Below the pieces are notes generated by a model. It searched no databases. It saw only the letters and a program-made list of their open reading frames with translations, and was not told where the DNA came from. Source: Candidatus Bathyarchaeia archaeon (GTDB lineage Archaea; Thermoproteota; Bathyarchaeia; 40CM-2-53-6). From it: DNA of 64,000 bases. Where the stretch lies: assembly GCA_049513715.1 (NCBI GenBank), contig JBEKVV010000001.1, positions 384,001 to 448,000 of the forward strand. Direction: 5' to 3'. Positions within the stretch are counted from its first letter, which is position 1. Each line of letters begins with the position of its first letter. A program made the position numbers and the translations under genes. This document shows positions 1-64,000 of this stretch, piece by piece.

Positions 1-715
1 CTGTGTTGAAACTTGATTCCAAGTAAACAACGGCTACATTGTACCTCTCGTGGTCTAGGGGTAAGCCTTTGATTGTGCTGATTGGCAGCGTGATTTCGGA
101 GGCGAAGATTTCCCTTAGAACCGCCGTTGGAATCAATGAGTAGAAGGGCTGATCGTTGTTCTTTCTGCCTGCGAAGTCGAAACGGTAGTATTCAGCCGTG
201 GGATTTCTGGCTAAGTAGTCCTTGACCTGCTTCCATGTTTCCGCCTTGTTGAACTCCAAGAACTCCGAGCATCCCCAGGCGCTGTGAAGCATCAACTCGA
301 AAACTAAATTGTACGGTTTTCCAGCCGCGTTAGCGACCGCTTGCGCTTCCTCCCAACTCAGAAACCCCTTCCTATGCGCGGCTCTCTCCTCTCTACTCTT
401 CTGATGGCTTAGGCGATCTTGGGGAGGATAGAATCCGTTCGCTCGTAGGAAATTCCTAAACGCTAACAGCGCCTTATGTCGACCGGCTGCCGTCATGCCG
501 TTCGTGTTCTTGGCGTCGGTCCAAACTTGGTTAATGTCCGCTTTCGCTTTCAGAAGAACTTGTTCCGGTGTGAGATCCATGCCTTTCAGCAATCGACGCA
601 AATACGCGCGATAGTATTTCGCGCCATGTTCGCCGAGTTCTCCCGCTTGCAGTTTGTTCTGAATCCAGGTCTCAATCAGGTCGCTCAATTTGTTCTCCGT
701 ATTCCAAATAGGCAT
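1..715 (-). CDS. Tyrosine recombinase/integrase-like protein, truncated by window edge (not in ORF track)
   Basis: Hand translation from ATG at 715: MPIWNTENKLSDLIETW...YYRAYLRRLL...LSWEEAQAVANAAGKPYNLVFELMLHSAWGCSEF...FAGRKNNDQPFYSLIP..., open to position 1; aligns motif by motif with the 25576-26646 recombinase. Confidence 0.75.
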   Translation of the reverse strand, partial: MPIWNTENKLSDLIETWIQNKLQAGELGEHGAKYYRAYLRRLLKGMDLTPEQVLLKAKADINQVWTDAKNTNGMTAAGRHKALLAFRNFLRANGFYPPQDRLSHQKSREERAAHRKGFLSWEEAQAVANAAGKPYNLVFELMLHSAWGCSEFLEFNKAETWKQVKDYLARNPTAEYYRFDFAGRKNNDQPFYSLIPTAVLREIFASEITLPISTIKGLPLDHERYNVAVVYLESSFNT

Positions 716-768
716 GTAGTTACATATGAACGTGCTGTTTTCCTAGGAGAATACTTTCTTGTCTCAAA

Positions 769-776
769 TTTATATT
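769..776 (+). promoter_or_regulatory. Putative TATA box of metK
   Basis: TTTATATT about 45 bp upstream of the ATG at 823. Confidence 0.45.
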
Positions 777-822
777 ATAGGAATATTGCATTTGCAGTAC
801 AAATCTCTCAGTGAAGCGCGAA

Positions 823-2016
823 ATGAGCAAACCTCGAAGCCAATCAGAAGGCGCCGCGGCGTTGACCCACAGGCCAAGGTCGTTCCTGTTCACATCTGAA
901 AGCGTTACCGAAGGCCATCCGGACAAAGTGGCCGATCAGATTTCGGATGCCATCCTAGACGCCATTCTCGAAAAGGACCCGACGGCCAGGGTCGATATTG
1001 AAACGCTGATAATGAAAGGAACCGTCGTAGTCACCGGGCAAATATCAACCAAAACCTACGTAAACATGCCAGAGGTCGTCCGCAGTGTTCTACGAGACAT
1101 CGGGTTTGATGATGCGAAAGTAGGCCTCGACTGGGAAGCATGCGGTGTTCTCGTTTCCGTTGAGGAACAGTCGCCTGACATTGCAATGGGTATCGATAAG
1201 GAAGACATGGGGGCGGGCGATCAAGGCATGATGTTCGGCCATGCAACGAATGAAACCCCCCAACTAATGCCCTTGCCCATCGTGCTTGCCCACGGCCTCG
1301 TGAGGAGGTTAGCTGAGGTAAGGAAACAAAAGATTCTCCCTTACCTGCGCCCAGACGGGAAATCGCAGGTAACCGTGGAGTACGAGAACGACAAGCCGAA
1401 ACGAGTAGATGCTGTAGTGATCGCTGCTCAACACGACGAGAGCGTGTCCCGAGAACAACTGAAGAAAGACATTATCGACAAAGTCGTCAAAGAAGTTGTC
1501 CCGAAGAACATGCTCGACGACAAAACGAAATTCTTCGTCAACGAAACTGGAAGGTTCACGATAGGCGGCACTTTGGCTGACACGGGTCTGACGGGGCGAA
1601 AGATAATTGTTGATACGTATGGCGGAATTGGCAGCCATGGCGGCGGATGCTATTCCGGAAAGGACCCAACCAAAGTCGATCGGTCCGGAAGCTACATGGC
1701 ACGCTACATTGCAAAGAACATAGTTGCCGCAGGCCTAGCGGACAAATGCGACGTACAAGTAGCCTACGCCATAGGGGTCTCCAAACCCGTCTCAGTCATG
1801 GTAGATACGTACGGGACCGGAAAGGTGCCTGACGAAAGAATCACGGAGGCAGTAAAGAAAGTGTTCGACATGAGGCCAAAAGCAATTATCGAACAACTCA
1901 AACTGCGCAGGCCAATCTACAGGAAGACGGCCGTGTATGGACACTTTGGGCGGAACGATCCTGACTTTCTGTGGGAACGCACCGACAAGGCTGAAGAGTT
2001 AAGGAAGAACATCTAG
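823..2016 (+). CDS. metK: S-adenosylmethionine synthetase, bacterial/eukaryal type
   Basis: [30 protein letters not shown] and [11 protein letters not shown] motifs; start codon uncertain. Confidence 0.97.
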
Positions 2017-2154
2017 ACTTTCGCCTTTGGGAGCCTCGGGGCGAGTACGTTTTGGTGCTCGCAGGATGAATGGCGGAGTCCCCTACTCCACCGTCATATT
2101 GAATTAGGGCCAGTTTGTTGTTCGCCTCTCTAACAGCAATGCGAGGCGTGAAAA

Positions 2155-3228
2155 ATGCCTGACTCAAAGTCCGCTCGGGCGAACGCTGAGGCAGTGGGAA
2201 GGGTACTGGCCATTGTAATCGTCGTCTTCTCAGCAGTCAGCTACATTGTCTCATTGGCAATAGGACCTGTCCTATTCTTTTCTACATCAGACGGTTTACA
2301 GGCAGCGGCACGTGCGATTCATGAGATTCCAGTCATTTTCTTCATGGCTTTGCCTATCGCGATCCCAGTAAGAGCCAACTTTGGTGTCCTGTTCATCGGA
2401 ATTTGGGTTGCCTTCCTCATCTGCATCGCTCTAGCATGGTTCAGTCGAGGTGGCTTTCTCAAAACGGTCAAAGGTGAGATTACGAAATCTGTCCCATTCG
2501 CGAGAACCAACTTTCTCTTCGTTATGCCGTTAGTCGGATCAGCGCTTCTGTACGCCACTATTCTGATAAGTCAATTCCAAGAGACGCAGGGAGTTCAGAC
2601 TGGCAGTTTGAATTTTCCACCCCAAACCAGTCCGTACGTGATTTTAGTGAACCTCGCCTTCGCTCCTCTACAAGAGGAATTCGCGTTCCGAATCACTTCA
2701 ATCGGTATCCCTCTTGGAGTTTACTTGCTCTATCGCTACCGTTCTGACCAGCGTGTTTCCAAAGCTCTGCCTCGATTGAAGTTGCTTATCCTCGCCATGT
2801 TCAGCCCCGAGCTTGCCAAGATGAGGTTGGGATATCGGAACGTTCACGAGAACGGATTCATTCAAGGAATAAGCCCGCTGGAATGGATACTGATTCTCAT
2901 CACATCATTCGTCTTCGGGGCCGCCCACTACTTGCTGGGCGGCGGGTGGGACGTGGGAAAGGTATCTACCGCGTTCTTGGCAGGTTTGGTCTTCGCAGTA
3001 ATGTATGTGGCCTACGGTGCCTATGCCGACATCCTGCTTCATTGGTTCTTCAACTACTTCTTCACAGTCTTGGACATGGCAAGCTCTACCTACGGCGGAG
3101 TATTCCGCGCATTCGCAACCATAACCGAACTCGTCAACCTAACAGCCGGCCCAGTCATCCTTGTAGCCTTTCTGCTTCTGTCAGCTTGGAGATTAGGACG
3201 ATACCTCACCTTCAGGGCAACAGGATAG
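2155..3228 (+). CDS. CPBP (CAAX/Abi) family intramembrane metalloprotease
   Basis: Multi-TM protein with EEFAFR, FGAAH and HWFFN motifs. Confidence 0.8.
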   Translation: MPDSKSARANAEAVGRVLAIVIVVFSAVSYIVSLAIGPVLFFSTSDGLQAAARAIHEIPVIFFMALPIAIPVRANFGVLFIGIWVAFLICIALAWFSRGGFLKTVKGEITKSVPFARTNFLFVMPLVGSALLYATILISQFQETQGVQTGSLNFPPQTSPYVILVNLAFAPLQEEFAFRITSIGIPLGVYLLYRYRSDQRVSKALPRLKLLILAMFSPELAKMRLGYRNVHENGFIQGISPLEWILILITSFVFGAAHYLLGGGWDVGKVSTAFLAGLVFAVMYVAYGAYADILLHWFFNYFFTVLDMASSTYGGVFRAFATITELVNLTAGPVILVAFLLLSAWRLGRYLTFRATG

Positions 3229-3326
3229 CAACACGTCCAAGCGATTAGACATTTCGACAATTTTATACGCCAAGATTGCTTCTCAGTAGAACTGGTGCTT
3301 AGGGGCTTGTATCACCGCCAAGTTCA

Positions 3327-5756
3327 GTGACACCCAAAGACTCTAGTTCTCAAAGGAAAGACACGCAGAATAAGCCCACAACGGTGACAACTAGTTTGAG
3401 CCTAGGCAAAACTGAAACCGTGAAGAAATATCTTCCAAAGATACCTGAAAAGCGGTGGGACCATACCCTAGAGCAGAAGATTTTCGACACCTGGCAGTCG
3501 GAACGCATCTATGAACTCAGGCTCCAAAAAGGTAAGAGGCCTTTCGTGATCGACACACCACCACCATATCCTTCAGGCACATGGCACATCGGCGCGGTGG
3601 CAGAATACTCGCAAATAGACATGATCGCCAGAACTGGCCGCATGCTCGGATACCCAGTCCTATTTCCAATCGGCATCGATAGAAACGGGCTCCCCGTTGA
3701 AATCTACACGGAGAACCTGTACAAGGTCAAAATGCGTGACGTCTCCCGAGAGAAGTTCATCGAGCTCTGCGGCACCGCGCTCGATGACTTGGAGAGCAAA
3801 ATGGTTGCCACCATGAAACGCCTAGGCCTTAGTTGCGATTATGCCGCAAAGTACAGGACGGACCAAGAAGAATTCCGGCGACTGACCCAGAGCACATTCA
3901 TCGAACTTTGGAAGAAGGGTTTGATTTACGAGGCAACTAGGCCGAACAACTACTGCCACGAGTGCGGTACTACAATAGCGGACGCTGAAGTGCAATACGA
4001 AGAGCTGCCCACGCGGCTAGTGTATGTGAAGTTCAAGGTGCAAGAAACTAGCGAGCCCCTAATCATAGCGACCACGCGGCCGGAACTTATCTGTGCCTGC
4101 CAACGTGTGATTGTAAACCCGTCCGATGAGAGGTATACAGGGCTGCATGGCAAACACGCGACGCTGCCGATCTACAACCGAACCGTCGAGATAACCCCGC
4201 ACCAGAGCGCCAAGCCTGAGTTTGGAACGGGCGCAGTGATGATTTGCAGTTACGGAGACTACACGGACGTTCTCCTATTCAGAGAACTGGGGCTGGAGGA
4301 GATCATCGCTGCAGGCACGGGTGGACGCCTTACTGAGGCCGGAGGCCCTTACCAAGGCCTTAGGATAAGTGAAGCGAGAACCAAGATCGTCCAGGACCTT
4401 GGATCTCAAGGCCTCATCGTGAAAACTGAGAATATCAACCACCGAACACCCGTCTGTTCACGGAGCCAGACACCGATCGAAATCGTACCGATGAAGGAAT
4501 ACTACCTCAAACAACTAGACTTCCTTCCCAAACTCAAACAACTCGCCCAGAAAATGCGATTCCACCCCGACGCCAACAGACAGATTCTGTTGGATTGGCA
4601 AAACTCGATCGCCATCGACTGGCCAATTTCGCGCCGCCGCGTGTACGCCACCGAAATCCCCGTCTGGTACTGCAAGGAATGCGGCCAACCGTGCCTACCG
4701 CCACCTGGCCCTTACTACAAACCCTGGAGAGATCCGCCCCCGGCCAAGGAATGCGGCAACTGTGGGTCGAAGGATTTCGAGGGGGACACAAGAACTTTCG
4801 ATACTTGGATGGATTCAAGCATCTCATCCCTCTTTATTACCAAGTACAACCGTGACGAGAAATTCTTCAAACGCGCTTACCCCACAACAATTAGGCCTCA
4901 GGGCAAGGACATTGTTCGTACGTGGCTTCACTATTCCATCTTAAGATGCTACCAGCTAACCGGCAAATCCCCCTTCGAGCACGCATGGATCGGAGGATTG
5001 GGTATGGATGAGCAGGGTCAGGCGATGCACAAGAGCAAGGGAAATGTCATTGACCCCGGGCCCGCGTTGGAAAAGTTTGGATCTGACGCTTTCAGATTCT
5101 GGAACGCTTCGGAGGCCACGCACGGCTCAGACTTCCGAATCTCAGAGGCAAGAATTCAGGGCGCCCACAAGTTTCTGACGAAACTCTGGAACCTCTCCAG
5201 GTTCATCTCATACTTCCCGCAAGTGAAAACCGCCAAGCCCACTGCGAGCGACCAATGGGTCCTAGCCGAACTCGCCAAACTAATCGAGAGCAGTTTGAAG
5301 GGTTATCGAGACTTCAATTTCTTCACGCCCGCAAGCGAGATACGGGATTTCGTGTGGGAGACCTTCGCATCCCACTATGTTGAAATGGCAAAAGCGAGGG
5401 CTTATGGCGAAGGTTGCTCCAAAGCAGAGCAACGAGCAGCTTGGTACACGCTCCACACAGTGCTCAAGAATCTACTATTACTCTTGGCGCCAATAACACC
5501 CTTCATGGTAGACCACATCTGGCGCCAACTTTACTCGAAGAAGAGCGTGCACGTGCAGAAGTTTCCAGAGGCAAAATGGCCCAAGGCATTAGGGCGTAAT
5601 ACGGAGAAAATACTAACTTTCAACCGAGAAGTGTGGAAAACAAAGAAGGACAGGAACCTAACTCTTCGTGATCCCGTGGAGATGCAAGTTCCAAAAGCGC
5701 TGGCCCCGTTCAGAGAAGACCTGATCAAAATGCATTCGCTAACCACAGGATCCTAG
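3327..5756 (+). CDS. valS: Valine--tRNA ligase
   Basis: DTPPPYPSG-HIGA, TTRPEL, DWPISR, FDTWMDSS, AMHKS (KMSKS variant); true start may be the GTG at 3420. Confidence 0.93.
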   Translation: MTPKDSSSQRKDTQNKPTTVTTSLSLGKTETVKKYLPKIPEKRWDHTLEQKIFDTWQSERIYELRLQKGKRPFVIDTPPPYPSGTWHIGAVAEYSQIDMIARTGRMLGYPVLFPIGIDRNGLPVEIYTENLYKVKMRDVSREKFIELCGTALDDLESKMVATMKRLGLSCDYAAKYRTDQEEFRRLTQSTFIELWKKGLIYEATRPNNYCHECGTTIADAEVQYEELPTRLVYVKFKVQETSEPLIIATTRPELICACQRVIVNPSDERYTGLHGKHATLPIYNRTVEITPHQSAKPEFGTGAVMICSYGDYTDVLLFRELGLEEIIAAGTGGRLTEAGGPYQGLRISEARTKIVQDLGSQGLIVKTENINHRTPVCSRSQTPIEIVPMKEYYLKQLDFLPKLKQLAQKMRFHPDANRQILLDWQNSIAIDWPISRRRVYATEIPVWYCKECGQPCLPPPGPYYKPWRDPPPAKECGNCGSKDFEGDTRTFDTWMDSSISSLFITKYNRDEKFFKRAYPTTIRPQGKDIVRTWLHYSILRCYQLTGKSPFEHAWIGGLGMDEQGQAMHKSKGNVIDPGPALEKFGSDAFRFWNASEATHGSDFRISEARIQGAHKFLTKLWNLSRFISYFPQVKTAKPTASDQWVLAELAKLIESSLKGYRDFNFFTPASEIRDFVWETFASHYVEMAKARAYGEGCSKAEQRAAWYTLHTVLKNLLLLLAPITPFMVDHIWRQLYSKKSVHVQKFPEAKWPKALGRNTEKILTFNREVWKTKKDRNLTLRDPVEMQVPKALAPFREDLIKMHSLTTGS

Positions 5757-5808
5757 TCGGATTGCAACAGTTTAATACCACAAGTGCATTTCTAGCGTTG
5801 CGATTCCG

Positions 5809-6096
5809 ATGAAGATATCCGAACTAAAGCCCGGAATGAAGAAGGTAGACATTACCGCGAAGGTTCTATCAATTGCTGACGCCCGCGAAGTCACGACCCG
5901 AGCTGGGGAACAATCGAGGGTGGCAGAAGCTGTTGTAACGGATGATTCTGGCACAGTTAAGTTGACTCTCTGGAACGAGCAGATAGAACAGGTGAAGGCC
6001 GACAACACCGTCACCGTCGAGAACGGTTACGTAACCAGTTTTCGGGGCGAAACCCAGCTTAACGTGGGCCGCTACGGCAAGCTCACCGTTCAGTAA
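5809..6096 (+). CDS. ssb: Single-OB-fold single-stranded DNA-binding protein (crenarchaeal type)
   Basis: MKISELKPGM...DDSGTVKLTLWNEQ...ENGYVTSFRGETQLNVG. Confidence 0.9.
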   Translation: MKISELKPGMKKVDITAKVLSIADAREVTTRAGEQSRVAEAVVTDDSGTVKLTLWNEQIEQVKADNTVTVENGYVTSFRGETQLNVGRYGKLTVQ

Positions 6097-6136
6097 GTAG
6101 GCACCGCATCTTCGGTGTCGCCGCTAGTGGCGAAAC

Positions 6137-7018
6137 TTGAGCGCGGACGACCGATTTGACGAAATCAAAAAGCTCCTTGACTCAACCATCAGCGAATTTC
6201 AATCACTCTTCCAATCGGCCGGCGGGTTCGAAGAATCTCGCGTCGGTAACGGCTGGACTCCGGAGAAAATCCTTCCAGATGTCTACTATCTTGAAACTAA
6301 ACCGATCGAAGAACTCACTCGGATCGCTGAAGACCGAAAACGAGCGCTCTTCAAGCATCGAGCCCTGTCGTTTCTTAAACCACAAGAGGGCGAGGTGCAT
6401 CTCTTAGGCGAGCCGCGGCTACGTTTCGTTCCGTTTTGGCGCATCAAAGGCTACCATGAATGCTTCTATTTTAGGGGAAACTCATACAAAATCGACCTCC
6501 CCGACGACGTTGTTGCCGTTGAGGTGGAAGGGAGGATACGGGACCTCATTGAGCGCGAATCAACTGATTCTCAGAAACTTACAAGCTTGACCAGGCGTCT
6601 GCTTGGGCGGCGCGAGTGGCCGGGCGCCAAATCATTCCGCTTGGGTGATGTAACTGAACTCGCCTATCAGTACAACGAAGGATCCATCTTTTCGAATGCT
6701 GAGGGGAAGGAAGACTTGGAGGCAGAGGCTTTCTTTGAGGGCAAGGTTCCGCTCCAGAAAATCATGCCCGAGATGCTTGAATCACATTTTCCCGGCGCTG
6801 AGATGCGGCCAAGTTCAATGTTGAAGGTGGATCTTGTACAAAGGCTACATTCAATAATCGTGAAGCCACCCGCAGCTTTTTCGAAGATCCTAAGCAACAG
6901 GTTCCAGATCACTGAATTGGCGCAATTCCTGATGCCGACGTACACGTTCAGCTTCGAGTGGCATAGGGAACGAAAAGGCCTTGTCATTCACGGCTATACA
7001 GGGAGTATCCTTCAATAG
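6137..7018 (+). CDS. Hypothetical protein
   Basis: 293-aa ORF filling the gap, protein-like composition, no recognised motif. Confidence 0.7.
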   Translation: MSADDRFDEIKKLLDSTISEFQSLFQSAGGFEESRVGNGWTPEKILPDVYYLETKPIEELTRIAEDRKRALFKHRALSFLKPQEGEVHLLGEPRLRFVPFWRIKGYHECFYFRGNSYKIDLPDDVVAVEVEGRIRDLIERESTDSQKLTSLTRRLLGRREWPGAKSFRLGDVTELAYQYNEGSIFSNAEGKEDLEAEAFFEGKVPLQKIMPEMLESHFPGAEMRPSSMLKVDLVQRLHSIIVKPPAAFSKILSNRFQITELAQFLMPTYTFSFEWHRERKGLVIHGYTGSILQ

Positions 7019-7025
7019 GGATTCC

Positions 7026-8477
7026 CTAACGAACGGTCCCCTGTTTGAAACGTTGGGAAGCCTTCCGCAAACGGAAATAGACCTTCCGTCCAAATCTTGT
7101 CACCGTCCACCGTCCAAACAGAATTATCGCGACGAGAACTGTGATTGATACCAAGAAGAGATATGGTTGCGCCTTGACCTCATAGCTTTCTGTTGCCGAA
7201 TTCCCGAATGGGTCTGATGCCTGCACCTTCAATGTCCAGGTTCCGACTCGCCAGAGGTCTGAAAGCCCGCTTGCGTACGAGGCGCGCCATGCCCCAAGGT
7301 TCGGGTCGTAGACCGAGATCAGGTCTGAGTTGGAGGTACCAGTCGAAACAAAGACACGTACTGTTCCATTAGTCAATGGAGTTCCGTCAGGGTAGTTTAC
7401 CTTTGAGATTATGCTGACTTGGCCGAAGGGAACTTGAATCTGTGTACCATTGAGTTCACTAGAAATAACCAAAGTGGCGCTCTGCACTTCGAAGTAGCTC
7501 GAATAGGTATCCGCGCCAGCGCCCTTGTTCCCGAAACCATCATCAAATGACATCGCTGGTACGCCAAAACGATATTTCGTGTTGAGCGTAGCATTCTGGG
7601 GGATTCTGCTGTCAGCCTCCCACACTCCGTTTGTGGGGTCTGCCAAGGAGAAGGAGGGGAAGGCTGCAATTGATTGATTCAGTAGCAGCACAACGGGGCG
7701 CAAGTCAGGCTGTGATTTCAGCACTGGTGTTCCATCAGGATACTTGAATGCAAGGGAGATCTTCGCCGTATCAGTGCGCGGGTAGCTCGAAGCTGGTTGG
7801 CTAACTATGCTTAGCGAAAGCACAGCCTGGGTTGCGGTGAACCTCGACAACGAAACGAAGTCCTGCTGTGCGTCGTCATAAATCCCGGTCCCGTCTATGA
7901 AAACCGTGTAGGCGTCTGTTACCGCGTTCTCCGGAATCCGCCATGTGTGGTTGAAGTTGCCAGTTGTTGTCGAGACAAGCGAGGTTTGGTGAACAAAATT
8001 CCCCGCGGGGTCCCGAATAGTTAACCTGAAGCTTATGCCGGGGAAGAGACCGCCACCAAGTACATTGACCGATTCTGTACGTTGGTAAAGTGGTTTCTCA
8101 GTTCCCCAGATGCCATAGTGGGCACGCGCTTGAGAATTGTCGGTAGTGCTGGAGGTAGATACGCTTACAAGGTACGTGCCCAAGGCGGCGGTCGCATTTA
8201 TGGGCAGGCCTGTGCCCGGCGGTATCTGGCCGCTTGAAACCGGCGTGAAGCTTACTCCAGAGTAATGTGTGGCATTGTCTACCGGCCGCTGAAGCCAAAC
8301 AAAGTAGGGCAAGGTGCCTGAGTAACCTGAACCGATCAACGTAACCTGCTTGTCGCGAGGTGTGTGCAGTGGCTGGTCAGCGCTCAAAACCGGCGCAGCA
8401 TGGGCGGGGTATGGGGCTAGGCCACAGACGATTATGAACAATATCAGGGCAAATAGAAAACGCTGAGCACTTCTCAC
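7026..8477 (-). CDS. Secreted, C-terminally membrane-anchored beta-rich surface protein
   Basis: Signal peptide ending PAHA, S/T-rich, repeated YPDGTP, several NxT/S sequons, C-terminal TM helix with basic tail. Confidence 0.75.
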   Translation of the reverse strand: MRSAQRFLFALILFIIVCGLAPYPAHAAPVLSADQPLHTPRDKQVTLIGSGYSGTLPYFVWLQRPVDNATHYSGVSFTPVSSGQIPPGTGLPINATAALGTYLVSVSTSSTTDNSQARAHYGIWGTEKPLYQRTESVNVLGGGLFPGISFRLTIRDPAGNFVHQTSLVSTTTGNFNHTWRIPENAVTDAYTVFIDGTGIYDDAQQDFVSLSRFTATQAVLSLSIVSQPASSYPRTDTAKISLAFKYPDGTPVLKSQPDLRPVVLLLNQSIAAFPSFSLADPTNGVWEADSRIPQNATLNTKYRFGVPAMSFDDGFGNKGAGADTYSSYFEVQSATLVISSELNGTQIQVPFGQVSIISKVNYPDGTPLTNGTVRVFVSTGTSNSDLISVYDPNLGAWRASYASGLSDLWRVGTWTLKVQASDPFGNSATESYEVKAQPYLFLVSITVLVAIILFGRWTVTRFGRKVYFRLRKASQRFKQGTVR

Positions 8478-8515
8478 CTTTTCCTACTCCAAACCATTCA
8501 TTTTCAATGTTCGGT

Positions 8516-8642
8516 TGGCGCCGGGAGAGGGATTCGAACCCCCGAGGCCCATAAGGGCCACGGGCTTGCGTGGCATCGTACACTCAAGGCCCGCGCCTGT
8601 AGATCGAGTCTCCAGACTGCTAATCCGCTCGGCCATCCCGGC
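8516..8642 (-). tRNA. tRNA-Ser(UGA) with two introns (8599-8620 in D-loop, ~21/22; 8567-8582 at 37/38)
   Basis: GCCGGGA acceptor stem, CGGGC/GCCCG anticodon stem, long variable arm, GGTTCGAATCC T-arm, encoded CCA; BHB-like motifs at both introns. Confidence 0.9.
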
Positions 8643-8723
8643 GCTACGGTAACCCCTGAAGCCGGTTCTTATTTATGTTCCGAGATGACTTGCCACCAGT
8701 GATAAGTCGAGAAGGCCGCCCCT

Positions 8724-9158
8724 GTGCCAGTTCCAGGTTACCAGTTCCTACCCCACACCACAGACGCGTACATTCAGGCAAGTGGTTCAACTCTGGAAAG
8801 GGCCTTTGAATACGCCGCAGTGGCGCTTGTCGACACAATGTGCAACGTCGAATCCATTTCAGCGAAAGTAACGGAAACTGTGGAGGTTGATGGTGAGGAC
8901 GAAGTGATTCTTCTTAACCGTTGGCTAGAAGCCGTCCTCCTCAAGTTTGAGCTGGAGAGAAAAGTGTTCTCACAATTTACGGTTCAACCCATACAAAGGA
9001 GACCTGCAGGTTTTCACCTGAGTGCGAGGATTTCTGGAGAAATGTATGATGGTAAGAAACATGGTGCGAAAGTTGAGGTTAAGGCGGTGACTTTTCACAA
9101 AATGGAAATCGAACGAGAGGGGCCGGTTACGACTCTTCGTTTCATTGTGGACCTCTAA
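8724..9158 (+). CDS. Archease (RtcB cofactor)
   Basis: YQFLPHTTD N-terminus, EVKAVTFH, C-terminal FIVDL. Confidence 0.93.
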   Translation: MPVPGYQFLPHTTDAYIQASGSTLERAFEYAAVALVDTMCNVESISAKVTETVEVDGEDEVILLNRWLEAVLLKFELERKVFSQFTVQPIQRRPAGFHLSARISGEMYDGKKHGAKVEVKAVTFHKMEIEREGPVTTLRFIVDL

Positions 9159-9164
9159 GTGACT

Positions 9165-10220
9165 CTAAGGGGTTCCCTGCATTGCGGCTCTGAATTTCGG
9201 TATCAGCATTAGCTGGGACGGGTCCACTCCTCTGACCGCGGCCAGGTATACCGACACGTAGTCCCCGAAAAGAATCGCGGTAAGCAGCTGGCTCAACTTG
9301 TCCTCCCCCGTTCCCCAAAACTCAACGATCTCAGGAAAGCTAAGCTCATGGAGAAGAGCGGTGAGCCTTTCTCGCGTCCGTCTCTGTCCTTCAACCTCGT
9401 CATTATTTCTCAGGAGGATCGGCTGAACGCTCGTGAGTTGGACCAGACTCTTCAGTCCTTCGATGTCATCGTGGTACGCTTCTGGTACTGTGTAGTAGAA
9501 TGCTGGCATTTTGCTGTTCTCGTTGAGTTCGTTCTTGAAGCGCCGCAACACACTACCGTTCTCCTCGTTCCCTATCAGCAATGGAACCTTGTCCACAAGA
9601 GCTTGAGCCATTTTCTTGGCCGGATTTCGATCCGCTGGGACAGTTGGCTTGATTTCTAGGAATTCCTTCTTGAGGGCCTGTGCTCCCTTAGAGAGGAGCG
9701 CGCCATAATCTTCGACGATTCCGGCCGCTCCCATGACATAAACCGCGGCGGCCAATAGCTCGGGCAGTGCCACTCTCGGAAGCAGCCCAGCCGGAACCTT
9801 CAGGTGCGGCAAGCCATCTTCCTCTGCTTCAGCTAGAAGCTTGCCGCCTGAGCTTATCACCGCACACGCCGCTCCCCGATGCTTAGCTTCGTCCAGCAAG
9901 CCCAAAGTTTCTTGAGTTTCCCCGGAGTAGCTGATGGCTACGAACAACGTTCGTTTCCCCACGAAATTCGGAAGTTTGATTGCCCTGCAAATTGAAACAG
10001 GAACCTGGACTGTGTCTCTTGAAAAGTCAGTTAGTATGTCACCGGCGATTCCGGATCCTCCTACGCCTCCGAAGACCACGTTGCGCGGGGGTTCGAGTTT
10101 CATAGGAAATGTAGAAGCCGCGTCAGGCGGGATGGAGAATCGTTCCGCTGTCCTCTCCATGATCGCAAGCATACCTGAGCGGTCAATGGTCCGCAGGGCC
10201 CCAGCGTCATCAAGTATCAT
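9165..10220 (-). CDS. Bifunctional phosphoglucose/phosphomannose isomerase
   Basis: SIS domain GVGGSG, SYSGETQET, ENSK, PEAYHDDIE; start re-called at MILDD. Confidence 0.88.
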   Translation of the reverse strand: MILDDAGALRTIDRSGMLAIMERTAERFSIPPDAASTFPMKLEPPRNVVFGGVGGSGIAGDILTDFSRDTVQVPVSICRAIKLPNFVGKRTLFVAISYSGETQETLGLLDEAKHRGAACAVISSGGKLLAEAEEDGLPHLKVPAGLLPRVALPELLAAAVYVMGAAGIVEDYGALLSKGAQALKKEFLEIKPTVPADRNPAKKMAQALVDKVPLLIGNEENGSVLRRFKNELNENSKMPAFYYTVPEAYHDDIEGLKSLVQLTSVQPILLRNNDEVEGQRRTRERLTALLHELSFPEIVEFWGTGEDKLSQLLTAILFGDYVSVYLAAVRGVDPSQLMLIPKFRAAMQGTP

Positions 10221-10297
10221 GGTAACAAGAGAATGCGGATTAGCGCAATAAGATTCATCTTCCGGCCTGTAATTGGACGATTTGTGGCTCTGACACT

Positions 10298-11161
10298 TTG
10301 ATCCCAAGGACGGCTGGGCTGAGGGTTGCGGTTCCCGCCTCCCTCGTCTCAGATACGCCGCATTTGAGAGAGAAGACTGCAAAGCTGGGAGCCATCGCAC
10401 GAACCTGCGCCATTTTCGGTGTCTCAGAAATAATACTGTACCCAGATGATCCCCAGCGCAATCAAAGACAAGAATTGGATTTCTGTCAGCGAATATTGGA
10501 TTTCGTTGAAACCCCGCAATACTTACGGAAGAGGCTGTTCGGATTGCATCCCTCACTCAAGTTCACTGGCATATTGCCTCCCCTTCAATCGTCAAACCAC
10601 AACGTGACATCAGACATTGGGAAATGCAACGTTGGGGACCTGAGAGACGGAGTCGTGGTGGGCGAGCGCAAGAGCGGGCTTGAAGTGGATGTTGGGCTCG
10701 GGCGCACGCTCAACTGCTCCGGAACGCTTCCCATCGGCTCCAGAGCAACAGTCCGAATCACCAACCTTGGGAAAACACTCATCGGAGAAATTGTGCCAGA
10801 ATCTGAGAAACCCAACAATTGGGGCTATAGAGTCAAGGGCTCTCGACTAGGCTTGGGGCGGCTGGTCAAGGAAAGCCAGGTTGACCTCAGGATTGGTACA
10901 TCGCGGTACGGGGTGTCGATTACAGACCTCTGGACCAGCCTCGCACATTCGCTGAGTACTGCGAGTTCTGTCATCGTGGCGTTCGGGTCTCCAAAGAGGG
11001 GGCTCCTAGACATTCTGAAGGATGAAGGTACAACACCGAAGGACGTTTTCGACTACTTCATCAATACCGTCCCAGGCCAGAATGTTAACACCCTCCGCAC
11101 CGAGGAAGCGATGCTGGCCTCCCTGAGTTTGCTCAACCTCGCCAGACATCATCCAGGCTGA
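10298..11161 (+). CDS. SPOUT-class RNA methyltransferase (DUF171/SPOUT1-like)
   Basis: IARTCAIFGV, ETPQYLRK, FGSPKRGL, NTVPGQNVNTLRTEEA. Confidence 0.9.
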   Translation: MIPRTAGLRVAVPASLVSDTPHLREKTAKLGAIARTCAIFGVSEIILYPDDPQRNQRQELDFCQRILDFVETPQYLRKRLFGLHPSLKFTGILPPLQSSNHNVTSDIGKCNVGDLRDGVVVGERKSGLEVDVGLGRTLNCSGTLPIGSRATVRITNLGKTLIGEIVPESEKPNNWGYRVKGSRLGLGRLVKESQVDLRIGTSRYGVSITDLWTSLAHSLSTASSVIVAFGSPKRGLLDILKDEGTTPKDVFDYFINTVPGQNVNTLRTEEAMLASLSLLNLARHHPG

Positions 11162-11308
11162 ACGGCAACTGACACAGACCCGGCAGGCATTCGATAGTGC
11201 CTGGATTTCAACCAGAAACCGGCTCAGCTCGCTAAGCATATATTAGGGGCGTCGAGTTAGATGCCGAAAATTCAGAGAACGATCACTGTCTCAAGACTGG
11301 TGTGAAGA

Positions 11309-12103
11309 TTGGTTAAGACCGTTGAAGTCTACGACGCTGAAGGAAAAGCTGTTGGCAAAGTCGCTGTTCCCCCGTTCTTCGAGACACCAGTTCGGCCTGA
11401 TCTAATCAAGCGGGCAGTTTTGGCCATTCAAAGCCACATGTTCCAGCCGCAGGGCCGTGATCCAATGGCGGGCAAACGAACAACTGCTCAATCAATAGGC
11501 GTGGGTCATGGCATGTCCCGTATTCCGAGGGTCAAGGGTGAGAGGTATCCTCGTGGTAACATGGCTGGTTTCGCGGGGGGCACCGTGAAGGGAAGGCAAA
11601 CTTGGCCACCTGTCTCGAGTAAGGACCCGCGCAAGAAGATTAACCGCAAAGAACTGAAACGGGCGCTGATTTCGGCACTGGCCGCAACTTCATCTAAGGA
11701 ACTTGTCAAAGCCCGTGGTCACCGGTTAAGTGGGGATCGTGAATTGCCGTTAGTGGTTGCTGACGACCTTGAACGGATCACAACAAGTTCTGACGCGGAG
11801 AAGCTACTAAGGAACTTAGGAGTCTGGGAAGACGTGGAGCGCGCCGGCGATAGAAAGGTACGTGCAGGAAGGGGTAGTGTTCGAGGCCGCACATACAAGC
11901 ATCGTGTTAGCGCGCTGTTCGTGGTTCAGAAGAAGCAGGGTGCTGAGAGAGCGTTCAGAAACTTCTCCGGCATCAATGTTGCCGATGTCGCCAGCCTAAA
12001 TGTGAATGATTTGGCGCCGGGCACGCATCCGGGGCGCTTGACCATATGGAGCGAGTCAGCCCTCAAAGGAATTAGTGGTCGCCTAGAGGGTAGTGCAGCA
12101 TGA
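11309..12103 (+). CDS. rpl4: 50S ribosomal protein uL4
   Basis: RPDLIKRAV, GRDPMAGKRTTA, LAPGTHPGRLTIW. Confidence 0.97.
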   Translation: MVKTVEVYDAEGKAVGKVAVPPFFETPVRPDLIKRAVLAIQSHMFQPQGRDPMAGKRTTAQSIGVGHGMSRIPRVKGERYPRGNMAGFAGGTVKGRQTWPPVSSKDPRKKINRKELKRALISALAATSSKELVKARGHRLSGDRELPLVVADDLERITTSSDAEKLLRNLGVWEDVERAGDRKVRAGRGSVRGRTYKHRVSALFVVQKKQGAERAFRNFSGINVADVASLNVNDLAPGTHPGRLTIWSESALKGISGRLEGSAA

Positions 12104-12369
12104 CCAAACTCACCCCGATGGAAGTAGTGAAGTATCCGTTGCTTTCAGAAGACGCCGTCACTCTACTAGAAACGGAGAACAAGATCACATTCATCGTCGA
12201 TCTTCGGTCAGATAAGCACGATATCAAACGTGCGATTCAGGAGCTTTACGAGGTCAGGGTGGAGGCGGTAAGAACTCTGATAACCGCCGAAGGCGACAAG
12301 AAAGCCTTCGTTAAACTCACACCCGACTTCAAAGCCTCAGACCTTGCTGTAAGACTCGGTCTCCTGTAA
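12100..12369 (+). CDS. rpl23: 50S ribosomal protein uL23
   Basis: ENKITFIVD...KKAFVKL. Confidence 0.96.
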   Translation: MTKLTPMEVVKYPLLSEDAVTLLETENKITFIVDLRSDKHDIKRAIQELYEVRVEAVRTLITAEGDKKAFVKLTPDFKASDLAVRLGLL

Positions 12370-12445
12370 GCCCGAGGCCTGCAGGCGGATGGAATCGGCA
12401 ACATTAATTATAGCAAGACCAAACCAAAGCTTCGAGTGTTAGCCC

Positions 12446-12847
12446 ATGCCTCGCGTATTCTCATACAGGGGACACACGATGGAAGAACTGCAACAGATGT
12501 CCATGGACGAGTTCATCAAGATCCTCCCGGCGAGGCAGAGAAGGTCATTGACCAGGGGCCTGACGACAGATGAAAGAGTCTTGATGGAGCTTATCCGGAA
12601 CTCCCGTCGTAGTAAGTTGAAAGACGCGAAACCCATCAAGACCCACTGCAGAGACATGGTCATCATACCGGAAATGGTTGGCCTATCGCTGATGATTCAC
12701 AGCGGCAAAGAGTTTACATCGGTTGATATCCAACCAGCAATGGTCGGCCACTACCTCGGAGAATTCGTTATCACCAACAAGAAGGTACTTCACGGAACAC
12801 CTGGTATCGGTGCGTCTAGAAGCTCAATGTACGTTCCCTTGAAGTAG
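12446..12847 (+). CDS. rps19: 30S ribosomal protein uS19
   Basis: KTHCRDMVIIPEMVG, GHYLGEF, SSMYVPLK. Confidence 0.97.
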   Translation: MPRVFSYRGHTMEELQQMSMDEFIKILPARQRRSLTRGLTTDERVLMELIRNSRRSKLKDAKPIKTHCRDMVIIPEMVGLSLMIHSGKEFTSVDIQPAMVGHYLGEFVITNKKVLHGTPGIGASRSSMYVPLK

Positions 12848-12855
12848 GTTCGCTG

Positions 12856-13116
12856 CTACTTCTCGCGGCGCCGGGCCATTACGTATAATGGCGCAGCCAC
12901 GACTATCCCGACTAGTAATGCGAGAACAATTGCGTCTAGGTCGGTTGAACTCGCTGGCCTTGGAGGGGGCTGATTGCCATTTTGTCTCAGCATTTGGAGC
13001 TGAGGTTGAGTCCTAGACGGTGCCGTGAGCTGGGCTACGGGTACCATGCCCGCCCCCAATCCTACAATGGCACCCAGTAGAACCGCTAACCATACCTTAT
13101 TCATAATCAGTGCCAA
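12856..13116 (-). CDS. Small two-TM hypothetical membrane protein
   Basis: Two hydrophobic segments; co-oriented with the upstream HTH gene. Confidence 0.6.
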   Translation of the reverse strand: MALIMNKVWLAVLLGAIVGLGAGMVPVAQLTAPSRTQPQLQMLRQNGNQPPPRPASSTDLDAIVLALLVGIVVAAPLYVMARRREK

Positions 13117-13171
13117 CGAGCATCACTCTTTCAGATGTGTTAAGTCTACATTTTGGAACGCACAAGCCGAC

Positions 13172-13624
13172 TCACACAACTCGTTCTTTCCACATTCTCA
13201 CACACTCGTACCAAGATACGGCAGCACCGAGGGTTCCGAATATCACTCCAGCTGGCTCCAGGCGGCCAGCCTCAAGAACCCCTTGCGCGGCGTACACGAC
13301 GACGGCAGTTGTGAAGAGGGCCGCATAGAAGAGGTAACGTGGAAGCATAAGGTGACCTATCTTGAAGAACATCTTCAATGTGCCCACCTGCACCTGTTCC
13401 TTCAAGAGATATTGCCCAAGCGTGTCTTTGTCGGTGACGCCGAGTTCTCGCAGTTTCTCGAGGTGGTAGAGTGCGGTGCTGGGACTGGACATTGAAAGTG
13501 CCCGCTGGGTTTCACGTACCCCAACGGGTCTCGCGGCTTTGAGAATGAACCAGTAAACCCTCAGCGTCGTTCCATGAATCTGACTTTCTCTCGTCGGCCC
13601 TGCGCCAGGTTCCAATTCAATCAA
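13172..13624 (-). CDS. Membrane-anchored winged-HTH transcriptional regulator
   Basis: GVRETQRALSMSSPSTALYHLEKLRELG wHTH followed by two TM helices. Confidence 0.8.
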   Translation of the reverse strand: MIELEPGAGPTRESQIHGTTLRVYWFILKAARPVGVRETQRALSMSSPSTALYHLEKLRELGVTDKDTLGQYLLKEQVQVGTLKMFFKIGHLMLPRYLFYAALFTTAVVVYAAQGVLEAGRLEPAGVIFGTLGAAVSWYECVRMWKERVV

Positions 13625-13738
13625 AATCAGGAAAATGACAGATGGCTAAATAGAACTTGCTCGAGCAGGTGACTTTGCGGGCTAAACAACGTTTTTTAGG
13701 GTTACCGCGCAGATGCACGGCCCTACGGTGGAAAAGCA

Positions 13739-14206
13739 ATGCCTGTTTGGGGATACTCAGTCCGGGAATACGACCCAGACCGGGCTGTGAAGTGTTCTGG
13801 TAGAGAGTTGAAGATCTCCCCAAAGTCGGCTACTGAAATATGCCGTAAGCTCAGAGGGATGCGACTGGATTCGGCCAAGGAACTTTTGGAAGCGGTTGCA
13901 AAGAAGAAGCGAGCGATCGCCTTCAGGCGGTACAAGAAGAAGGTCGGACACAAAAGCCTCGACGAGGGTTGGTACGCAGGCCGATACCCAGTCAAAGCGG
14001 CCAAACACTTCCTGTTTCTTCTAGAAGAGCTGGAGGCTAATGCCGAGTACAAGGGTTTGGATGTTGATCGCCTGAGAATTGTTCATGCTGCTATGCAAAG
14101 AGGGATGAAGACGCAGCGTATTGTTTCAAGAGCCTTCGGAAAAGCGACCCCGGCTCATAATACGCTCGTCCACGTAGAGCTCATGGGTTACGAGGTCGCA
14201 GATTAA
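13739..14206 (+). CDS. rpl22: 50S ribosomal protein uL22
   Basis: ISPKSATEIC, GRYPVKAA, NAEYKGLD. Confidence 0.96.
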   Translation: MPVWGYSVREYDPDRAVKCSGRELKISPKSATEICRKLRGMRLDSAKELLEAVAKKKRAIAFRRYKKKVGHKSLDEGWYAGRYPVKAAKHFLFLLEELEANAEYKGLDVDRLRIVHAAMQRGMKTQRIVSRAFGKATPAHNTLVHVELMGYEVAD

Positions 14207-14207
14207 G

Positions 14208-14903
14208 TTGCCAATCCACAAATACTTCGTTAAGGAAAACGCCCGTAAGGCTGAGATCGACGAATACCTCTCCATCGAGCTCAAGCGCGCTGGATACAGC
14301 AAAGTTGAGATGACGAAGACACCGCTCGGAACGCGCGTCGTCATATACGCGGCCAAGCCTGGACTTGTCATTGGCCGACGCGGGCAAAGCATCCGGGACC
14401 TGACGAAGATCTTGGAAGAACAGTTTGTAGTCGAGAACCCTCAGATTTCTGTTGCCACGATCGAAGTTCCTGAGCTGGACCCGAAGGTTGTTGCTTCACA
14501 GATCGCTATGGCCCTCCAGAGAGGGATTCATTTCAGGCGCGCGGCTTACTGGGCGCTTCAACGGACAGTAGAAGCTGGCGCCTTGGGCGTAGAGATCGTG
14601 ATTCGAGGAAAACTTACAACCGACCGGGCAAGGTACGAGAAGTACAAGGCCGGATACCTTCCAGCGGTGGGAGAGTGTATTGAGAAGATAGTGCGGACTG
14701 CCGTTGTGGACACTCAGCTGAAGCAAGGGCTCTTCGGAATCAGCGTCAAACTGCTGCCCCCAAACGTCAAATTACCGGACAGACCCGTCATCAGAGAATT
14801 GAGCGAAGTGCCCGCAATACCAAAACCGGTCATCGAGGAAATCGTTGCTGAAACAGGCGTAGTTCAGGAGGTTGCTGAAGTTGCCGATATTAAGAAAGCG
14901 TGA
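14208..14903 (+). CDS. rps3: 30S ribosomal protein uS3
   Basis: KH domain KPGLVIGRRG, GALGVEIVIRGKL. Confidence 0.97.
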   Translation: MPIHKYFVKENARKAEIDEYLSIELKRAGYSKVEMTKTPLGTRVVIYAAKPGLVIGRRGQSIRDLTKILEEQFVVENPQISVATIEVPELDPKVVASQIAMALQRGIHFRRAAYWALQRTVEAGALGVEIVIRGKLTTDRARYEKYKAGYLPAVGECIEKIVRTAVVDTQLKQGLFGISVKLLPPNVKLPDRPVIRELSEVPAIPKPVIEEIVAETGVVQEVAEVADIKKA

Positions 14904-15099
14904 GATTAGACAACAACTACCCGAAGAAAGGGACAAGAAGGTAGCTGAGATGCGAACCGAGCTGAGAAAGCTCAGGACGAATGTGAAAGCTGGGGGTAAT
15001 GTTGAAAATGTCGGCCGAATCCGCGAACTCAGGAGAACAATCGCTCGCATAAACACAATAATGCATGAGAAACCCCGGGCCGAGGTAGCCAAAGCTTGA
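14881..15099 (+). CDS. rpl29: 50S ribosomal protein uL29
   Basis: GRIRELRRTIARINT; position after uS3. Confidence 0.93.
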   Translation: MPILRKREIRQQLPEERDKKVAEMRTELRKLRTNVKAGGNVENVGRIRELRRTIARINTIMHEKPRAEVAKA

Positions 15100-15380
15100 T
15101 CGCTATTACGCCACACAACATACTCAGGCACGAGCTGATTGGCCTGAACGTTATTGTTGCTGGTTCAAAAGATCCATTCATGAAGGGTGTACGCGGCACG
15201 GTCGTTGATGAAACCAAAAACATGCTCACGATAGCCAGCGGAGACAAACAGATGATGGTCCCGAAGGGCATCTCCACTTTCAGGTTCAGGCTTCCAGACA
15301 GGACGATCGTGGAGGTAGACGGCGCACGTCTTGTGGCGCGTCCCGAAAACAGGTTGAAAATCAGAGTGAAGCGTTGGTAA
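15096..15380 (+). CDS. rnp1: Ribonuclease P protein component 1 (Rpp29)
   Basis: [22 protein letters not shown]. Confidence 0.94.
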
Positions 15381-15381
15381 C

Positions 15382-15711
15382 ATGTCAGACCTAGGATTAG
15401 GAGCAAAGGCGCCTAAGAAGTCGTGCGACGACCGCAACTGCCCCTTCCACGGAAGGTTGTCAGTGCGAAGGAAGTTCCTCGACGGAAAGGTCGTAAGCGC
15501 CAAAATGACGAAGACTGTTACGGTTGAACGAGACTACCTGCATTATGTCAGAAAGTACACTCGATACGAAAAGAGACGCAGCAGAATCATGGCACACAGC
15601 CCACCCTGCTTGGAAGTGCGCGAAGGAGATCGGGTCAAAGTCGCAGAATGCAGGCCAATAAGCAAAGAAGTCGCGTTCGTAGTGGTCGAAAAATTATCCG
15701 GGCAGACCTAG
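15382..15711 (+). CDS. rps17: 30S ribosomal protein uS17
   Basis: [17 protein letters not shown]. Confidence 0.97.
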
Positions 15712-15783
15712 ACAGCCGATTAGTGCGCCCAGCAACCTTAATTTATTGCCGCCCCATTCAGCAGCGCCTTACGTGAGAGTAAA

Positions 15784-16221
15784 ATGCCAGCCCCGAAAAG
15801 TCGTGCGGTCAGCGCCAAAGGAATGATAGAATACAGGCCGCGCATTGCACGCGGACTTCCGAATGGAAGCCGTATTAAATGTGCAGACAATACTGGGGCC
15901 AAGGAACTGAAGGTTATACAGGTATTCGGTTACCACTCCAGGCTAAGGCGTGTCCCATCCGCCTGCGTAGGCGACATGATAATGATTTCGGTTTCTAAGG
16001 GAACTCCGGAACTGCGCCGCCAGATGTTCCCCGCTGTGGTGGTTCGCCAGGTTAGACTGTTCAGGCGTCCGGACGGGACACGTCTGTCGTTTCACGACAA
16101 CGCGGCAGTCATAATGACGCCTGAGGGTGAGCTGAAGGGCACCGAGATTCGCGGCCCCGTGGCCAAAGAGGCTGCTGAACGCTGGCCGAGGGTCGCAAAC
16201 TTAGCGAGCATAATTATTTGA
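15784..16221 (+). CDS. rpl14: 50S ribosomal protein uL14
   Basis: [25 protein letters not shown]. Confidence 0.97.
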
Positions 16222-16232
16222 AGTGGAAATTG

Positions 16233-16619
16233 ATGTCCCTAAACCCGAGCAAGCCCTCGAAGCAACGGAAACTCTTCTACCAGGCCCCGGCGCATAAAGT
16301 GCATAGGCTCATGAGTGCGCCTCTCTCTGAAGCCCTGAGTACAAGTCAAGGAAGACGCGCATACCCAGTCCGAAAAGGCGATACTGTGAAAATTGTGCGC
16401 GGAGACTTTGCTGGCATCGAGGGCAAGGTAACTGAAGTGGATACTGGTAGTCGGCGCCTATTCGTCGAGGGCGTTCAGAGGGAAAAGGTCGCTGGCACTT
16501 CGACCAACGTATCAGTCCACTCATCGAAGGTCATGATAACAAAACTGAACTTGGAAGACAAGTGGCGCGCTGAGTCAATAAGACTCGCCGGCAGTAAGCG
16601 CGAGGCCAAGGAGGCATAA
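16233..16619 (+). CDS. rpl24: 50S ribosomal protein uL24
   Basis: KQRK...MSAPLS, KOW motif RKGDTVKIVRG. Confidence 0.95.
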   Translation: MSLNPSKPSKQRKLFYQAPAHKVHRLMSAPLSEALSTSQGRRAYPVRKGDTVKIVRGDFAGIEGKVTEVDTGSRRLFVEGVQREKVAGTSTNVSVHSSKVMITKLNLEDKWRAESIRLAGSKREAKEA

Positions 16620-16621
16620 GG

Positions 16622-17365
16622 TTGGCGAATAAAGGTGGGCAAGGCCACCTCAAACGTTTGGCTTCCCCATGGTATTGGCCAATTCACCGTAAGGAATACA
16701 CATGGGCTCCAAAGCCCACTCCTGGCGGCCACAAATCATCGCTGTGCCTACCACTCGAACTGATTGTCCGAGACAACTTGAAACTTGCAAAGACAAGAAG
16801 AGAGGTTACTAGCATACTCTCGAAGGGCAAAGTCAAGGTCGACGGCCGACCTAGGATTGAGCGAAATCTTCCCGTTGGCCTCATGGACGTGGTGGAATTT
16901 GTGGACGCCAACGTCGCATACCGAGTTTTGCCAGTTGAACGACAAGGTCTGTCTCTGATCAAGATTCCAAAGGACGAGGCCAAGTTCAAACTCTGCAAGG
17001 TCCTTCGAAAAACTACTTCGCGCGGTGGACATACGCAATTTGGGACACATGACGGCCGAAACATCAGTGCCGAAGCCAAAGAAGGAGACCCCGCCGATTA
17101 CTCCACAAACGACACCCTCAGAGTCAGCGTACCAACACAACGTGTGTTAGGCCAAATGAAGTTCGAGAAAGGGAATTTTGCACTAGTCATTGCGGGGCGA
17201 AACTTGGGAAAGAGCGGCAAGATTGTGGACATGCAGCGAGGAACTGCCACAAGACCCGCCATGGTCACAATAGAGGATACATCCGGCACCAAGTTCGACA
17301 CGGTGGTGGACTACACCTTTGTTGTGGGAACCGACAAACCCGCCATCAAATTGGAGGCTGCATAG
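16622..17365 (+). CDS. rps4e: 30S ribosomal protein eS4
   Basis: HLKRLASP, PVGLMDVV, HDGRNI. Confidence 0.97.
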   Translation: MANKGGQGHLKRLASPWYWPIHRKEYTWAPKPTPGGHKSSLCLPLELIVRDNLKLAKTRREVTSILSKGKVKVDGRPRIERNLPVGLMDVVEFVDANVAYRVLPVERQGLSLIKIPKDEAKFKLCKVLRKTTSRGGHTQFGTHDGRNISAEAKEGDPADYSTNDTLRVSVPTQRVLGQMKFEKGNFALVIAGRNLGKSGKIVDMQRGTATRPAMVTIEDTSGTKFDTVVDYTFVVGTDKPAIKLEAA

Positions 17366-17371
17366 TGAGCA

Positions 17372-17911
17372 ATGGAAACCGTCATTGAAACTAAACCTGA
17401 GCACCCTATGCGGGTGATCAAACTGGCAAAGGTCACGGTTCACATAGGTGTCGGAAAATCCGGCGACCAGCTCGAAAAAGCGATAAAGGTAGTTGGCGAA
17501 ATCACTGGGCAAAAGCCCTGCACTCGACAGGCAAAGCAGACCGTGAAAGACTTCGGGATCACAGAGGGCGAACCCATAGCGTGTTTGACAACGCTCAGGG
17601 GCGAGAAAGCATCAGCATTCCTGAAAAGAAGCCTAGAAGCAGTCAGCAACACCCTCAAAGCCTCAAGCTTTGACGACAACGGTAACTTCGCATTTGGCAT
17701 CAAGGAACACATCGAAATCCCCGGCGCAAAGTACATCCCTGAACTCGGAATTTTCGGAATGGACGTCATCGGGACCCTAGAACGGCCCGGCTACAGAATC
17801 AAAAGAAGAAGGATAAGACCGGCCTCAATCGGAAAGTCACACCGAATATCCCGAGAAGACGCAGTAAAATTCATCGCAAAGAAATTCGGAGTCCAGATCA
17901 GAGAGGCATAA
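17372..17911 (+). CDS. rpl5: 50S ribosomal protein uL5
   Basis: [23 protein letters not shown]. Confidence 0.97.
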
Positions 17912-17915
17912 TCAC

Positions 17916-18080
17916 TTGGCCAAACTGAAACCGAAAAAAGTGAGAAAATACGGCAAGGGCAGCAGGCCTTGCAGACGATGCGGCCAATATGGGCCAGTGA
18001 TCCGCAAGTACGACTTGTACCTATGCCGCCAATGTTTCCGTGAACTCGCCCCCGCCTTGGGATTCAAGAAATACATGTAG
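17916..18080 (+). CDS. rps14: 30S ribosomal protein uS14 (54 aa, below ORF-track cutoff)
   Basis: Hand translation [54 protein letters not shown]. Confidence 0.95.
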
Positions 18081-18090
18081 AGTGCAAGAA

Positions 18091-18642
18091 ATGGTTCTCG
18101 TTGAATTAGCCCAAAGAAGCCTCACTGTCCCAGAGGGTGTGCAGCTGACCATTGACGGTAGAAAAATCAAAGCAACCGGCCCCAAAGGTACTCTGGAAGA
18201 GGATTTCTCGCATCTTCCCGTACAATTCACTTTGGAAAGTGGTTCGCTGCGCGTCTACTCACCTTGGGCTCGAAAACGAGAGGTCGCACTAGTTGGCACA
18301 GCCCTAGCTCACGTCCGCAACATGATACGAGGAGTAGCGAAAGGGTATACCTACAAGCTCAAGATCGTTTACGCCCATTTCCCTGTGACCGTCAAGGTTC
18401 AGGAAAAAGAGAAGAAACTCACAATAGAGAATTTCACCGGCGAGAAAACACCCCGCACTGTTAGAATCGTTGGCTCTGCAAAGGTCAAAGTAGTCAGCGA
18501 CGAATTACACGTCCAAGGAAACAGCCTAGGCGACGTAAGCCAAACCGCCGCGAACATTCAAACTGCTACAAGGATCAAAGACAAGGACCAGCGGGTCTTC
18601 TTAGACGGAATTTACATCTTCGAGAAATCTGAGGGAATGTAG
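18091..18642 (+). CDS. rpl6: 50S ribosomal protein uL6
   Basis: GPKGTL, YAHFP, DQRVFLDGIYI. Confidence 0.96.
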   Translation: MVLVELAQRSLTVPEGVQLTIDGRKIKATGPKGTLEEDFSHLPVQFTLESGSLRVYSPWARKREVALVGTALAHVRNMIRGVAKGYTYKLKIVYAHFPVTVKVQEKEKKLTIENFTGEKTPRTVRIVGSAKVKVVSDELHVQGNSLGDVSQTAANIQTATRIKDKDQRVFLDGIYIFEKSEGM

Positions 18643-18643
18643 A

Positions 18644-19156
18644 ATGTCACAAGACTATCCTCGACCAAAATTCCGTCGCGAGGAGAGCTGGCGGTACAAG
18701 CGGGTAAAGGAATCCTGGCGCGCGCCGCATGGAAAGACAAGCCGGGTCAGAAGAAGCAAAAAAGGTTGGCCAGCGGTTGTAAAGATAGGGTACTCACACC
18801 CCAGGGCGACAAGGGGAATGCACCCCTCAGGCCTGAGGGAAGTGATGGTTTGGCGCGTTCAAGATTTGGAAGGAATCGACCCCAAAACCCACGTTGCAAG
18901 AATCGCGCATACCGTAGGAGAGAACAAGCGAGTCCAAATCATCAACGAGGCAAAGAAGAAGAAAATCAGAATCTTGAATCCCGGACTCAAGAGGCAGCCA
19001 GCCGCCGTTCCCGAGGTGGCAGCGGAACCATCCGAGGCCGAACCTGCTGAAACAAAAGAAGAGCCTTCAACCGAACCGGCCACACGACCCAAAGAGAAGC
19101 CAAAGAAGAAAAGGACGACGAAGAAGAAGAGCAATAGTAGGAAGAGTAAGAAATGA
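18644..19156 (+). CDS. rpl32e: 50S ribosomal protein eL32 with acidic then Lys-rich C-terminal tail
   Basis: WRAPHG, GMHPSG, IRILNP. Confidence 0.93.
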   Translation: MSQDYPRPKFRREESWRYKRVKESWRAPHGKTSRVRRSKKGWPAVVKIGYSHPRATRGMHPSGLREVMVWRVQDLEGIDPKTHVARIAHTVGENKRVQIINEAKKKKIRILNPGLKRQPAAVPEVAAEPSEAEPAETKEEPSTEPATRPKEKPKKKRTTKKKSNSRKSKK

Positions 19157-19596
19157 GCACTGTGAGCCAAAAGCGACTTGCCGCCGACCTGCTCAAGGTC
19201 GGACTCACCAGAGTCTGGGTTGACCCCGAAGACACTGATAGGGTTTCATCCGCGATAACACGTGAAGAGATCCGCAAACTCATCCATGAGGGCAGCATCA
19301 GAAAGATTCCAAAGCAAGGAATCAGCCGGGGCCGCAAACGAACTAGGCATCAGGAGCTTCTGGCTGGGCGACATAAAGGCCCGGGCAGCATAAAGGGAGC
19401 CGCTAAACACCGGAAAAAGAGATGGGTGATACGCATCCGTTCCATACGTAGAAGGCTGAGGGCGTTGCGCGATAAGCGGTTCATCGATACGCAGAATTAC
19501 CGCAAGCTGACCATGATGGCGAAAGGCGGTTCCTTCAGGAGCGCCGCACACCTAGACGAATACATAGAAGCCCGCAAACTCGCAAGGAGACGTTGA
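19153..19596 (+). CDS. rpl19e: 50S ribosomal protein eL19
   Basis: QKRLAADLLKVG, GPGSIKG, AKGGSF. Confidence 0.96.
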   Translation: MSTVSQKRLAADLLKVGLTRVWVDPEDTDRVSSAITREEIRKLIHEGSIRKIPKQGISRGRKRTRHQELLAGRHKGPGSIKGAAKHRKKRWVIRIRSIRRRLRALRDKRFIDTQNYRKLTMMAKGGSFRSAAHLDEYIEARKLARRR

Positions 19597-19597
19597 A

Positions 19598-20236
19598 ATG
19601 CAAACAGCTCAAACTCAAAGACAGGAAGCAGGCTGGATTCCCAAAACCAAAGTCGGCCGAATGGTCCAGAGCGGACAAATCGTCTCGCTTGAAGACATTT
19701 TCACACAAGGATTGAAAATCAAGGAACCGGAAATAATCGACGTACTTCTCCCCGGCTTGAAGCAGGAAGTTCTCGGAATCGGTTTCGTTCAGAAACAAAC
19801 TGATGCTGGAGAAAAATCACGGTTCAAGGCGACTGTGGCTGTCGGAAACGGGACAGGTTTCCTCGGTGTTGGAGGCGGCAAAGCAAAGCAGGTAAGGAGC
19901 GCAATAGACAAAGCCACCATTGCAGCCAAACTGAACGTCGTACCGATTCGCCGCGGTTGCGGAAGTTGGGAATGCGGCTGCGGCCAACCCCACTCACTAC
20001 CATTCAAGGTGAGAGGAAAGACTGGCAGCGTTGCAATCGAGATAATCCCAGGCCCCAGAGGCTTAGGGCTAGTTGGCGGCGAAACACCCAAAACGATTCT
20101 GACACTTGCTGGTGTGAAGGACTGCTGGACCAGAAGCTTCGGGTCAACCAGCACACTTGGCTCGATGGCTCTCGCGGTCTATGAAGCGCTGCGCAACACC
20201 TACCGTGTCGTCACGCCAAAAGACTGGGTCGCGTAG
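19598..20236 (+). CDS. rps5: 30S ribosomal protein uS5
   Basis: WIPKTKVG, QKQTDAGE, RRGCGSWEC. Confidence 0.97.
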   Translation: MQTAQTQRQEAGWIPKTKVGRMVQSGQIVSLEDIFTQGLKIKEPEIIDVLLPGLKQEVLGIGFVQKQTDAGEKSRFKATVAVGNGTGFLGVGGGKAKQVRSAIDKATIAAKLNVVPIRRGCGSWECGCGQPHSLPFKVRGKTGSVAIEIIPGPRGLGLVGGETPKTILTLAGVKDCWTRSFGSTSTLGSMALAVYEALRNTYRVVTPKDWVA

Positions 20237-20262
20237 CACTAAGTTTCCCTTTTCATCCGAGC

Positions 20263-20291
20263 CTAGGCCGACCCCCCAGGGGGGGCCCTAG
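20263..20291. terminator. GC-rich hairpin between convergent rps5 and kbl
   Basis: CTAGGCCGACCCCCCAGGGGGGGCCCTAG imperfect inverted repeat. Confidence 0.4.
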
Positions 20292-21490
20292 ATTGCTTTG
20301 AGGGACTTTCCAACTTTCTCAAACGCTTTCAAGGCGAAGTCCAGGTCCTTCTTTGTGTGACCAGCGTTCATTATGGTTCTGATTCTGGCCTTATCACGTG
20401 CGACCATTGGGAAAACTATGGGCAGCGCAAAAACATTCTCGCCGAAGAGCATCTCACTCATCTTCCGCGCCGTCGAGCTCTCACCCACAATTACAGGTGT
20501 TATTGGTGTCTCACTGTTCCCGATGTTAAAGCCCAAGCCCCTGAGTCCCTCTTTGAAGTATCGAGTGTTTTCCCAAAGCTTTTGAAGATGAATTGGCTCA
20601 TCTTGAATGACGTCGAGGCTTGCCTTGCAAGATGCAACAACACTGGCAGGGTGAGATCCGCTCAGAAGCCAAGTTCTCGATTTGTTGAGTGCAAAATTCA
20701 CCAGGTCTCGGCTCCCCGCGATGTACCCGCCCACAACTCCAAACGCCTTCGAAAATGTCCCCATCTCAACATCAACTCTGCCATCGATGTGGTGGTGTGA
20801 TGTTATTCCTCGGCCCGCCTCGCCCAGTACGCCATCTCCGTGGGCATCGTCAATGTACGTCATAGCTCCGTGCTGCTCGGCAAGTTCAACGATCCTGTCT
20901 GCTGGGGCGATATCTCCGTCCATGCTGAAGACGCCGTCTGTGACGATGAGAATGTGTTTGTAGCTCTTCTGCTCTGCCTCGTCGAGCACGTGCTTGAGGT
21001 CATCAGGGTTACAATGTTTGTAGACCGCGCGCTCTGCCCTGCTGAGGCGGACTCCGTCAATGATGCTGCCGTGGTTGAGTTCGTCACTAATGATTAGGTC
21101 ACCTTCACTAGCGAGTTGCGGGATGAGGCCTGCGTTGGTCGCGAACCCGGTTGAGTAGGCCAATGCAGCTTCAGTACGCTTGTACCTAGCCAAGGCCTCC
21201 TCTAGCTCAACGTGTGCGCTCATTGTTCCCGCTATTGGGCGAACTGAACCTGACCCTGCGCCATACTTCTCAATGGCTTCTAAGGCGGCCTTCTTCACCT
21301 TAGGATGATTCGTAAGGTTCAGGTAATTGTTCGAGCATAGCATCATGACCTTCTTTTCAGAAACCACAGTCCAAGGGCCACTGTTGCTGGCCAGAACACG
21401 GATACGCCAATCAAGGTCCTGGGCTGCCAACCGGTCGTATTCTTCGCGGAGAAATGAACGCGGGTCTCTCTTGGTAGTATGAGCGGTCAA
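20288..21490 (-). CDS. kbl: Glycine C-acetyltransferase (2-amino-3-ketobutyrate CoA ligase), PLP-dependent
   Basis: CSNNYLNL, SDELNHGSIIDG, DGVFSMDG, GTFSKAFG; divergent from tdh; start re-called at TTG 21490. Confidence 0.88.
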   Translation of the reverse strand: MTAHTTKRDPRSFLREEYDRLAAQDLDWRIRVLASNSGPWTVVSEKKVMMLCSNNYLNLTNHPKVKKAALEAIEKYGAGSGSVRPIAGTMSAHVELEEALARYKRTEAALAYSTGFATNAGLIPQLASEGDLIISDELNHGSIIDGVRLSRAERAVYKHCNPDDLKHVLDEAEQKSYKHILIVTDGVFSMDGDIAPADRIVELAEQHGAMTYIDDAHGDGVLGEAGRGITSHHHIDGRVDVEMGTFSKAFGVVGGYIAGSRDLVNFALNKSRTWLLSGSHPASVVASCKASLDVIQDEPIHLQKLWENTRYFKEGLRGLGFNIGNSETPITPVIVGESSTARKMSEMLFGENVFALPIVFPMVARDKARIRTIMNAGHTKKDLDFALKAFEKVGKSLKAI

Positions 21491-21599
21491 TAATCCAGAC
21501 CAAGCGGTGACTCCAAGACGGTGTGCATAATAGTTTTGCTTCTGGGTACCTCTCGCAAAACATAAAGGCGTCACGCTTGATACTCGCGCCGAGCCGATT

Positions 21600-22628
21600 G
21601 TGAAAGCATTTGCAAAGTTGCGCCCCGAACCGGGGCTGCAATTGATCGACGCGGAACGACCCAAAATCAGCGGGCACGATGTTCTCGTAAAAGTGAAGGT
21701 GACTTCTGTCTGCGGGACCGATTATCACATTTACAAATGGGATGAATGGGCACAAGCGCGCATCAAACCTCCTAGAATAATAGGTCACGAGTTTGCGGGA
21801 GAAGTGGTGGAAGTCGCGCCGGCAGTCGGCTCCTGCAAAGTGGGGGACATCGTTGTGGCAGAGAGCCATATCGGATGCGGAACTTGCTACCAATGCCGAA
21901 CCGGAAATTCTCACATTTGTGAGAAAGTCGCCATTCTCGGCGTCGATGTGGATGGTTGTTTCGCGGACTATGTGAAAGTACCCGCCAACAATGTATGGCC
22001 AGTTCCAAAAGAGGTCCCGCTGGAAACCGCCTCAGCTCTTGAGCCGCTCGGCAATGCAGTTCACGCCGCATTCGCAGCGGACATCGCGGGCAACGATGTC
22101 GTAATCTTTGGATGCGGCCCAGTCGGCCTTTCCGCTGTGGCCCTAGCGAGCATCTCAGGAGCGCTTTCGGTGACCGCGGTTGACATCAATGACTATCGCC
22201 TAAACCTAGCAGCGAAAATGGGCGCGTCGAAGACGATAAACTCGAAGAATACTGATCCGGTAGCCGAGATTCACAAAAATACTGAGGGCCGTGGGTCTGG
22301 TGTGGTGTTGGAGATGTCTGGAAACGAGACCGCCATTAGGGAAGCCTTTCGTGCGGTCAGGAATGGTGGGACAGTAATTCTATTCGGGATTCCATCTAGA
22401 GATGTTCAATTGAACATCGCGGACGACTTCATCTTCAAAGAAGCCCATGTCCAAGGCATTGTTGGACGTGAGATGTTCAAGACTTGGTACAGGCTTGAGG
22501 CTATATTGAAATCTGGAAAGTTGAACCTCAAACCTCTCATAACACATCGAATGCCCCTGAACCAACTTGAAGAAGCGATGAAACTAGTCGGTTCAGGAAA
22601 TTGCGGCAAAGTCGTGCTAACACCGTAG
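21600..22628 (+). CDS. tdh: L-threonine 3-dehydrogenase
   Basis: CGTDYHIYKWDEWAQARI, GHE, EPLGNAVH, GREMFKTWY. Confidence 0.93.
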   Translation: MKAFAKLRPEPGLQLIDAERPKISGHDVLVKVKVTSVCGTDYHIYKWDEWAQARIKPPRIIGHEFAGEVVEVAPAVGSCKVGDIVVAESHIGCGTCYQCRTGNSHICEKVAILGVDVDGCFADYVKVPANNVWPVPKEVPLETASALEPLGNAVHAAFAADIAGNDVVIFGCGPVGLSAVALASISGALSVTAVDINDYRLNLAAKMGASKTINSKNTDPVAEIHKNTEGRGSGVVLEMSGNETAIREAFRAVRNGGTVILFGIPSRDVQLNIADDFIFKEAHVQGIVGREMFKTWYRLEAILKSGKLNLKPLITHRMPLNQLEEAMKLVGSGNCGKVVLTP

Positions 22629-22642
22629 ACCGCGGATGCTGG

Positions 22643-22655
22643 AAACGTTTATTTT
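22643..22655 (+). repeat. attL-like direct repeat AAACGTTTATTTT
   Basis: Identical to 26866-26878; extends to 15/16 matches (AAACGTTTATTTT[A/G]AG). Confidence 0.75.
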
Positions 22656-22659
22656 AAGT

Positions 22660-22671
22660 TTACTTGTGTGC
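22660..22671. repeat. Left subterminal inverted repeat TTACTTGTGTGC
   Basis: Reverse complement matches 26849-26860 (GCACACCAGTAA) at 11/12. Confidence 0.65.
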
Positions 22672-22945
22672 CCTAAACCGTTCCAATCAGCTCATTTTGA
22701 GCCGACCCAAGGCGATTTTCGACAGACATCACAGGCGCATTACATGCGGAAACTGGCTGACCAACAAACGGGCTCCAGACAAGTCTAACGCCGCGGTACT
22801 CCATCGTATATTTGCACAACAGCCGGCTACCCGCCGGCAACCTAGAAATCAACCCTTTTCCAGACGTGCACGCCTCTAGCGCCATAAATTCACACCAAAT
22901 GCTTAACAGCAACGCCTTTCCCATCTCGCCTACAAGTCAGATCCC

Positions 22946-23761
22946 TTGGCCACGACCGACCAGACCTCCCGCATCCTTGCCATAATCCAACGGGAAATCG
23001 CATGCCATTACCCCGAATTGTTCAATCGAGCCTATCACGAATTGGGCATCCCCTCACGTGTCGTGAAATTTGCATCCTACGCGCTACAGGCCGAGGGAAG
23101 AGTCGAATCACGGACATTGCGGGCGAACGATGCCAAGCAAACAAGGGTCTCCTTCATCTATAGCCCGGACCATCCCAAAGACACAATTGATCAAATCATC
23201 GAGGAGAAAACACTACTTCTTGAACAACATTACAACCTCTCCGACATCATCGGCCAACATGGCGAACAACTAGTTGCCACGGCATGCTCGAACCTCGGAT
23301 ACACAGAAATCGAGATCCGCAAGGAAAAACACGGAAATGAAGACCTCGGCATAGCTAAACATGACATAGATGTTTTCTGCAAACATCCGAGTGGGAAGTA
23401 TTACCAATACATCGAAGTCAAGAACAGGCGCTATCCATTAGGCGAACCAGACGTAAACTCAGTACTGCAGACTACCCGTAGGGCAACTGCCCGGTGGAAG
23501 CTAGATTTACGACCGGCTGTCGTTACGAGGTTCACAACCGAAACAGCCGGCCAACTCGCCCAGCGGTTTGACTTGCCAATCGCACTATCACCAGGGGAGT
23601 TTGTACCTACCAGCCACAGGGTATTATATGAGACACTCAACTCTCGCCTCGATCTAGACATCGCCATCGCCGACACCCCGCCAACCCTTCTTACTCCTAG
23701 AATCCGGCAATACACTACAGACTACAAATACAGACAATCCGAGCAAAGTCCCACTAGCTGA
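22946..23761 (+). CDS. PD-(D/E)XK restriction-endonuclease-like protein
   Basis: GQHGEQLV ... HDIDVF ... YIEVKN catalytic motif. Confidence 0.75.
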   Translation: MATTDQTSRILAIIQREIACHYPELFNRAYHELGIPSRVVKFASYALQAEGRVESRTLRANDAKQTRVSFIYSPDHPKDTIDQIIEEKTLLLEQHYNLSDIIGQHGEQLVATACSNLGYTEIEIRKEKHGNEDLGIAKHDIDVFCKHPSGKYYQYIEVKNRRYPLGEPDVNSVLQTTRRATARWKLDLRPAVVTRFTTETAGQLAQRFDLPIALSPGEFVPTSHRVLYETLNSRLDLDIAIADTPPTLLTPRIRQYTTDYKYRQSEQSPTS

Positions 23762-23922
23762 CATGCTTGATACAACTTTTAGTCACAATCAGACGCCAGC
23801 ATCAGCCGCCGACCCCGTACTCTTCTCTTTCTCATCGGTTCTCCACGACACGAAGTTGCCCGTAACTAAGGAAGTCTCTGGAGACACACATCGAATAGTC
23901 GAGACCATGTCTCCCGTGTTCT

Positions 23923-24339
23923 CTAAGTCACTGTGAGCACAATTGAATTTGCTTGGAGCTTTGTGGTATCTTGAGTGTATTGTGGGCTCTCCCCCGAACA
24001 GAAGAATCCTCGACAAGACCAACCATCCAGTCTAATGTTTAACCATGGAGCGTCGCTGTAGCCTTGAATAAGCAGGTCGAGCTTGTAACTCGTCCCTGGT
24101 ACCGCGGCATCAGGAATCTTCACATGAAATGTGTATGGCTGTGGCAGAACAGGTGCAATTTCGTTGAATCTCAATACATTGTCAGTGACCAAGTTGACGG
24201 GATTGGAGAGCACCTCAAGTTTCAGATCATAGATCATAACTTTTGCGGTGAAGGTGATGTCGAGATTGATGGTCTGTCCCGGCTTCACGTGGACATATGA
24301 GATTCTGTATTCAACCTTCCAGTAGTTAGAGCTCAACAC
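23923..24339 (-). CDS. Hypothetical Ig-like beta-sandwich protein (possibly a fragment)
   Basis: VKPGQTINLDITF...FHVKIPDAAVPGTSYKLDLLI pattern; no signal peptide. Confidence 0.5.
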   Translation of the reverse strand: MLSSNYWKVEYRISYVHVKPGQTINLDITFTAKVMIYDLKLEVLSNPVNLVTDNVLRFNEIAPVLPQPYTFHVKIPDAAVPGTSYKLDLLIQGYSDAPWLNIRLDGWSCRGFFCSGESPQYTQDTTKLQANSIVLTVT

Positions 24340-24436
24340 GTATGATTGGCCTTCGTCAGCTGTTGCCGAACCGCTTCTTCGAGGCCCAGGAGCTTTTCGC
24401 GTGTGTCACGTTTCCGGGGTGCCTCACCGAACATGG

Positions 24437-24607
24437 TCATGGCAGGTCGCCGAGCTGGAAGTGGAATCGCAGGTCACAATGCTCGCACATGAGGACTAAC
24501 CAATACGGCTGGTCTGGTGAAGTCCAACCGGCTTTACGAGAGGTGGCCTTGAAGCCCGGCTGTGGTATGCCCGTCTCCAGCTTGACCCCGCTAGTTTCCT
24601 TTTCCAT
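24437..24607 (-). CDS. Small hypothetical protein with a CxxC motif (56 aa)
   Basis: Hand translation MEKETSGVKLETGIPQPGFKATSRKAGWTSPDQPYWLVLMCEHCDLRFHFQLGDLP. Confidence 0.35.
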   Translation of the reverse strand: MEKETSGVKLETGIPQPGFKATSRKAGWTSPDQPYWLVLMCEHCDLRFHFQLGDLP

Positions 24608-24779
24608 TTTTCTTTCTCACTTTTTCACTGCCGGAACATCGTGGGCCGCCTTCGTACCGGCTGCGAAGGCAACCGTCGTGACTCGTTAGAGTCCTATGAC
24701 CTGGAAGATTCTGGGTTCTCCGACCATTGTAAGACGAGCTGAGCCCAACGCGGTAAACGAGACACAACGTCTTGACTAC

Positions 24780-24896
24780 TCAACCGTTGACAAGTCTCCG
24801 GAGAATGGTTTCGAACGTGTCATCTTTCGATCCGAGTTTTGCTAGGTCGTCTCGGAGATGCTTTGACACTTGAATCGTCGTGGTGGTCTTCGACAT
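24780..24896 (-). CDS. Ribbon-helix-helix-like microprotein (38 aa, below ORF-track cutoff)
   Basis: MSKTTTTIQVSKHLRDDLAKLGSKDDTFETILRRLVNG: beta-strand TTIQV plus two helices. Confidence 0.7.
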   Translation of the reverse strand: MSKTTTTIQVSKHLRDDLAKLGSKDDTFETILRRLVNG

Positions 24897-24963
24897 GATT
24901 GATGTGGGCGTCGTAACCCCTATATTAGCCAGAGGCCTTTCAATATGACTAGGTCAGATACTT

Positions 24964-25533
24964 ATGGGGAGACGAGGGAAAGACTTTGAGCGAAACATTG
25001 ACTCCGTGATATGGGGGATTATTCGATCTCACATAACAGGAATCACCTTCGAGGACTCACTGAAGGAAGCCGAACACAAGATTGGAATCAGCAGGGACAC
25101 GTTCTCGCGACACCTCAATGGCCTCCGTGCCATAGGAGCAGTCAATCAGCAAGGGAACCTCTACTCTGTGTCAAAGGTGTGGGCGCTACAGGACGACTCA
25201 AGGCAACTACGCCAGCGGAATCTCTACCCCTACTTACTCGTCGCCGTTACATCGCTGACCCACCGTTATCTGGCATTGCTGCAAGCGATGATTGAGGCAC
25301 CTGACATCTCCAAGGCTCATGGTGAGGCTGATCGCTTTCTCAGGAATGTCGACGACTCCTACATTATGGAGTTTGCCCGTGGCGTCTGGAAATCTAGGGG
25401 TAACGTGCGACTGGAACCGCTGAGTGAAGATAACAGAAGTTTGACGCTAGAGTTTGTGAAAGCTCAACGTCCCAACAGAGGCGTGCGTGTTAGGGGCATC
25501 TCCGACCGACAAGCCAAGCGTAAGTCACCATAA
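24964..25533 (+). CDS. Winged-HTH domain protein
   Basis: GISRDTFSRHLNGLRAIGAV...NLYSV wHTH at the N-terminus. Confidence 0.65.
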   Translation: MGRRGKDFERNIDSVIWGIIRSHITGITFEDSLKEAEHKIGISRDTFSRHLNGLRAIGAVNQQGNLYSVSKVWALQDDSRQLRQRNLYPYLLVAVTSLTHRYLALLQAMIEAPDISKAHGEADRFLRNVDDSYIMEFARGVWKSRGNVRLEPLSEDNRSLTLEFVKAQRPNRGVRVRGISDRQAKRKSP

Positions 25534-25575
25534 CGCCTAGGCAAACAATATTGACTTGATGTGGGGTACACCCTG

Positions 25576-26646
25576 CTAGGTCTTCTGGAGCTGCTTCATC
25601 TTCCGCTTGATTACAGCGAGAACCTCCGGATCCTCAAACAGCCTGTCCATGTAGCTGTCCGGTTTCTTCCGGGCCTCTTCCTTCTCCTCAAGGCGGGTTA
25701 GTTTATCTCGGAGTTCCTCGACCTCTTCCTTTGTGGGGATTGTTGGCTTCCACAGTTTCCCAAGTTCCCTGGCCATGTATCGCTCGTCCAGGGTTTCTCT
25801 GCTGTAACCGTACCGGTCGGTGCCGTGGCCCATGCAGAACTCGCTGACCGCATAGGCCACTTCGGATTTGCCGCATTGACTTTTGAAGCTGGACCTCAGT
25901 TGATGTGGCCCTAGGCCGACCTGCCACAGTTTCACTTTCTTCGCTGCTCTCCTCCAAACATTCTGTAAGTCGTGGGCATCGATCAGTGTGCCTCCCCGGT
26001 CCTTGGAGAGCTTGGTCTTCATCGGAAACTCGGGCACGTGCTGCTTAGGTACCAAGGTGAAGAAGTCGTTCAACGTCGACTTCCTAGGCGAGAGAGCGAT
26101 TTTGATGTACGGTTTCTCGTTGTTTCGCTGCGTCTCGATCTTGCGTTGGATCTCAAGGGAGTTCTGGATCTCCGAGACCTCGTCCTCACCGAGACCGGAC
26201 CAGAGCATGAATTTGAAGAGGCTTCGGTAGGGTTCGTCGGTTTCCTGGATTATGGTGCTCGCGTTCTCCCAGGTTAGTTCAGGTTTGCTTCGGACACGTC
26301 GAACTCTGATCTTCCCGTTCACGTGCATGTCGACTTCATGAAACTCCAGGAAGCTGCGCAGCGCGTATTTCGTCAAGTGGGCGGCGTTCATGGAATGCTT
26401 GTAGATCTCTCCGAGTCTTCCTTTGACTTCTATCGCGGTTTCCCGGGGGTTCTGTTGGGCTCTCTTTAGGAAGCTGGCGGGATCCTCGTTCCCGAAGAAT
26501 CGCGTGAGGAAGATGACGTATTGGTTGCGGGTGCTTTCCTTGAGTTCTGTTCCTACGCCGTTCAGCCATGATTTGACCTCTGGGGTTGCAGAGAGCTTCG
26601 CGAGAGCCTCAGTCAACTTGCTGCGCCTCGCTTTGGATTTCGTCAA
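25576..26646 (-). CDS. Tyrosine recombinase/integrase (atypical box I)
   Basis: N-terminal core-binding region (ESTRNQY...LRSFLEF), SGLGEDEV, PRKS, GPHQLRSSF, MGH...RYGY, coiled-coil tail. Confidence 0.85.
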   Translation of the reverse strand: MTKSKARRSKLTEALAKLSATPEVKSWLNGVGTELKESTRNQYVIFLTRFFGNEDPASFLKRAQQNPRETAIEVKGRLGEIYKHSMNAAHLTKYALRSFLEFHEVDMHVNGKIRVRRVRSKPELTWENASTIIQETDEPYRSLFKFMLWSGLGEDEVSEIQNSLEIQRKIETQRNNEKPYIKIALSPRKSTLNDFFTLVPKQHVPEFPMKTKLSKDRGGTLIDAHDLQNVWRRAAKKVKLWQVGLGPHQLRSSFKSQCGKSEVAYAVSEFCMGHGTDRYGYSRETLDERYMARELGKLWKPTIPTKEEVEELRDKLTRLEEKEEARKKPDSYMDRLFEDPEVLAVIKRKMKQLQKT

Positions 26647-26836
26647 GTCGCGCTAGGCCGTCCTTGAATTTGCTTCCGTGGTTCTTGTGGCCGCATCTGC
26701 AGGTACAGCGAAACTTTTTAGCTGCGGCGCAGTTCCCGCTGCCGCAGTGGCAAGCAATGGGTAGAAGGTTGAGGTTAGGTTCAAGGTTCTCGACGGCGAA
26801 CAGTTCTCGCCAATCACGTTCGGTTACTCTCTCCAA
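26609..26836 (-). CDS. Cys/His-rich putative zinc-binding microprotein
   Basis: CHCGSGNCAAAKKFRCTCRCGHKNHG; overlaps the recombinase start by 38 bp. Confidence 0.65.
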   Translation of the reverse strand: MERVTERDWRELFAVENLEPNLNLLPIACHCGSGNCAAAKKFRCTCRCGHKNHGSKFKDGLARLDEIQSEAQQVD

Positions 26837-26848
26837 GTCATATTACCA

Positions 26849-26860
26849 GCACACCAGTAA
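26849..26860. repeat. Right subterminal inverted repeat GCACACCAGTAA
   Basis: Partner of 22660-22671. Confidence 0.65.
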
Positions 26861-26865
26861 TACAA

Positions 26866-26878
26866 AAACGTTTATTTT
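26866..26878 (+). repeat. attR-like direct repeat, also the probable BRE/TATA of rpl15
   Basis: AAACGTTTATTTT, 65 bp upstream of the rpl15 ATG. Confidence 0.75.
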
Positions 26879-26943
26879 GAGCACTTCTGAACCTCACCCG
26901 TTCGCGTGCTTGATCAGGGCAAACGATTGAGGGCTTAATCCAA

Positions 26944-27414
26944 ATGGCTACTAGACTCAGGAAAGGTCGGCATCTTAGAGGGTCCCGAACGCATGGTTGG
27001 GGGACCTCAGGCCAGCACAGGGCAAGTGGAATGCGCGGAGGGTTCGGCAACACGGGCCGTTACCGGCACAAACGGTCTCGACTAATCAGGAACAAGGAAT
27101 TTGTCCACATGCACTATGTTGGCAAGAAGGGCTTCCGGTCTGTCGCTGAGAAGAGACATGTGGGTACGGCACTGAAGACGTTGAACCTTTGGCAGCTCTC
27201 TGACATCGTCAACAAGTTGGTTGATGCAAAGAAGGCGCAAATGGAGAATCAGAAAGTCATAGTGGACTTGAGCCAGATGGGTTACAAGAAGCTTCTTGGG
27301 CCTGGCTCAATTTCCCGAGCAGTACAAGTGAAAGTAGATCATTGTTCTGAAAGTGCGGTTAAGAAAATCAAAGAAGCCGGCGGCGACGCCGTTCTCCCTA
27401 AACCTGTCAAGTGA
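26944..27414 (+). CDS. rpl15: 50S ribosomal protein uL15
   Basis: RGSRTHGWG, GKKGF, KLLGPG, KIKEAGG. Confidence 0.96.
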   Translation: MATRLRKGRHLRGSRTHGWGTSGQHRASGMRGGFGNTGRYRHKRSRLIRNKEFVHMHYVGKKGFRSVAEKRHVGTALKTLNLWQLSDIVNKLVDAKKAQMENQKVIVDLSQMGYKKLLGPGSISRAVQVKVDHCSESAVKKIKEAGGDAVLPKPVK

Positions 27415-27420
27415 AGTTGA

Positions 27421-28842
27421 ATGGTCCGTTTCATAGAGCTCTTCAAACCCATAGCCAGGTTTTTCCCCGACATTAAATCGCCGGAACGGAAAGTAGGCTT
27501 CAACGAGAAAATCTTCTGGACCGCGATGGCGCTCATAATTTACTTCGTAATGTCCCAAGTGCCCCTCTATGGGATTGGGAATGCAGGCCTGAATGACCCC
27601 CTGGGGTCGTTGAGGGTGATTTTCGCTTCAAACCGTGGGACACTGATGGAGCTTGGTATAGGCCCCATCGTCACGGCCGGGTTGATTCTGCAGGTTTTGG
27701 CAGGGTCCAAGATGGTTAACATTGATATGACTAATCCCGAGGACCGTTCGCTCTTCACGAGCGCAAGCAAGATACTCTCAGTGGTTATGACGATCTTCGA
27801 AGCCTCAGCATACATAATCGGCGGCACTTACGGCACACTTGCGGTTACAACGGAAATGATCATCATGCTCCAACTTGTGGGAGCGGGAATTGTGGTTCTT
27901 TTACTCGACGAACTCTTGCAAAAGGGCTGGGGACTTGGCAGCGGTATCAGCCTCTTCATTGCCGCTGGTGTCGCCGCCTCTATCTGGTGGGATTCAGTCG
28001 CACCGATGGGCCCAATGTCAGACGGAAAATACCTCGGCGCATTGGTGGCCTTCGGGCAGGGCTTGGCGAACAGGAGTGGCTCCATTACGAGCATCTTCTA
28101 CAGAACGGGAGGGCTTCCTGACATGGTTGCCTTCACAACCACCCTCGGTGTATTCGCAATCATCATCTACTTCAACGGAATGCGTGTCGAGATTCCTGTT
28201 TCGTATGCAAGGTACCGTGGCTTTCGCGGAAAGTTCCCCCTGAAGCTCTTCTACGTTTCGAACATACCCGTAATCTTCGCGGCCGCCCTTTTCGGAAACA
28301 TCTACTTCATCTCGCAAATCCTATGGCAGCGCTACAACAGTAGCAACTCAAACTTCTGGTTCAACCTGTTAGGCCAGTTCACAACCCAAGGGAACCAATA
28401 CCAACCATCCGGCGGGCTAGTGTACTATGTGGTCCCACCTAGGAGCCTTTCCTTAGCCATGGCGGACCCGCTCAGAGACATAATCTACCTGGTACTGCTC
28501 GTGATGGGTTGTGTCTTCTTCGCAGTCACATGGGTTGAGGTCGGCGGCATGGATTCAAGGACAGTCGCCAAGCAATTGCTCGACTCGGGAATGCAGATTG
28601 AAGGCTTCAGGCGCTCAGAAGTCCCCATAAGGCAAATGCTTCAGCGATACATTCCAACCGTCACGATCCTCGGTGGGATACTAATCGGACTGATTGCGGG
28701 CACCGCAGATTTTCTTGGAGCCTTTGGCTCCGGAACAGGAATACTGCTCACAGTCGGCATAATCGAACAGTACTACCAAATTTTCGTGCAAGAGCGAATA
28801 ACCGAACTCTACCCTGCTGCCAAGGGCTTCTTGGGTGGGTAA
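27421..28842 (+). CDS. secY: Preprotein translocase subunit SecY (Sec61 alpha)
   Basis: GTLMELGIGPIVTAG, GLGSGISLFIA, KLFYVSNIPVI, GTGILLTV. Confidence 0.98.
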   Translation: MVRFIELFKPIARFFPDIKSPERKVGFNEKIFWTAMALIIYFVMSQVPLYGIGNAGLNDPLGSLRVIFASNRGTLMELGIGPIVTAGLILQVLAGSKMVNIDMTNPEDRSLFTSASKILSVVMTIFEASAYIIGGTYGTLAVTTEMIIMLQLVGAGIVVLLLDELLQKGWGLGSGISLFIAAGVAASIWWDSVAPMGPMSDGKYLGALVAFGQGLANRSGSITSIFYRTGGLPDMVAFTTTLGVFAIIIYFNGMRVEIPVSYARYRGFRGKFPLKLFYVSNIPVIFAAALFGNIYFISQILWQRYNSSNSNFWFNLLGQFTTQGNQYQPSGGLVYYVVPPRSLSLAMADPLRDIIYLVLLVMGCVFFAVTWVEVGGMDSRTVAKQLLDSGMQIEGFRRSEVPIRQMLQRYIPTVTILGGILIGLIAGTADFLGAFGSGTGILLTVGIIEQYYQIFVQERITELYPAAKGFLGG

Positions 28843-28857
28843 GCTCTGGTAAAGACG

Positions 28858-29442
28858 GTGGTCGTAACCGGAATCCCCGGCGTCGGGAAAACCACCGTCC
28901 TCAACGAACTGCAAGAACTTGCGCGACAGAACAACTTCGACTTGGCGGTTTTGAACTTCGGAACCGTCATGACTGAAATAATGCGTGAGCTTGGGAAGAA
29001 TATGCACAGGGACGAAATGCGCCAACAAACCATCGAAGCCCAGAAGAAAACTCAAGACCTTGCGGCGCACGAGATCATGAACCGGGGAGGAGCGAGCCCA
29101 ATATTGATTGATACCCATATGTTCGTTCGGACGTCGTCGGGAATGTGGGCCGGACTGCCGCAGAACGTCCTCGACATAATCAAACCGCAATTGTTTGTAC
29201 TTATCGAGGCAAATCCCGAACACATCGCCGCGCGGCGCCGGGGTGATTTGGGCAGAAAGAGAGAACAGTCGTTGGCGGAGGAAATAGCGTTCGATTTGGA
29301 GTGGTCGAGGGCAACGGCTGCCGTCTCAGCAGTCGAAACGGGGGCACCTGTTAAGGTTATAAGAAATGATACAGGTAGGCAGAAGCAAGCGGCGCTGGAA
29401 CTGTTACAGGCGGTACGCAACTTAATGGAGATTCAAAAATGA
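28858..29442 (+). CDS. adk: Adenylate kinase (archaeal type)
   Basis: P-loop GIPGVGKTT, RDEMR, IDTH; possible CTG start at 28846. Confidence 0.93.
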   Translation: MVVTGIPGVGKTTVLNELQELARQNNFDLAVLNFGTVMTEIMRELGKNMHRDEMRQQTIEAQKKTQDLAAHEIMNRGGASPILIDTHMFVRTSSGMWAGLPQNVLDIIKPQLFVLIEANPEHIAARRRGDLGRKREQSLAEEIAFDLEWSRATAAVSAVETGAPVKVIRNDTGRQKQAALELLQAVRNLMEIQK

Positions 29443-29978
29443 GCCTATGGGACGACCTCGTTAACTGGGTAAAGATTGCATTAACCCCCTACATAGGACA
29501 ACCACCTCATACGCCTGAGGCAACCCTCTTTACGATTGGACTCGCCGCGCTACTCGCATTGACCTCATCCACGGCCGCAAAGCTGCTAGTGGACTATGAC
29601 ATGGTGAAGACTTCCATGCGTGAGTTTCAGGCTTGGCGAAAACAACTAGATGCCGCCAAGAAAGCCAACGACAACCAGACAGTCTCAAAACTCATGAAGA
29701 AGCAGCAAGCCATGACGAAAGCCCAGGCCAAGGCAAGCATGGAGCAATTCAAAGTCACCGCAGTGACTTTTGTTCCATTCCTTCTTCTCTGGTACATCAT
29801 GCAGGCAGTGATGAGTGTGCCTGGAGGAGTAGTCTACGTAGCCTATTCGCCCTTCCCGCTGCCGCTGATCGGAGGCGACGGCATGAAAATGGTCTTTTGG
29901 CAATGGTATTTCCTATCCTCATTCGGGATCAATTTCCCAATGATGAGGCTTTTCGGCATAGGAATGGGTGAAAATTAG
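29439..29978 (+). CDS. EMC3/TMCO1 (DUF106, Oxa1 superfamily) membrane protein
   Basis: TM, coiled coil, TM, then WYFLSSF; conserved slot after adk. Confidence 0.88.
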   Translation: MSLWDDLVNWVKIALTPYIGQPPHTPEATLFTIGLAALLALTSSTAAKLLVDYDMVKTSMREFQAWRKQLDAAKKANDNQTVSKLMKKQQAMTKAQAKASMEQFKVTAVTFVPFLLLWYIMQAVMSVPGGVVYVAYSPFPLPLIGGDGMKMVFWQWYFLSSFGINFPMMRLFGIGMGEN

Positions 29979-30239
29979 GTGCCAAAGCGTTCTCTACGAA
30001 GCCGGACCATGAAACGGAAAACCATCCGTTTTCCAGGAGGAAGGTCGTCAACGCACTACTGGAGGAGTAGGCATGGTGGCGGCAATTGCACGTCTTGCGG
30101 AGTACCACTACGTGGCGTGCCTTCGGGTTCAAAACACGGTGTTGCAAAATCGTCGAGGCGACCGTCAAGAGCGTTCGGCGGTTTCCTGTGCGCCAATTGC
30201 CTTAAGGAAAGAGTCCGGCACCAGGCCAGAGTCGGATAG
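29979..30239 (+). CDS. rpl34e: 50S ribosomal protein eL34
   Basis: PGGR, CTSCG-PLRGV, RPSRAFGGFLCANC. Confidence 0.92.
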   Translation: MPKRSLRSRTMKRKTIRFPGGRSSTHYWRSRHGGGNCTSCGVPLRGVPSGSKHGVAKSSRRPSRAFGGFLCANCLKERVRHQARVG

Positions 30240-30247
30240 GGTTCTCC

Positions 30248-30820
30248 TTGCCGGGGCCCGTGATCACCGTCGGTGGCCCCCATGGAACAGGCAAATCCAC
30301 TTACGCCCGGGCACTGGCTGAAGCACTAGAACTACGGTACGTGTGCGCCGGAGAACTCTTCCGAGAGCTAGCGAAAGAAAAAAAGATGAGCCTCGAAGAC
30401 TTCAACGCCTTAGCAGCCGAAGACCCAACCATTGACAGAATAATCGATGAAAGGACCAAGACAGAGGCTAAGCAGGGAGGGGTAGTCGTTGACGCCCAAC
30501 TCGCCGCATGGATGGTGAAAGACCTCGCAACACTGAAACTTCTTCTGACCGCGCCGGACAATGTGAGGTTCAAGCGAATCGCGGACCGAGATCGAACAAC
30601 ATTGGCTGTGGCCCGTAAGGAAACCTTGACCCGTGAGTCGATTCAGAGACACCGATACAACGAGTACTATGGGATAAACACTGATGACCTGACCATATAC
30701 GACCTCAAGATTGACACAAGCCTTTACCCCAAAGAAAAGACAAAACACGTCGTCATTGACTCGGTCCGGAAGGCTCTGGACGGAATTAACGAAGGAAAGC
30801 CTGGGCATCAAATCGGTTAG
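30248..30820 (+). CDS. cmk: Cytidylate kinase (archaeal)
   Basis: GPHGTGKST, GELFRELAKE, YYGIN...IYDLKIDT. Confidence 0.92.
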   Translation: MPGPVITVGGPHGTGKSTYARALAEALELRYVCAGELFRELAKEKKMSLEDFNALAAEDPTIDRIIDERTKTEAKQGGVVVDAQLAAWMVKDLATLKLLLTAPDNVRFKRIADRDRTTLAVARKETLTRESIQRHRYNEYYGINTDDLTIYDLKIDTSLYPKEKTKHVVIDSVRKALDGINEGKPGHQIG

Positions 30821-30872
30821 ACTTAATTAGTGCGCGGAATTCTAAGGCGGCAGACTACCCGCGTGATAAAAG

Positions 30873-31169
30873 ATGCCAAGCATAGAAGTTGGAAGAATCT
30901 GCGTCAAGCTATTGGGCCGGGAAACCGGAAAGAAATGCGTAGTTGTAGATATGGTCGACAAGAACTTCGCCCTAGTCACAGGGCCGAAGGGCGTGACGGG
31001 AGTTAGGCGAAGAAGAACCAATGTGGACCACTTGGAACCGACACCTGAGATGGTGGAATTGAAGAAAGGCGCGCCAGACGACGAAGTCGAAAAGGCCTTA
31101 ACCAAAGCGAAGAAAACGAAATTCATGAAAGAAGACGCACTGCCCGCACAACAAGCCATCGCAAGCTGA
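30873..31169 (+). CDS. rpl14e: 50S ribosomal protein eL14
   Basis: IEVGRICVKLLGRETGKKCVVVD. Confidence 0.95.
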   Translation: MPSIEVGRICVKLLGRETGKKCVVVDMVDKNFALVTGPKGVTGVRRRRTNVDHLEPTPEMVELKKGAPDDEVEKALTKAKKTKFMKEDALPAQQAIAS

Positions 31170-31309
31170 TTACAAGAAGCCCCCTCTGAATTTGCGGGGC
31201 CTCGCCGCTCCCGACGAATTTACCCTTTTCAAGAAAGTCGACTTCTTCTACTTAATAGCCGGAAAACCCCTTCAAGCCAGTGCGAGGTGAGCAGAGATTG
31301 CAGACTGCG

Positions 31310-32309
31310 TTGCCGTGGACGATTACAAGGGAACTCGTCACGAAGGTAGATGATGATTCTACTGACGCGAGGTATGGTTGTCGACCTGAGAGCAGAACGA
31401 TCTCACAGCAAATCAAATACGGAATCATAAATCTCGACAAACCTGGAGGGCCCTCAAGCCACGAAGTAGTTGCGTGGATCAAGCGCATGATGAAGCTGTC
31501 GCACGCCGGTCACGGTGGAACCCTAGAGACAGTAATGTCGGGGTAATCCGAAAGTCACCGGCGTACTTCCAGTGGCGCTCGAAGACGCAACAAAAGTCGT
31601 GCAAGGCTTTCTCTACTCGGGAAAGCAGTACGTTTGCGTTATGCAAGTGCATGCGGACGTGCCCGAGCAGACCCTCCGCAAAGTCCTAAGCGAATTCGAA
31701 GGCGAGATCTACCAAAAGCCACCTCTCAGGGCCTCGGTGAAAAGAGAACCAAGAAAACGCTACATCTACCGACTAGAAGTGCATGAAATCGACGGCCGTC
31801 AAGTCCTCTTCACGTGCTCATGCCAAGCGGGGACTTACATCAGAAAACTCTGTTCAGACATTGGCGAAGTACTTGCGTGTGGAGCCCACATGCGCGAACT
31901 CAGAAGAACACGCGCAGGCCCGCTTTCGGAAAATGATGGAATAGTGACTATGCACGAGCTCAGCGCAGCCCAATCTGAATTCGAGGCCGGCAACGACGCA
32001 CATCTCCGCGCCATAATCAAACCGATGGAAATCGCGCTGACTGCCCTCCCAAAGGTTGTGCTGCGCGATTCAGCTGTCGACGCAGTTTGTCATGGAGCTG
32101 AGTTAGCAGTTCCCGGCGTCGTCAAACTCGATTCCTCAATAGAGAAAAGCAAACCAGTTGCAATGTTCACCCTCAAAGGCGAAGCGGTCGCAATAGGAAA
32201 GGCACTCATGACCACGAGGGAGATCTTGGATCAAGAGAAAGGCGCAGCGGTAAGGACCGAGCGAGTCCTGATGGAAAGGAGTACTTACCCCGCTTTGTGG
32301 AAACACTGA
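31310..32309 (+). CDS. cbf5: Cbf5 RNA-guided pseudouridine synthase, split by a 19-nt intron (join 31310-31526,31546-32309)
   Basis: DKPGGPSSHEV; splicing restores GHGGTLDPKVTGVLP; GTYIRKLC, C-terminal PUA domain; start may be the GTG at 31280. Confidence 0.93.
31527..31545 (+). other. BHB-type mRNA intron in cbf5
   Basis: CCCT-AG^A-GACA-GTAA-TGTC-GGGG-TA^A: 4-bp central helix, two 3-nt bulges, GNRA-capped hairpin. Confidence 0.88.
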
Positions 32310-32361
32310 CACGACCTGCGAACAGGCTTTAAGTGCGGTTAGGAATTCTGGACAAATCGGT

Positions 32362-32479
32362 GCCGGGGTTCCCTAGCCTGGTAAGGGGCAGATTCAATGA
32401 AGCCCAAGCCTGGAATTAGGAAACCGTTAGCCTGTGGTCCTTTGGGGCCACGAGGGTTCAAATCCCTCTCCCGGCGCCA
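32362..32479 (+). tRNA. tRNA-Ser(GGA) with two introns (32392-32407 at 29/30; 32416-32428 at 37/38)
   Basis: GCCGGGG/TCCCGGC acceptor stem, CAGGC/GCCTG anticodon stem after splicing, long variable arm, GGTTCAAATCC, CCA. Confidence 0.88.
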
Positions 32480-32702
32480 TTCCCGAACTCTTATGTCGAA
32501 ACAGTCTTGCAATGCCAAGAATCGGGCTCACAATCCAAACCAATCAAAGTCCGGCTGTCGTTAAGCATCCAGACTAGACGCTGATCAGAAGTGAAATGGA
32601 GCCATTTCGAAACCTGAAAAGGCATCATTTCGCTCGCGAATAGGCACCATTTCAACCCACACGGGCCAGGTGCATCGTCTGTGGCCCGTTTTCCCTACTT
32701 TT

Positions 32703-35069
32703 TCATGCCGTTTTTCTGACGAATCGGTCGTATGCTCGTAATCTTTCAAGGCCAGCTTTGATTCCCATTTCTGCTTCAGGCATCTTGTGCTCGTCAAAGA
32801 AATCCTCAACCTCCTGAACTTTGCCGATTCCCAAGATGGGAATTAGGGATAGGAATACACCTGAGAGGGTTCCAGTACTTCGATAGAGCTCCTGAAGCTT
32901 CACTATGTTGGACTGCAGCCAGGTCCAGGCTACGTCCTTAGCTTGGGGCTTCTCGGTGGCCGCATAAATCGCCGAGATAACGTCTTGCCTTTTGACCTCG
33001 CCACTCAAAGCAAAGTCTAGCGTTCTTTGTACCAGTCCGATGTTGGCAAAGGCTGTCATCGCGGTAAGAAACCTGACTTTGTCTTCGTCTGAGCTGCTTC
33101 CTCGGTACGCTGCCGCGAGTTTGTCGAAGTCGTTCGCCGATCTAGCGTAAGCCAAGGTTACGGCTTGTTTCATATCCGGCGGCACTTTCGCGTAGTTCTT
33201 GAATTCACCGCCCAACTTGGACGCGTAGCCTTCGTCGATTAATGCCAGTCTTCCGGCTGCTTTGCCTTGGAGTATCAAGCTGTTCTGGTCAGTTTTCTTC
33301 TCTAGTGATTCCAGCAGCGACCGATGGAACTCTTTTGAAATTTCGATGATCTTGGAAGGAATCATAGCATATAATGATGCCAGCTGGTCCGAAACTTCTC
33401 CGGCGGGGAGAGGCTCGTCTTCTTTACCGAACTTCTTGATCAGTGTGAGGTACTCTTTGAACGCCATTTTTCCAGAAAGGAGAAACAAGAATGCGTCGAA
33501 TGCTATCCCCCACCTGTCGAAGGGTGAGAGCTTGCTCTGCCAGAGAAACTCGTCGAGGCCAACATAGCGAACTGGGTAGAAACCGGTGCGGTCAGGGTTT
33601 ATTCTCAAAGACTTTAGGCCTCTTGTTTCAATGGTCTGCTCCGCCGTTTCCATGAGGATGGTCTTTCTTTCGCCGTTCACCTCGATTATGATTGGAATCG
33701 GCCACGGGTTGCCTTCGGAATCGCCGGACATGAGAAATCTTTCTTGTCGGAGGATCAGCTTTCCCTCACGCAATGAAGCGGTCACAGCGGGGTATCCGGG
33801 TTGCTGTATCCAACTTGACATTATTTTCTTCACTTGCTTGCCAGATGCATCTTCGAGCGCGGACCAGAGGTCATTTCCAGTGGCGTTGGAGTAGGCGTGC
33901 GCGGAGAGGTAGCGTCGGACGCCTTCTCGAAATGCTTCCTCTCCAATGTACGCCTCGATCATTTGGAGTACGTGAGCACCTTTGCCGTAGCTGATAGCGT
34001 CGAAGATTTGCTCGATCTCGTCCGGCGAGCTTACTTTGACCTCGATGGGGTGCGTGTTCTTCAGACAGTCCCTACCCAGGGCGCCGGCGAGGGTTTCAAC
34101 TCTTGGTTCTCCGTTGAAGAAGTTATTCCAAATTTCCCAGTTCGGGTGGATCGAGTGGACCGCTTTGTACGCCATCAATGTTGCAAAGCTCTCGTTCAGC
34201 CAGATGTCGTTCCACCACTTCATGGTGACCAGGTCTCCGAACCACTGGTGAGCTATCTCGTGAGCGATGGCGAGCGAGATTTGCATTCTAGTCTTCGTGC
34301 TAGTGTTGGAATCGACAAGTAATCGCACTTCGCGGAAAGTGATCGCCCCCCAGTTTTCCATCGCTCCCATCGCAAACTCGGGGACGGCGATCAGGTGGAG
34401 CTTTGGAAGCATGTACGGTAGGCTGTAGTACGAATTGAAGAACTGGATTGCTTTCTTGGCCTCATCTTGGGCGAATTTGCCCAGTCTGGCCTTCCCAGGA
34501 GTCGTTGCCAAAACAATTTCGGTTTGCCCGAGTTTTTCTGTTAGCGCTTCAAATTTGCCGACCCCAAGGTACAGGAGATAGGTCGACATTTGCGGAGTCT
34601 TCTGAAATGTAACCACCTTCCTTTCCCCGTCGGCGCGCACAGACTCGATGGGCATGTTCGAAATCGCTTCTAGATCCTTGTCTATTCTCACTGCCACTTT
34701 GAACTCGGCTTTGAGGTCGGGCCGGTCGATGCAAGGTAGCATTCGTCTTGCCTGAGCTGCCTCGAAATGCGTGGTCACAATGTGGGTGTGGTCGTAAGGC
34801 GCCTTGTATATCCCTGCTAAGGAATCGGGGATCGTTCCTGCATAATCCACTTCTAATGTGCCGTCAAACGGCCCTGTTTCGGTGATTAGTTCTTCCCCGT
34901 TCTGCCTGAACCGAAAATCACTCTTACCTGAATTCACACGAAGAATTTCCAGCCCAACAGAATTCAGAACCACATCTTGTTCTGTTTTCAGTTTGATTAG
35001 CAGTCTTCCTTTGAATTTCAACTCATCAAAATCTAGGTCGATAAACAAATCGTAGCTTATGACTTGCAC
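32703..35069 (-). CDS. M1 family aminopeptidase (tricorn interacting factor F2/F3-like)
   Basis: GAMENWG, HEIAHQWFG...WLNESFA, SYGKG. Confidence 0.95.
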   Translation of the reverse strand: MQVISYDLFIDLDFDELKFKGRLLIKLKTEQDVVLNSVGLEILRVNSGKSDFRFRQNGEELITETGPFDGTLEVDYAGTIPDSLAGIYKAPYDHTHIVTTHFEAAQARRMLPCIDRPDLKAEFKVAVRIDKDLEAISNMPIESVRADGERKVVTFQKTPQMSTYLLYLGVGKFEALTEKLGQTEIVLATTPGKARLGKFAQDEAKKAIQFFNSYYSLPYMLPKLHLIAVPEFAMGAMENWGAITFREVRLLVDSNTSTKTRMQISLAIAHEIAHQWFGDLVTMKWWNDIWLNESFATLMAYKAVHSIHPNWEIWNNFFNGEPRVETLAGALGRDCLKNTHPIEVKVSSPDEIEQIFDAISYGKGAHVLQMIEAYIGEEAFREGVRRYLSAHAYSNATGNDLWSALEDASGKQVKKIMSSWIQQPGYPAVTASLREGKLILRQERFLMSGDSEGNPWPIPIIIEVNGERKTILMETAEQTIETRGLKSLRINPDRTGFYPVRYVGLDEFLWQSKLSPFDRWGIAFDAFLFLLSGKMAFKEYLTLIKKFGKEDEPLPAGEVSDQLASLYAMIPSKIIEISKEFHRSLLESLEKKTDQNSLILQGKAAGRLALIDEGYASKLGGEFKNYAKVPPDMKQAVTLAYARSANDFDKLAAAYRGSSSDEDKVRFLTAMTAFANIGLVQRTLDFALSGEVKRQDVISAIYAATEKPQAKDVAWTWLQSNIVKLQELYRSTGTLSGVFLSLIPILGIGKVQEVEDFFDEHKMPEAEMGIKAGLERLRAYDRFVRKTA

Positions 35070-35298
35070 AGTGTAACTCCCAGGCGCCAGTAAGAGCGCG
35101 CCAGACCTAGGTAATGTTTTCCGAATACGACTGAGCTCTGGCTGGGGCTTGTCTTTCGTCTTTTCATGTGTACGTCTGACAGCGCCTTATCGACTCATAT
35201 GAGTCTGTGCTGGTGCTATTGAAGTGCCGAGTAAGTTCGGCAAGCCTTTTAATACGGACCTGTCTTTTCGGCTACTTCGCATTCGGAGTAAAGCCCAC

Positions 35299-35796
35299 AT
35301 GTCAAGGGAGTTTAGGCAAATCCTTCGTGTCGCGGGAACGAGCATAGATGGCACGAAGAAGCTCATCTATGGTCTGGGGAAGATTCGAGGCGTGGGCCCC
35401 AGCTATGCCGCTGCAGTTGTCAGAGCGTCCGAGTTGAAACCGGAATTGAGAATGGGCGACCTCTCGGAGGGAGAGGTTCAAAAGTTAGAAGATGTGATGA
35501 AGGATCCCGCGAAATATGGTTTGCCGGCACGTTTGTTCAATAGAAAGAAGGGGATTGAGAGTGGCCGTGATGTTCACTTGATCGGTCCCGACTTGGCTTT
35601 GAGTCAGAAGTCCGATATCGATTTCATGACAGACATCAGAACGTGGAAGGGTATTCGGCATTCGCTTGGCTTGAAGGTTCGTGGGCAAAGAACGCGCACC
35701 ACAGGCCGGAAAGGACGCGCAGTGGGTGTCGCCAAGAAGGTCATCATGGAAGCGGCTAGGGCTGCTGCAGCCTCCGCGGAGAAGGAGAAGAAGTAG
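35299..35796 (+). CDS. rps13: 30S ribosomal protein uS13
   Basis: KIRGVG, GIRHSLGLKVRGQRTRTTGR. Confidence 0.97.
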   Translation: MSREFRQILRVAGTSIDGTKKLIYGLGKIRGVGPSYAAAVVRASELKPELRMGDLSEGEVQKLEDVMKDPAKYGLPARLFNRKKGIESGRDVHLIGPDLALSQKSDIDFMTDIRTWKGIRHSLGLKVRGQRTRTTGRKGRAVGVAKKVIMEAARAAAASAEKEKK

Positions 35797-35807
35797 AGGC
35801 CTGAGCG

Positions 35808-36359
35808 TTGGGCGATCCGAAGAAGCAAAGGAAAACCTACGAAACGCCGAGGCATCCATGGCGCCGAGACCAACTGGAGGTTGAACTCCATCTGCTCGGT
35901 GAGTATGGCTTGCGAAACAAACGGGAGCTATGGCGGTACAAAACAATGCTCTCAAAAGTCAGAGGCATTGCCAGGTCTCTGCTTGGAACCGGAGAAGAGG
36001 AGCGAAGTCGCATTGAACGGGAGTACTTGTCTAAGCTAGGCAGAATCGGTGTTCTTTCCGGATCCGCTTCAATCGACGAAGTTCTAGACTTGCAAATTCG
36101 AGACCTTCTTGAGCGCAGGCTTCAAACCATGGTATTCAGGCGGGGGCTCGCAAAGAGTCTACACCAAGCCCGTCAATTGGTTTCGCACGGCCACATCGAG
36201 GTTGCAGGACGTGTTATTTCGGTTCCAGGGTATATGGTGACTCGGGACGAAGAGGAGAAGTTGAAGTACTTCGAACACAGCCCAATCGCCAAGAGCGACC
36301 ATCCTGTAAGAAAGATTGCGGCCGCAACTGCCGCAGGGCAACAAGTCCAACAAACCTGA
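35808..36359 (+). CDS. rps4: 30S ribosomal protein uS4
   Basis: MGDPKK, YGLRNKRELWR, LERRLQT, QARQLVSHGHI. Confidence 0.97.
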   Translation: MGDPKKQRKTYETPRHPWRRDQLEVELHLLGEYGLRNKRELWRYKTMLSKVRGIARSLLGTGEEERSRIEREYLSKLGRIGVLSGSASIDEVLDLQIRDLLERRLQTMVFRRGLAKSLHQARQLVSHGHIEVAGRVISVPGYMVTRDEEEKLKYFEHSPIAKSDHPVRKIAAATAAGQQVQQT

Positions 36360-36387
36360 ATCTAGGAATCCATCGCATCCGACCGTT

Positions 36388-36431
36388 GAAATGGTGTTAC
36401 TTTCTACACGAAATGGGATTTCTTTCTACAC
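36388..36431. repeat. Two-copy 22-bp tandem repeat
   Basis: GAAATGGTGTTACTTTCTACAC / GAAATGGGATTTCTTTCTACAC (19/22 identical). Confidence 0.7.
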
Positions 36432-36473
36432 TAAGAGGGCTCACTTAACATAACCGCCGTGGCAGGCCCAAGC

Positions 36474-36887
36474 CTATCTTGGCCTACTGCGCATCACTAG
36501 GAAAAGGACTACTGCAAGGACTGTAAGCCCAGCTGCCACCGCAATCAGGGGTAACGAGTAACTGCCACTCGCAAGGATAATCGGAATTGGGCCAACCAAA
36601 ATTATCACCCCGCTACTTACGCCATTCATGTTCGTGAGCGAACCAAACGACATCAGCAGAATACCGACGAAGATTGATGCGAAAGCGATGAAGAAGAGCA
36701 ATGACACCCATGAAAACTGTAAAGGCATAGACTCGGTCTGCGGCGCCGGAGGCCTCGTCTTTCCGAGGCAGTTGGTACATGACCATTCAGGGCTGCTAAA
36801 GCAATTGCCGCATACAGCTCGTCCGCAACTTTGACAAACGTATGAGGCTGCTCTCTGGCCGCACATTGCGCAGGCTGGTGCAGACAA
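36474..36887 (-). CDS. Zinc-finger plus DUF131-like membrane protein
   Basis: Four CxxC pairs followed by TM helices and GVIILVGPIPII. Confidence 0.75.
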   Translation of the reverse strand: MSAPACAMCGQRAASYVCQSCGRAVCGNCFSSPEWSCTNCLGKTRPPAPQTESMPLQFSWVSLLFFIAFASIFVGILLMSFGSLTNMNGVSSGVIILVGPIPIILASGSYSLPLIAVAAGLTVLAVVLFLVMRSRPR

Positions 36888-36893
36888 GTTTCC

Positions 36894-37181
36894 TCACCGG
36901 TTCATTAGCAAGTTGGGGAGGAGAATAAAAGCGAGCATGAGCGCCATCAAAACGATTGCAAGAACCAACAAAGCCTTCGTCGACCCGCGGTCTGAGCCGA
37001 AAACTATCGGAATGGGGCCGATTAATAACACGCCGCCTCCACGTGTCTCACTCATACCATGTCGGCCTCTGATCGCCAAGATGAACACGGCCGCAATTGC
37101 GAGTATGACCCCAAAGATTACGAGTATGACCCCGATCTCCGCGAGAGAAATCTCGTTCAAGGTTTTTTCACCCAGTTCCAA
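36894..37181 (-). CDS. DUF131 (TIGR00304) family membrane protein
   Basis: GGGVLLIGPIPIVFGSD. Confidence 0.85.
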   Translation of the reverse strand: MELGEKTLNEISLAEIGVILVIFGVILAIAAVFILAIRGRHGMSETRGGGVLLIGPIPIVFGSDRGSTKALLVLAIVLMALMLAFILLPNLLMNR

Positions 37182-37239
37182 TTTCAGTTCGCGGGTTTTA
37201 ACTCTTCGACGTGATTTTGTTCGGACAGACTCGTAATGG

Positions 37240-37246
37240 TTTATAA
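37240..37246. promoter_or_regulatory. Putative TATA box in the divergent DUF131/rpoD intergenic region
   Basis: TTTATAA. Confidence 0.5.
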
Positions 37247-37376
37247 GGCTCGCAGAGCGTTCTTCGGAAAGCTCTTTGACGAGAAGTGAAAATGTCGTGA
37301 ACCACGGACCCGATCGAGATGTAATTCAGATTGGAGTATATTGGTCACGAAAGGCACTGTGAGGGGTCCGTAGGTT

Positions 37377-38204
37377 TTGGACGTTAGAATTATCGATGAG
37401 AAAGATAACGCCCTCCGGTTCCTGCTGCAAGGAACCAACCACACTTACGCCAATGCCTTAAGGCGTGCGATGATCGCTGAAGTTCCAGCCATGGCGATTG
37501 AAGACGTAATCATAATTGAGAACAACTCAGTCCTCTACGATGAGGTAATCGCACACCGACTAGGCCTCATACCTCTCAAAACAGATCTCGACGCGTATGT
37601 TCTCCCAGAAGAATGCGACTGCAAGAGCGAGCTGGGATGCAGCAAATGCAGGGCCTCCTTCACGCTCGAAGCGGAAGCAGTAGATGAGCCTGTCATGGTT
37701 TACTCGTCTGACCTTAAGGGTGAAAGCGGTGTGACCCCAGTCAGCGGCAATATCCCCATCGTTAAGCTGGGGCCCTCACAGAAGTTGCGCTTAGAAGTTT
37801 ATGCGAGACTCGGGAAAGGAATTGAACACGCGAAGTGGCAGCCGGTCTCGGCGTGTGCGTACAAGTACCTCCCGAAGGTCCTGTTAAACCCCGACAACCT
37901 TTCCAACCCTGATGACGTGATTCACGTCTGCCCGGCTAACGTTTACGCCCGCGACCCTGAAAGCAAAATCGTTGTTCGTGATGAGATGGCGTGCACACTG
38001 TGCATGGACTGCGTAAAGAAAGCAGTTCCATTGGATCCGAAGAAGGCGTCTCCAGTCAAGGTAACCGGGGACGACACTTCATTCGTCTTTTACGTGGAGT
38101 CAACTGGTGCCATGCCACCTCGGAGAATTGCGATCGAAGCAGCCAAATTAATCGACAAGAAAGCGATGTCGCTAAACGACCTAGTGAGAAAAGGCCTCGA
38201 ATAG
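37377..38204 (+). CDS. rpoD: RNA polymerase subunit Rpo3 (D) with ferredoxin-like Fe-S insert
   Basis: ANALRRAMIAEVP, HRLGLIPL, HAKWQP, CP...CTLCMDC. Confidence 0.97.
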   Translation: MDVRIIDEKDNALRFLLQGTNHTYANALRRAMIAEVPAMAIEDVIIIENNSVLYDEVIAHRLGLIPLKTDLDAYVLPEECDCKSELGCSKCRASFTLEAEAVDEPVMVYSSDLKGESGVTPVSGNIPIVKLGPSQKLRLEVYARLGKGIEHAKWQPVSACAYKYLPKVLLNPDNLSNPDDVIHVCPANVYARDPESKIVVRDEMACTLCMDCVKKAVPLDPKKASPVKVTGDDTSFVFYVESTGAMPPRRIAIEAAKLIDKKAMSLNDLVRKGLE

Positions 38205-38216
38205 GAGAACTCGCAG

Positions 38217-38576
38217 ATGCTGAGAGTAAAAACTAACACCGAGCTTCTGGACACGATTCGTTTCCTGAAAGTGAAAGCACGCGAGAACAAGTCAAGGGTT
38301 TGGATAGTTGCCGCTGAATACTTGTCGAAGCCACGACGAGGTAGAACGACGCTGAACCTGAACCACATATCCCGCTCGTCCACTACTGATTCAGCCGTCC
38401 TCGTTCCGGGCAAGGTTCTAGGCGCCGGATTAATCAAGCACCCTGTAACTATTGGTGCCCTCGAGTTTTCCCAAGGAGCAAAGGTGAAAATTGAGCGGGC
38501 TGGGGGAAAATGCGTTTCAATCAAGGATTTCGTTTCAAAGTATCCGAAAGGATCTAAGGTTCTGATCTTGAGGTAG
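38217..38576 (+). CDS. rpl18e: 50S ribosomal protein eL18
   Basis: VPGKVLGAG, AKVKIERAGG. Confidence 0.95.
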   Translation: MLRVKTNTELLDTIRFLKVKARENKSRVWIVAAEYLSKPRRGRTTLNLNHISRSSTTDSAVLVPGKVLGAGLIKHPVTIGALEFSQGAKVKIERAGGKCVSIKDFVSKYPKGSKVLILR

Positions 38577-38581
38577 CACCA

Positions 38582-39028
38582 ATGTCCAAAGAGCCTATGT
38601 TTCTCGATGCCTCAAACCAAATTCTCGGCCGAATGGCAAGCTATGTAGCGAAGCGAGCCCTGAATGGGGAGACTGTTATCGTAGTTAATGCCGAGAAAGC
38701 AGTCATCTCAGGTAGACGGCACAGCATTGTAGATAGGGCGAAGTTGATGCTGGAGACAAGAACCCTGCAAAACCAGACAAGAGCCCCAGTGCACCAGCGT
38801 CGCCCCGACGTTTATGTGCGGCGAGTTATTCGCGGCATGTTACCTTGGAAGAAAGCCAAAGGTCGAGCTGCCTTCCACAGGGTACTGGTCTTTATTGGGG
38901 TTCCAGAAGAATACCAAAAGAAGATGCTTGCCAAGGTTCCAGGGGCAGACGCTTCAAGGCTCTCATCGCCCTACATGACTATAGCAGATTTAGCCACAGA
39001 GATTTGGAGGCCGAACCCAAGTGACTGA
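38582..39028 (+). CDS. rpl13: 50S ribosomal protein uL13
   Basis: ILGRMASYVAK, VNAEKAVISG, IRGMLP. Confidence 0.96.
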   Translation: MSKEPMFLDASNQILGRMASYVAKRALNGETVIVVNAEKAVISGRRHSIVDRAKLMLETRTLQNQTRAPVHQRRPDVYVRRVIRGMLPWKKAKGRAAFHRVLVFIGVPEEYQKKMLAKVPGADASRLSSPYMTIADLATEIWRPNPSD

Positions 39029-39479
39029 GACAATGGAAAAACCGGCAGAGAAACCGGAGAAGCCTGAAAAGGCAGAAAAGAAGCGGATCGTGCTCGTAAC
39101 AGGAAAGAGGAAGACCGCCATTGCCCGCGCTATAGTCAAACAAGGCGCGGGTAAAGTGTTCGTGAACGGGATTCCACTCGCAACATTCAGCCCGGAAGTC
39201 GCGAGAATGAAGATTAGCGAGGCGCTGGTTCTTTCTGGCGAGCGGTGGAAGGCACTTGACTTCAATGTCAAAGTCAGCGGGGGAGGGTTCATGGGTCAGG
39301 CCGAAGCCGCCCGAATGGCCGTGGCGAAAGGCTTAGTCACGTGGACTCGAAGCTCAGAACTCAGAAAGACTATGACTAACTACGATAGAACAATGCTCGC
39401 CGGTGACCCTCGAAGAAAGGAACCAAAGAAATTTGGTGGACCGGGCGCTAGAAGACGCGAGCAGAAATCATACAGGTAG
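39021..39479 (+). CDS. rps9: 30S ribosomal protein uS9
   Basis: GKRKTAIARA, EPKKFGGPGAR...QKSYR. Confidence 0.97.
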   Translation: MTETMEKPAEKPEKPEKAEKKRIVLVTGKRKTAIARAIVKQGAGKVFVNGIPLATFSPEVARMKISEALVLSGERWKALDFNVKVSGGGFMGQAEAARMAVAKGLVTWTRSSELRKTMTNYDRTMLAGDPRRKEPKKFGGPGARRREQKSYR

Positions 39480-39491
39480 GACTGCGCGGCC

Positions 39492-39716
39492 TTGATAATT
39501 CCGATACGATGTTTCACATGCGGGAAGCTCGTCGCCGATCGCTGGGAGGAATTCGCGCGTCGAATCAAAGCGGGTGAGCGTCCGAAGAAAGTACTAGATG
39601 ATATTGGAATGACACGGTACTGCTGTCGTCGTATGTTCATATCACACGTCGACATTTTGGATGACCTGCTAAGATACTCGCAAGTTACCGCGAAGAAACG
39701 CGCACAATTCGAGTAA
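39492..39716 (+). CDS. rpoN: RNA polymerase subunit Rpo10 (N)
   Basis: [19 protein letters not shown]. Confidence 0.97.
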
Positions 39717-39733
39717 GATGGAAGAGAACAAGA

Positions 39734-40399
39734 ATGTCTGAAGTTGAAGAAAAAGAGGGAATGCCAAAGTCAGAGGACTTACTCCTACCACTTGAGGAAC
39801 TACTGGCAGCAGGCCTCCACATAGGCACAAGAATCAAGACCGGAGACATGGAGCCATACATTTACCGCGTCCGACCGGACGGGCTCTTCATCCTCAACAT
39901 CGGCAAAACCGATGAGAAGATTCGGCTGGCGTCTCGTTTCATAGCACGCTTTGAACAGGAACGAGTTTTGATAGTGTCATCTAGACTTTACGGGAAGACT
40001 CCTGTAGAGAAATTCTGCGAGACAACGAAGACAATACCCATCATCGGCCGTTTCATGCCTGGACTCATTTCAAATCCCTTACAACCTAACCATGCCGATC
40101 CGCAAGTTATCATGGTAACCGATCCAAGGGCAGACTGGCAAGCAATCAAAGAATCATCAAGCGCAGGTGTGCCAGTAATCGCATTATGCGACACAGACAA
40201 CGTCTTTAGCGGCGTTGACTTGGCGATTCCAGTCAACAACAAAGGCAGACGAGCATTAGCCATGGTCTACTGGCTCCTCGCACGCCAAGTTCTCAGAGAA
40301 CGAGGAGAACTCGCGCAGGACGCCACAATTACCACAACAGTAGACGACTTCGAAACCAAACTCGCAGCTATCGCCCCCAGAGCGGGCGGTGAGCTTTGA
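39734..40399 (+). CDS. rps2: 30S ribosomal protein uS2
   Basis: AAGLHIGT, GRFMPG, IPVNNKGRRAL. Confidence 0.97.
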   Translation: MSEVEEKEGMPKSEDLLLPLEELLAAGLHIGTRIKTGDMEPYIYRVRPDGLFILNIGKTDEKIRLASRFIARFEQERVLIVSSRLYGKTPVEKFCETTKTIPIIGRFMPGLISNPLQPNHADPQVIMVTDPRADWQAIKESSSAGVPVIALCDTDNVFSGVDLAIPVNNKGRRALAMVYWLLARQVLRERGELAQDATITTTVDDFETKLAAIAPRAGGEL

Positions 40400-41277
40400 A
40401 AACTAGAAAACCACATGTCGCTGGACAGTTCTACGCAGGAACCAAAACTGAACTCGAAGAACAAATAACCGAATGCTTCTCACATCGCTACGGACCAGGA
40501 GCAGTACCCAAGACAGTCAGTCACGGTTCTAGAAAGATCGTGGGAATTGTTTCACCCCACGCTGGGTATGGCTACTCTGGGCCGGTAGCCGCCAATGGCT
40601 ACAGTAGAGTAGCACAGGATGGTCTACCCGAAGTGTTCATCGTCTTGGGCCCCAATCACTATGGGCATGGTAGTGGAGTCTCCATTCAGACAGAGGGAGC
40701 CTGGGAGACACCGCTCGGCCTAACGCCAATCGATACACCATTGGCCAAGAACATTCAGAAAGCGAGCGAGATCATCGACATCGATGAATCAGCTCACTCT
40801 GCGGAGCACTCGATTGAGGTTCAAGTACCTTTCATCCAGTTCATCTCCACAGGAACGGCGAAGTTCATTCCCATATGCAGCTGGATGCAAGACCTCAAAA
40901 CCAGTCGAGAAATCGCGAATAGCATTGTTCAACAAGTTAAGGGAAGAGACTTCGTGATTGTTGCCTCGAGTGATTTCACACATCACGAGCGGGGCTACGG
41001 AGACAAAAACGAAGCAGAAATGCTCGCGAGCATAAACAAACGAGATCAGTCAGCAATAGAAGCCATAACTAACCTCGATGACGCCGCACTGAATGAGCTG
41101 GGTGAGACTCAGAAGGTAACGATGTGCGGCTACGGACCGATTACAACACTCATAGCTACAGCGAAACTTCTGGGTTCCACGAAAGCTGAATTTCTCGCCC
41201 ACAAAACTAGCTATGACATAACCGGCGATTCAGGCTACGTGGTTGGATACTCGTCCATCGTGTTCTTACGCGACTAA
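40396..41277 (+). CDS. MEMO1 family protein (AmmeMemoRadiSam protein B)
   Basis: VAGQFY, PHAGYGYSG, EHSIEVQ, SSDFTH, MCGYGP. Confidence 0.92.
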   Translation: MKTRKPHVAGQFYAGTKTELEEQITECFSHRYGPGAVPKTVSHGSRKIVGIVSPHAGYGYSGPVAANGYSRVAQDGLPEVFIVLGPNHYGHGSGVSIQTEGAWETPLGLTPIDTPLAKNIQKASEIIDIDESAHSAEHSIEVQVPFIQFISTGTAKFIPICSWMQDLKTSREIANSIVQQVKGRDFVIVASSDFTHHERGYGDKNEAEMLASINKRDQSAIEAITNLDDAALNELGETQKVTMCGYGPITTLIATAKLLGSTKAEFLAHKTSYDITGDSGYVVGYSSIVFLRD

Positions 41278-41377
41278 TCAAAGAAATTTGGGTTGACTCG
41301 GCGAAGGCTTAGGTCTTAAATTCGATATAGATTTGGATACTGAAAACCTTCACTGGTTAGTCATAGGAGAAACTGTG

Positions 41378-42349
41378 TTGAGCAAGGCAACAGCGTGTGC
41401 GCATGCGATACAAGGGCTCGTGAAGTACCACGGCCTCAAGAACAAGAAACTGAGATTACCCTACCACAACAGCATTTCCGTCTGTGCGGAGAAACTCACA
41501 ACCAAGGCCACGATTGAGTTCGGGTCTCAATATACTGAAGACGTCAGCGAAATCAACGGTGCAGTTGCGAAAGATGCTGAAGCACTTCGAGTCATGGAAG
41601 TTGTCAACGCACTGCGGAAACTCGCGAAGAAAGATGACCATTTCCACCTAGTGAGCGCAAACAGTCTAGTCAAGGTAAAGGGTCTGGGTTTTTCGGCCTC
41701 GGCGTTCGCGTCCATAGCCCTCGCTGCAAGCACCGCGCTGGGATTGAACATGGATCATGATCATCTGAGTGAGATTGCGCGACTGGGCGCGGGGTCAGCG
41801 AGTAGGAGTGTTGCAGGGGGGTTCGCGATTTGGTATGCAAACAAGGAAGGTAGGTCTTACGCCCGCCAACTCGCTGACGGTAAACGACTACCGCTAGCAA
41901 TGGGCATCGTCCCAATGGCTGCTGACATCAAGACGGACAAGGCCCACGAAGAGTTCGTTAGTTCGCCATTCTTCACCGGACGACTAAGGGAAGTAAATGT
42001 CAGCTTACGGAAAATGGTTCGAGCCATAAGCAAAGGCGACTTGAACGAGGTGTGCCGCCTTGCAGAAGTGGATTCCCGAAGTCTGCACGCGATCACCATG
42101 ACCGGGAAGAGCGGGCTTGTCTTAATGGCTCCTGACACGATAAACGTGATTCGAAGGGTAACGGCGATGCGGGAGGAACGAGGAATTCCTGTGTGGTACT
42201 CACTCGATACTGGCCCATCCGTCTTCCTAAACACTCATCCCGAAAACTTGGACGAGGTATGTGATGACATCGCGAAGAACACGGGTCTCAAAGTCATAAA
42301 AAGTGGAGTGGGCGGGTCCGCATACACGCTTGATCAACACCTCTTCTAG
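41378..42349 (+). CDS. mvaD: Phosphomevalonate decarboxylase-like GHMP enzyme (haloarchaeal type)
   Basis: KATACAHAIQGLVKYHG...RLPYHNSISVC, GLGFSAS, ARLGAGSASRS, SLDTGPSV. Confidence 0.85.
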   Translation: MSKATACAHAIQGLVKYHGLKNKKLRLPYHNSISVCAEKLTTKATIEFGSQYTEDVSEINGAVAKDAEALRVMEVVNALRKLAKKDDHFHLVSANSLVKVKGLGFSASAFASIALAASTALGLNMDHDHLSEIARLGAGSASRSVAGGFAIWYANKEGRSYARQLADGKRLPLAMGIVPMAADIKTDKAHEEFVSSPFFTGRLREVNVSLRKMVRAISKGDLNEVCRLAEVDSRSLHAITMTGKSGLVLMAPDTINVIRRVTAMREERGIPVWYSLDTGPSVFLNTHPENLDEVCDDIAKNTGLKVIKSGVGGSAYTLDQHLF

Positions 42350-42485
42350 CAAGCCTCCAGAACAACACAAACCAAAGCCTTCCAGCCGAATCCAGAAATC
42401 AATCGAACTAACACACCCTTGTATCTTGTGGGAGCTCCGTTCGGCTTTTCTACTACCTCCACCGAGACAAGTCGAGGAGAGATTC

Positions 42486-43412
42486 TTGGGAGTGGGTGCC
42501 GGTTTCGGAAAGGCAATCTTGTTCAATGAGCACTTTGTCGTGTATGGCCTTCCCGCTATAGCTTCAGCGATTAACGCAAAGACAACTGCGCTGGTTGAGA
42601 GACGCTCATGGTCGGGTGTCGAGTTAATCGATAACCGGCCTGAAACGAAAGGGTACAAGTCCGGGAAAGCCGACCAGCAGAAAGAGTCTCTGGACATAAT
42701 GCTCAGGTTCATGAACGTCGACACGAAGCATCACGCCTTTCGGATAACTCTTGGCGGCGACCTTCTCGCAGCGAGCGGAGTAGGTGCAAGCGCCGCCTCA
42801 TGCGCAGCGATCGCACGAGCCTTTTCAGAAGAGTTGCATCTTGGCTACTCGGATGATAAGATAAACGAGGTCGCGTATGAGGGTGAGAAAGGATATCATG
42901 GTAATCCGTCAGGGGTCGACAATACTGCCGCAACGTTCGGCGGCCTGATCTGGTACCGACGAGAAGGCACGTCTCAACTGATGGAACGTCTCAAGCTCAG
43001 AAAGCCTGTAGAGATTGTCATGGGAAACACCGGGATAGTGGCCGACACAAAAGTAGTAGTGGGCGGCGTGAGGGAGCGAAAGGACAAGGATCCCGGGAAA
43101 TATGAGCGGATCTTTAAAGACGCACAGCGGCTGGTGGAGGACGCAAGGAAACAGCTTGAGGAGTATGATCTCAAGAAGGTAGGAGCTCTGATGAATGAGA
43201 ACCATAGACTTCTGCAGGAAATAGGCGTCTCATGCAGTGAGCTTGATATGCTCGTGGATTTATCGCGTGATACCGGAGCGTGGGGGGCGAAGATGACCGG
43301 GACAGGGAAGGGTGGTTACATGATCGCTCTTACTCCAGGGAAGGAACTTCAGGAAAACGTTGCGATGGAAATAGGGAGGAAGGGCTTTCAGGCGCTACGA
43401 ACAACCATTTGA
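42486..43412 (+). CDS. mvk: Mevalonate kinase
   Basis: GKAILFNEHFVVYG, SGVGASAA, HGNPSGVD, GAKMTGTGKGG; start re-called. Confidence 0.93.
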   Translation: MGVGAGFGKAILFNEHFVVYGLPAIASAINAKTTALVERRSWSGVELIDNRPETKGYKSGKADQQKESLDIMLRFMNVDTKHHAFRITLGGDLLAASGVGASAASCAAIARAFSEELHLGYSDDKINEVAYEGEKGYHGNPSGVDNTAATFGGLIWYRREGTSQLMERLKLRKPVEIVMGNTGIVADTKVVVGGVRERKDKDPGKYERIFKDAQRLVEDARKQLEEYDLKKVGALMNENHRLLQEIGVSCSELDMLVDLSRDTGAWGAKMTGTGKGGYMIALTPGKELQENVAMEIGRKGFQALRTTI

Positions 43413-43452
43413 GCATAGGAGCCGCTCAACGCATCTTGCATGGTGAGCATGA

Positions 43453-44727
43453 ATGGAGTTAGCAGAGCTTGTCAAGAAACTAGATGAAAAAGCGCTGTTG
43501 ACCAGAATCAGCAAGCCCGCGGATCCCAAGTATGAGATTTCAACTTTGATGAAAATGCTGGATGGCCAGGTCCTACTTTTCGACCATGTTAAGGGTTCCA
43601 GCATGCCAATAGTCGCGAACGTGTGTTCGACGCGAGACCTAGTCGCAATAGGACTTGGGACGACCAGGAAGGAGCTTATCGCGAAACTGGCGGATGCAAT
43701 AGACCACCCGAAGAAAGTTAAGACATTCGAAGCGGAAGGTTACGAGAACATAGGCTCCGATCTCGGAAAACTGCCTATTCTGACATATTACCCGAAGGAC
43801 GGGGGGCCGTACATTGCGTCCGGGGTAGTTGCCGCCAGCGACAAGGAGCACGGCCTCAACCTCTCCTACCATCGATCACAAGTCTTAGGAAAGGACACTC
43901 TGGTACTGCGAATCCTGGAGAGGCATTTTGACGCCTACATTAAACGTGGATTGAAAGAATTCGCAATCTGCATCTCCTGCCCGGTACAGGTTTTAGTGAG
44001 CGCAGCGATATCCGTGGATATGGGCATCAGCGAGATCGAGATAGCCAACGCTTTGGAAGAAACATCGCAACTACGTCTCGACGGGCAACTGGTTCCCCCT
44101 TCAGACATTGTGATAATCGCCGAGTTGACTGGCGAGCTGCATGATGAGGGGCCGTTCCTTGACTTGACGGAGACCTTCGACATAATTCGGAAACAGAGAG
44201 TAGCGAGGGTGAAGAAGATCTACGTGAAGAAGGGGGCGATGTACCACGCCCTTCTACCCGGCGGGCTTGAGCACAAGGTTCTGATGGGTATGCCGAGGGA
44301 ACCAACAATTTTCAGAGAAGTAGCGAAAGTCTGCGACGTCAAAGACGTACTCGTCACCCCAGGCGGGTGCTCCTGGCTTCATGGAGCGGTGAGCATAAGC
44401 AAGAAGCACCCAGACGATGGTAGGAAAGCTATCGAAGCCGCCTTCAAAGGGCACAAGTCAATGAAACATGTCTTCGTAGTAGACGACGACATAAACATCC
44501 ATGACCCGAACGAAATCGAATGGGCAATGGCTACTCGTTTCCAAGCCGACAAGAACATGGTCACCAAGAGGGAAAAAGGGTCATCACTTGACCCATCCTC
44601 AGACATGGATACACAAATGACGTGCAAAGTTGGATTCGACCTAACTGTCCCCGAAGGCGGAAAGAAAGAGTTCAAACGACCAACCTTGCCAATGAAACTG
44701 AACGTCGAGGATTATCTCAAACGATGA
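43453..44727 (+). CDS. UbiD-family decarboxylase (probable anhydromevalonate phosphate decarboxylase)
   Basis: EGPF, MGMPREP, VVDDDI...EWAMATRFQAD, GSSLDPS; operon context. Confidence 0.88.
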   Translation: MELAELVKKLDEKALLTRISKPADPKYEISTLMKMLDGQVLLFDHVKGSSMPIVANVCSTRDLVAIGLGTTRKELIAKLADAIDHPKKVKTFEAEGYENIGSDLGKLPILTYYPKDGGPYIASGVVAASDKEHGLNLSYHRSQVLGKDTLVLRILERHFDAYIKRGLKEFAICISCPVQVLVSAAISVDMGISEIEIANALEETSQLRLDGQLVPPSDIVIIAELTGELHDEGPFLDLTETFDIIRKQRVARVKKIYVKKGAMYHALLPGGLEHKVLMGMPREPTIFREVAKVCDVKDVLVTPGGCSWLHGAVSISKKHPDDGRKAIEAAFKGHKSMKHVFVVDDDINIHDPNEIEWAMATRFQADKNMVTKREKGSSLDPSSDMDTQMTCKVGFDLTVPEGGKKEFKRPTLPMKLNVEDYLKR

Positions 44728-44744
44728 AGGAGTGAAACTGAACA

Positions 44745-45932
44745 ATGTTCCTATCCAACGATGAGGAACGAACCCTGTCAGGTGAGAACGGAGAAGTCAT
44801 GGAACGCCTGTTTCGACTCCTCGTGCGCTTGGGCGAGATCTATGACGCAGACAAAATGATACCCATAGGCTCAGCGCAAGTAGCAGGAGTCTCATACAAA
44901 TCGATAGGCGACCCTGGAGTCGAGTTCCTAGAAGATTATGCAGGGAAAGGCGCTTGTGTGAAAGTTGTCACCTACCTCAACCCGGCGGGCATGGACCTTG
45001 AAGACTGGCAGGAACTTCGTATCCCTCCCAGTTTCGCTGAGAAGCAACTTCGGATTATCAATGCTTTCAAGAAAATGGGAATAGTCGTCAGTGCTACGTG
45101 CACACCATATCTGGCAGGGAATCTCCCGAGATTCAGGGAGCACATTGCTTGGTCTGAATCCTCAGCCATCTCCTTCTCAAACTCCGTCATAGGAGCACGA
45201 ACCAACAGGGAGGGAGGGCCATCAGCCCTCGCGGCTGCACTATGCGGCGTCACACCGAATTACGGTCTCCACCTCGACCAGAACAGGAAACCACAAGTGC
45301 TCGTGGAAATCAACGCCAAGCTTGAGGAGAACGCGGACTACGGCGCGCTCGGCTACGTCGTCGGCCAACAAGTCAAGAACAGGATACCCTACTTCAAAGG
45401 AATCAAGGACGCCGATACCGATCAACTAAAAGCACTGGGCGCTGGGATGGCGGCATCTGGTGCCGTCGCACTCTACCACATCGAGGACCAAACTCCAGAG
45501 GCTCACCTCATGGAAACTGGAGGGCTGGAGAAGATTTCAGTGAGTGACAAGGATTTGGATGAAACATTTTCGAAGCTCACAACAGGAAAGGAACCAGACA
45601 TTGTGATCTTAGGTTGCCCGCACTCCTCCTTGAAGGAGGTAATGACGATCGCAAGGAAGTTGGAGGGAAAGAAGTTGAAAAAACCTCTATGGGTCTGCAC
45701 ATCGAGAATGGTAAAAGAGGCCGCGAACCGCATGGGCTTCACTCAAACAATAGAAGGTGCCGGTGGCAAGGTTTTGGCTGACACGTGCATGGTCGTTGCG
45801 CCGATCGAGGACATGGGATACAAGACGACAGGTGTGAACTCGGGAAAGGCAGCAAACTACCTGCCGAGCTTCTGCAGACAAGAGGTTGTCTTCTCCAGGC
45901 TTGACACGCTGATTGAGACGGTGACTGCCTGA
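44745..45932 (+). CDS. Phosphomevalonate dehydratase large subunit (aconitase X catalytic domain)
   Basis: TCTPY, WSESSA...NSVIGARTNREG, GCPH, DTCMVV, NSGKAANY. Confidence 0.9.
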   Translation: MFLSNDEERTLSGENGEVMERLFRLLVRLGEIYDADKMIPIGSAQVAGVSYKSIGDPGVEFLEDYAGKGACVKVVTYLNPAGMDLEDWQELRIPPSFAEKQLRIINAFKKMGIVVSATCTPYLAGNLPRFREHIAWSESSAISFSNSVIGARTNREGGPSALAAALCGVTPNYGLHLDQNRKPQVLVEINAKLEENADYGALGYVVGQQVKNRIPYFKGIKDADTDQLKALGAGMAASGAVALYHIEDQTPEAHLMETGGLEKISVSDKDLDETFSKLTTGKEPDIVILGCPHSSLKEVMTIARKLEGKKLKKPLWVCTSRMVKEAANRMGFTQTIEGAGGKVLADTCMVVAPIEDMGYKTTGVNSGKAANYLPSFCRQEVVFSRLDTLIETVTA

Positions 45933-45950
45933 GAGGGTTGGTGACGAGCA

Positions 45951-46355
45951 GTGGAGACTCTTAAGGGAAGGTCGATAAGCCCAGGCAGAGTAGAAGGCGA
46001 GTGCCTCGTATCGAGAGAGCCTATTGGATTCTACGGGGGAATCGACGCCAAGACCGGCATTTTCATTGAGAAAGGCCACGAACTAGAGGGCAAGTCCGTC
46101 AGGGGCAAAATCCTAGTGTTTCCTTGCGGGAAAGGTTCTACGGTTGGATCCTACGTGATCTATGGGCTCGCCAGGAACCATCAAGCACCTTTGGCAATTG
46201 TGAACAAGGAAACTGAAACAATAGTCGCCACAGGTGCAATCCTGGGCGGCGTTCCTTGCGTCGACCGGATTGCCGTAGAGAAAATCTCCACTGGAGACAG
46301 TCTCATAGTTGACGCGACAGTTGGAACAGTTTCAATCGTTAAGAGGCATGAGTAG
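45951..46355 (+). CDS. Phosphomevalonate dehydratase small subunit (DUF126 swivel domain)
   Basis: GKILVFPCGKGSTVGSY. Confidence 0.9.
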   Translation: METLKGRSISPGRVEGECLVSREPIGFYGGIDAKTGIFIEKGHELEGKSVRGKILVFPCGKGSTVGSYVIYGLARNHQAPLAIVNKETETIVATGAILGGVPCVDRIAVEKISTGDSLIVDATVGTVSIVKRHE

Positions 46356-46401
46356 CCCATAACGAAATTGAGGCCATCCGAGAAGGGAATTGAATACACA
46401 T

Positions 46402-47505
46402 ATGCCTGATACTCAAACGGCTGGGCGAAAGCTAAGCCACATTCAGACAACACTGCATCAGCAAGTTCAATCTCACGTCCCTACTGGCTTCGATGATGTG
46501 CGGCTGCTTCACAAAGCCCTCCCCGAAGTCGATCGAGCAGAAGTGGATCTGACAACCGAGATTTTCGGCCACAAACTCAATGCGCCCCTCATGATCGAAT
46601 CGATGACGGGCGGCACTCCGTTGGCCGCGAAGATCAACAAAACCTTAGCAAAGGTTGCAGAGCGACTGGGCATCGCAATGGGTGTTGGAAGCCAACGCGC
46701 AGGCATTGAGGACGAAAGCTTGGCGTACACATTTCGAGTGGCCAGAGACGCTGCACCTTCAATCCCACTTTTCGCTAACTTAGGGTGCCCACAGATTGCA
46801 CGCGAGGATGCCGTGGATAGGGCCAGGAAAGCTGTGGACATGATCGATGCCACGGGACTTTTCATACACCTGAATGCACTGCAGGAGTCGGTCCAGTTTG
46901 AAGGAGAAACGAATTTTCGGAATATCCTTCAAAAGATTAAGGAATTGGCAGGCAAATTGCCTGTTCCGGTCATGGTTAAGGAAACGGGCGCTGGTATTTC
47001 AAAGGAAACAGCGCAAGCTTGCGAAAAAGCAGGTGTGAAGGGAATTAACGTTTCAGGGCTTGGTGGAACGAGTTGGGCCGGCGTCGAGTATTACCGCGCG
47101 AGGGCCAAACGCCTGAAAGTTCAGATGGAGCTTGGAACTACATTCTGGGATTGGGGAACCCCAACGGTTCCAAGCATCGTGGAAGTAGCCAACTCAACCA
47201 GCCTCAAAGTTTTCGCCTCAGGCGGAGTCAGGAATGGCCTTCACATAGCGAAAGCAATCGCCCTGGGCTCCCACTACGGAGGCCTAGCCCTACCGATGCT
47301 CAAATCTGCCTCGGCAGGAGAAGGGGCAGCAATTGGCCGGCTACAGGCCGTAATTGAGGAGTTGCGGAATGCATTGTTCCTGACAGGTTCACGGAATCTG
47401 CAAGAACTTAGACAAGCCCCACTAATAATAACAGGCGCGACGTACGAGTGGCTTACACAGCGGGGTTTCGACCCGGCCAAGTACGCCATGAGACCTGGCC
47501 GCTAA
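46402..47505 (+). CDS. fni: Type 2 isopentenyl-diphosphate delta-isomerase
   Basis: RKLSHI, MTGG, GVGSQR, HLNALQE, KETGAG, GGTSW. Confidence 0.96.
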   Translation: MPDTQTAGRKLSHIQTTLHQQVQSHVPTGFDDVRLLHKALPEVDRAEVDLTTEIFGHKLNAPLMIESMTGGTPLAAKINKTLAKVAERLGIAMGVGSQRAGIEDESLAYTFRVARDAAPSIPLFANLGCPQIAREDAVDRARKAVDMIDATGLFIHLNALQESVQFEGETNFRNILQKIKELAGKLPVPVMVKETGAGISKETAQACEKAGVKGINVSGLGGTSWAGVEYYRARAKRLKVQMELGTTFWDWGTPTVPSIVEVANSTSLKVFASGGVRNGLHIAKAIALGSHYGGLALPMLKSASAGEGAAIGRLQAVIEELRNALFLTGSRNLQELRQAPLIITGATYEWLTQRGFDPAKYAMRPGR

Positions 47506-47538
47506 ATCCGAAATATCGCGATGCAATAGTGGTTGCTT

Positions 47539-48813
47539 ATGGGAAAGAGTTCCGAATATTCTGGGTTCTATAAACTACCTATCCCTGAGAGAATCAGAAT
47601 AATCAAAGAATTCGCAGGCCTAACTGAAGACGAGGCAGGCCTTCTTCAAAAGCCCGGCGCCCTTGGGTTTGATGTTGCGAACCGGATGGTGGAAAACCTT
47701 GTTGGCGTTTTTCCTGTTCCGTTGGGCGTCGCTGTTAACTTCCTCATAAACGGCTATGATGTAGTTGTTCCCATGGCCATCGAAGAGCCATCAGTCATAG
47801 CGGCTGCAAGTCATGCAGCTAAGATGGCGAGGCCAACAGGCGGGTTCCACGCTACCACTACTGACCCGGTAATGATTGGTCAGGTGCAGATCGTTGGAGT
47901 GAGCGACGTCAATCGGGCTAGGTTCGAGATTCTAGCCCGCAAGGAAGAGATTGTGAAACTCGCCAACGACCAAGACCCAGTACTGATCTCTATGGGTGGT
48001 GGAGCACGCGACTTGGAGGTTCGAATAATTGAAACCTTCCAAGGAAAGATGGTGATTGCAGAGCTGCTCGTGGATTGCAGAGATGCGATGGGTGCCAACG
48101 CTGTGAACACCATGGTTGAGGCTGCTGCTCCATTGATGGAAAAAATTTCAGGAGGGCGGGTCTACCTTCGAATCATCTCGAACTTGGCCGTTAAGCGCTT
48201 GGCACGGGTCATAGCGGTATTCCCAAAAGAAGCCTTAGGGGGAGAGGATGTTGTGGACGGGATAGTGAATGCCTATGCATTCGCTGCAGCGGATCCATTC
48301 AGGTGTGCAACGCATAACAAGGGAATAATGAACGGCGTCTCCGCCGTCGTTCTGGCCACAGGTAACGATACCCGGGCAATAGAGGCTGGGGCTCACGCCT
48401 ACGCCGCGCGGTCCGGGCACTACACGTCCCTGACAACGTGGGAGAAGACCGTGCAAGGGAACCTTGTGGGGACCCTCGAAATGCCGATGGCCGTCGGCAT
48501 CGTTGGAGGAGCCACAGCATCCAACCCTGTAGCGAAATTGGCGGTCAAGATTCTCGGCGTGAAGACCGCACGGGCACTAGCCGAGATAATAGTCTCAGTT
48601 GGATTGGCGCAAAACCTGGCAGCATTGAGAGCTTTGGCTGCGGAGGGCATACAGCGTGGACACATGAGCCTTCACGCGCGGAACATCGCGATCAACGCTG
48701 GCGCAACAGGTGAGCTAATCGACAAGGTTGCGTCGCAGATGGTAGCAGAAAGAAAAGTACGGGTAGACCGCGCTAAAGAAATACTGGAGAAGGTTGGGAA
48801 AAGTCAGGATTAG
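47539..48813 (+). CDS. HMG-CoA reductase, class II
   Basis: ENLVG, EEPSVIAA, DAMGANAVNT, HNKGIMNG, GIQRGHMSLH. Confidence 0.95.
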   Translation: MGKSSEYSGFYKLPIPERIRIIKEFAGLTEDEAGLLQKPGALGFDVANRMVENLVGVFPVPLGVAVNFLINGYDVVVPMAIEEPSVIAAASHAAKMARPTGGFHATTTDPVMIGQVQIVGVSDVNRARFEILARKEEIVKLANDQDPVLISMGGGARDLEVRIIETFQGKMVIAELLVDCRDAMGANAVNTMVEAAAPLMEKISGGRVYLRIISNLAVKRLARVIAVFPKEALGGEDVVDGIVNAYAFAAADPFRCATHNKGIMNGVSAVVLATGNDTRAIEAGAHAYAARSGHYTSLTTWEKTVQGNLVGTLEMPMAVGIVGGATASNPVAKLAVKILGVKTARALAEIIVSVGLAQNLAALRALAAEGIQRGHMSLHARNIAINAGATGELIDKVASQMVAERKVRVDRAKEILEKVGKSQD

Positions 48814-49157
48814 GCGGTGCTGTCGACTTCAAAGAGCGATTCCATTCGTCTTATCCTTGGAATCGCATCTTTCTCCATCCAGTCAGAGATTGTATCGTAG
48901 ACTTTGCGATAGTACTTCTTGGTGGCGTGTTTGACGATTCCCAGCCGCTCCATCCTCCGGATGTATCGCCACTTCATGCTCCGTGAGATCTGATCGCCCA
49001 TTAGGCGGTCAACGTCAAGTTTCTTGAATACTCTAGGTAGGTGGGCGAATGTTGCAATGATTTCTTTGGGGAAGGCGGTCAAGTGTTCCTTTGAGAGCTT
49101 TCTTTTGCCACGAGTTTCAATACCGCGCAACCTCGTGCTGTTTACTTTCAAAACCAC
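48810..49157 (-). CDS. Small basic hypothetical protein (possible wHTH)
   Basis: 115 aa; ISRSMKWRYIRRMERLGIV resembles a wHTH recognition helix. Confidence 0.55.
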   Translation of the reverse strand: MVLKVNSTRLRGIETRGKRKLSKEHLTAFPKEIIATFAHLPRVFKKLDVDRLMGDQISRSMKWRYIRRMERLGIVKHATKKYYRKVYDTISDWMEKDAIPRIRRMESLFEVDSTA

Positions 49158-49255
49158 GCCTTCTAATTGGCTGGTTACAGTTTTGATGGCATAAAAGCGT
49201 TATGAGCGTGTTCACTTTCTGCGAAAGCGGAACTGGCAATGAAACGCTTTCGAAT

Positions 49256-50119
49256 TCAAATAGCCCCAAACACGAAGGCGAGTAGGCCGAAGGTCATCCA
49301 TACCAACACGAAATTCTTGCTTCGCTTGGCATTGCGCGGGCTTGGGTCAGTCTTGATTGAGTAGGCGGTTAAGAGGAATCCCACGTCACAAATCACCACC
49401 ACGGGGATGTAGTAAAGGGGTTTTGAGACCAACCCAAGGGCCAGGGGCAGAACACTGAGGACCACGGCGCCAAGGAAGAGGGCAGCGCCCTGCTTTGCGG
49501 CACTCATGTTTCCTTTTGTCGCGGCAACCGTTTTCACCCCTCTGGCACTATCACCTGCAACGTCAACAATGCCTTTCAAGATTTCGCGCCCGAGGCTGGA
49601 AAGAAAAGCAAGCAGGGTGAAAATGCCTAGGGACCATGTGGGGCTGCCCACCGCGAAGCCCCCGAAGATGAAAGGGATCGCCACATTGATGCTGACCAAA
49701 GCGTTTCCGGCCAGACCTAGCTTCTTAACTCGAGCATTGTAGAGGATCATGATGACGATGCTTGCGACAGCAATCAGCAGTGCCCACGCGCCGAGGTTTG
49801 CGGCAAAAAACATCCCCATCGAGACCACGATGATCGCGAACGAAATTGCTTCAGCCGGTTTCACTATGCCCGCCGGCAAAGGGCGCTTCGGTTCATTGAT
49901 TTTGTCGATTTCGCGATCGAAATAGTCGTTCAAAATCATAGAAGCCGCTAGGAGAAGAAAGCCTGTCATGAACCCGTAGAACGCGGCTCGGGCCGTCACC
50001 GCTTGCGAAGCCAAGGCCTCTCCGACAATAACCGCGAAACCTATCATGACGCAGTTTGGTAAGCGCATCATGCGGAGTAAGCCGAGTGTTTTCTTGAGTG
50101 GAGAATTGTAAGGTTGCAC
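49256..50119 (-). CDS. Digeranylgeranylglyceryl phosphate synthase (UbiA family)
   Basis: NDYFDREIDKINEPKRPLP, REILKGIVD; divergent from GGGP synthase. Confidence 0.9.
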   Translation of the reverse strand: MQPYNSPLKKTLGLLRMMRLPNCVMIGFAVIVGEALASQAVTARAAFYGFMTGFLLLAASMILNDYFDREIDKINEPKRPLPAGIVKPAEAISFAIIVVSMGMFFAANLGAWALLIAVASIVIMILYNARVKKLGLAGNALVSINVAIPFIFGGFAVGSPTWSLGIFTLLAFLSSLGREILKGIVDVAGDSARGVKTVAATKGNMSAAKQGAALFLGAVVLSVLPLALGLVSKPLYYIPVVVICDVGFLLTAYSIKTDPSPRNAKRSKNFVLVWMTFGLLAFVFGAI

Positions 50120-50227
50120 TGCCCACGCCTCCGCATTTGTGAAGTCTGTACCTCACACACAAGCAGTTTTAATAGTATCGCGGGGTGTGTGAGAATATTT
50201 CCCGCAGTCTCCAACATGTAAACGTGA

Positions 50228-50989
50228 GTGGCCAAATCTTTGGGCGACATCAGAGTAGGGACCGTTGAAAATCACCTACAACAAGTAATCAACGAGAAAG
50301 GAGTCGCCCACCTAACCCTTTTCGACCCCGAAAGGCTCACACCCGCTGCTGCCAGGCAGCTTGCAATTGAGGTCAAGAAGGCCGGTACGGCCGCTGCCAT
50401 GGTTGGGGGGTCTACAGCTACTTCCATTTATGAACTCGACGCCGTAGTCAGGGCGATCAAAACCTCAGGCCTCCCAGTAATCCTGTTTCCTAATGATGTG
50501 GCGGGGCTAAGCCAGTATGCGGACGCTGTCTTCTTCATGTCCTTGTTGAACTCAACGAACCCGTACTACATCTCGGGGGCCCAGGCGCTTGGTGCGCCAC
50601 TGGTGAAGAAATTCGGGCTTGAACCGATTCCCCTAGCGTACCTGATTGTAGGGAATAACCCCGGTGCAGCAGGTTTCGTGGGAAACGCTAATCCCATCCC
50701 AAATGACAAACCGGAGTTGGCGGCGATATACGCCCTCGCAGCGGAATACTTGGGAATGCGCTTCGTCTACCTAGAAGCAGGTTCAGGGGCGAGGGATATG
50801 GTTTCACCGAAGATGGTTAGCACCGTCAGCAAAACTTGTCGAGCAAGAATAATCGTAGGCGGGGGCATCCGATCAGCCGCCCAAGCTAAAACGTTGGTTC
50901 AAGCCGGGGCACAGTTGATTGTTACAGGAACCGTTGCTGAAAAGGCGGGAATCCGGAAGTTGCGTGAAATTATTCGAGCCATCGAATAG
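50228..50989 (+). CDS. Geranylgeranylglyceryl phosphate synthase
   Basis: LFDPE, VGGS, PVILFP, YLEAGSGA, VGGGIR. Confidence 0.94.
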   Translation: MAKSLGDIRVGTVENHLQQVINEKGVAHLTLFDPERLTPAAARQLAIEVKKAGTAAAMVGGSTATSIYELDAVVRAIKTSGLPVILFPNDVAGLSQYADAVFFMSLLNSTNPYYISGAQALGAPLVKKFGLEPIPLAYLIVGNNPGAAGFVGNANPIPNDKPELAAIYALAAEYLGMRFVYLEAGSGARDMVSPKMVSTVSKTCRARIIVGGGIRSAAQAKTLVQAGAQLIVTGTVAEKAGIRKLREIIRAIE

Positions 50990-51010
50990 GGTCCCGTTGA
51001 GGAAAGCTGC

Positions 51011-52825
51011 TTGGCTCATTCTTTCTCGAAACGTATCAGCGGGACGACTCCTTACTACAATTTGGTTAGGCGTGTGGCCTTTCCCTCAACGAGAGCCATA
51101 ATCGAATCAACAGTTCTATTCACTACAATCGGGATTGGGCTTTCATTTCTGATCGCTCAACGGTCGGCACAAGCTTTCGTTCTTGGGGCTGCGTGGGGTG
51201 TCCTGATCCTTGCCGTCCCATCGTTCATCTCGGATATCGTTCTGTATTTCTCTATGATGAAGGAGGACCCCTTGTTCTATTTCCGAAGGTGTCTCGCCCT
51301 CTCATTGTTCACAATAACCACATGGGTTATCGTGTTCATCGTGGCCTCAATGATTGCTCTCGCAGATCCTCGATTTCTCTTCCCCGACTTCGCTGTCATC
51401 GTCGGCCTTTTCGCAGTAATTCCATTCCGCGCTCTCGCCGTCTTCTCCATGTCAAGGACAAGTTTCGCTAAGAGAACTCTGTTCACATTCATGGAGCCGA
51501 TGCTGACTGCTTTAATGGTCGTTCCAGTGTTCGGTGTGTCGGTGCTCAGAGTTGCGACGGGCCTCGTTATCGCATCCATTGCTGGTTTGACGTTCGCTTT
51601 CGCGCTGATAACTATCGTCGAAACCTACGGCCGTGAGTCAATCGGCTTCTCACCCATCCGAATGTTCAGAGCGTTCTTGACGGATTGGCTCGAAGGCGAG
51701 AACGAAGAACTTGAAACCTACCTCACCGAATTGGGGGTCGAAACAGAGTTAGATGTTGCAGCGTTCGCCTTCCGCCGCAAAACGACATCAAAGATCAAGG
51801 GCGTCATGCTTGTATCGAATTTTCATCCGGGGCCATTCTTGAACATTGGGAGCAGTGTCCTGCCCTTTCTATTTCAATCCGTGATGAAGAAGAGACTAAA
51901 CGCTATTGGATTAGTTCCTCACGGAGTGTCAGGGCATGAACTTAACCTGGTCTCGCAAGAGCAAAATGCTCGCATTATAAGCTGGGTTCTTAGTAATCTG
52001 GAACAGGCGTCATACAACGGCGAAGCGACCCCTGTGACTCGGTCCAAGAACGAAATTGCGACAGCAACGTCTCAAGTTTTCGACGGATGCGCCCTAGTGA
52101 CTATGACTGCTGCACCGTACGATATGGAAGATGTGCCCTCACAGGTCGCGAATAGAATCTCCGGCCTAACCAAAGGGCGATTTCGTCATGTTGCTCTGAT
52201 TGACGCCCACAACTGCCTAACGGGACCAACGGTAATGGACTCAGCGACCATTGGAGCATTACAAGAGGCCGCGCTGGCCTCTCTTCAAGTGTCCGCCGAG
52301 CAGGAAGCAAACGCGTTCAAAGTCGGTGTGGCAAGGAAAGTTCCCGACGGTTTCAAGTTGAAGGATGGTTTTGGCCCAGGCGGAATATCGGTGGTAGGGA
52401 TCGAAGCAAACGGGCAGCGTTTCGCGTACGTGAGCATAGACGGGAACAATATGGTTAAGGGATTGCGAGAGGAAATTCTTGAAAGGGTCAGGGGTGTCGG
52501 GTTCGACGACGGAGAAGTCATGACTACTGATACCCACATGGTAAATGGCATAGTTCACGCACGGCTCGGCTATCATTTAGTTGGTGAAGTAGTTCCCAGG
52601 CAGCAATTGCTTGATGAAATCACGGCAACCTGCCGCGAAGCCATGAGTGACCTGGAAGCATGTGAGGTCGGAGTCGTTTCCGGACAGGTTCCCGTGACCA
52701 CGCTCGGAACCAAATCCCTAAGACGAGTAATGAGCTTGGTATACCGAATTTCGAAGTTCACTGCACTTACGTTATTCCCAATGGTTGTGGCAATCACGAT
52801 CATATCGTTGCTCTTTTTGGTGTAA
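51011..52825 (+). CDS. DUF2070 family membrane protein
   Basis: N-terminal TMs, HPGPF, IDAHN, DGNNM, TTDTH. Confidence 0.85.
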   Translation: MAHSFSKRISGTTPYYNLVRRVAFPSTRAIIESTVLFTTIGIGLSFLIAQRSAQAFVLGAAWGVLILAVPSFISDIVLYFSMMKEDPLFYFRRCLALSLFTITTWVIVFIVASMIALADPRFLFPDFAVIVGLFAVIPFRALAVFSMSRTSFAKRTLFTFMEPMLTALMVVPVFGVSVLRVATGLVIASIAGLTFAFALITIVETYGRESIGFSPIRMFRAFLTDWLEGENEELETYLTELGVETELDVAAFAFRRKTTSKIKGVMLVSNFHPGPFLNIGSSVLPFLFQSVMKKRLNAIGLVPHGVSGHELNLVSQEQNARIISWVLSNLEQASYNGEATPVTRSKNEIATATSQVFDGCALVTMTAAPYDMEDVPSQVANRISGLTKGRFRHVALIDAHNCLTGPTVMDSATIGALQEAALASLQVSAEQEANAFKVGVARKVPDGFKLKDGFGPGGISVVGIEANGQRFAYVSIDGNNMVKGLREEILERVRGVGFDDGEVMTTDTHMVNGIVHARLGYHLVGEVVPRQQLLDEITATCREAMSDLEACEVGVVSGQVPVTTLGTKSLRRVMSLVYRISKFTALTLFPMVVAITIISLLFLV

Positions 52826-52828
52826 TAC

Positions 52829-53899
52829 ATGATTCCCGTGATTCCTCGCAATTCGCATTACATGCAGCTGCCTCGCGAGGTCTTGATTGGCGACAACGTC
52901 GCTCCCTTGGTCGGTATGGCCCTCACACGGCTTGGCTTTCACGGACCTGCGCTGGTCGTAACAGGACATAAGGTCATTTCGATCGCAGGAGACATTGTCT
53001 TAGACTCGCTCAAACGTGCAGGATTCAAGTCATCAACTATCGTTGCAGAAAACGCTACTACCTCTCAGGTCACTCGAGTTCAACGTGAAATTCGCCGTCT
53101 CAAACCAGACATCGTAGTAGGCGTTGGGGGTGGCAAGGACATCGATGTCGCAAAACTGAGCAGCATGAAGGCCGGAAGAAGGTTTGTGAGCGTCCCCACA
53201 GCCGCCTCACATGACGGCATCGCCAGCCCGCTCGTTTCAATGAAAGGACTAAACCGACCCTACTCATACGCAGCACACGCCCCAATAGCGATCGTCGCCG
53301 ACACGTCAATTATTGCCAAGTCACCGTACCGGCTAATCGCCAGCGGCTGTGGAGACGTAGTCGCAAAATACACTGCGGTGAGGGACTGGAAGCTTGCGCA
53401 CCGAATCAAAAACGAGTACTACGGCGACTACGCAGCTGAACTTGCACTGATGAGTTCGCGTCTAGTTATGCGGAACGCGAGTAGCATTCGGGCGATTTCA
53501 GATTCAGGGATAAGAACCCTGGTTGAGGCTCTGATTAGCTGTGGAGTTGCAATGAGCATTGCCGGAACGAGTCGCCCGTGCAGTGGAGCCGAGCACCTCT
53601 TCAGTCACGCCCTCGCGATGATTGCGCCCAAGCCTGCTCTGCATGGAGAACAGGTCGGGGTCGGTACGATTATGTGCGCTTACTTACATGGTGGAAACTG
53701 GCAACTGATCAAGGAAGTCATGCACACAATCGGCGGGCCAACTACCGCTAAAGAGCTTGGTATTGCCCCAGAATACATTCTAGAAGCGTTAACAAAAGCT
53801 CACTCGATCAGGCCCGAGCGGTACACGATACTTGGTGAGAGTGGACTCACGAAGGATGCTGCACGCAGAGTAGCTACCATCACGGGCGTCATTGACTGA
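52829..53899 (+). CDS. egsA: sn-glycerol-1-phosphate dehydrogenase
   Basis: GGGKDIDVAK, PTAASHDG, SGAEHLFSHAL, HGEQVG. Confidence 0.96.
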   Translation: MIPVIPRNSHYMQLPREVLIGDNVAPLVGMALTRLGFHGPALVVTGHKVISIAGDIVLDSLKRAGFKSSTIVAENATTSQVTRVQREIRRLKPDIVVGVGGGKDIDVAKLSSMKAGRRFVSVPTAASHDGIASPLVSMKGLNRPYSYAAHAPIAIVADTSIIAKSPYRLIASGCGDVVAKYTAVRDWKLAHRIKNEYYGDYAAELALMSSRLVMRNASSIRAISDSGIRTLVEALISCGVAMSIAGTSRPCSGAEHLFSHALAMIAPKPALHGEQVGVGTIMCAYLHGGNWQLIKEVMHTIGGPTTAKELGIAPEYILEALTKAHSIRPERYTILGESGLTKDAARRVATITGVID

Positions 53900-53984
53900 C
53901 ACAAGTGACACCGACGATCCAGCGCATGCGATTGACGAGCATTTCTTTTAGGACACTGTGATAACGTAATCAAGAGCAACTCGT

Positions 53985-55715
53985 ATGTCGGCTGAGATTG
54001 AGGTCAAAGTTCGGAAGGCAGCTATGCTAAACGCTGCCAAGCATGAAGGGAAGGCTGACCCAAACGCTGTACTCGGAAGCCTTCTTGGAGATAACGCTGA
54101 ACTTCGCAAACAAGCCAAGGACTTGATTCCCCTAATTCAGCGTGTTGTTCAAGAAATCAACTCCAAATCCTTTGAGGAACTCACTGCAACTGCGAGGCAG
54201 AGTTGGCCTGAAGAATTTGACAAGGAACGGGTTGAAGAGAAGAGGCAGCTTCCACCGCTGCCAAACGCCGAGAAATATTCGATGATTGTGACCAGACTTG
54301 CGCCAAATCCCGACTTCGTTCTTCATGTTGGCAACGCTAGGGCTGCAATTTTGAGCCATGACTACGCGAGAATGTACAGGGGCAAGTTCATTGTTCGATT
54401 CGAGGATACGGACCCGAGGCTGAAGAAAGCCCAACTTCAGTACTACGACATGATCAGAGAGGACTTGAAGTGGCTCGGCTGCGAGTGGGATGAGGAATAC
54501 ATTCAGAGCGACCGGTTGCCGACGTACTATGAGGTCGGCCAGACTCTTCTGACGAAAGGGGCCGCTTACATTTGCGAGTGTCAACCGGAAAAGTTCCGAG
54601 AGCTGGTCAACACGAACAGGGCTTGCCCCGACCGCGACCTGACAACCGCTGAGCAACAGCGACGCTGGGAGAAGATGCTCAAGGGCGGTTACGGAGAAGG
54701 TGGAGCGGTGTACCGCGTGAAAACGGATTTGACCCACCCCAACCCTGCAGTGAGGGATTGGCCAGCTTTCAGGGTGATAGACACCATCAAGTACTCGCAC
54801 CCCCGCGTGGGTTCGAAGTATGGCGTTTGGCCTCTCTACAACCTCGCTTCGGGGGTTGATGACCATGCGCTTGGGATTACCCACGTGATAAGGGGGAAGG
54901 AGCATCTGACCAACATGGCCCGGCAGTTGTTCCTTTACGACCATCTGAGCTGGAAATATCCTGAGGCAGTCCATTATGGTAGGCTTAAGGTTGAAGGCGT
55001 GACGCTGAGCAAGTCGAAACTCATGAAGGGTCTCGAAACAGGCGAATATTCAGGGGTGGACGACCCAAGACTAGGTACACTCGCGGCATTGCGAAGGCGA
55101 GGCTACCTAGCTGAGACAATTCGTAAGCTCATCTGGGACATTGGCCCGAAACCTGTCGACGTGACCATAAGCTGGGATAACATCAACTCACAAAACCGCA
55201 AACTCATCGACCCCACCTCACATAGATACTTCTTCGCCCCAAACCCAATCAAAACCAAGGTCATAGGGGTACCGAAAACGTACGACATTCACCAGCCCCT
55301 GCACCCTCAACACCCTGAAAGCGGAACGCGTAAGCTGACAGTGCAAGAGAGCAACGGCGAAGCCACATTGTACCTAGCAGGCTCTGATAGGTCGCTGCTT
55401 TCATCGGAGAGGACGATACGCCTAATGGGCCTCTTCAACATCAAAGCCAAACTCTTGAACAGTGAGGCTGTAGGACAGTTTCTCGGTGAAGGCGCCGCAG
55501 AGGCTCGAGAAGCCCCGATAGTGCAATGGGTCCCATCAGGCGAAAACGCGTCTGTTGATGTGGTTCTGCCCGACGCCACGACCCAAGCCGGCCTAGCCGA
55601 GGCTGGATTTAGAGCCGAACCTGAGGGGTCAATTGTGCAATTTGTTAGGTTCGGTTTTGGCCGGGTAGACAAGGTTTCATCTGAGAAGATCACTGTGTAC
55701 TTTGCACATCAATAA
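53985..55715 (+). CDS. gltX: Glutamate--tRNA ligase
   Basis: APNP...HVGN, RFEDTDP, THVIRGKEH, LSKS, QFVRFGF. Confidence 0.96.
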   Translation: MSAEIEVKVRKAAMLNAAKHEGKADPNAVLGSLLGDNAELRKQAKDLIPLIQRVVQEINSKSFEELTATARQSWPEEFDKERVEEKRQLPPLPNAEKYSMIVTRLAPNPDFVLHVGNARAAILSHDYARMYRGKFIVRFEDTDPRLKKAQLQYYDMIREDLKWLGCEWDEEYIQSDRLPTYYEVGQTLLTKGAAYICECQPEKFRELVNTNRACPDRDLTTAEQQRRWEKMLKGGYGEGGAVYRVKTDLTHPNPAVRDWPAFRVIDTIKYSHPRVGSKYGVWPLYNLASGVDDHALGITHVIRGKEHLTNMARQLFLYDHLSWKYPEAVHYGRLKVEGVTLSKSKLMKGLETGEYSGVDDPRLGTLAALRRRGYLAETIRKLIWDIGPKPVDVTISWDNINSQNRKLIDPTSHRYFFAPNPIKTKVIGVPKTYDIHQPLHPQHPESGTRKLTVQESNGEATLYLAGSDRSLLSSERTIRLMGLFNIKAKLLNSEAVGQFLGEGAAEAREAPIVQWVPSGENASVDVVLPDATTQAGLAEAGFRAEPEGSIVQFVRFGFGRVDKVSSEKITVYFAHQ

Positions 55716-55730
55716 CCGCCTGGGTCAGCA

Positions 55731-56021
55731 ATGTCACAATCCCCATCAGCCATGACCAAAGAGGAACTCTGGAAAGTGCTAGTGGACACTGCACACGCGC
55801 TGACTATGTACAAGAACCACAAACGGTATGTCGAAGACGTCATGCTCAAGGAGAAACCTGACATATCTCCGCAGGAGCTCGCCATTCAAATCAACGTCAC
55901 ATTAGGAGAGTCAATTGTTATTTTGGATGAGCTCCGTGGCGGAGAAATCCCCCCAAAGCCTGCGGAGCCGACAAACGCGCAGAAAACATCGGACCGAACG
56001 CTGTTCGAGTTCAGTCGCTAG
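55731..56021 (+). CDS. Small hypothetical protein with PIP-like C-terminus
   Basis: 96 aa, HTH-like ISPQELAIQINVTLGES, ends DRTLFEFSR. Confidence 0.65.
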   Translation: MSQSPSAMTKEELWKVLVDTAHALTMYKNHKRYVEDVMLKEKPDISPQELAIQINVTLGESIVILDELRGGEIPPKPAEPTNAQKTSDRTLFEFSR

Positions 56022-56030
56022 ATTAATCCA

Positions 56031-56705
56031 ATGCATTTGCATTTCGGCGTGATTGGTTTGAGGGTCGAAGTCGAGCCTTCTCTCATGGCAAAACATGCAG
56101 GGCTGGTGGCACTGGTGACTTCTTTCCAAAATCTTGTGATTAGGCAGACTTCTCCTGATTTGGAGAAGCTGAAGCAAGAAGTAACAGCAGACGTAAAGGC
56201 CAAGTATACACTTGACAGACTGAAGGATGTACCTATAATCCATGCGTACAGGGACTTCTTTTGGAGAGTGGGAATCGACCCGACCAAGATTCGACCAGCC
56301 GCCGAGGCGTTGATTCGCCGTATTCTTGCTGGAAAAACGCTCCCCACAATTAACACGCTGGTGGATGCTTACAATCTGGCTTCAATCACAACCTGTATCG
56401 CCCTAGCGGCGTTCGACGAATCGAAACTTCAAGGCTCACTGCTAATGCGCTCGGCCAACGCTGGCGAAGATTTTCTCGGAATCGGCATGAACAGGCCGAT
56501 GCTGCTGAATGGTGGAGAGATAGTTGTTTCGGACAGCCACAAGCTGATTGCCGTTTACCCCTATCGCGACGCTGACCAAAGCAAAGTTACGGGCGCAACG
56601 AGAAGCATGACGCTGATGGTATGTGGTTGCCCCGGGATCAGCGAGGAAACACTTCTTCAGGCTGAGAGAACTGCAAAGGACTTCATAACGAGATTTTGCG
56701 CTTGA
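56031..56705 (+). CDS. B3/B4 domain protein (PheT editing-domain-like)
   Basis: AYRDFF...DPTKIRPAAEALIRR, INTLVDAYNLAS. Confidence 0.88.
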   Translation: MHLHFGVIGLRVEVEPSLMAKHAGLVALVTSFQNLVIRQTSPDLEKLKQEVTADVKAKYTLDRLKDVPIIHAYRDFFWRVGIDPTKIRPAAEALIRRILAGKTLPTINTLVDAYNLASITTCIALAAFDESKLQGSLLMRSANAGEDFLGIGMNRPMLLNGGEIVVSDSHKLIAVYPYRDADQSKVTGATRSMTLMVCGCPGISEETLLQAERTAKDFITRFCA

Positions 56706-56799
56706 GGATAGCGAATCACCCGATTAAGCAGTCGTCCAATGTCATCTGGGCGGTCTTCCGAATGGTCAGAGCGGCCAGTCGGCCGTTACCGACAGTAAA

Positions 56800-56807
56800 T
56801 TTATATT
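56800..56807 (+). promoter_or_regulatory. Putative TATA box of thermosome gene
   Basis: TTTATATT about 40 bp upstream of the ATG. Confidence 0.5.
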
Positions 56808-56846
56808 CAGGATATTTTACCCCAAGTAACAATTCGGTGAATAATA

Positions 56847-58490
56847 ATGTCCCAGCAAAATATCCCCGTATTAATTCTCAAGGAAGGAACTCAACGTACG
56901 CAAGGCAGAGATGCACAACGCAATAACATTCTCGCAGCCAAAGTCGTTTCTGAAACCGTCCGAACCACACTCGGCCCACGAGGCATGGACAAGATGCTCG
57001 TGAGCGGCATCGGTGATGTGGTCATCACAAACGACGGCGCTACCATCATGAAAGAACTTGACGTCCAGCATCCCGCAGCGAAAATGCTCGTTGAAGTTGC
57101 CAAGACCCAAGATAATGAGGTCGGCGATGGAACGACAACCGCGGTTGTCTTAACAGGTGAGCTTTTGGAGAAGGCTGAAGCGCTGCTGGACAAGGATGTC
57201 CACCCCACCGTTATCGTCGAGGGGTACAAGAAAGCAGCCGATAAGGCCAGGGAAATTCTAGACACCCTCAGTGAAACGATCGACATCAACAACGCGGAAA
57301 CTCTAACAAGAATCGCCATGACCGCCATGAGCACGAAGGGGGTCACAGGTGCCAAAGACCACCTGGCCAAGATCGCCGTCGACGGAGCCCTCCAAGTCAA
57401 AGAGGTTAAGGATGGTAAGACAAAGGTCGACGTGGACTTGGTTAAGGTTCTGAAGAAGCATGGAAAGAGTTTGGAGGAAACCGAACTTGTCCGAGGAATC
57501 GTAATTGACAAGGAAATAGCTCACTCACAAATGCCGAAACGAACCCAAAACGCCAAAATCGCTCTTCTCAACGCCAAACTGGAGATCGAGAAGACCGAGT
57601 TCGATGCGAAAATTAACATCAACAGCCCCGACCAGATGAAACTCTTTCTAGACGAAGAGGAGCGCATGCTCAAGGAAATGACCGACGGGGTGGTTGAAAG
57701 CGGAGCAAACTTCGTTTTCTGCGAGAAATCCATCGACGACGTAGCACTACACTTCCTCTCCAAGAAGGGCGTCGCCGCAGTCAAGAACGTCAGCAGCGGA
57801 GACATGGAAAAACTGGCCAAAGCAACTGGCGCCAAGATCGTCGCCAGCATCAAAGACCTATCCTCAGCATCACTTGGAGAAGCCAAGATTATTGAGGAAA
57901 GTAAGATCGGAGACGACAAACTCATCTACGTTAGAGACGCCAAGAACCCCATGGCTGTCACCGTTGTGGTTCGTGGCGGAACAGAACACGTAGTCGACGA
58001 GGCCGAAAGGTCGTTGCATGATGCACTCTGCGTGGTACGAGACGCAATCGAAGACGGGAAGATCCTTGCAGGCGGAGGAGCGCCAGAGGCTGAAACAGCC
58101 AAACAACTCCGCGACTATGCCGTCAAAGTAGGTGGACGTGAGCAATTGGCCGTTGAGGCATTCGCTGACGCCATTGAAAGCGTCCCACTCGCACTAGCCG
58201 AGAACGCAGGACTCGACCCCATCGATGTAATGGTCGACCTCCGAGCCAAACACGAAGACCCTAACAACAAATGGTACGGCGTTGACGTGTTCGCTGGCGG
58301 AGTCAAAAACATGCATGACCTAAACGTCCTAGAACCACTCCGTGTCAAGCTCCAAGTCGTGAAATCTGCGACCGAAGCAGCCTCAATGATACTGAGAATC
58401 GATGACGTAGTTGCATCGAAGGGCGGTAAGGGAGGCAGGCCACCTATGCCACCTGGCGGACCAGGCGGAATGGGCGGCGGTGACTTCTAA
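56847..58490 (+). CDS. ths: Thermosome (group II chaperonin) subunit
   Basis: TLGPRGMDKML, TNDGATI, GDGTTT, GGM tail. Confidence 0.97.
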   Translation: MSQQNIPVLILKEGTQRTQGRDAQRNNILAAKVVSETVRTTLGPRGMDKMLVSGIGDVVITNDGATIMKELDVQHPAAKMLVEVAKTQDNEVGDGTTTAVVLTGELLEKAEALLDKDVHPTVIVEGYKKAADKAREILDTLSETIDINNAETLTRIAMTAMSTKGVTGAKDHLAKIAVDGALQVKEVKDGKTKVDVDLVKVLKKHGKSLEETELVRGIVIDKEIAHSQMPKRTQNAKIALLNAKLEIEKTEFDAKININSPDQMKLFLDEEERMLKEMTDGVVESGANFVFCEKSIDDVALHFLSKKGVAAVKNVSSGDMEKLAKATGAKIVASIKDLSSASLGEAKIIEESKIGDDKLIYVRDAKNPMAVTVVVRGGTEHVVDEAERSLHDALCVVRDAIEDGKILAGGGAPEAETAKQLRDYAVKVGGREQLAVEAFADAIESVPLALAENAGLDPIDVMVDLRAKHEDPNNKWYGVDVFAGGVKNMHDLNVLEPLRVKLQVVKSATEAASMILRIDDVVASKGGKGGRPPMPPGGPGGMGGGDF

Positions 58491-58505
58491 GCCGATCCTC
58501 CTATC

Positions 58506-58520
58506 CTTTTTCTTTCTTTT
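58506..58520 (+). terminator. Oligo-T terminator after thermosome gene
   Basis: T-rich run directly downstream of the stop codon. Confidence 0.5.
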
Positions 58521-58591
58521 CGAGCCTCTTCCTCATTCTCATTGAAGCTAAGTAGCACAGCTAATACTCAGCCTACGTAGGTTCGGAAGGG

Positions 58592-59707
58592 TTGGCTGTT
58601 TCAGCAGAACCAGTAGTGATTGTTGCGTCAGCGGAGTTTGCGTTGAAGAGCTCGCCCGTTCGACGAACCTTGGAGGATCGGCTTGTGGATGACCTAAGGA
58701 GCATGCTTGCTAAAGCAGGTTTTGCAGGTTTTTCCATTGAGAAACACGCTGCCAGAGTCGTGATAAGAGGCATCGGGGATGCAACCTTTGCCGCTCGATG
58801 CTGCGCAAAGGTCTTTGGCGTCGCGTATGCTGCGCCAGCAACGCTCCTTCCAGCCTCAATGGATGATGTTAATGTGGCAATCACCAAGGCCGCGGAGGAA
58901 AGTCTTGTGAAAGGACAGTCCTTCGCGATAAGAGCCCACCGTTCCTCGCCCAGCCCTCTCTCAAGGCGAGACATTGAGGTTCAGGGGGGTTCAGAGGTCC
59001 TCCGTGCCTTGAATGATAGAAACCCGAAGGTCGACCTTAGGCATCCAGACGTGACCATACTGGTTGACCTCGCGGGCGACCGTGCCTACGTCTACCGAAG
59101 CAAACTCCAGGGGCCAGGAGGGCTACCGCTTTCCTCGCAGTGGAAGATGTTGGCGATACTGGACTCGGGGCCACTGTCGATTCTCGCCGCATATGCGATG
59201 ATGCGACGAGGATGCCTGGTAGAGCTCCTGGTTCCCATATCTCAGAAGAGGGCGCTTTTTGAGAAGGAACGACAACTCCGGTGTGCGCGGATTCTAGGAG
59301 CATTCGTCGCCCGACCGAACTACAAAGCTTTCTTGCTGGATTTCGACGGACAACTCGCAGGTAAAGTCGAAGAGAATCCAAGCTATGCGGAATGCCGGCA
59401 TCTGGCACGGAGGATGGGTGTGCAGTTCGCAGGGCAGAAGAAGTTCAGAGGTATAGTCTTCTCCGATGTGGTGGGTGAGATCCTGCCTGAATCACAGATG
59501 CAGGACGCTACCAAGGCCGTGCCAGTTTTCACGCCTCTAATTGGAATGGATAAGGGAGACCTAGAGGACCTCTGTGCGTTGACGGGCATCGCGCGAGAGG
59601 ATCTGTCTTTGCAACTCGAACTCGAAAAAGACCCTTCAGAAGCAATCGGTCGAATGCCTGAGTTGGGGATCTTGACTGATGATGCGGTTCAAGAGCTCTT
59701 GTTCTAG
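58592..59707 (+). CDS. THUMP-domain ThiI-like protein, degenerate
   Basis: EFALKSSPVR, SFAIRAHR, KVDLRHPD, GPGGLP; PP-loop not intact. Confidence 0.75.
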   Translation: MAVSAEPVVIVASAEFALKSSPVRRTLEDRLVDDLRSMLAKAGFAGFSIEKHAARVVIRGIGDATFAARCCAKVFGVAYAAPATLLPASMDDVNVAITKAAEESLVKGQSFAIRAHRSSPSPLSRRDIEVQGGSEVLRALNDRNPKVDLRHPDVTILVDLAGDRAYVYRSKLQGPGGLPLSSQWKMLAILDSGPLSILAAYAMMRRGCLVELLVPISQKRALFEKERQLRCARILGAFVARPNYKAFLLDFDGQLAGKVEENPSYAECRHLARRMGVQFAGQKKFRGIVFSDVVGEILPESQMQDATKAVPVFTPLIGMDKGDLEDLCALTGIAREDLSLQLELEKDPSEAIGRMPELGILTDDAVQELLF

Positions 59708-60915
59708 GCTTCGGTTGCCAAGCCCATCACCAAATCACATGCTGTGGCGACGGCATGGATAGAGGCTGCAGCCTCCATAACACGTTGAGAGTTGGTCCGA
59801 TACTCATCGCTTCCCAGTATTCCTTCAACCGCCATACGCAAGGTTTCAATGTTCAACTTGTCCTGGTCTATCATCACGGCCACATGCAGGCTGACAGCTC
59901 TCCGAGCATTACTATACTGCTCCGTGTGGTCGGGGATAGGAACGAGGATCATTGGCTTTCCATATGAGAGTGATTTCATTATGGTTCCATGGCCTGCTCT
60001 GCTCACTACTATGTCACTCGCTTTGATGAAGTCGTCTTGGTTCTCAATCCAGTCGTAAACCCTCACACCGTTTCGCGAATACAGGCGTGCTCTACCACTC
60101 GGCTCGCCACGAGACATTACGACCGTGAATTTGCGTGAGATTTCGGGTAGCGCCTCAAGAAGAATGCGCGCTAGGATTTCGCGTTCGACCTTGGGGCCGC
60201 TTACCGCGGCGTATATGAGTGGCATTTTGTTGTCAAACCCCAGCCGACGCTTTGTCTGCTCTTGTTCATGTTTTGATGTCCGGTGTGTTTCCACGATTGG
60301 GCCTATGAGTTTCACTTTGCCGTTGTAGCTTCTTGGAATTGCGAGATTGTCTAGGGATATTGTGTATGGAGAGGGGAGGTCTGGGATGAGAATGAGTTGG
60401 CTTCGGCCCCAGACAAGTCCTATGGCTGTTCTGACGAAGCGCCAGCCGATATTTGCTATGACGAAAAACAGCCGGTCTAGGGGAGACAGACTGCGGCTGG
60501 ACGGGCGCCTGATGATTTCAACACTGAACTGATTCAGCATTAATGCAACCGGGATTCGCATCATCCTGGCCGCGATCAATGAAGATGCCCGGGAGTCCGA
60601 GAAGACTACGTCGGGTCTGAAATTCTTGAGAAATTGTATTTCACGCACGACTTGACGAAGAAGCATCCTAATGCCTAAGGAGAACCCGCTGGTCGCCGCC
60701 GTCATTTTGAAGTCTATTGTACCATCACTGGTGACTTTGAAATTGATCGGAACCGCCTCGTAAGTCGGTAGCTTGTTGTGCCGCGCATAGTCTAGTCCAT
60801 CGAGGTAGGTGGAGAAGACGGTTTCAATCCCGCGCCTGTTCAGTTCCGCGGCTATTGGGGCGGAGCGAGTCATGTGGCCTAGGCCGATTCCGCAAGGGGC
60901 CAGGTATACGCGCAA
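59704..60915 (-). CDS. GT-B glycosyltransferase (GT28/MurG-like)
   Basis: GIGLGHMTR, SRAGHGT, P...DHTEQYSNA. Confidence 0.88.
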   Translation of the reverse strand: MRVYLAPCGIGLGHMTRSAPIAAELNRRGIETVFSTYLDGLDYARHNKLPTYEAVPINFKVTSDGTIDFKMTAATSGFSLGIRMLLRQVVREIQFLKNFRPDVVFSDSRASSLIAARMMRIPVALMLNQFSVEIIRRPSSRSLSPLDRLFFVIANIGWRFVRTAIGLVWGRSQLILIPDLPSPYTISLDNLAIPRSYNGKVKLIGPIVETHRTSKHEQEQTKRRLGFDNKMPLIYAAVSGPKVEREILARILLEALPEISRKFTVVMSRGEPSGRARLYSRNGVRVYDWIENQDDFIKASDIVVSRAGHGTIMKSLSYGKPMILVPIPDHTEQYSNARRAVSLHVAVMIDQDKLNIETLRMAVEGILGSDEYRTNSQRVMEAAASIHAVATACDLVMGLATEA

Positions 60916-60917
60916 GC

Positions 60918-61568
60918 TTAGACTGCCCCGGTTGGTTTCCTTCTTACTTCGCCCGCTGGCTCGACCTCTTCGAAAATTTCACCTTCGAAGACCTTCACGG
61001 TTGTCCCTTCAAGAAGCCACGAGTCGGGGGGAAGCCCTGCCTTTAGGCAACAGTTAGTCAAGAACTCTGAGGCGTCCCAGTTCCATTCAGTCGCCACTTG
61101 GGGTAGCAGGAGCCCGGATTGGCCATGTGCCTCTACAATCAGGCCATGATGTCCCACTTTGATTTGACTAGGGAGTGCCTTTCGGTTGTTTGTATGTAAA
61201 GGCTGAGGTGGGGTAAGTACGGTTACTTCCACTATGATAGACTTCAGCTCTTCTAGCGAGACGGGGTTGAAGCGGGGGTCTTCTGTCGCGGCGTATATGG
61301 CCGCCTTAATTGTGCCATCCGCTAGGGGTTGGTCTGGGTAAGGGAAACCTATGCACCCACGCAGCTTATGGGTGGGTTTCACAGTGTTCAGAGTGACAAA
61401 TACGCCTGCGCTCCTGCTGAGTGCGTCAGAGGGGCCTTGGGGCTTGATTATTTCATGTCGCTCAAGATAGTCAGTGACCGCTTGGCGTGCTAGGTGGACG
61501 AGGCTTCTTCCCTCTTCTAAGGTTAGATAATGGTCTGTCTTTCTCTCGAGAGTTTTTCTCGTTATCAA
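60918..61568 (-). CDS. AMMECR1 family protein (AmmeMemoRadiSam protein A)
   Basis: GVFVTL, LRGCIG, DPRF, GLLLPQVA, CLKAGL; start uncertain. Confidence 0.92.
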   Translation of the reverse strand: MITRKTLERKTDHYLTLEEGRSLVHLARQAVTDYLERHEIIKPQGPSDALSRSAGVFVTLNTVKPTHKLRGCIGFPYPDQPLADGTIKAAIYAATEDPRFNPVSLEELKSIIVEVTVLTPPQPLHTNNRKALPSQIKVGHHGLIVEAHGQSGLLLPQVATEWNWDASEFLTNCCLKAGLPPDSWLLEGTTVKVFEGEIFEEVEPAGEVRRKPTGAV

Positions 61569-62016
61569 GCATATTCCTCGCGTCTGCAAGAGTCTGTTCT
61601 ATCTTTTTCCAGTGGCTTCCCTGCCAGTACACCTTGGCGCACTCTGGATTAGTGCAAACCCAGAAACTTTGATAGACTTTAAAAGTTGCTGGCGGAACTA
61701 AGCCCTCAACTTGATCCTTTGGCGTCTCTATTATCGCCCAACCGCAGATAGGACACCTAGAATTTGTTGTGTCAATTTGAAGGTTAAGCTTGTAACGTGC
61801 GGCCACTTCCGCGAGCCGCTCACTCTCACTTTTCCCCTGCACCAAGAACGATTCGATGCTACGCGAGGTCGCGGTGCGGTAGAGTTCTTCGTCAGAAGTC
61901 AGAAGAATCAATGAATCATGCTTCGCCAACGCAAGCAAGTCATGGTCCTCAGTATCGTTCAAGTATGTGGCTTCGTACCCAATCATCCGAAGCCATCTCG
62001 TGAGTTTTCCCAGCAT
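61471..62016 (-). CDS. Mut7-C RNase domain protein (PIN fold plus Zn ribbon)
   Basis: (FLLDG)MLGKLTRWLRMIGY, LLTSD, RCPIC, C..C.KVYWQGSH; start probably a few codons upstream. Confidence 0.88.
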   Translation of the reverse strand: MLGKLTRWLRMIGYEATYLNDTEDHDLLALAKHDSLILLTSDEELYRTATSRSIESFLVQGKSESERLAEVAARYKLNLQIDTTNSRCPICGWAIIETPKDQVEGLVPPATFKVYQSFWVCTNPECAKVYWQGSHWKKIEQTLADARNMLDNEKNSREKDRPLSNLRRGKKPRPPSTPSGH

Positions 62017-62021
62017 ACCAT

Positions 62022-63362
62022 CTAACAGGAAATGGAAAACCCATCACCCCTAATAACCGACCCGGCTGCAGGGCCGACTATCCTCCCCCTTTCGGCGACA
62101 AGTGTTCCGCCTACAATGGTGAAGGCGGCCCTACCGACGCACTCCACTCCCTTGAAGGGAGAGAATTTTGCCTTGCTCAGGAAATTCTCAGGCTTCACCC
62201 GAAACCTATCCTTCGGATCAACAAGAACTATGTCAGCATCGAAGCCTTCCGTCAAAGCGCCTTTTCCTTTCAAGCGAAAGATTTTCGAGGGGAGTGCCGC
62301 TGTTGCCTCAACGAGACGTTTCAAGGAAAGTCTTCTTTTCGTAACCTGAGTGAAGAGTACCGGGAGTGAAGTTTCCAGCCCAGGAACGCCCGTAGCTGCA
62401 TCCCAAGCGTTCGCTTTCGTTTTTTCGTCGAGTGTATGGGGCGCATGGTCGCTTGCTAGGATATTCACCTGGCCACCGGCAAATAGCCGCCATAGTTCGC
62501 GCCTGTTTTTTTCGCTTCTAATCGGTGGAACGCACATCGGAAGCGTTTTGAGTTTTCTAAAAACTGATTGGTTCAACAAGAGATGGTGCGCAGCAGCCTC
62601 GCATGTTGCGTTGGGGGTTCGAAGGATCCTCTTGACCGCATTCCGCACCGTAATGTGACAGAAATGGACACGTGGCAACTCACCCCTTCTCAGGCCAACA
62701 ATTCTCCGAACCGCTGCCAATTCAAACCTGGGATCATGAGCCTTCAGGAAATCTCGCACCGTTGTTCTACCTTCAGAAACTAATTCCTGCTGAACTCTAC
62801 GAATGCTGTCACACTCCTCCGCATGAACTGTGACCAAGACGTTGGATCGCCTCGCGCTTTGTAGGGCCTCCTGCAGGCTAGCCTGATTGCCTGAGTCGAA
62901 GGTTTCCAAAGCTTTGTTCATGTATAGTTTGAACGCGATTGCACCGGCCCTTTTCATTCGTTCGATTTCCACGAGGTCCGCTACTAAAGCGCATTGAAAG
63001 GCAACATTCGCGAACAGCCGACCTTCTGCCACGGATATTTTCTCTGTAAGTCTTTGGCTAGTAACTGTGGGAGGGCGTGTGTTCGGCATGTCGATTACAG
63101 TGGTGAATCCGCCAGCAGCAGCTGCCTGAGTCCCCGTTTCGAATGTTTCTTTGTAGGATAATTCCAAGTCGCGGAGGTGTACGTGGGCGTCAATCATGCC
63201 CGGAAGGGCGATTAACTTGCGGCCGTCAATCGTGAGGTCGGCTCTTTGTGTCGGGCGAAGTTTGGAGATCCGTTTTATCACGCCATCCTCTGTGAGAATG
63301 TGCGCGGTGGTCATTTCGTCGTTGATTTGAATTTTCGGGGATTCGATTAGGATTGATGGCAA
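62022..63362 (-). CDS. pyrC: Dihydroorotase family amidohydrolase
   Basis: DAHVHLR, AAAGGFTTVIDMPNT, SDHAPH, GFDAD. Confidence 0.85.
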   Translation of the reverse strand: MPSILIESPKIQINDEMTTAHILTEDGVIKRISKLRPTQRADLTIDGRKLIALPGMIDAHVHLRDLELSYKETFETGTQAAAAGGFTTVIDMPNTRPPTVTSQRLTEKISVAEGRLFANVAFQCALVADLVEIERMKRAGAIAFKLYMNKALETFDSGNQASLQEALQSARRSNVLVTVHAEECDSIRRVQQELVSEGRTTVRDFLKAHDPRFELAAVRRIVGLRRGELPRVHFCHITVRNAVKRILRTPNATCEAAAHHLLLNQSVFRKLKTLPMCVPPIRSEKNRRELWRLFAGGQVNILASDHAPHTLDEKTKANAWDAATGVPGLETSLPVLFTQVTKRRLSLKRLVEATAALPSKIFRLKGKGALTEGFDADIVLVDPKDRFRVKPENFLSKAKFSPFKGVECVGRAAFTIVGGTLVAERGRIVGPAAGSVIRGDGFSISC

Positions 63363-63420
63363 GTAATTGCTGGCACCGACTGCGGGCGAATTATAGTCGC
63401 CAGCAGTTTAAGGCAGCTGT

Positions 63421-63999
63421 TTACTCTTCTTCGTCGGGTTCCGGCAAGTCGGCTAGGCAATCTTCGCAGAGGAACTGCCCGTCTTGGGATTTGAGTTCGT
63501 CTGCCCACGAGCCGCAACGGTCACAATAGCCCGAGAGCGGAGCGCCCTCCTTGACTCGAGTAACGGGTTCAATTTGCGATTTCTCGGTGATGACATCGAT
63601 CAGAGCGGGCGTAATGTCTACGATGTCATTGCTTGTGATGATGCCCATCAGTTTGTTGCCTTGCAAGACAATTAGGCGTCTGATCTTGAGCTCTCGCATC
63701 TTCTTCGCTGCGTCGGTCACACTTGCCGATGATTCAACTGTGGCCGGCGGTTTTGTCATTGACTTCCCAGCTTGAACTTTGCTGGGCAACATGTCGAGTG
63801 CGGAAACCCTTCGCACAATATCCCTTTCGGTGATAATCCCACGAGGGTTGCCGGTCTTATCGACTACAACTACGCAGCCGATTTCATTCTTCTTCATCAG
63901 CTTGGCGGCCGCAAGCACCGTATCCGTATCTTTGATTGTGACGACGGGGCTTGACATCACGTCATCTACTTTAACGTCGGGCGTGCTCGTCTTCGGCAA
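63421..63999 (-). CDS. CBS-pair protein with C-terminal zinc ribbon
   Basis: Two CBS domains, GYCDRCG...LCEDC. Confidence 0.88.
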   Translation of the reverse strand: MPKTSTPDVKVDDVMSSPVVTIKDTDTVLAAAKLMKKNEIGCVVVVDKTGNPRGIITERDIVRRVSALDMLPSKVQAGKSMTKPPATVESSASVTDAAKKMRELKIRRLIVLQGNKLMGIITSNDIVDITPALIDVITEKSQIEPVTRVKEGAPLSGYCDRCGSWADELKSQDGQFLCEDCLADLPEPDEEE

Positions 64000-64000
64000 A

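Follow-up and report, generated by a model that had tools for sequence, protein, structure and literature searches.

A cryptic integrated element with a divergent tyrosine recombinase at a BRE/TATA-like site upstream of rpl15 in a Bathyarchaeia archaeon

Introduction

In the genome of Candidatus Bathyarchaeia archaeon, a peat-dwelling member of the Bathyarchaeia, a block of genes separates tdh from the ribosomal protein gene rpl15 and is bordered on both sides by the same short sequence. This raises the question of what the block is, how it came to this position, and how the essential operon downstream can remain expressed. The window is the whole 64,000-nt stretch that was analysed (GCA_049513715.1, JBEKVV010000001.1:384001–448000); positions are counted from its first letter. 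An earlier annotation made without database searches (here termed the sequence-only reading) described the block as an integrative element that targets a promoter TATA box and resembles a tyrosine-recombinase transposon.

The block and its borders

The block (positions 22656–26878) is 4,223 bp long with one repeat counted. Its borders and host flanks are as follows:

21600–22628, + strand: tdh (L-threonine 3-dehydrogenase), left host flank (NCBIfam PRK05396, E = 4e-132)
22643–22655, + strand: attL core, left 13-bp direct repeat, a host BRE/TATA-like block (sequence, genome count)
22660–22671, + strand: left inverted arm TTACTTGTGTGC, with GTGTG ending 15 nt past the core (sequence)
26843–26860, + strand: right arm, conserved TT(A/T)CC..CACAC, −23 to −12 relative to the core (attR junction comparison)
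26866–26878, + strand: attR core, right repeat copy, a BRE/TATA-like block still ahead of rpl15 (sequence, genome count)
26944–27414, + strand: host rpl15 (Pfam Ribosomal_L27A)
27421–28842, + strand: host secY (Pfam SecY)
Beyond secY: an adenylate-kinase-like gene, an EMC3-like gene and rpl34e (Pfam AAA_17, EMC3_TMCO1, Ribosomal_L34e)

The direct repeat AAACGTTTATTTT is exact between 22643–22655 and 26866–26878 (13/13), and when stretched to 16 nt it has 15/16 identity (repeat family D11). A count over both strands of the 2,793,248-bp genome gives two copies, both flanking the block; the computed expectation for any given 13-mer is ~0.08. Allowing one mismatch adds one site, elsewhere on C1. 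By itself the repeat is weak evidence, because about 0.3 chance pairs of 13-mers are expected in 6.5 kb (computed). It is judged real because its edges match the empty-site boundaries in relatives and the junction of 18 other elements, both described below. The left flank of the attL core also fits the host-type CCGG/CTGG context of empty sites.

The inverted arms were read directly off the sequence and are not among the 25 longest repeats listed. The 12-nt right arm GCACACCAGTAA (26849–26860, within the arm region given above) is complementary to TTACTTGTGTGC at 11/12 positions, in agreement with the earlier description. There are 65 nt between the end of the core and the rpl15 ATG (26944). 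GC content is ~0.49–0.55 both inside and outside the block and thus shows no contrast; GC skew is negative from 22600 to 24000. The element is present in a single copy in the 2.79-Mb genome. The locus lies inside contigs of 273–889 kb in independent assemblies, and copies identical to that of the window are found in four metagenome contigs. The host MAG has an estimated contamination of 8.8%.

Open reading frames of the element

22946–23761, + strand: 271-aa ORF with an N-terminal winged-helix and a PD-(D/E)xK nuclease-like domain (model, Foldseek)
23923–24339, − strand: 138-aa cargo ORF (no family match in Pfam, PHROGs or PADLOC)
24780–24896, − strand: 38-aa ORF, divergent from the 189-aa ORF (sub-threshold Pfam match)
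24964–25533, + strand: 189-aa cargo ORF (weak HTH matches)
25576–26646, − strand: divergent tyrosine recombinase integrase, 356 aa, intact (residues, fold, NCBIfam)
26609–26836, − strand: 75-aa Cys/His-rich ORF, conserved integrase partner (tblastn, alignment)

The 356-aa open reading frame encodes a divergent tyrosine recombinase with a XerA/lambda-Int-like fold. Its sequence gives no Pfam match, even at E ≤ 10, and misses the PF00589 cut-off; a precomputed PF00589 match is found in one of 58 homologs. NCBIfam XerA_Arch matches with E = 2.5e-6 (27.3 bits, far under the cut-off of 220). An alignment of 25 sequences, down to 30% identity, shows R141, K189, H248, R251, H274 and Y281 to be invariant, and from their order and spacing these residues are assigned putative R-K-H-R-H-Y catalytic roles. 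The AlphaFold model (pLDDT 86) has the core-binding and catalytic domain fold, with archaeal XerA 4a8e as the top Foldseek match (E = 1e-6), followed by XerA 5hxy, Tn1549 Int, XerH, IntI and lambda Int. There are 28 PDB matches at E ≤ 0.001, and among the matches listed all are tyrosine recombinases; identity to the solved structures is only 12%–16%. The start at 26646 fits the aligned N-termini of homologs. The model also has a long C-terminal helical tail, and homologs reach 420–450 aa. The presence of a recombinase, proposed earlier, is thus borne out by a sub-threshold profile match, residues and fold.

The 75-aa ORF shares 38 nt with the start of the integrase ORF. It has no family match in Pfam, PHROGs or NCBIfam. 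By tblastn, 15 of the 19 rpl15-site groups described below, and also L034, carry it adjoining the integrase. In a 13-sequence alignment C36, C44 and H53 are invariant, and H30, C46, C48 and H50 are nearly so. This partner ORF may have a functional role.

The 271-aa ORF gives no match in Pfam, PHROGs, NCBIfam or PADLOC. Its model (pLDDT 89.7) is best matched by NucS/EndoMS 2vld and 5gke (E = 5e-5) and by AF1548 1y88. There are 27 homologs, one of them labelled at its source as a Holliday-junction-resolvase-like endonuclease; D142 and E157 are invariant and K159 nearly so. The 138-aa ORF is seen solely in the window-identical contigs. The 38-aa ORF, with a weak match to Pfam DUF7557 (E = 0.0015, below cut-off), is a possible small DNA-binding regulator. 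The 189-aa ORF is a possible winged-helix regulator; its HTH matches are at E of about 0.1 only and its atlas leads are all <0.9. As the earlier annotation had stated, no ORF of the block belongs to a replication, conjugation or virion family (Pfam and PHROGs profile searches).

Empty sites in related genomes

A comparison with related genomes for a tdh-rpl15 site having a single core had been set beforehand as the check on integration. tdh and rpl15 are adjacent in 12 congeneric genomes, with a gap of 72–217 bp. In 11 of these 12 loci the spacer was read (L020 was left out), and all 11 display a single copy of the core block. The window spacer, minus the block and one repeat, is 92 bp long, compared with 93–94 bp in the three closest congeners. 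Related genomes thus carry an empty site with a single core and with boundaries that fit the repeats, which upholds the view that the block is an integrated element and that att repeats mark its ends. In seven further congeneric loci a different gene replaces tdh and the core block is still single-copy; the seven regions taken upstream of these loci gave no integrase match.

Across 19 congeneric sequences, conservation in the spacer is highest at the att core and the 5 nt that follow it. The most conserved stretch is CCGGAAACGTTTAT(C/T)TTG(A/G)GCAC. At the core, GGAAACG is followed by TTTATTTT, and TTTAT.T and the GCA following it are invariant. This agrees with the earlier description of the core as a BRE/TATA-like block 65 bp upstream of rpl15.

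An integrase family at one site

In 29 of 56 metagenome loci an integrase with 57%–100% identity to that of the window lies directly upstream of rpl15 and divergent from it. These 29 loci form 19 distinct groups, the window's included, with junction and orientation alike; relatives of the window integrase at this site have 57%–78% identity. rpl15 is absent from all 19 loci in which integrase identity is ≤50%. L065 (60% identity) has neither core nor rpl15 within 160 nt upstream of the integrase and may be an exception to the rpl15-site rule.

Besides the window element, both ends are available for three elements of about 9.2, 9.5 and 10 kb (L050, L066 and L067). All three have the same 12–13 bp repeat, in the host's own variant, and tdh at the far side. 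The window element is the smallest seen within its family, and apart from the integrase and the Cys-rich ORF it has no gene content in common with any relative. Cargo across the family consists of primase-helicase replication modules, defence-like genes, or metabolic genes. For example, L054 has PrimPol-D5N-DUF5906 and a terminase-large-subunit-like gene, and the cargo of L050 includes a PrimPol protein. One family member carries a TFB-like gene. In a strain whose host flank is identical at 313/320 positions, another member of the family occupies this site; the contig concerned and one of the window-identical contigs come from a single metagenome.

Architecture of the att site

Of 19 distinct attR junctions, 17 have CACAC at −16 to −12 relative to the core, and all 19 have T at −22 and C, A and C at −16 to −14. 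A GTGTG-like motif ends 15 nt to the right of the core in all four attL sites, with the variants GTATG and GCTGTG among L050, L066 and L067. From the CACAC/GTGTG spacings, the symmetry centre is placed between core nt 6 and 7. The attL core has a mismatch at position 10 in L066 and at position 13 in L067, and the attR of L048 and L061, which are in one host flank, differ at core position 2. The crossover can be bracketed by these mismatches at positions 2, 10 and 13. Strand exchange would most likely take place over a 6–7 bp overlap, from core position 3/4 to 9 around CGTTTA, i.e. at the BRE/TATA junction. Inverted integrase-binding arms, in which an A/T run lies on the inside and CACAC/GTGTG on the outside, would surround this overlap.

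Proposed integration and present mobility

The element is a site-specific cryptic integrated element (CIE). It probably represents a small integrated element that entered by conservative site-specific recombination, carried out by its own divergent integrase, at a BRE/TATA-like attB upstream of rpl15. In the proposed process an attP on a circular element would recombine with one chromosomal attB, the conserved block ~65 nt upstream of rpl15, which heads an rpl15-secY-adk-rpl34e cluster, and the 13-bp identity segment would be doubled into attL and attR. Since the repeat includes the entire TATA and the larger part of the BRE, a complete promoter would be left before rpl15 at attR, and the essential operon would therefore stay expressed. 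This rescue would parallel that by tRNA-targeting elements, which rebuild the tRNA gene. Members of the family share the integrase, usually the small Cys-rich partner ORF, the arms and attB, with variable cargo; in the window element this cargo is the winged-helix/PD-(D/E)xK nuclease-like ORF plus putative regulators.

A further proposal, that the element gained a promoter at its own left end, finds no support in the layout of the genes near attL. In two of the four two-ended elements (L050 and L066) the cargo converges on attL, and in the window element and L067 the first co-directional ORF is about 290–390 nt away.

The element may still be mobile. In four of four runs from this organism's population, judged from contigs alone, the integrated form was the only one found, with no joints. 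In the absence of a replication gene, the element may not persist after excision, or may be a decayed derivative. It could have entered site-specifically and now be an immobile deletion derivative of a larger (9–30 kb) element that persists as an islet. The integrated form in the four runs and the window-identical copies in four metagenome contigs are consistent with such a fixed remnant, as is its position as the smallest of the family, without the primase-helicase genes of L050 and L054. However, the integrase has its full length and retains every catalytic residue, the partner ORF is intact, the two cores match at 13/13, and neither arm is missing, although these features do not amount to proof of activity. 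We regard a fixed remnant as unlikely, though with a real share of the probability.

The core block as a putative promoter

rpl15 requires a promoter because kbl and tdh separate it from rps5, and kbl is on the opposite strand. The BRE/TATA consensus has an A/T-rich TATA octamer after a purine-rich BRE. By position, conservation and resemblance the core looks like such a promoter, and it would function as one for rpl15. TATA-like words are 5–15 times enriched upstream of ORFs in the genome, with low absolute numbers, and a similar conserved TTTATATT block is found 42 nt ahead of metK.

It is a doubtful extension that the integrase clade is specialised on core promoters of ribosomal-protein operons and that the core serves as its own integrase switch. 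A 38%-identical relative has the putative rpl40e promoter as its target, just downstream of the TATA. In the window, the operon of the Cys-rich ORF and integrase starts 29 nt from the core, with no other TATA-like sequence upstream of it. In the excised circle alone, an A-rich BRE-like flank on that strand would come from the left end of the element; attP would then drive the integrase, which would be turned off once host DNA replaces the flank upon integration. TBP/TFB bending could replace an IHF-type architectural factor.

Alternatively, the block may not be a promoter at all: the integrase would use a conserved A/T-rich sequence, such as the terminator of tdh or a leader or operator of rpl15, with rpl15 transcribed from farther upstream. 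No TATA motif emerged from a genome-wide de novo motif search, and T-runs, which can act as archaeal termination signals, could give the block this property. This alternative is improbable, as the block stays with rpl15 in the seven genomes where tdh is replaced, Rfam matches no known leader, and a like block precedes metK. The position of rpl15 behind kbl and tdh also calls for a promoter, and in the occupied state a 4.2–10 kb element with opposing genes lies upstream of an essential operon.

Satellite and transposon readings

The minimal element could also rely, in the manner of a satellite, on larger family members with primase-helicase or packaging genes for replication or transfer, having its integrase type and attB in common with them. 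The primase/terminase-like genes of L054, the PrimPol of L050 and the different family member in a co-occurring near-identical strain point in this direction. Against it, the window element and its relatives have only the integrase and the Cys-rich ORF in common, no capsid gene was identified, and no viral-contig relatives were found. We give this dependence a small probability.

A tyrosine-recombinase transposon with TATA boxes of any kind as its targets, duplicating each promoter hit, as suggested by the TATA-like core, the Tn1549 integrase among the structural matches, and the minimal element lacking replication, conjugation and virion genes, is very hard to reconcile with a single copy in 2.79 Mb, a core found nowhere else in the genome, 19 distinct relatives at one locus in one orientation, and a 12–13 bp identity repeat that follows the host variant with no variable coupling sequence. 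The element is considered site-specific, and not a general TATA-box transposon, because 19 family groups occupy one rpl15 site. The observation made in the sequence-only reading is confirmed and its interpretation is in part supported: the targeted site is BRE/TATA-like, but it is one attB and not TATA boxes in general, and neither the transposon nor the promoter gain at the left end stands.

Comparison with known systems

Thaumarchaeal CIEs are small archaeal elements of 2.6–98 kb, defined solely by an integrase and short direct repeats (down to 8 bp) and validated by empty sites in related genomes; 15 of 68 are intergenic (Krupovic et al. 2019, PMC6563490). The window element resembles them in its integrase gene near one end and its direct repeats on either side, and differs in its host, Bathyarchaeia instead of thaumarchaea. 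Neither "promoter" nor "TATA" appears as a word in the main text of that paper, and the window att sequence is absent from its Table S2. Unlike in the CIEs as described there, an entire clade of integrases here uses one attB, which falls on a BRE/TATA-like block.

According to a review (PMC8371274), pTN3-like Thermococcales integrases are "suicidal", with att inside int so that the gene is split. Their target is a tRNA gene, at its 5′ half, and after integration this gene relies on the integrase promoter for its expression. By this account the two systems are alike in having a site that touches the 5′ region of a host gene whose expression the element must secure; they differ in that int is intact here, att is outside it, and the putative host promoter itself is duplicated. 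An SSV/pTN3-type suicidal integrase was rejected, as int is intact (25576–26646) and its start is separated from the core by 219 nt.

The SNJ2 integrase of haloarchaeal pleolipoviruses, as described in PMC5861418, has a 14 bp core and a tRNA-Met target, and is co-transcribed with small overlapping upstream ORFs that are needed for integration and encode coiled-coil and MarR-like accessory proteins. Compared by description, the short core (13 bp here) and the small ORF overlapping the integrase are similar. The partner here is a Cys/His-rich 75-aa protein, in contrast, and the target is upstream of rpl15.

A Tn916/Tn1549-kind transposon was rejected on the grounds of one site, a fixed 12–13 bp identity segment and a single copy. 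Lambda Int and Xer share with the window integrase the catalytic residues, the two-domain fold, and inverted arms around a short overlap. The window integrase differs in its 12%–16% identity, the lack of a Pfam match and the long C-terminal helical tail.

Bacterial ICEs and IMEs found at ribosomal-protein genes use the 3′ ends of genes. Here too a conserved essential translation gene provides a stable docking site; in contrast to the bacterial 3′ ends, the site in this case appears to be an archaeal core promoter.

A single docking site between tdh and rpl15

The 4.2-kb block between tdh and rpl15 is bounded by an exact 13-nt direct repeat (the core; its two copies are termed attL and attR). 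The element and its flanking genes are arranged as follows.

19598–20236, rps5
20288–21664, minus strand, glycine C-acetyltransferase-like gene (kbl), left flank
21600–22628, L-threonine dehydrogenase gene (tdh), left flank
22643–22655, attL copy of the core
22660–22671, left inverted arm, 12 nt
25576–26646, minus strand, integrase open reading frame of 356 aa, a tyrosine recombinase by residues and fold
26609–26836, Cys/His-rich open reading frame of 75 aa, overlapping the integrase start by 38 nt
26849–26860, right inverted arm, 12 nt, complementary to the left arm at 11 of 12 positions
26866–26878, attR copy of the core
26944–27414, rpl15, right flank
27421–28842, secY, right flank

Downstream of secY there are an adenylate-kinase-like gene, an EMC3-like gene and then rpl34e. 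At positions 19598–22628, the genes after rps5 are kbl (minus strand) and tdh. Ribosomal-protein genes that usually cluster together are thus separated in this genus by a threonine-degradation pair, with rpl15 split from the rest.

The core 13-mer has exactly two occurrences in the genome (2,793,248 bp), one on each side of the block. The flanking repeat and the inverted arms described in the sequence-only reading are confirmed. That reading had proposed as its own test a search for an empty tdh-rpl15 site carrying one core. The rpl15 5′ region was used as a query against 40 relatives, and the same-genus rpl15 loci retrieved show about 67%–73% nucleotide identity to the window. In 12 of these, tdh is directly 5′ of rpl15 with a gap of 72–217 bp, and the core block is present once in each of the 11 spacers examined (the 12 loci minus L020). 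Seven other congener loci have a different gene in place of tdh, also with one block copy per spacer (7/7); six of these seven regions contain kbl, at a distance of about 1.3 kb, and none contains an integrase match. When the 4.2-kb block and one repeat are subtracted, the window spacer measures 92 bp; those of the three closest relatives are 93–94 bp. Judged against the empty sites, the bases to the left of the core at attL (CCGG/CTGG) and those to the right of the core at attR (G-A/G-GCAC) are of host type. Empty sites with a single core (attB) are thus present in congeners, and their boundaries match the repeats.

The integrase, its partner and the cargo

The 356-aa sequence has no match in Pfam or PHROGs, and its match to NCBIfam XerA is below threshold. 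A total of 58 integrase homologs were found, and residues R141, K189, H248, R251, H274 and Y281 are invariant in an alignment of 25 sequences. The predicted structure (pLDDT 86) displays matches to archaeal XerA, Tn1549 Int, XerH, IntI and lambda Int. Judged by these residues and the modelled fold, the open reading frame is a complete though divergent tyrosine recombinase.

The 75-aa Cys/His-rich open reading frame is kept beside the integrase in most relatives. It matches no known family, and its Protein Atlas leads are all below 0.9. The possibility that the 75-aa and 356-aa open reading frames are one gene broken by a frame shift was ruled out: the N-termini of homologs align with the start of the 356-aa sequence, longer homologs (420–450 aa) gain their length at the C-terminus, and the small open reading frame is conserved as a gene of its own. 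Many of the 420–450-aa members, e.g. P0010, P0011, P0013 and P0022, share a conserved C-terminal extension (ARNGGTP...PYET...LVPLLN...) that is missing from the window's integrase.

The remaining open reading frames of the element are:

271 aa, combining a winged helix with a PD-(D/E)xK nuclease-like domain; the best structural matches are NucS/EndoMS and AF1548
138 aa, function unassigned
189 aa, possible winged-helix regulator (a weak lead; Protein Atlas leads all below 0.9)
38 aa, weak DUF7557 match

PHROGs and PADLOC gave no match for the cargo open reading frames, and no replication, transfer or virion genes were found in the element with Pfam and PHROGs.

A family of elements at the rpl15 site

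A scan of metagenome contigs with the integrase returned 56 loci, and a scan of genome contigs a single locus. A family-wide genome search gave matches at E ≤ 1e-30 in 6 of 59 genomes, with a close match in one (G000) only. Viral contigs yielded 25 pattern matches, with no relative among them.

The layout at the rpl15 site is shared by 29 of the 56 loci, in 19 distinct groups (the window's own four contigs included). The integrase in these is 57%–100% identical to that of the window and is located directly upstream of rpl15 in divergent orientation; the position of the core and the orientation are the same throughout. Among the other 27 loci, six (identity of 57% or more) are partial or not long enough for a judgement, and L085 was left out of the check. 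rpl15 is absent from all 19 loci with an integrase identity of 50% or less. The sole possible exception is locus L065 (60% identity), where neither the core nor rpl15 is present in 160 nt of flank. A left-arm-like AGTCTTTCTATGC motif is found in the flank upstream of its integrase (positions 1–160 of L065).

In a quick version of an integrase tree, 18 rpl15-site integrases, three with short flanks and that of L065 form one clade (SH-aLRT 94); L066, which is at the rpl15 site, and L034 fall just outside. Duplicates (L040–43, L050, L056, L057, L068, L076, L037 and L074) and every locus with a match shorter than 230 residues were removed from this tree. L065 may have a different target or represent an excised form.

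Besides the window's element, three have both ends known: L050 (~9.2 kb), L067 (~9.5 kb) and L066 (~10 kb). In each, tdh is on the far side, and the 12–13 bp repeat follows the variant of the block that the host itself has. The integrase and the Cys-rich open reading frame are the only genes of the window that recur in another element. The cargo of relatives includes PrimPol or PrimPol-D5N-DUF5906 replication proteins (L050, L054), a terminase-like gene (L054), peptidases (L044), and, at the rpl15 site, a TFIIB-repeat protein with ATPases (L052) and a defence-like set of SIR2_2, HEPN, HNH and Schlafen/AlbA_2 domain genes (L067, 8406–14551). Thus, of the members seen, the window element is the smallest and the most reduced in content.

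The TFIIB-repeat protein of L052 (5211–6569, 452 aa, Pfam E-value = 6e-12) is TFB-like; a TFB-like gene is thereby carried by an element whose att core resembles a BRE/TATA sequence.

The sequence-only reading had described a minimal integrative element that resembles a tyrosine-recombinase transposon and appears to target a TATA box. An integrative element located in a BRE/TATA-like, predicted promoter block is retained from it, and empty sites were found. The analogy to a transposon gives way to site-specific integration at an attB common to the clade; a search across the whole genome showed no second copy of the 4.2-kb block.

Att architecture and the predicted crossover

In 17 of 19 attR junctions the sequence CACAC is present at −16 to −12 relative to the core, and the bases preceding it (TT-A/T-CC) are almost fixed across all 19. 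A GTGTG-like motif ends 15 nt past the core in all four attL junctions. The arm symmetry is centred between core nucleotides 6 and 7.

Three mismatches are informative. The attL of L066 differs from the host type at core position 10, that of L067 differs at position 13, and L048 and L061, which have identical host flanks, differ at position 2 of attR. These bracket the crossover, and the strand-exchange overlap would be 6–7 bp at about core positions 3/4 to 9, a placement that mutations after integration could upset. The overlap so placed coincides with the boundary between the purine-rich and TATA-like parts of the block.

The core as a predicted promoter

The core is the best-conserved part of the spacer among 19 congeneric sequences, and the block remains with rpl15 where the upstream gene differs. 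In form it resembles a purine-rich BRE followed by a T/A octamer, the consensus arrangement of an archaeal promoter. Word-enrichment counts show TATA-like words to be 5–15 times enriched upstream of open reading frames in the window's genome, and metK is preceded by a similar conserved block. De novo motif discovery (Gibbs sampling) recovered no TATA motif, and Rfam gave nothing relevant; a sigma-70 and terminator scan was at chance level, these models being inapplicable to archaea. On balance, it is likely that the att core is the promoter of rpl15.

The essential operon behind the core tolerates 4–10 kb of foreign DNA upstream, which also speaks for a promoter in the core. At attR only two bases before the repeat are altered (GG to AA), which leaves rpl15 with its predicted promoter essentially restored; duplication of the promoter would explain why the insertion is tolerated. 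The attL copy of the core points into the element, and the gain of a promoter at the left end had been suggested from sequence. This part is not upheld, as use of attL is inconsistent: genes near attL converge on this copy in L050 and L066, and the nearest open reading frames that read in its direction start about 290–390 nt from it in the window and L067.

Presence in natural populations

The window stretch is present in 24 wetland/peat runs, with no RNA run listed among them. Contigs from 4 of the 24 display the integrated form only, with no joints, a contig-level result that carries no weight against an excised circle or an empty site. One metagenome contains both L041, a contig identical to the window, and L044, whose host flank is identical to that of the window at 313 of 320 positions. 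The family member in L044 is a different one: its integrase is 78% identical, and its cargo (>8.8 kb) is unrelated. Such a pair suggests that the rpl15 site undergoes turnover in natural populations. At least six contigs end within 131 nt past the core, a weak hint that is consistent with an assembly branch point.

Other docking sites

Genome G013 of the same genus (L034; also L037) encodes an integrase of 38% identity together with the same Cys-rich partner. Its 7.4-kb element (L034, 9695–17095) is inserted at the rpl40e promoter, with an 11-bp repeat just downstream of the host TATA. The corresponding empty rpl40e site is present in the window's genome (contig C2, near position 129000). The L034 element itself provides a TATA-like sequence at its gene-proximal junction.

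More distant integrase relatives adjoin a tRNA gene or, at its 3′ end, a CoA-ligase gene, and further distant ones are found downstream of rpl34e or of a RIO kinase gene. Thus promoter docking appears as a trait of the clade around the window's integrase and not of the whole superfamily. Two loci downstream of rpl34e, L039 (contig C10 of genome G004) and L070, have integrases with 36%–40% identity. They are at the 3′ end of the rpl15-secY-adk-rpl34e cluster; therefore both ends of the operon dock elements, in different genomes.

Window positions 1–715 (minus strand) encode the 5′ portion of a distant paralog of the integrase (23%–28% identity), divergent from metK (811–2016, plus strand) across a 95-nt spacer. 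Homology with five congeneric genomes begins about 22–31 nt into this spacer. A conserved TTTATATT block follows roughly 30 nt further downstream, 42 nt before the metK start. The paralog adjoins the metK promoter, yet is outside its TATA; the att cores at rpl15 and rpl40e, by comparison, overlap conserved blocks upstream of their host genes. It probably belongs to another integrated element that abuts a promoter and extends to the left of the window.

Comparison with known systems

The archaeal integrases characterised mainly target tRNA genes (PMC8371274). Among 68 thaumarchaeal elements with defined sites, 39 are in tRNA genes, 15 are intergenic and 14 are at gene 3′ ends; the shortest repeats measure 8 bp, and cryptic elements range from 2.6 to 98 kb (Krupovic et al. 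2019, PMC6563490). Intergenic targets were thus catalogued before, but in the available parts of that paper they are not linked to a functional element: neither “promoter” nor “TATA” is used in its main text, and the window's core is missing from Table S2. “TATA” is likewise absent from the accessible text of the review (PMC8371274), which does describe pTN3-type enzymes, with the integrase promoter driving expression of the recombinant tRNA gene. Integrases are mentioned in a paper on Bathyarchaeia viruses, whose accessible part describes no att sites (PMC10848311). In a literature search on promoters or TATA boxes as targets of archaeal integration or of tyrosine recombinases, no such attB was found, which is not proof of absence.

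The SNJ2 integrase, whose operon also encodes small accessory proteins (PMC5861418), offers a likeness to the integrase and partner open reading frame described here. An attB/attP of about 45 bp, together with the compact integrase and this small partner, represents a candidate archaeal site-specific recombination system, and Bathyarchaeia gain a first defined integrative-element family whose att architecture is defined. Should the core govern expression of the integrase as well, transcription-factor binding and recombination would be directly tied. One attB serves the whole integrase clade and coincides with the predicted core promoter of an essential operon. The idea of a self-restoring, conserved and essential docking site may thereby be widened from tRNA genes to promoters.

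Follow-up and report, generated by a model that had tools for sequence, protein, structure and literature searches.

Integrases of repeat-flanked elements in Bathyarchaeia lack the first catalytic arginine, which an arginine of the lysine hairpin may replace

The first catalytic arginine (Arg I) is treated as near-invariant in tyrosine recombinases and type IB topoisomerases, and its uncompensated loss cripples canonical tyrosine recombinases. In IntDOT, an integrase of Bacteroides conjugative transposons, the box-I residue is Ser; the substitute for Arg I is reportedly Arg-285, which lies two residues before the hairpin Lys, an unusual backbone position. For the IntCTnDOT subgroup, the RKHRH pentad is described as lacking its first Arg, with another Arg of the catalytic domain substituting functionally (PMC8138268, citing Kim et al. 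2010). The characterised archaeal integrase families, in the part of PMC5861418 available to us, are all written with Arg I. According to the same text, SSV-type integrases carry R...KxxR...Y, and integration splits their int gene because the att site lies within it, whereas SNJ2-type integrases of haloarchaeal pleolipoviruses share an operon with small accessory ORFs and use a 14-bp direct-repeat core (PMC5861418). Cryptic integrated elements of Thaumarchaeota with att repeats down to 8 bp are described in PMC8371274. Among the Thaumarchaeota elements of Krupovic et al. (2019), targets were intergenic in 15 of 68 and Zn-ribbon proteins were common; that text contains the terms "ribosomal protein" and "catalytic" 0 times, and its available part mentions neither a missing Arg I nor an rpl15 target (PMC6563490).

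We analysed a 64,000-nt stretch of Bathyarchaeia DNA (the window) that encodes an integrase with a tyrosine-recombinase fold and a Gly at the Arg-I position (Table 1). From the N- to the C-terminal end, its ORF reads FMLWSGLGEDEVSEI, ALSPRKSTLNDFFTLVP, GPHQLRS and CMGHGTDRYGYSRE; the gene callers placed the start at residue 11, a TTG at position 26616, which gives 346 aa and is a minor correction to the length of 356 aa. The AF2 model of the protein (pLDDT 93.6) consists of two domains, core-binding and catalytic, and its N-terminus comprises a helical core-binding domain only. Comparison with the PDB using Foldseek gave 27 matches at E<=1e-3 and, among the matches listed, all were recombinases. 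By VIA, the integrase matched XerA, IntI, lambda Int, Tn1549 Int, Cre and SSV1 Int with Z of 12-15.5. The strongest match was the catalytic domain of SSV1 Int (Z 15.5, rmsd 2.5 Å over 153 aa), followed by XerA (Z 15.4) and then by IntI, lambda Int, Tn1549 Int, XerH and Cre, and the viral matches listed and named were integrases or Tyr-recombinase-domain proteins throughout. In its fold, Tyr, HxxR and His III the protein agrees with the tyrosine recombinase superfamily, but not in Arg I, for which the canonical box I is G-L/M-R-x-x-E. A Pfam search with PF00589 (Phage_integrase) matched neither of the two window proteins, even at E<=1, and 48 of 116 family members at E<=0.01 (best, 8.9e-9). Database entries for these genes are mostly unnamed or "hypothetical protein".

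Table 1. Features of the two integrated elements, with positions in the window
Feature	Position	Strand	Size	Remarks
Paralogous integrase, N-terminal 238 codons	2..715	(-)		full gene G000:C1:383624-384715; box I SAWGCSEF, hairpin GRK
Right direct repeat TTCCTAGGAGAA of second element	740..751			left copy L090:8478-8489; about 60 nt upstream of metK start
Integrated element, direct repeats included	22643..26881		4.2 kb	between alcohol-dehydrogenase gene and rpl15/secY
Left direct repeat AAACGTTTATTTTAAG	22643..22658			15/16 identical to right copy; 15 nt past alcohol-dehydrogenase ORF end
Element body	22659..26865	no strand		missing from same site in related genomes
Cargo ORF	22946..23761	(+)	271 aa	no family match
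Cargo ORF	23923..24339	(-)	138 aa	no family match
Cargo ORF	24964..25533	(+)	189 aa	nothing beyond weak helix-turn-helix hits (E about 0.1)
Integrase gene	25576..26646	(-)	356 aa	tyrosine-recombinase fold; G153 at Arg-I position, R188-K189, H248xxR251, H274, Y281
Small Cys/His-rich ORF	26609..26836	(-)	75 aa	CHCGSGxC...CxCxCxHxNHG; directly upstream of integrase gene, overlapping
Imperfect palindrome ATTACCAG-CACA-CCAGTAAT	26842..26861			4 nt inside right repeat
Right direct repeat, att core AAACGTTTATTTTGAG	26866..26881			63 nt upstream of rpl15 start codon

Gly153 aligned with Arg I in three independent alignments, made with HMMER against XerA 4a8e and 5hxy and with hhalign against a XerA-like protein encoded in the same genome (TGLRRGEL). 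In the AF2 model it occupies the turn preceding helix 154-162. For the family set, 204 homologues were collected and 33 of them, below 230 aa, were dropped, which left 171. Across these the box-I column held G in 142 sequences, D in 24, A in 2, S in 2, a gap in 1 and R in 0, and the canonical Glu at +3 was retained in 140/171. Gly also occupies this position in each of the six paralogs encoded by the genome that contains the window. Absence of Arg I is a family-wide trait, far beyond chance. It is extremely unlikely that the alignments mislead here and that the true Arg I merely sits a few residues or one helix turn away, with nothing missing. Members of the IntDes subgroup are described as having a shifted Arg I (PMC8138268), and some of the 171 homologues do have an Arg nearby, at position 154 (+1) in 11, at 155 in 5 and at 156 (+3) in 14, as in GLGRRE or GLDAERF. 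Yet the window protein has no Arg or Lys between residues 147 and 167 (box I, SGLGEDEVSEI), 136/171 homologues are free of R/K throughout 150-158, and the three alignments agree in placing Gly at Arg I.

The remaining catalytic positions are retained across the 171 sequences despite a divergence that reaches about 20% identity: K189 in 162, H248 in 164, R251 in 162, H274 in 162 and Y281 in 163. R188, beside the Lys, is kept in 164. H248, R251 and H274 align with HQLRH/HVLRH and GH of XerA; Y281, the predicted nucleophile, is invariant in an alignment of 116 sequences. A sequence-only reading had claimed that the box-I Arg is missing from this protein (SGLGEDEV) and from a homolog (SAWGCSEF), that this protein keeps HQLR, MGH and a candidate Tyr, and that both proteins carry RK at the hairpin. 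Each of these observations held, and the conservation of Gly and RK across the 171 homologues agrees with them, as the box-I Arg was never retained and the hairpin Arg is conserved. Family members occur in 75/301 sampled genomes and in 41/123 genera of the phylum.

For an estimate of selection nine homologue pairs were compared, and four were dropped as mis-registered by a stop within the tblastn range. Since dS was saturated in the other five, only the comparison of pN with the much higher pS was used; values of 0.14-0.28 for pN vs. 0.60-0.85 for pS in these five usable pairs indicate purifying selection. The integrase protein is not decaying. The same reading had ascribed the substitution to a rewired active site in a subfamily and not to decay, and this proposal is supported by the family-wide lack of the Arg (0/171), the retention of about 95% at the other positions, the excess of pS over pN and the presence of these proteins as integrases of elements.

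R188 and R251 are the only Arg residues conserved to at least 90% in the 116-sequence alignment. K189, the neighbour of R188, is placed by the AF2 model in the loop that joins two predicted strands, 180-185 and 195-200. Alignments of this hairpin to XerA/Xer proteins by hhalign and HMMER paired the wrong strands and were set aside as unreliable, so K189 is assigned as the putative catalytic, general-acid Lys from the predicted hairpin and from conservation. We scored 172 relatives, canonical recombinases from genomes across the phylum included, for both arginines. Without a box-I Arg but with a hairpin R.?K were 138 of them, and 29 had a box-I Arg and no hairpin Arg; three, all canonical, had both and two had neither (one of these misaligned). 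Box-I Arg and hairpin Arg are complementary in 167/172 relatives. On a FastTree tree, however, the box-I state changes only 3 times, with 3 independent contrasts in all and 1 on well-supported branches, and because the contrasts are so few the complementarity reflects about one to three old events and lies beyond a statistical test. Likewise, RK by itself implies no compensation, since the three canonical sequences have Arg I as well as RK.

The best-supported reading, which fits both the conservation and the complementarity, is that R188 would replace Arg I. In the mechanism we propose, a large, mainly archaeal branch has lost Arg I for good, with Gly, Asp, Ser or Ala in its place, and has kept Lys, His II, Arg II, His III and the Tyr nucleophile. 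The missing guanidinium would most likely be supplied by the Arg that precedes the catalytic Lys by one or two residues in the loop of the beta2-beta3 hairpin (R188). This residue would reach the active site from another backbone position, in the manner proposed for IntDOT. An active integrase could also work with R188 only binding DNA, the part of Arg I being taken by R141 (PYR), by an Arg provided in trans or by Arg II alone; this we regard as unlikely, though it is the more serious of the alternatives. R141 is present in 104/171 homologues and invariant in the close subfamily, and RK is not peculiar to enzymes without Arg I, given the three canonical cases. But in 59/171, the window's paralog (PYN) included, R141 is replaced by N, Q, K, S, E or A, and it is therefore unable to serve the whole family; in the AF2 model a 10-residue helix separates it, at the N-terminal end, from the box-I turn. 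As a source of an Arg in trans one could consider the conserved small Cys/His ORF, which is coupled to the integrase gene and has a homologue in 24/53 metagenome loci. This ORF is, however, absent from the rpl15-targeting loci L042-44, L049/50, L057, L058, L064/65 and L067, thus from several rpl15-targeting lineages, and from the second element of the window. We place somewhat better than even confidence in the reading that the protein is the active integrase of a 4.2-kb cryptic element and that its Arg I is replaced, most likely by hairpin R188.

The element lies at a site that relatives show in its empty form. Region 22657..26866 is missing in them, so that the dehydrogenase gene abuts rpl15; the repeats stand exactly at the element borders, and the empty sites carry a single copy of the core. 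The integrase is the sole recognisable recombinase of the 4.2 kb. The right repeat contains a TATA-like run, which suggests a promoter, and the element would recombine via a 13-16-bp core, AAACGTTTATTTT, in this presumed rpl15-secY promoter region. A tRNA gene as the target was ruled out, there being no tRNA gene within the window. In related elements the palindrome next to the right repeat is either perfect or carries compensating changes; it is a candidate site for integrase binding or for regulation. A sigma-70 and terminator scan of the element gave nothing above shuffles, with models that are not suited to archaea. The cargo ORFs at 22946..23761 and 23923..24339 found nothing in Pfam, PHROGs, NCBIfam and the PDB, and the 75-aa Cys/His ORF had no match in Pfam, PHROG, NCBIfam or the PDB. 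It is possibly an accessory factor; a prediction of its complex with the integrase did not decide either way (score 0.00).

As to targeting, integrases 58-100% identical to that of the window lie beside rpl15 genes 60-100% identical in 22/53 metagenome loci. At one metagenome locus the L15 fragment is identical, the integrase is 78% identical and the window's cargo genes are all absent. The subfamily at least 58% identical sits at rpl15, and 6 loci below 50% identity sit elsewhere; rpl15 targeting is lineage-specific. Occupancy of the site is polymorphic, since an integrase was found at rpl15 in these 22/53 metagenome loci vs. an occupied rpl15 site in 0/67 species-representative Bathyarchaeia loci. 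A pattern scan with the close-subfamily alignment recovered no relatives in genome contigs or viral contigs. Several homologous integrase copies are frameshifted or contain stops, as expected for mobile elements. Contigs of 4 runs, which are blind to rare forms, contained the integrated form only, with no excised form, joints or empty site.

The lack of an excised or empty-site form in these runs would also suit a catalytically dead recombinase-fold DNA-binding protein, of the repressor or partition type and comparable to the SPbeta-group regulators, with the elements inserted by some other enzyme. The recombinase-fold regulators SroF, MrpR and YopR are indeed among the structural matches, and the Pfam Phage_integrase model fails on the window protein. 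Such a protein is nevertheless highly improbable here. Catalytic recombinases match far better than these regulators (Z 12-15.5 vs. 8.3-9.3). In regulators of the MrpR/YopR/SroF type the catalytic residues are lost, whereas five of six catalytic positions, namely Tyr, both His, Arg II and Lys, are kept in about 95% of this family. Moreover, the 4.2-kb element has clean direct repeats and no other recognisable recombinase, and its target site tracks the integrase sequence, with the change of site between the 58% and 50% identity levels given above. The enzyme is presumably active today.

A second element, of about 10.3 kb and mostly to the left of the window, reaches in with its 12-nt repeat and with the paralogous integrase at its end. 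The paralog's ORF, 2..715(-), is cut by the window edge; HSAWGCSEF and FAGRKNNDQPFYSLIP are among its motifs. At full length it has 363-372 aa, with HDLR, GH and the tyrosine of KGY present, and is 24-28% identical to the window integrase. The element carries an Orc1/Cdc6-like gene, and four empty sites for it were found among relatives. Both window integrases are thus terminal genes of repeat-flanked elements whose sites are empty in relatives.

In a broader form, to which we give an even chance, an old and diverse clade of archaeal mobile-element integrases would have permanently moved Arg I from the box-I helix onto the Lys hairpin (R-K or R-x-K), in convergence with IntDOT, and one lineage would have become specialised for a 13-bp core in the presumed rpl15-secY promoter of Bathyarchaeia, rebuilding the promoter there. 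It would be a second, independent natural case, after IntDOT, of a phosphoryl-transfer site rebuilt from a different backbone position, and if Arg I has moved to the hairpin clade-wide, RKHRHY is not a rule for archaea. The missing Arg I would also explain how these genes escape Pfam-based annotation. Because the integrases escape it, counts of integrated elements in the Bathyarchaeia and their archaeal relatives are probably too low; if the reading is true, standard Pfam-based screens miss many of them. The short, precise attachment cores before housekeeping operons (rpl15-secY, metK) may be usable for site-specific integration in archaea without genetic tools, and if the reading is true these short-core enzymes would offer an uncultured archaeal class integration tools that are ready for use.

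Among known systems, XerA (PDB 4a8e, 5hxy) was the best sequence-profile match, with E of 2.7e-11 and 7e-11 for the 116-sequence profile, and shares with the window integrase the CB+CAT fold (Z 15.4), HxxR, GH and Tyr. XerA, however, retains Arg I (GLRVSEL) and resolves dimers as a housekeeping enzyme encoded by a single-copy gene, whereas the window family is multi-copy, patchy in distribution and found on mobile elements. Against the XerA model NCBIfam NF040815 the window proteins scored 27.3 and 17.8 bits vs. a cut-off of 220 bits; the genome has a separate Xer-like gene, which scored 181 bits, in addition to the six paralogs of the window family. SSV1 Int (PDB 3vcf/3uxu/4dks), likewise an archaeal mobile-element integrase, was the best structural match for the catalytic domain (153/160 residues). 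In contrast to SSV-type integrases, the window integrase lacks Arg I, has His at position II (HxxR), remains intact as a gene, and has its att core 20-30 nt outside. The coupled 75-aa Cys/His ORF and cores of 12-16 nt resemble the SNJ2 type, but SNJ2 Int retains R...K...HxxR...Y and is instead without Glu I and His III; it comes from another phylum and integrates at a tRNA gene. The Thaumarchaeota elements are likewise small, bear an integrase and have short att repeats; the host of the window elements, by the relatives of its secY, belongs to the Bathyarchaeia.

For the missing Arg I itself the closest parallel is IntDOT. If the reported position of Arg-285 is correct, its placement would equal the R-K and R-x-K motifs of the window family. 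IntDOT, a heterobivalent enzyme of bacteria, has an N-domain that binds arm sites, whereas the window integrase has a helical core-binding domain only; and within the IntCTnDOT subgroup NBU1, NBU2 and Tn4555 retain Arg I, in contrast to 0/171 in the window family. The two are compared here by description and in mechanism only, and as no specific sequence kinship is apparent at that level the likeness looks like convergence rather than membership. IntDOT is a known Arg-I-less recombinase with a substitute Arg; we infer, as the best-supported account, that a large archaeal family does likewise.

All motifs that the sequence-only reading had named for the window integrase (SGLGEDEV, SPRKST, FFTLVP, HQLR, MGH, and RYGY) were found in its open reading frame, for which the gene callers set the start at a TTG ten codons further in (346 AA). 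Likewise, SAWGCSEF, AGRKNN, and FYSLIP were recovered from its paralog at the left edge of the window; the full paralog in the genome has 363–372 AA, with HDLR, GH and a tyrosine also present. The two proteins are divergent, as claimed (24–28% pairwise identity), and the absence of the catalytic arginine at box I (Arg I) was confirmed for both and for their family. Neither protein had a Pfam match, even at E ≤ 1, and NCBIfam gave only weak matches to XerA, the archaeal Xer recombinase (27.3 bits for the window protein and 17.8 bits for the paralog vs. a cut-off of 220). The six paralogs in the window's genome all have Gly at box I; two canonical genes are also present there, one Xer-like and the other for a second integrase.

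The AlphaFold2 model of the window integrase, with a 116-sequence alignment as input, reached a pLDDT of 93.6 and a pTM of 0.81, and its leading PDB structural matches are all tyrosine recombinases. In VIA-align the SSV1 integrase was the best match of the catalytic domain (Z 15.5, rmsd 2.5 Å over 153 residues), while for the whole protein XerA gave Z 15.4 and IntI, lambda Int, Tn1549 Int, XerH, and Cre gave Z 12–15. The viral matches named in the listed tables are all integrases or Tyr-recombinase-domain proteins, and XerA structures were matched by the family profiles with E 2.7e-11 and 7e-11. As 48 of the 116 family members match PF00589 weakly and 71 match PHROG 1 ('integrase'), the Arg-less family is a divergent branch of the tyrosine-recombinase superfamily, not another class. 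Three independent alignments agree in placing Gly153 at the Arg of XerA G-L/V-R-V-x-E-L or of the TGLRRGEL motif in the genome's own Xer-like protein. Residues 151–153 of the model form the turn preceding helix 154–162, and it is at the equivalent turn that Arg I sits in canonical enzymes.

Two database searches yielded 58 close clusters, plus 168 representatives (E ≤ 1e-3). Of 204 sequences, the 33 shorter than 230 AA were left out, and conservation was counted in the other 171. Box I holds Gly in 142 of these, Asp in 24, Ala in 2, Ser in 2, a gap in 1, and Arg in none, and the Glu at +3 (position 156) is retained in 140. On the predicted β2–β3 hairpin R188 is kept in 164 (five of the seven exceptions are a register shift, KGRK) and K189 in 162, followed by H248 (164), R251 or Arg II (162), H274 (162), and Y281 (163). 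The Gly and the RK dipeptide are thus conserved in homologs as the sequence-only reading implied, and close homologs that mostly keep the box-I Arg, the outcome that would have spoken against it, were not seen in this set. In the 116-sequence alignment no arginine other than R188 and R251 reaches 90% conservation. The Asp sequences form a subclade, and Arg replaces the canonical Glu at +3 in 14 of the 171 (positions 153–156, e.g., GLDAERF); from the alignment this looks like a charge swap between the two positions and may mark a second active-site variant. Protein P0058 is only about 31% identical to the window protein overall, but 29 of 35 residues match in the C-terminal tail (KEEARKKPD...FEDPEVL.VIKRK.KQLQKT), as if a helical module at the C-terminus had been swapped. 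Distribution of the family is patchy, with 0–6 copies, some with stop codons, in the genus (9 of 22 other genomes positive). Across the phylum, searching with a profile turned up members in 75 of the 301 genomes sampled, which covers 41 of 123 genera.

To this 116-sequence set we added 60 homologs from genomes across the phylum, canonical ones included, which gave 176 rows, 172 of them scorable, with the hairpin Arg defined as an Arg that precedes the hairpin Lys by one or two residues (RK, RVK, RPK, REK, etc.). The box-I Arg was absent and the hairpin Arg present in 138, and the reverse (TK, AK, SK) was observed in 29; both were present in 3 and both absent in 2, one of which is a misalignment. 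The split of 138 vs. 29 fits the pattern expected were the hairpin Arg compensating. As the box-I state changes only three times on a tree built without the box-I and hairpin columns, with one independent contrast on supported branches, the association comes down to between one and three old events, too few for a statistical test. R141 of the PYR motif was also considered as a stand-in for Arg I and judged unlikely, because it is poorly conserved (104/171; Asn in the window's paralog) and, in the model, lies distal to the box-I turn on the helix preceding it.

The window integrase gene lies within a 4.2-kb insertion (element 1). In same-genus relatives rpl15-secY stands directly after an alcohol-dehydrogenase gene, and nothing there corresponds to window 22657..26866. 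Direct repeats mark the insertion borders, and the empty sites of two relatives hold a single copy, AAACGTTTATCTTG, continuous with both flanks. Since the repeat core includes a TATA-like run 63–80 nt upstream of the rpl15 start, it probably lies in the promoter of the rpl15 operon. This presumed promoter core is duplicated by integration, and the second TATA-like copy, in the left repeat, faces the left end of the element, toward ORF 22946..23761(+). The other ORFs of element 1 had no known-family match, which leaves the integrase as its only recognisable recombinase. One of them, Cys/His-rich (CHCGSGxC...CxCxCxHxNHG) and likewise without a known family, has homologs (32–89% identical) in 24 of 53 related loci; several rpl15-targeting lineages and element 2 are without one. 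By analogy with SNJ2, its product may serve as an accessory protein or set directionality. An imperfect palindrome near the right repeat is perfect or compensated in related elements, e.g., ATTACCAGTGTGCTGGTAAT (L045) and TTCCCGTGTGAGGGAA (L062), which suggests a conserved protein-binding site or hairpin. In this genus the rps5-rpl15 stretch of the ribosomal-protein run is naturally broken by an aminotransferase and a zinc alcohol-dehydrogenase gene, and as both are conserved at the same place in relatives, they are outside the mobile element.

Features of the two insertions and related loci (window positions unless a locus or contig is named)
Feature	Position	Strand	Remarks
Integrase ORF	25576..26646	-	356 AA
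C-terminal tail shared with P0058	25576..25690		C-terminal 35 AA
Paralog integrase ORF	2..715	-	truncated by window edge
Left direct repeat, element 1	22643-22658		AAACGTTTATTTTAAG; exactly at insertion border
Right direct repeat, element 1	26866-26881		AAACGTTTATTTTGAG; exactly at insertion border
Cys/His-rich small ORF	26609..26836	-	75 AA; directly upstream of integrase gene, 8–38 nt overlap
Imperfect palindrome	26842..26861		ATTACCAG-CACA-CCAGTAAT; 4 nt inside right repeat
Aminotransferase and alcohol-dehydrogenase genes	20288..22628	- and +
Element 2	G000:C1:374490-384739 (L090:8490-18739)		right end at window 1..751
12-nt flanking repeat, element 2	740-751 (right copy)		TTCCTAGGAGAA; ~60 nt before metK start
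Orc1/Cdc6-like AAA+ gene	L090:10452-11600		element 2 cargo
Integrase homologs downstream of secY	L159:5840-6794, L186:5883-6428, L187:5838-6872, L067:2216-3112

A metagenome scan gave the 53 related loci. In 22 of them an integrase 58–100% identical adjoins, and is divergent from, an rpl15 60–100% identical, followed by secY; these represent about 13 distinct elements, the other loci of the 58–100% class being cut too near the integrase to judge the neighborhood. In one of the 22, L041, the L15 fragment is the same as the window's, but the integrase is 78% identical and the window's cargo genes are all absent. The att-like motif was present in 31/53 loci. No rpl15 was seen at six loci with integrases <50% identical and 600 nt or more of sequence upstream. 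Conversely, none of 67 species-representative loci, almost all labelled Bathyarchaeia or Bathyarchaeota, has an integrase upstream of rpl15, where each extends for 1300 nt or more. In four other Bathyarchaeia loci, distant homologs (28–39% identical) are found downstream of secY, at a distance of ~1.4 kb; the operon may have another hot spot for integration on this side.

A second insertion (element 2, ~10.3 kb) has the paralog as its terminal gene and is missing from at least seven relatives. Four empty sites hold one related core copy each, non-identical to the flanking repeat (1–2 mismatches). Besides the Orc1/Cdc6-like gene, element 2 holds an ORF of 616 AA that matched no family.

Non-synonymous change was far lower than synonymous change in five usable pairs (pN 0.14–0.28 vs. 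pS 0.60–0.85), in which dS is saturated; four other pairs were left out. Taken together, the insertions with repeats and empty sites, the rpl15 targeting and pN well below pS show that the Arg-less family consists of working, site-specific mobile integrases, whose catalysis we infer. The main point of the sequence-only reading, a rewired subfamily rather than decay, is supported: box-I Arg occurs in none of the 171 sequences, the other catalytic residues are kept in 162–164, selection is visible in pN vs. pS, and the insertions are repeat-flanked.

Full-text searches of the main text of papers found no account of an Arg-less family, nor is one mentioned in the available excerpts of the archaeal recombinase review or of the survey of thaumarchaeal elements. 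By the canonical superfamily signature the family lacks one defining feature, Arg I, but has the rest, with K189 as the probable catalytic Lys. For IntDOT, the Bacteroides integrase, the 2010 work of Kim reportedly places the substitute at Arg-285, near the hairpin Lys. SSV-, pNOB8-, and SNJ2-type signatures, and the pNOB8 and pTN3 table rows, are written with Arg I in the excerpted text of one source (PMC5861418). GinC of GInt islands is also described as missing the first Arg (PMC5385486, in excerpt). Within the IntCTnDOT subgroup the first Arg is missing in CTnDOT, ERL, and Tn5520 and a later Arg substitutes functionally, according to excerpts of PMC8138268 citing Kim et al. 2010; those excerpts also describe the first Arg as shifted in IntDes. 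The window family would resemble IntDOT in its working, although it probably stands outside the IntCTnDOT subgroup.
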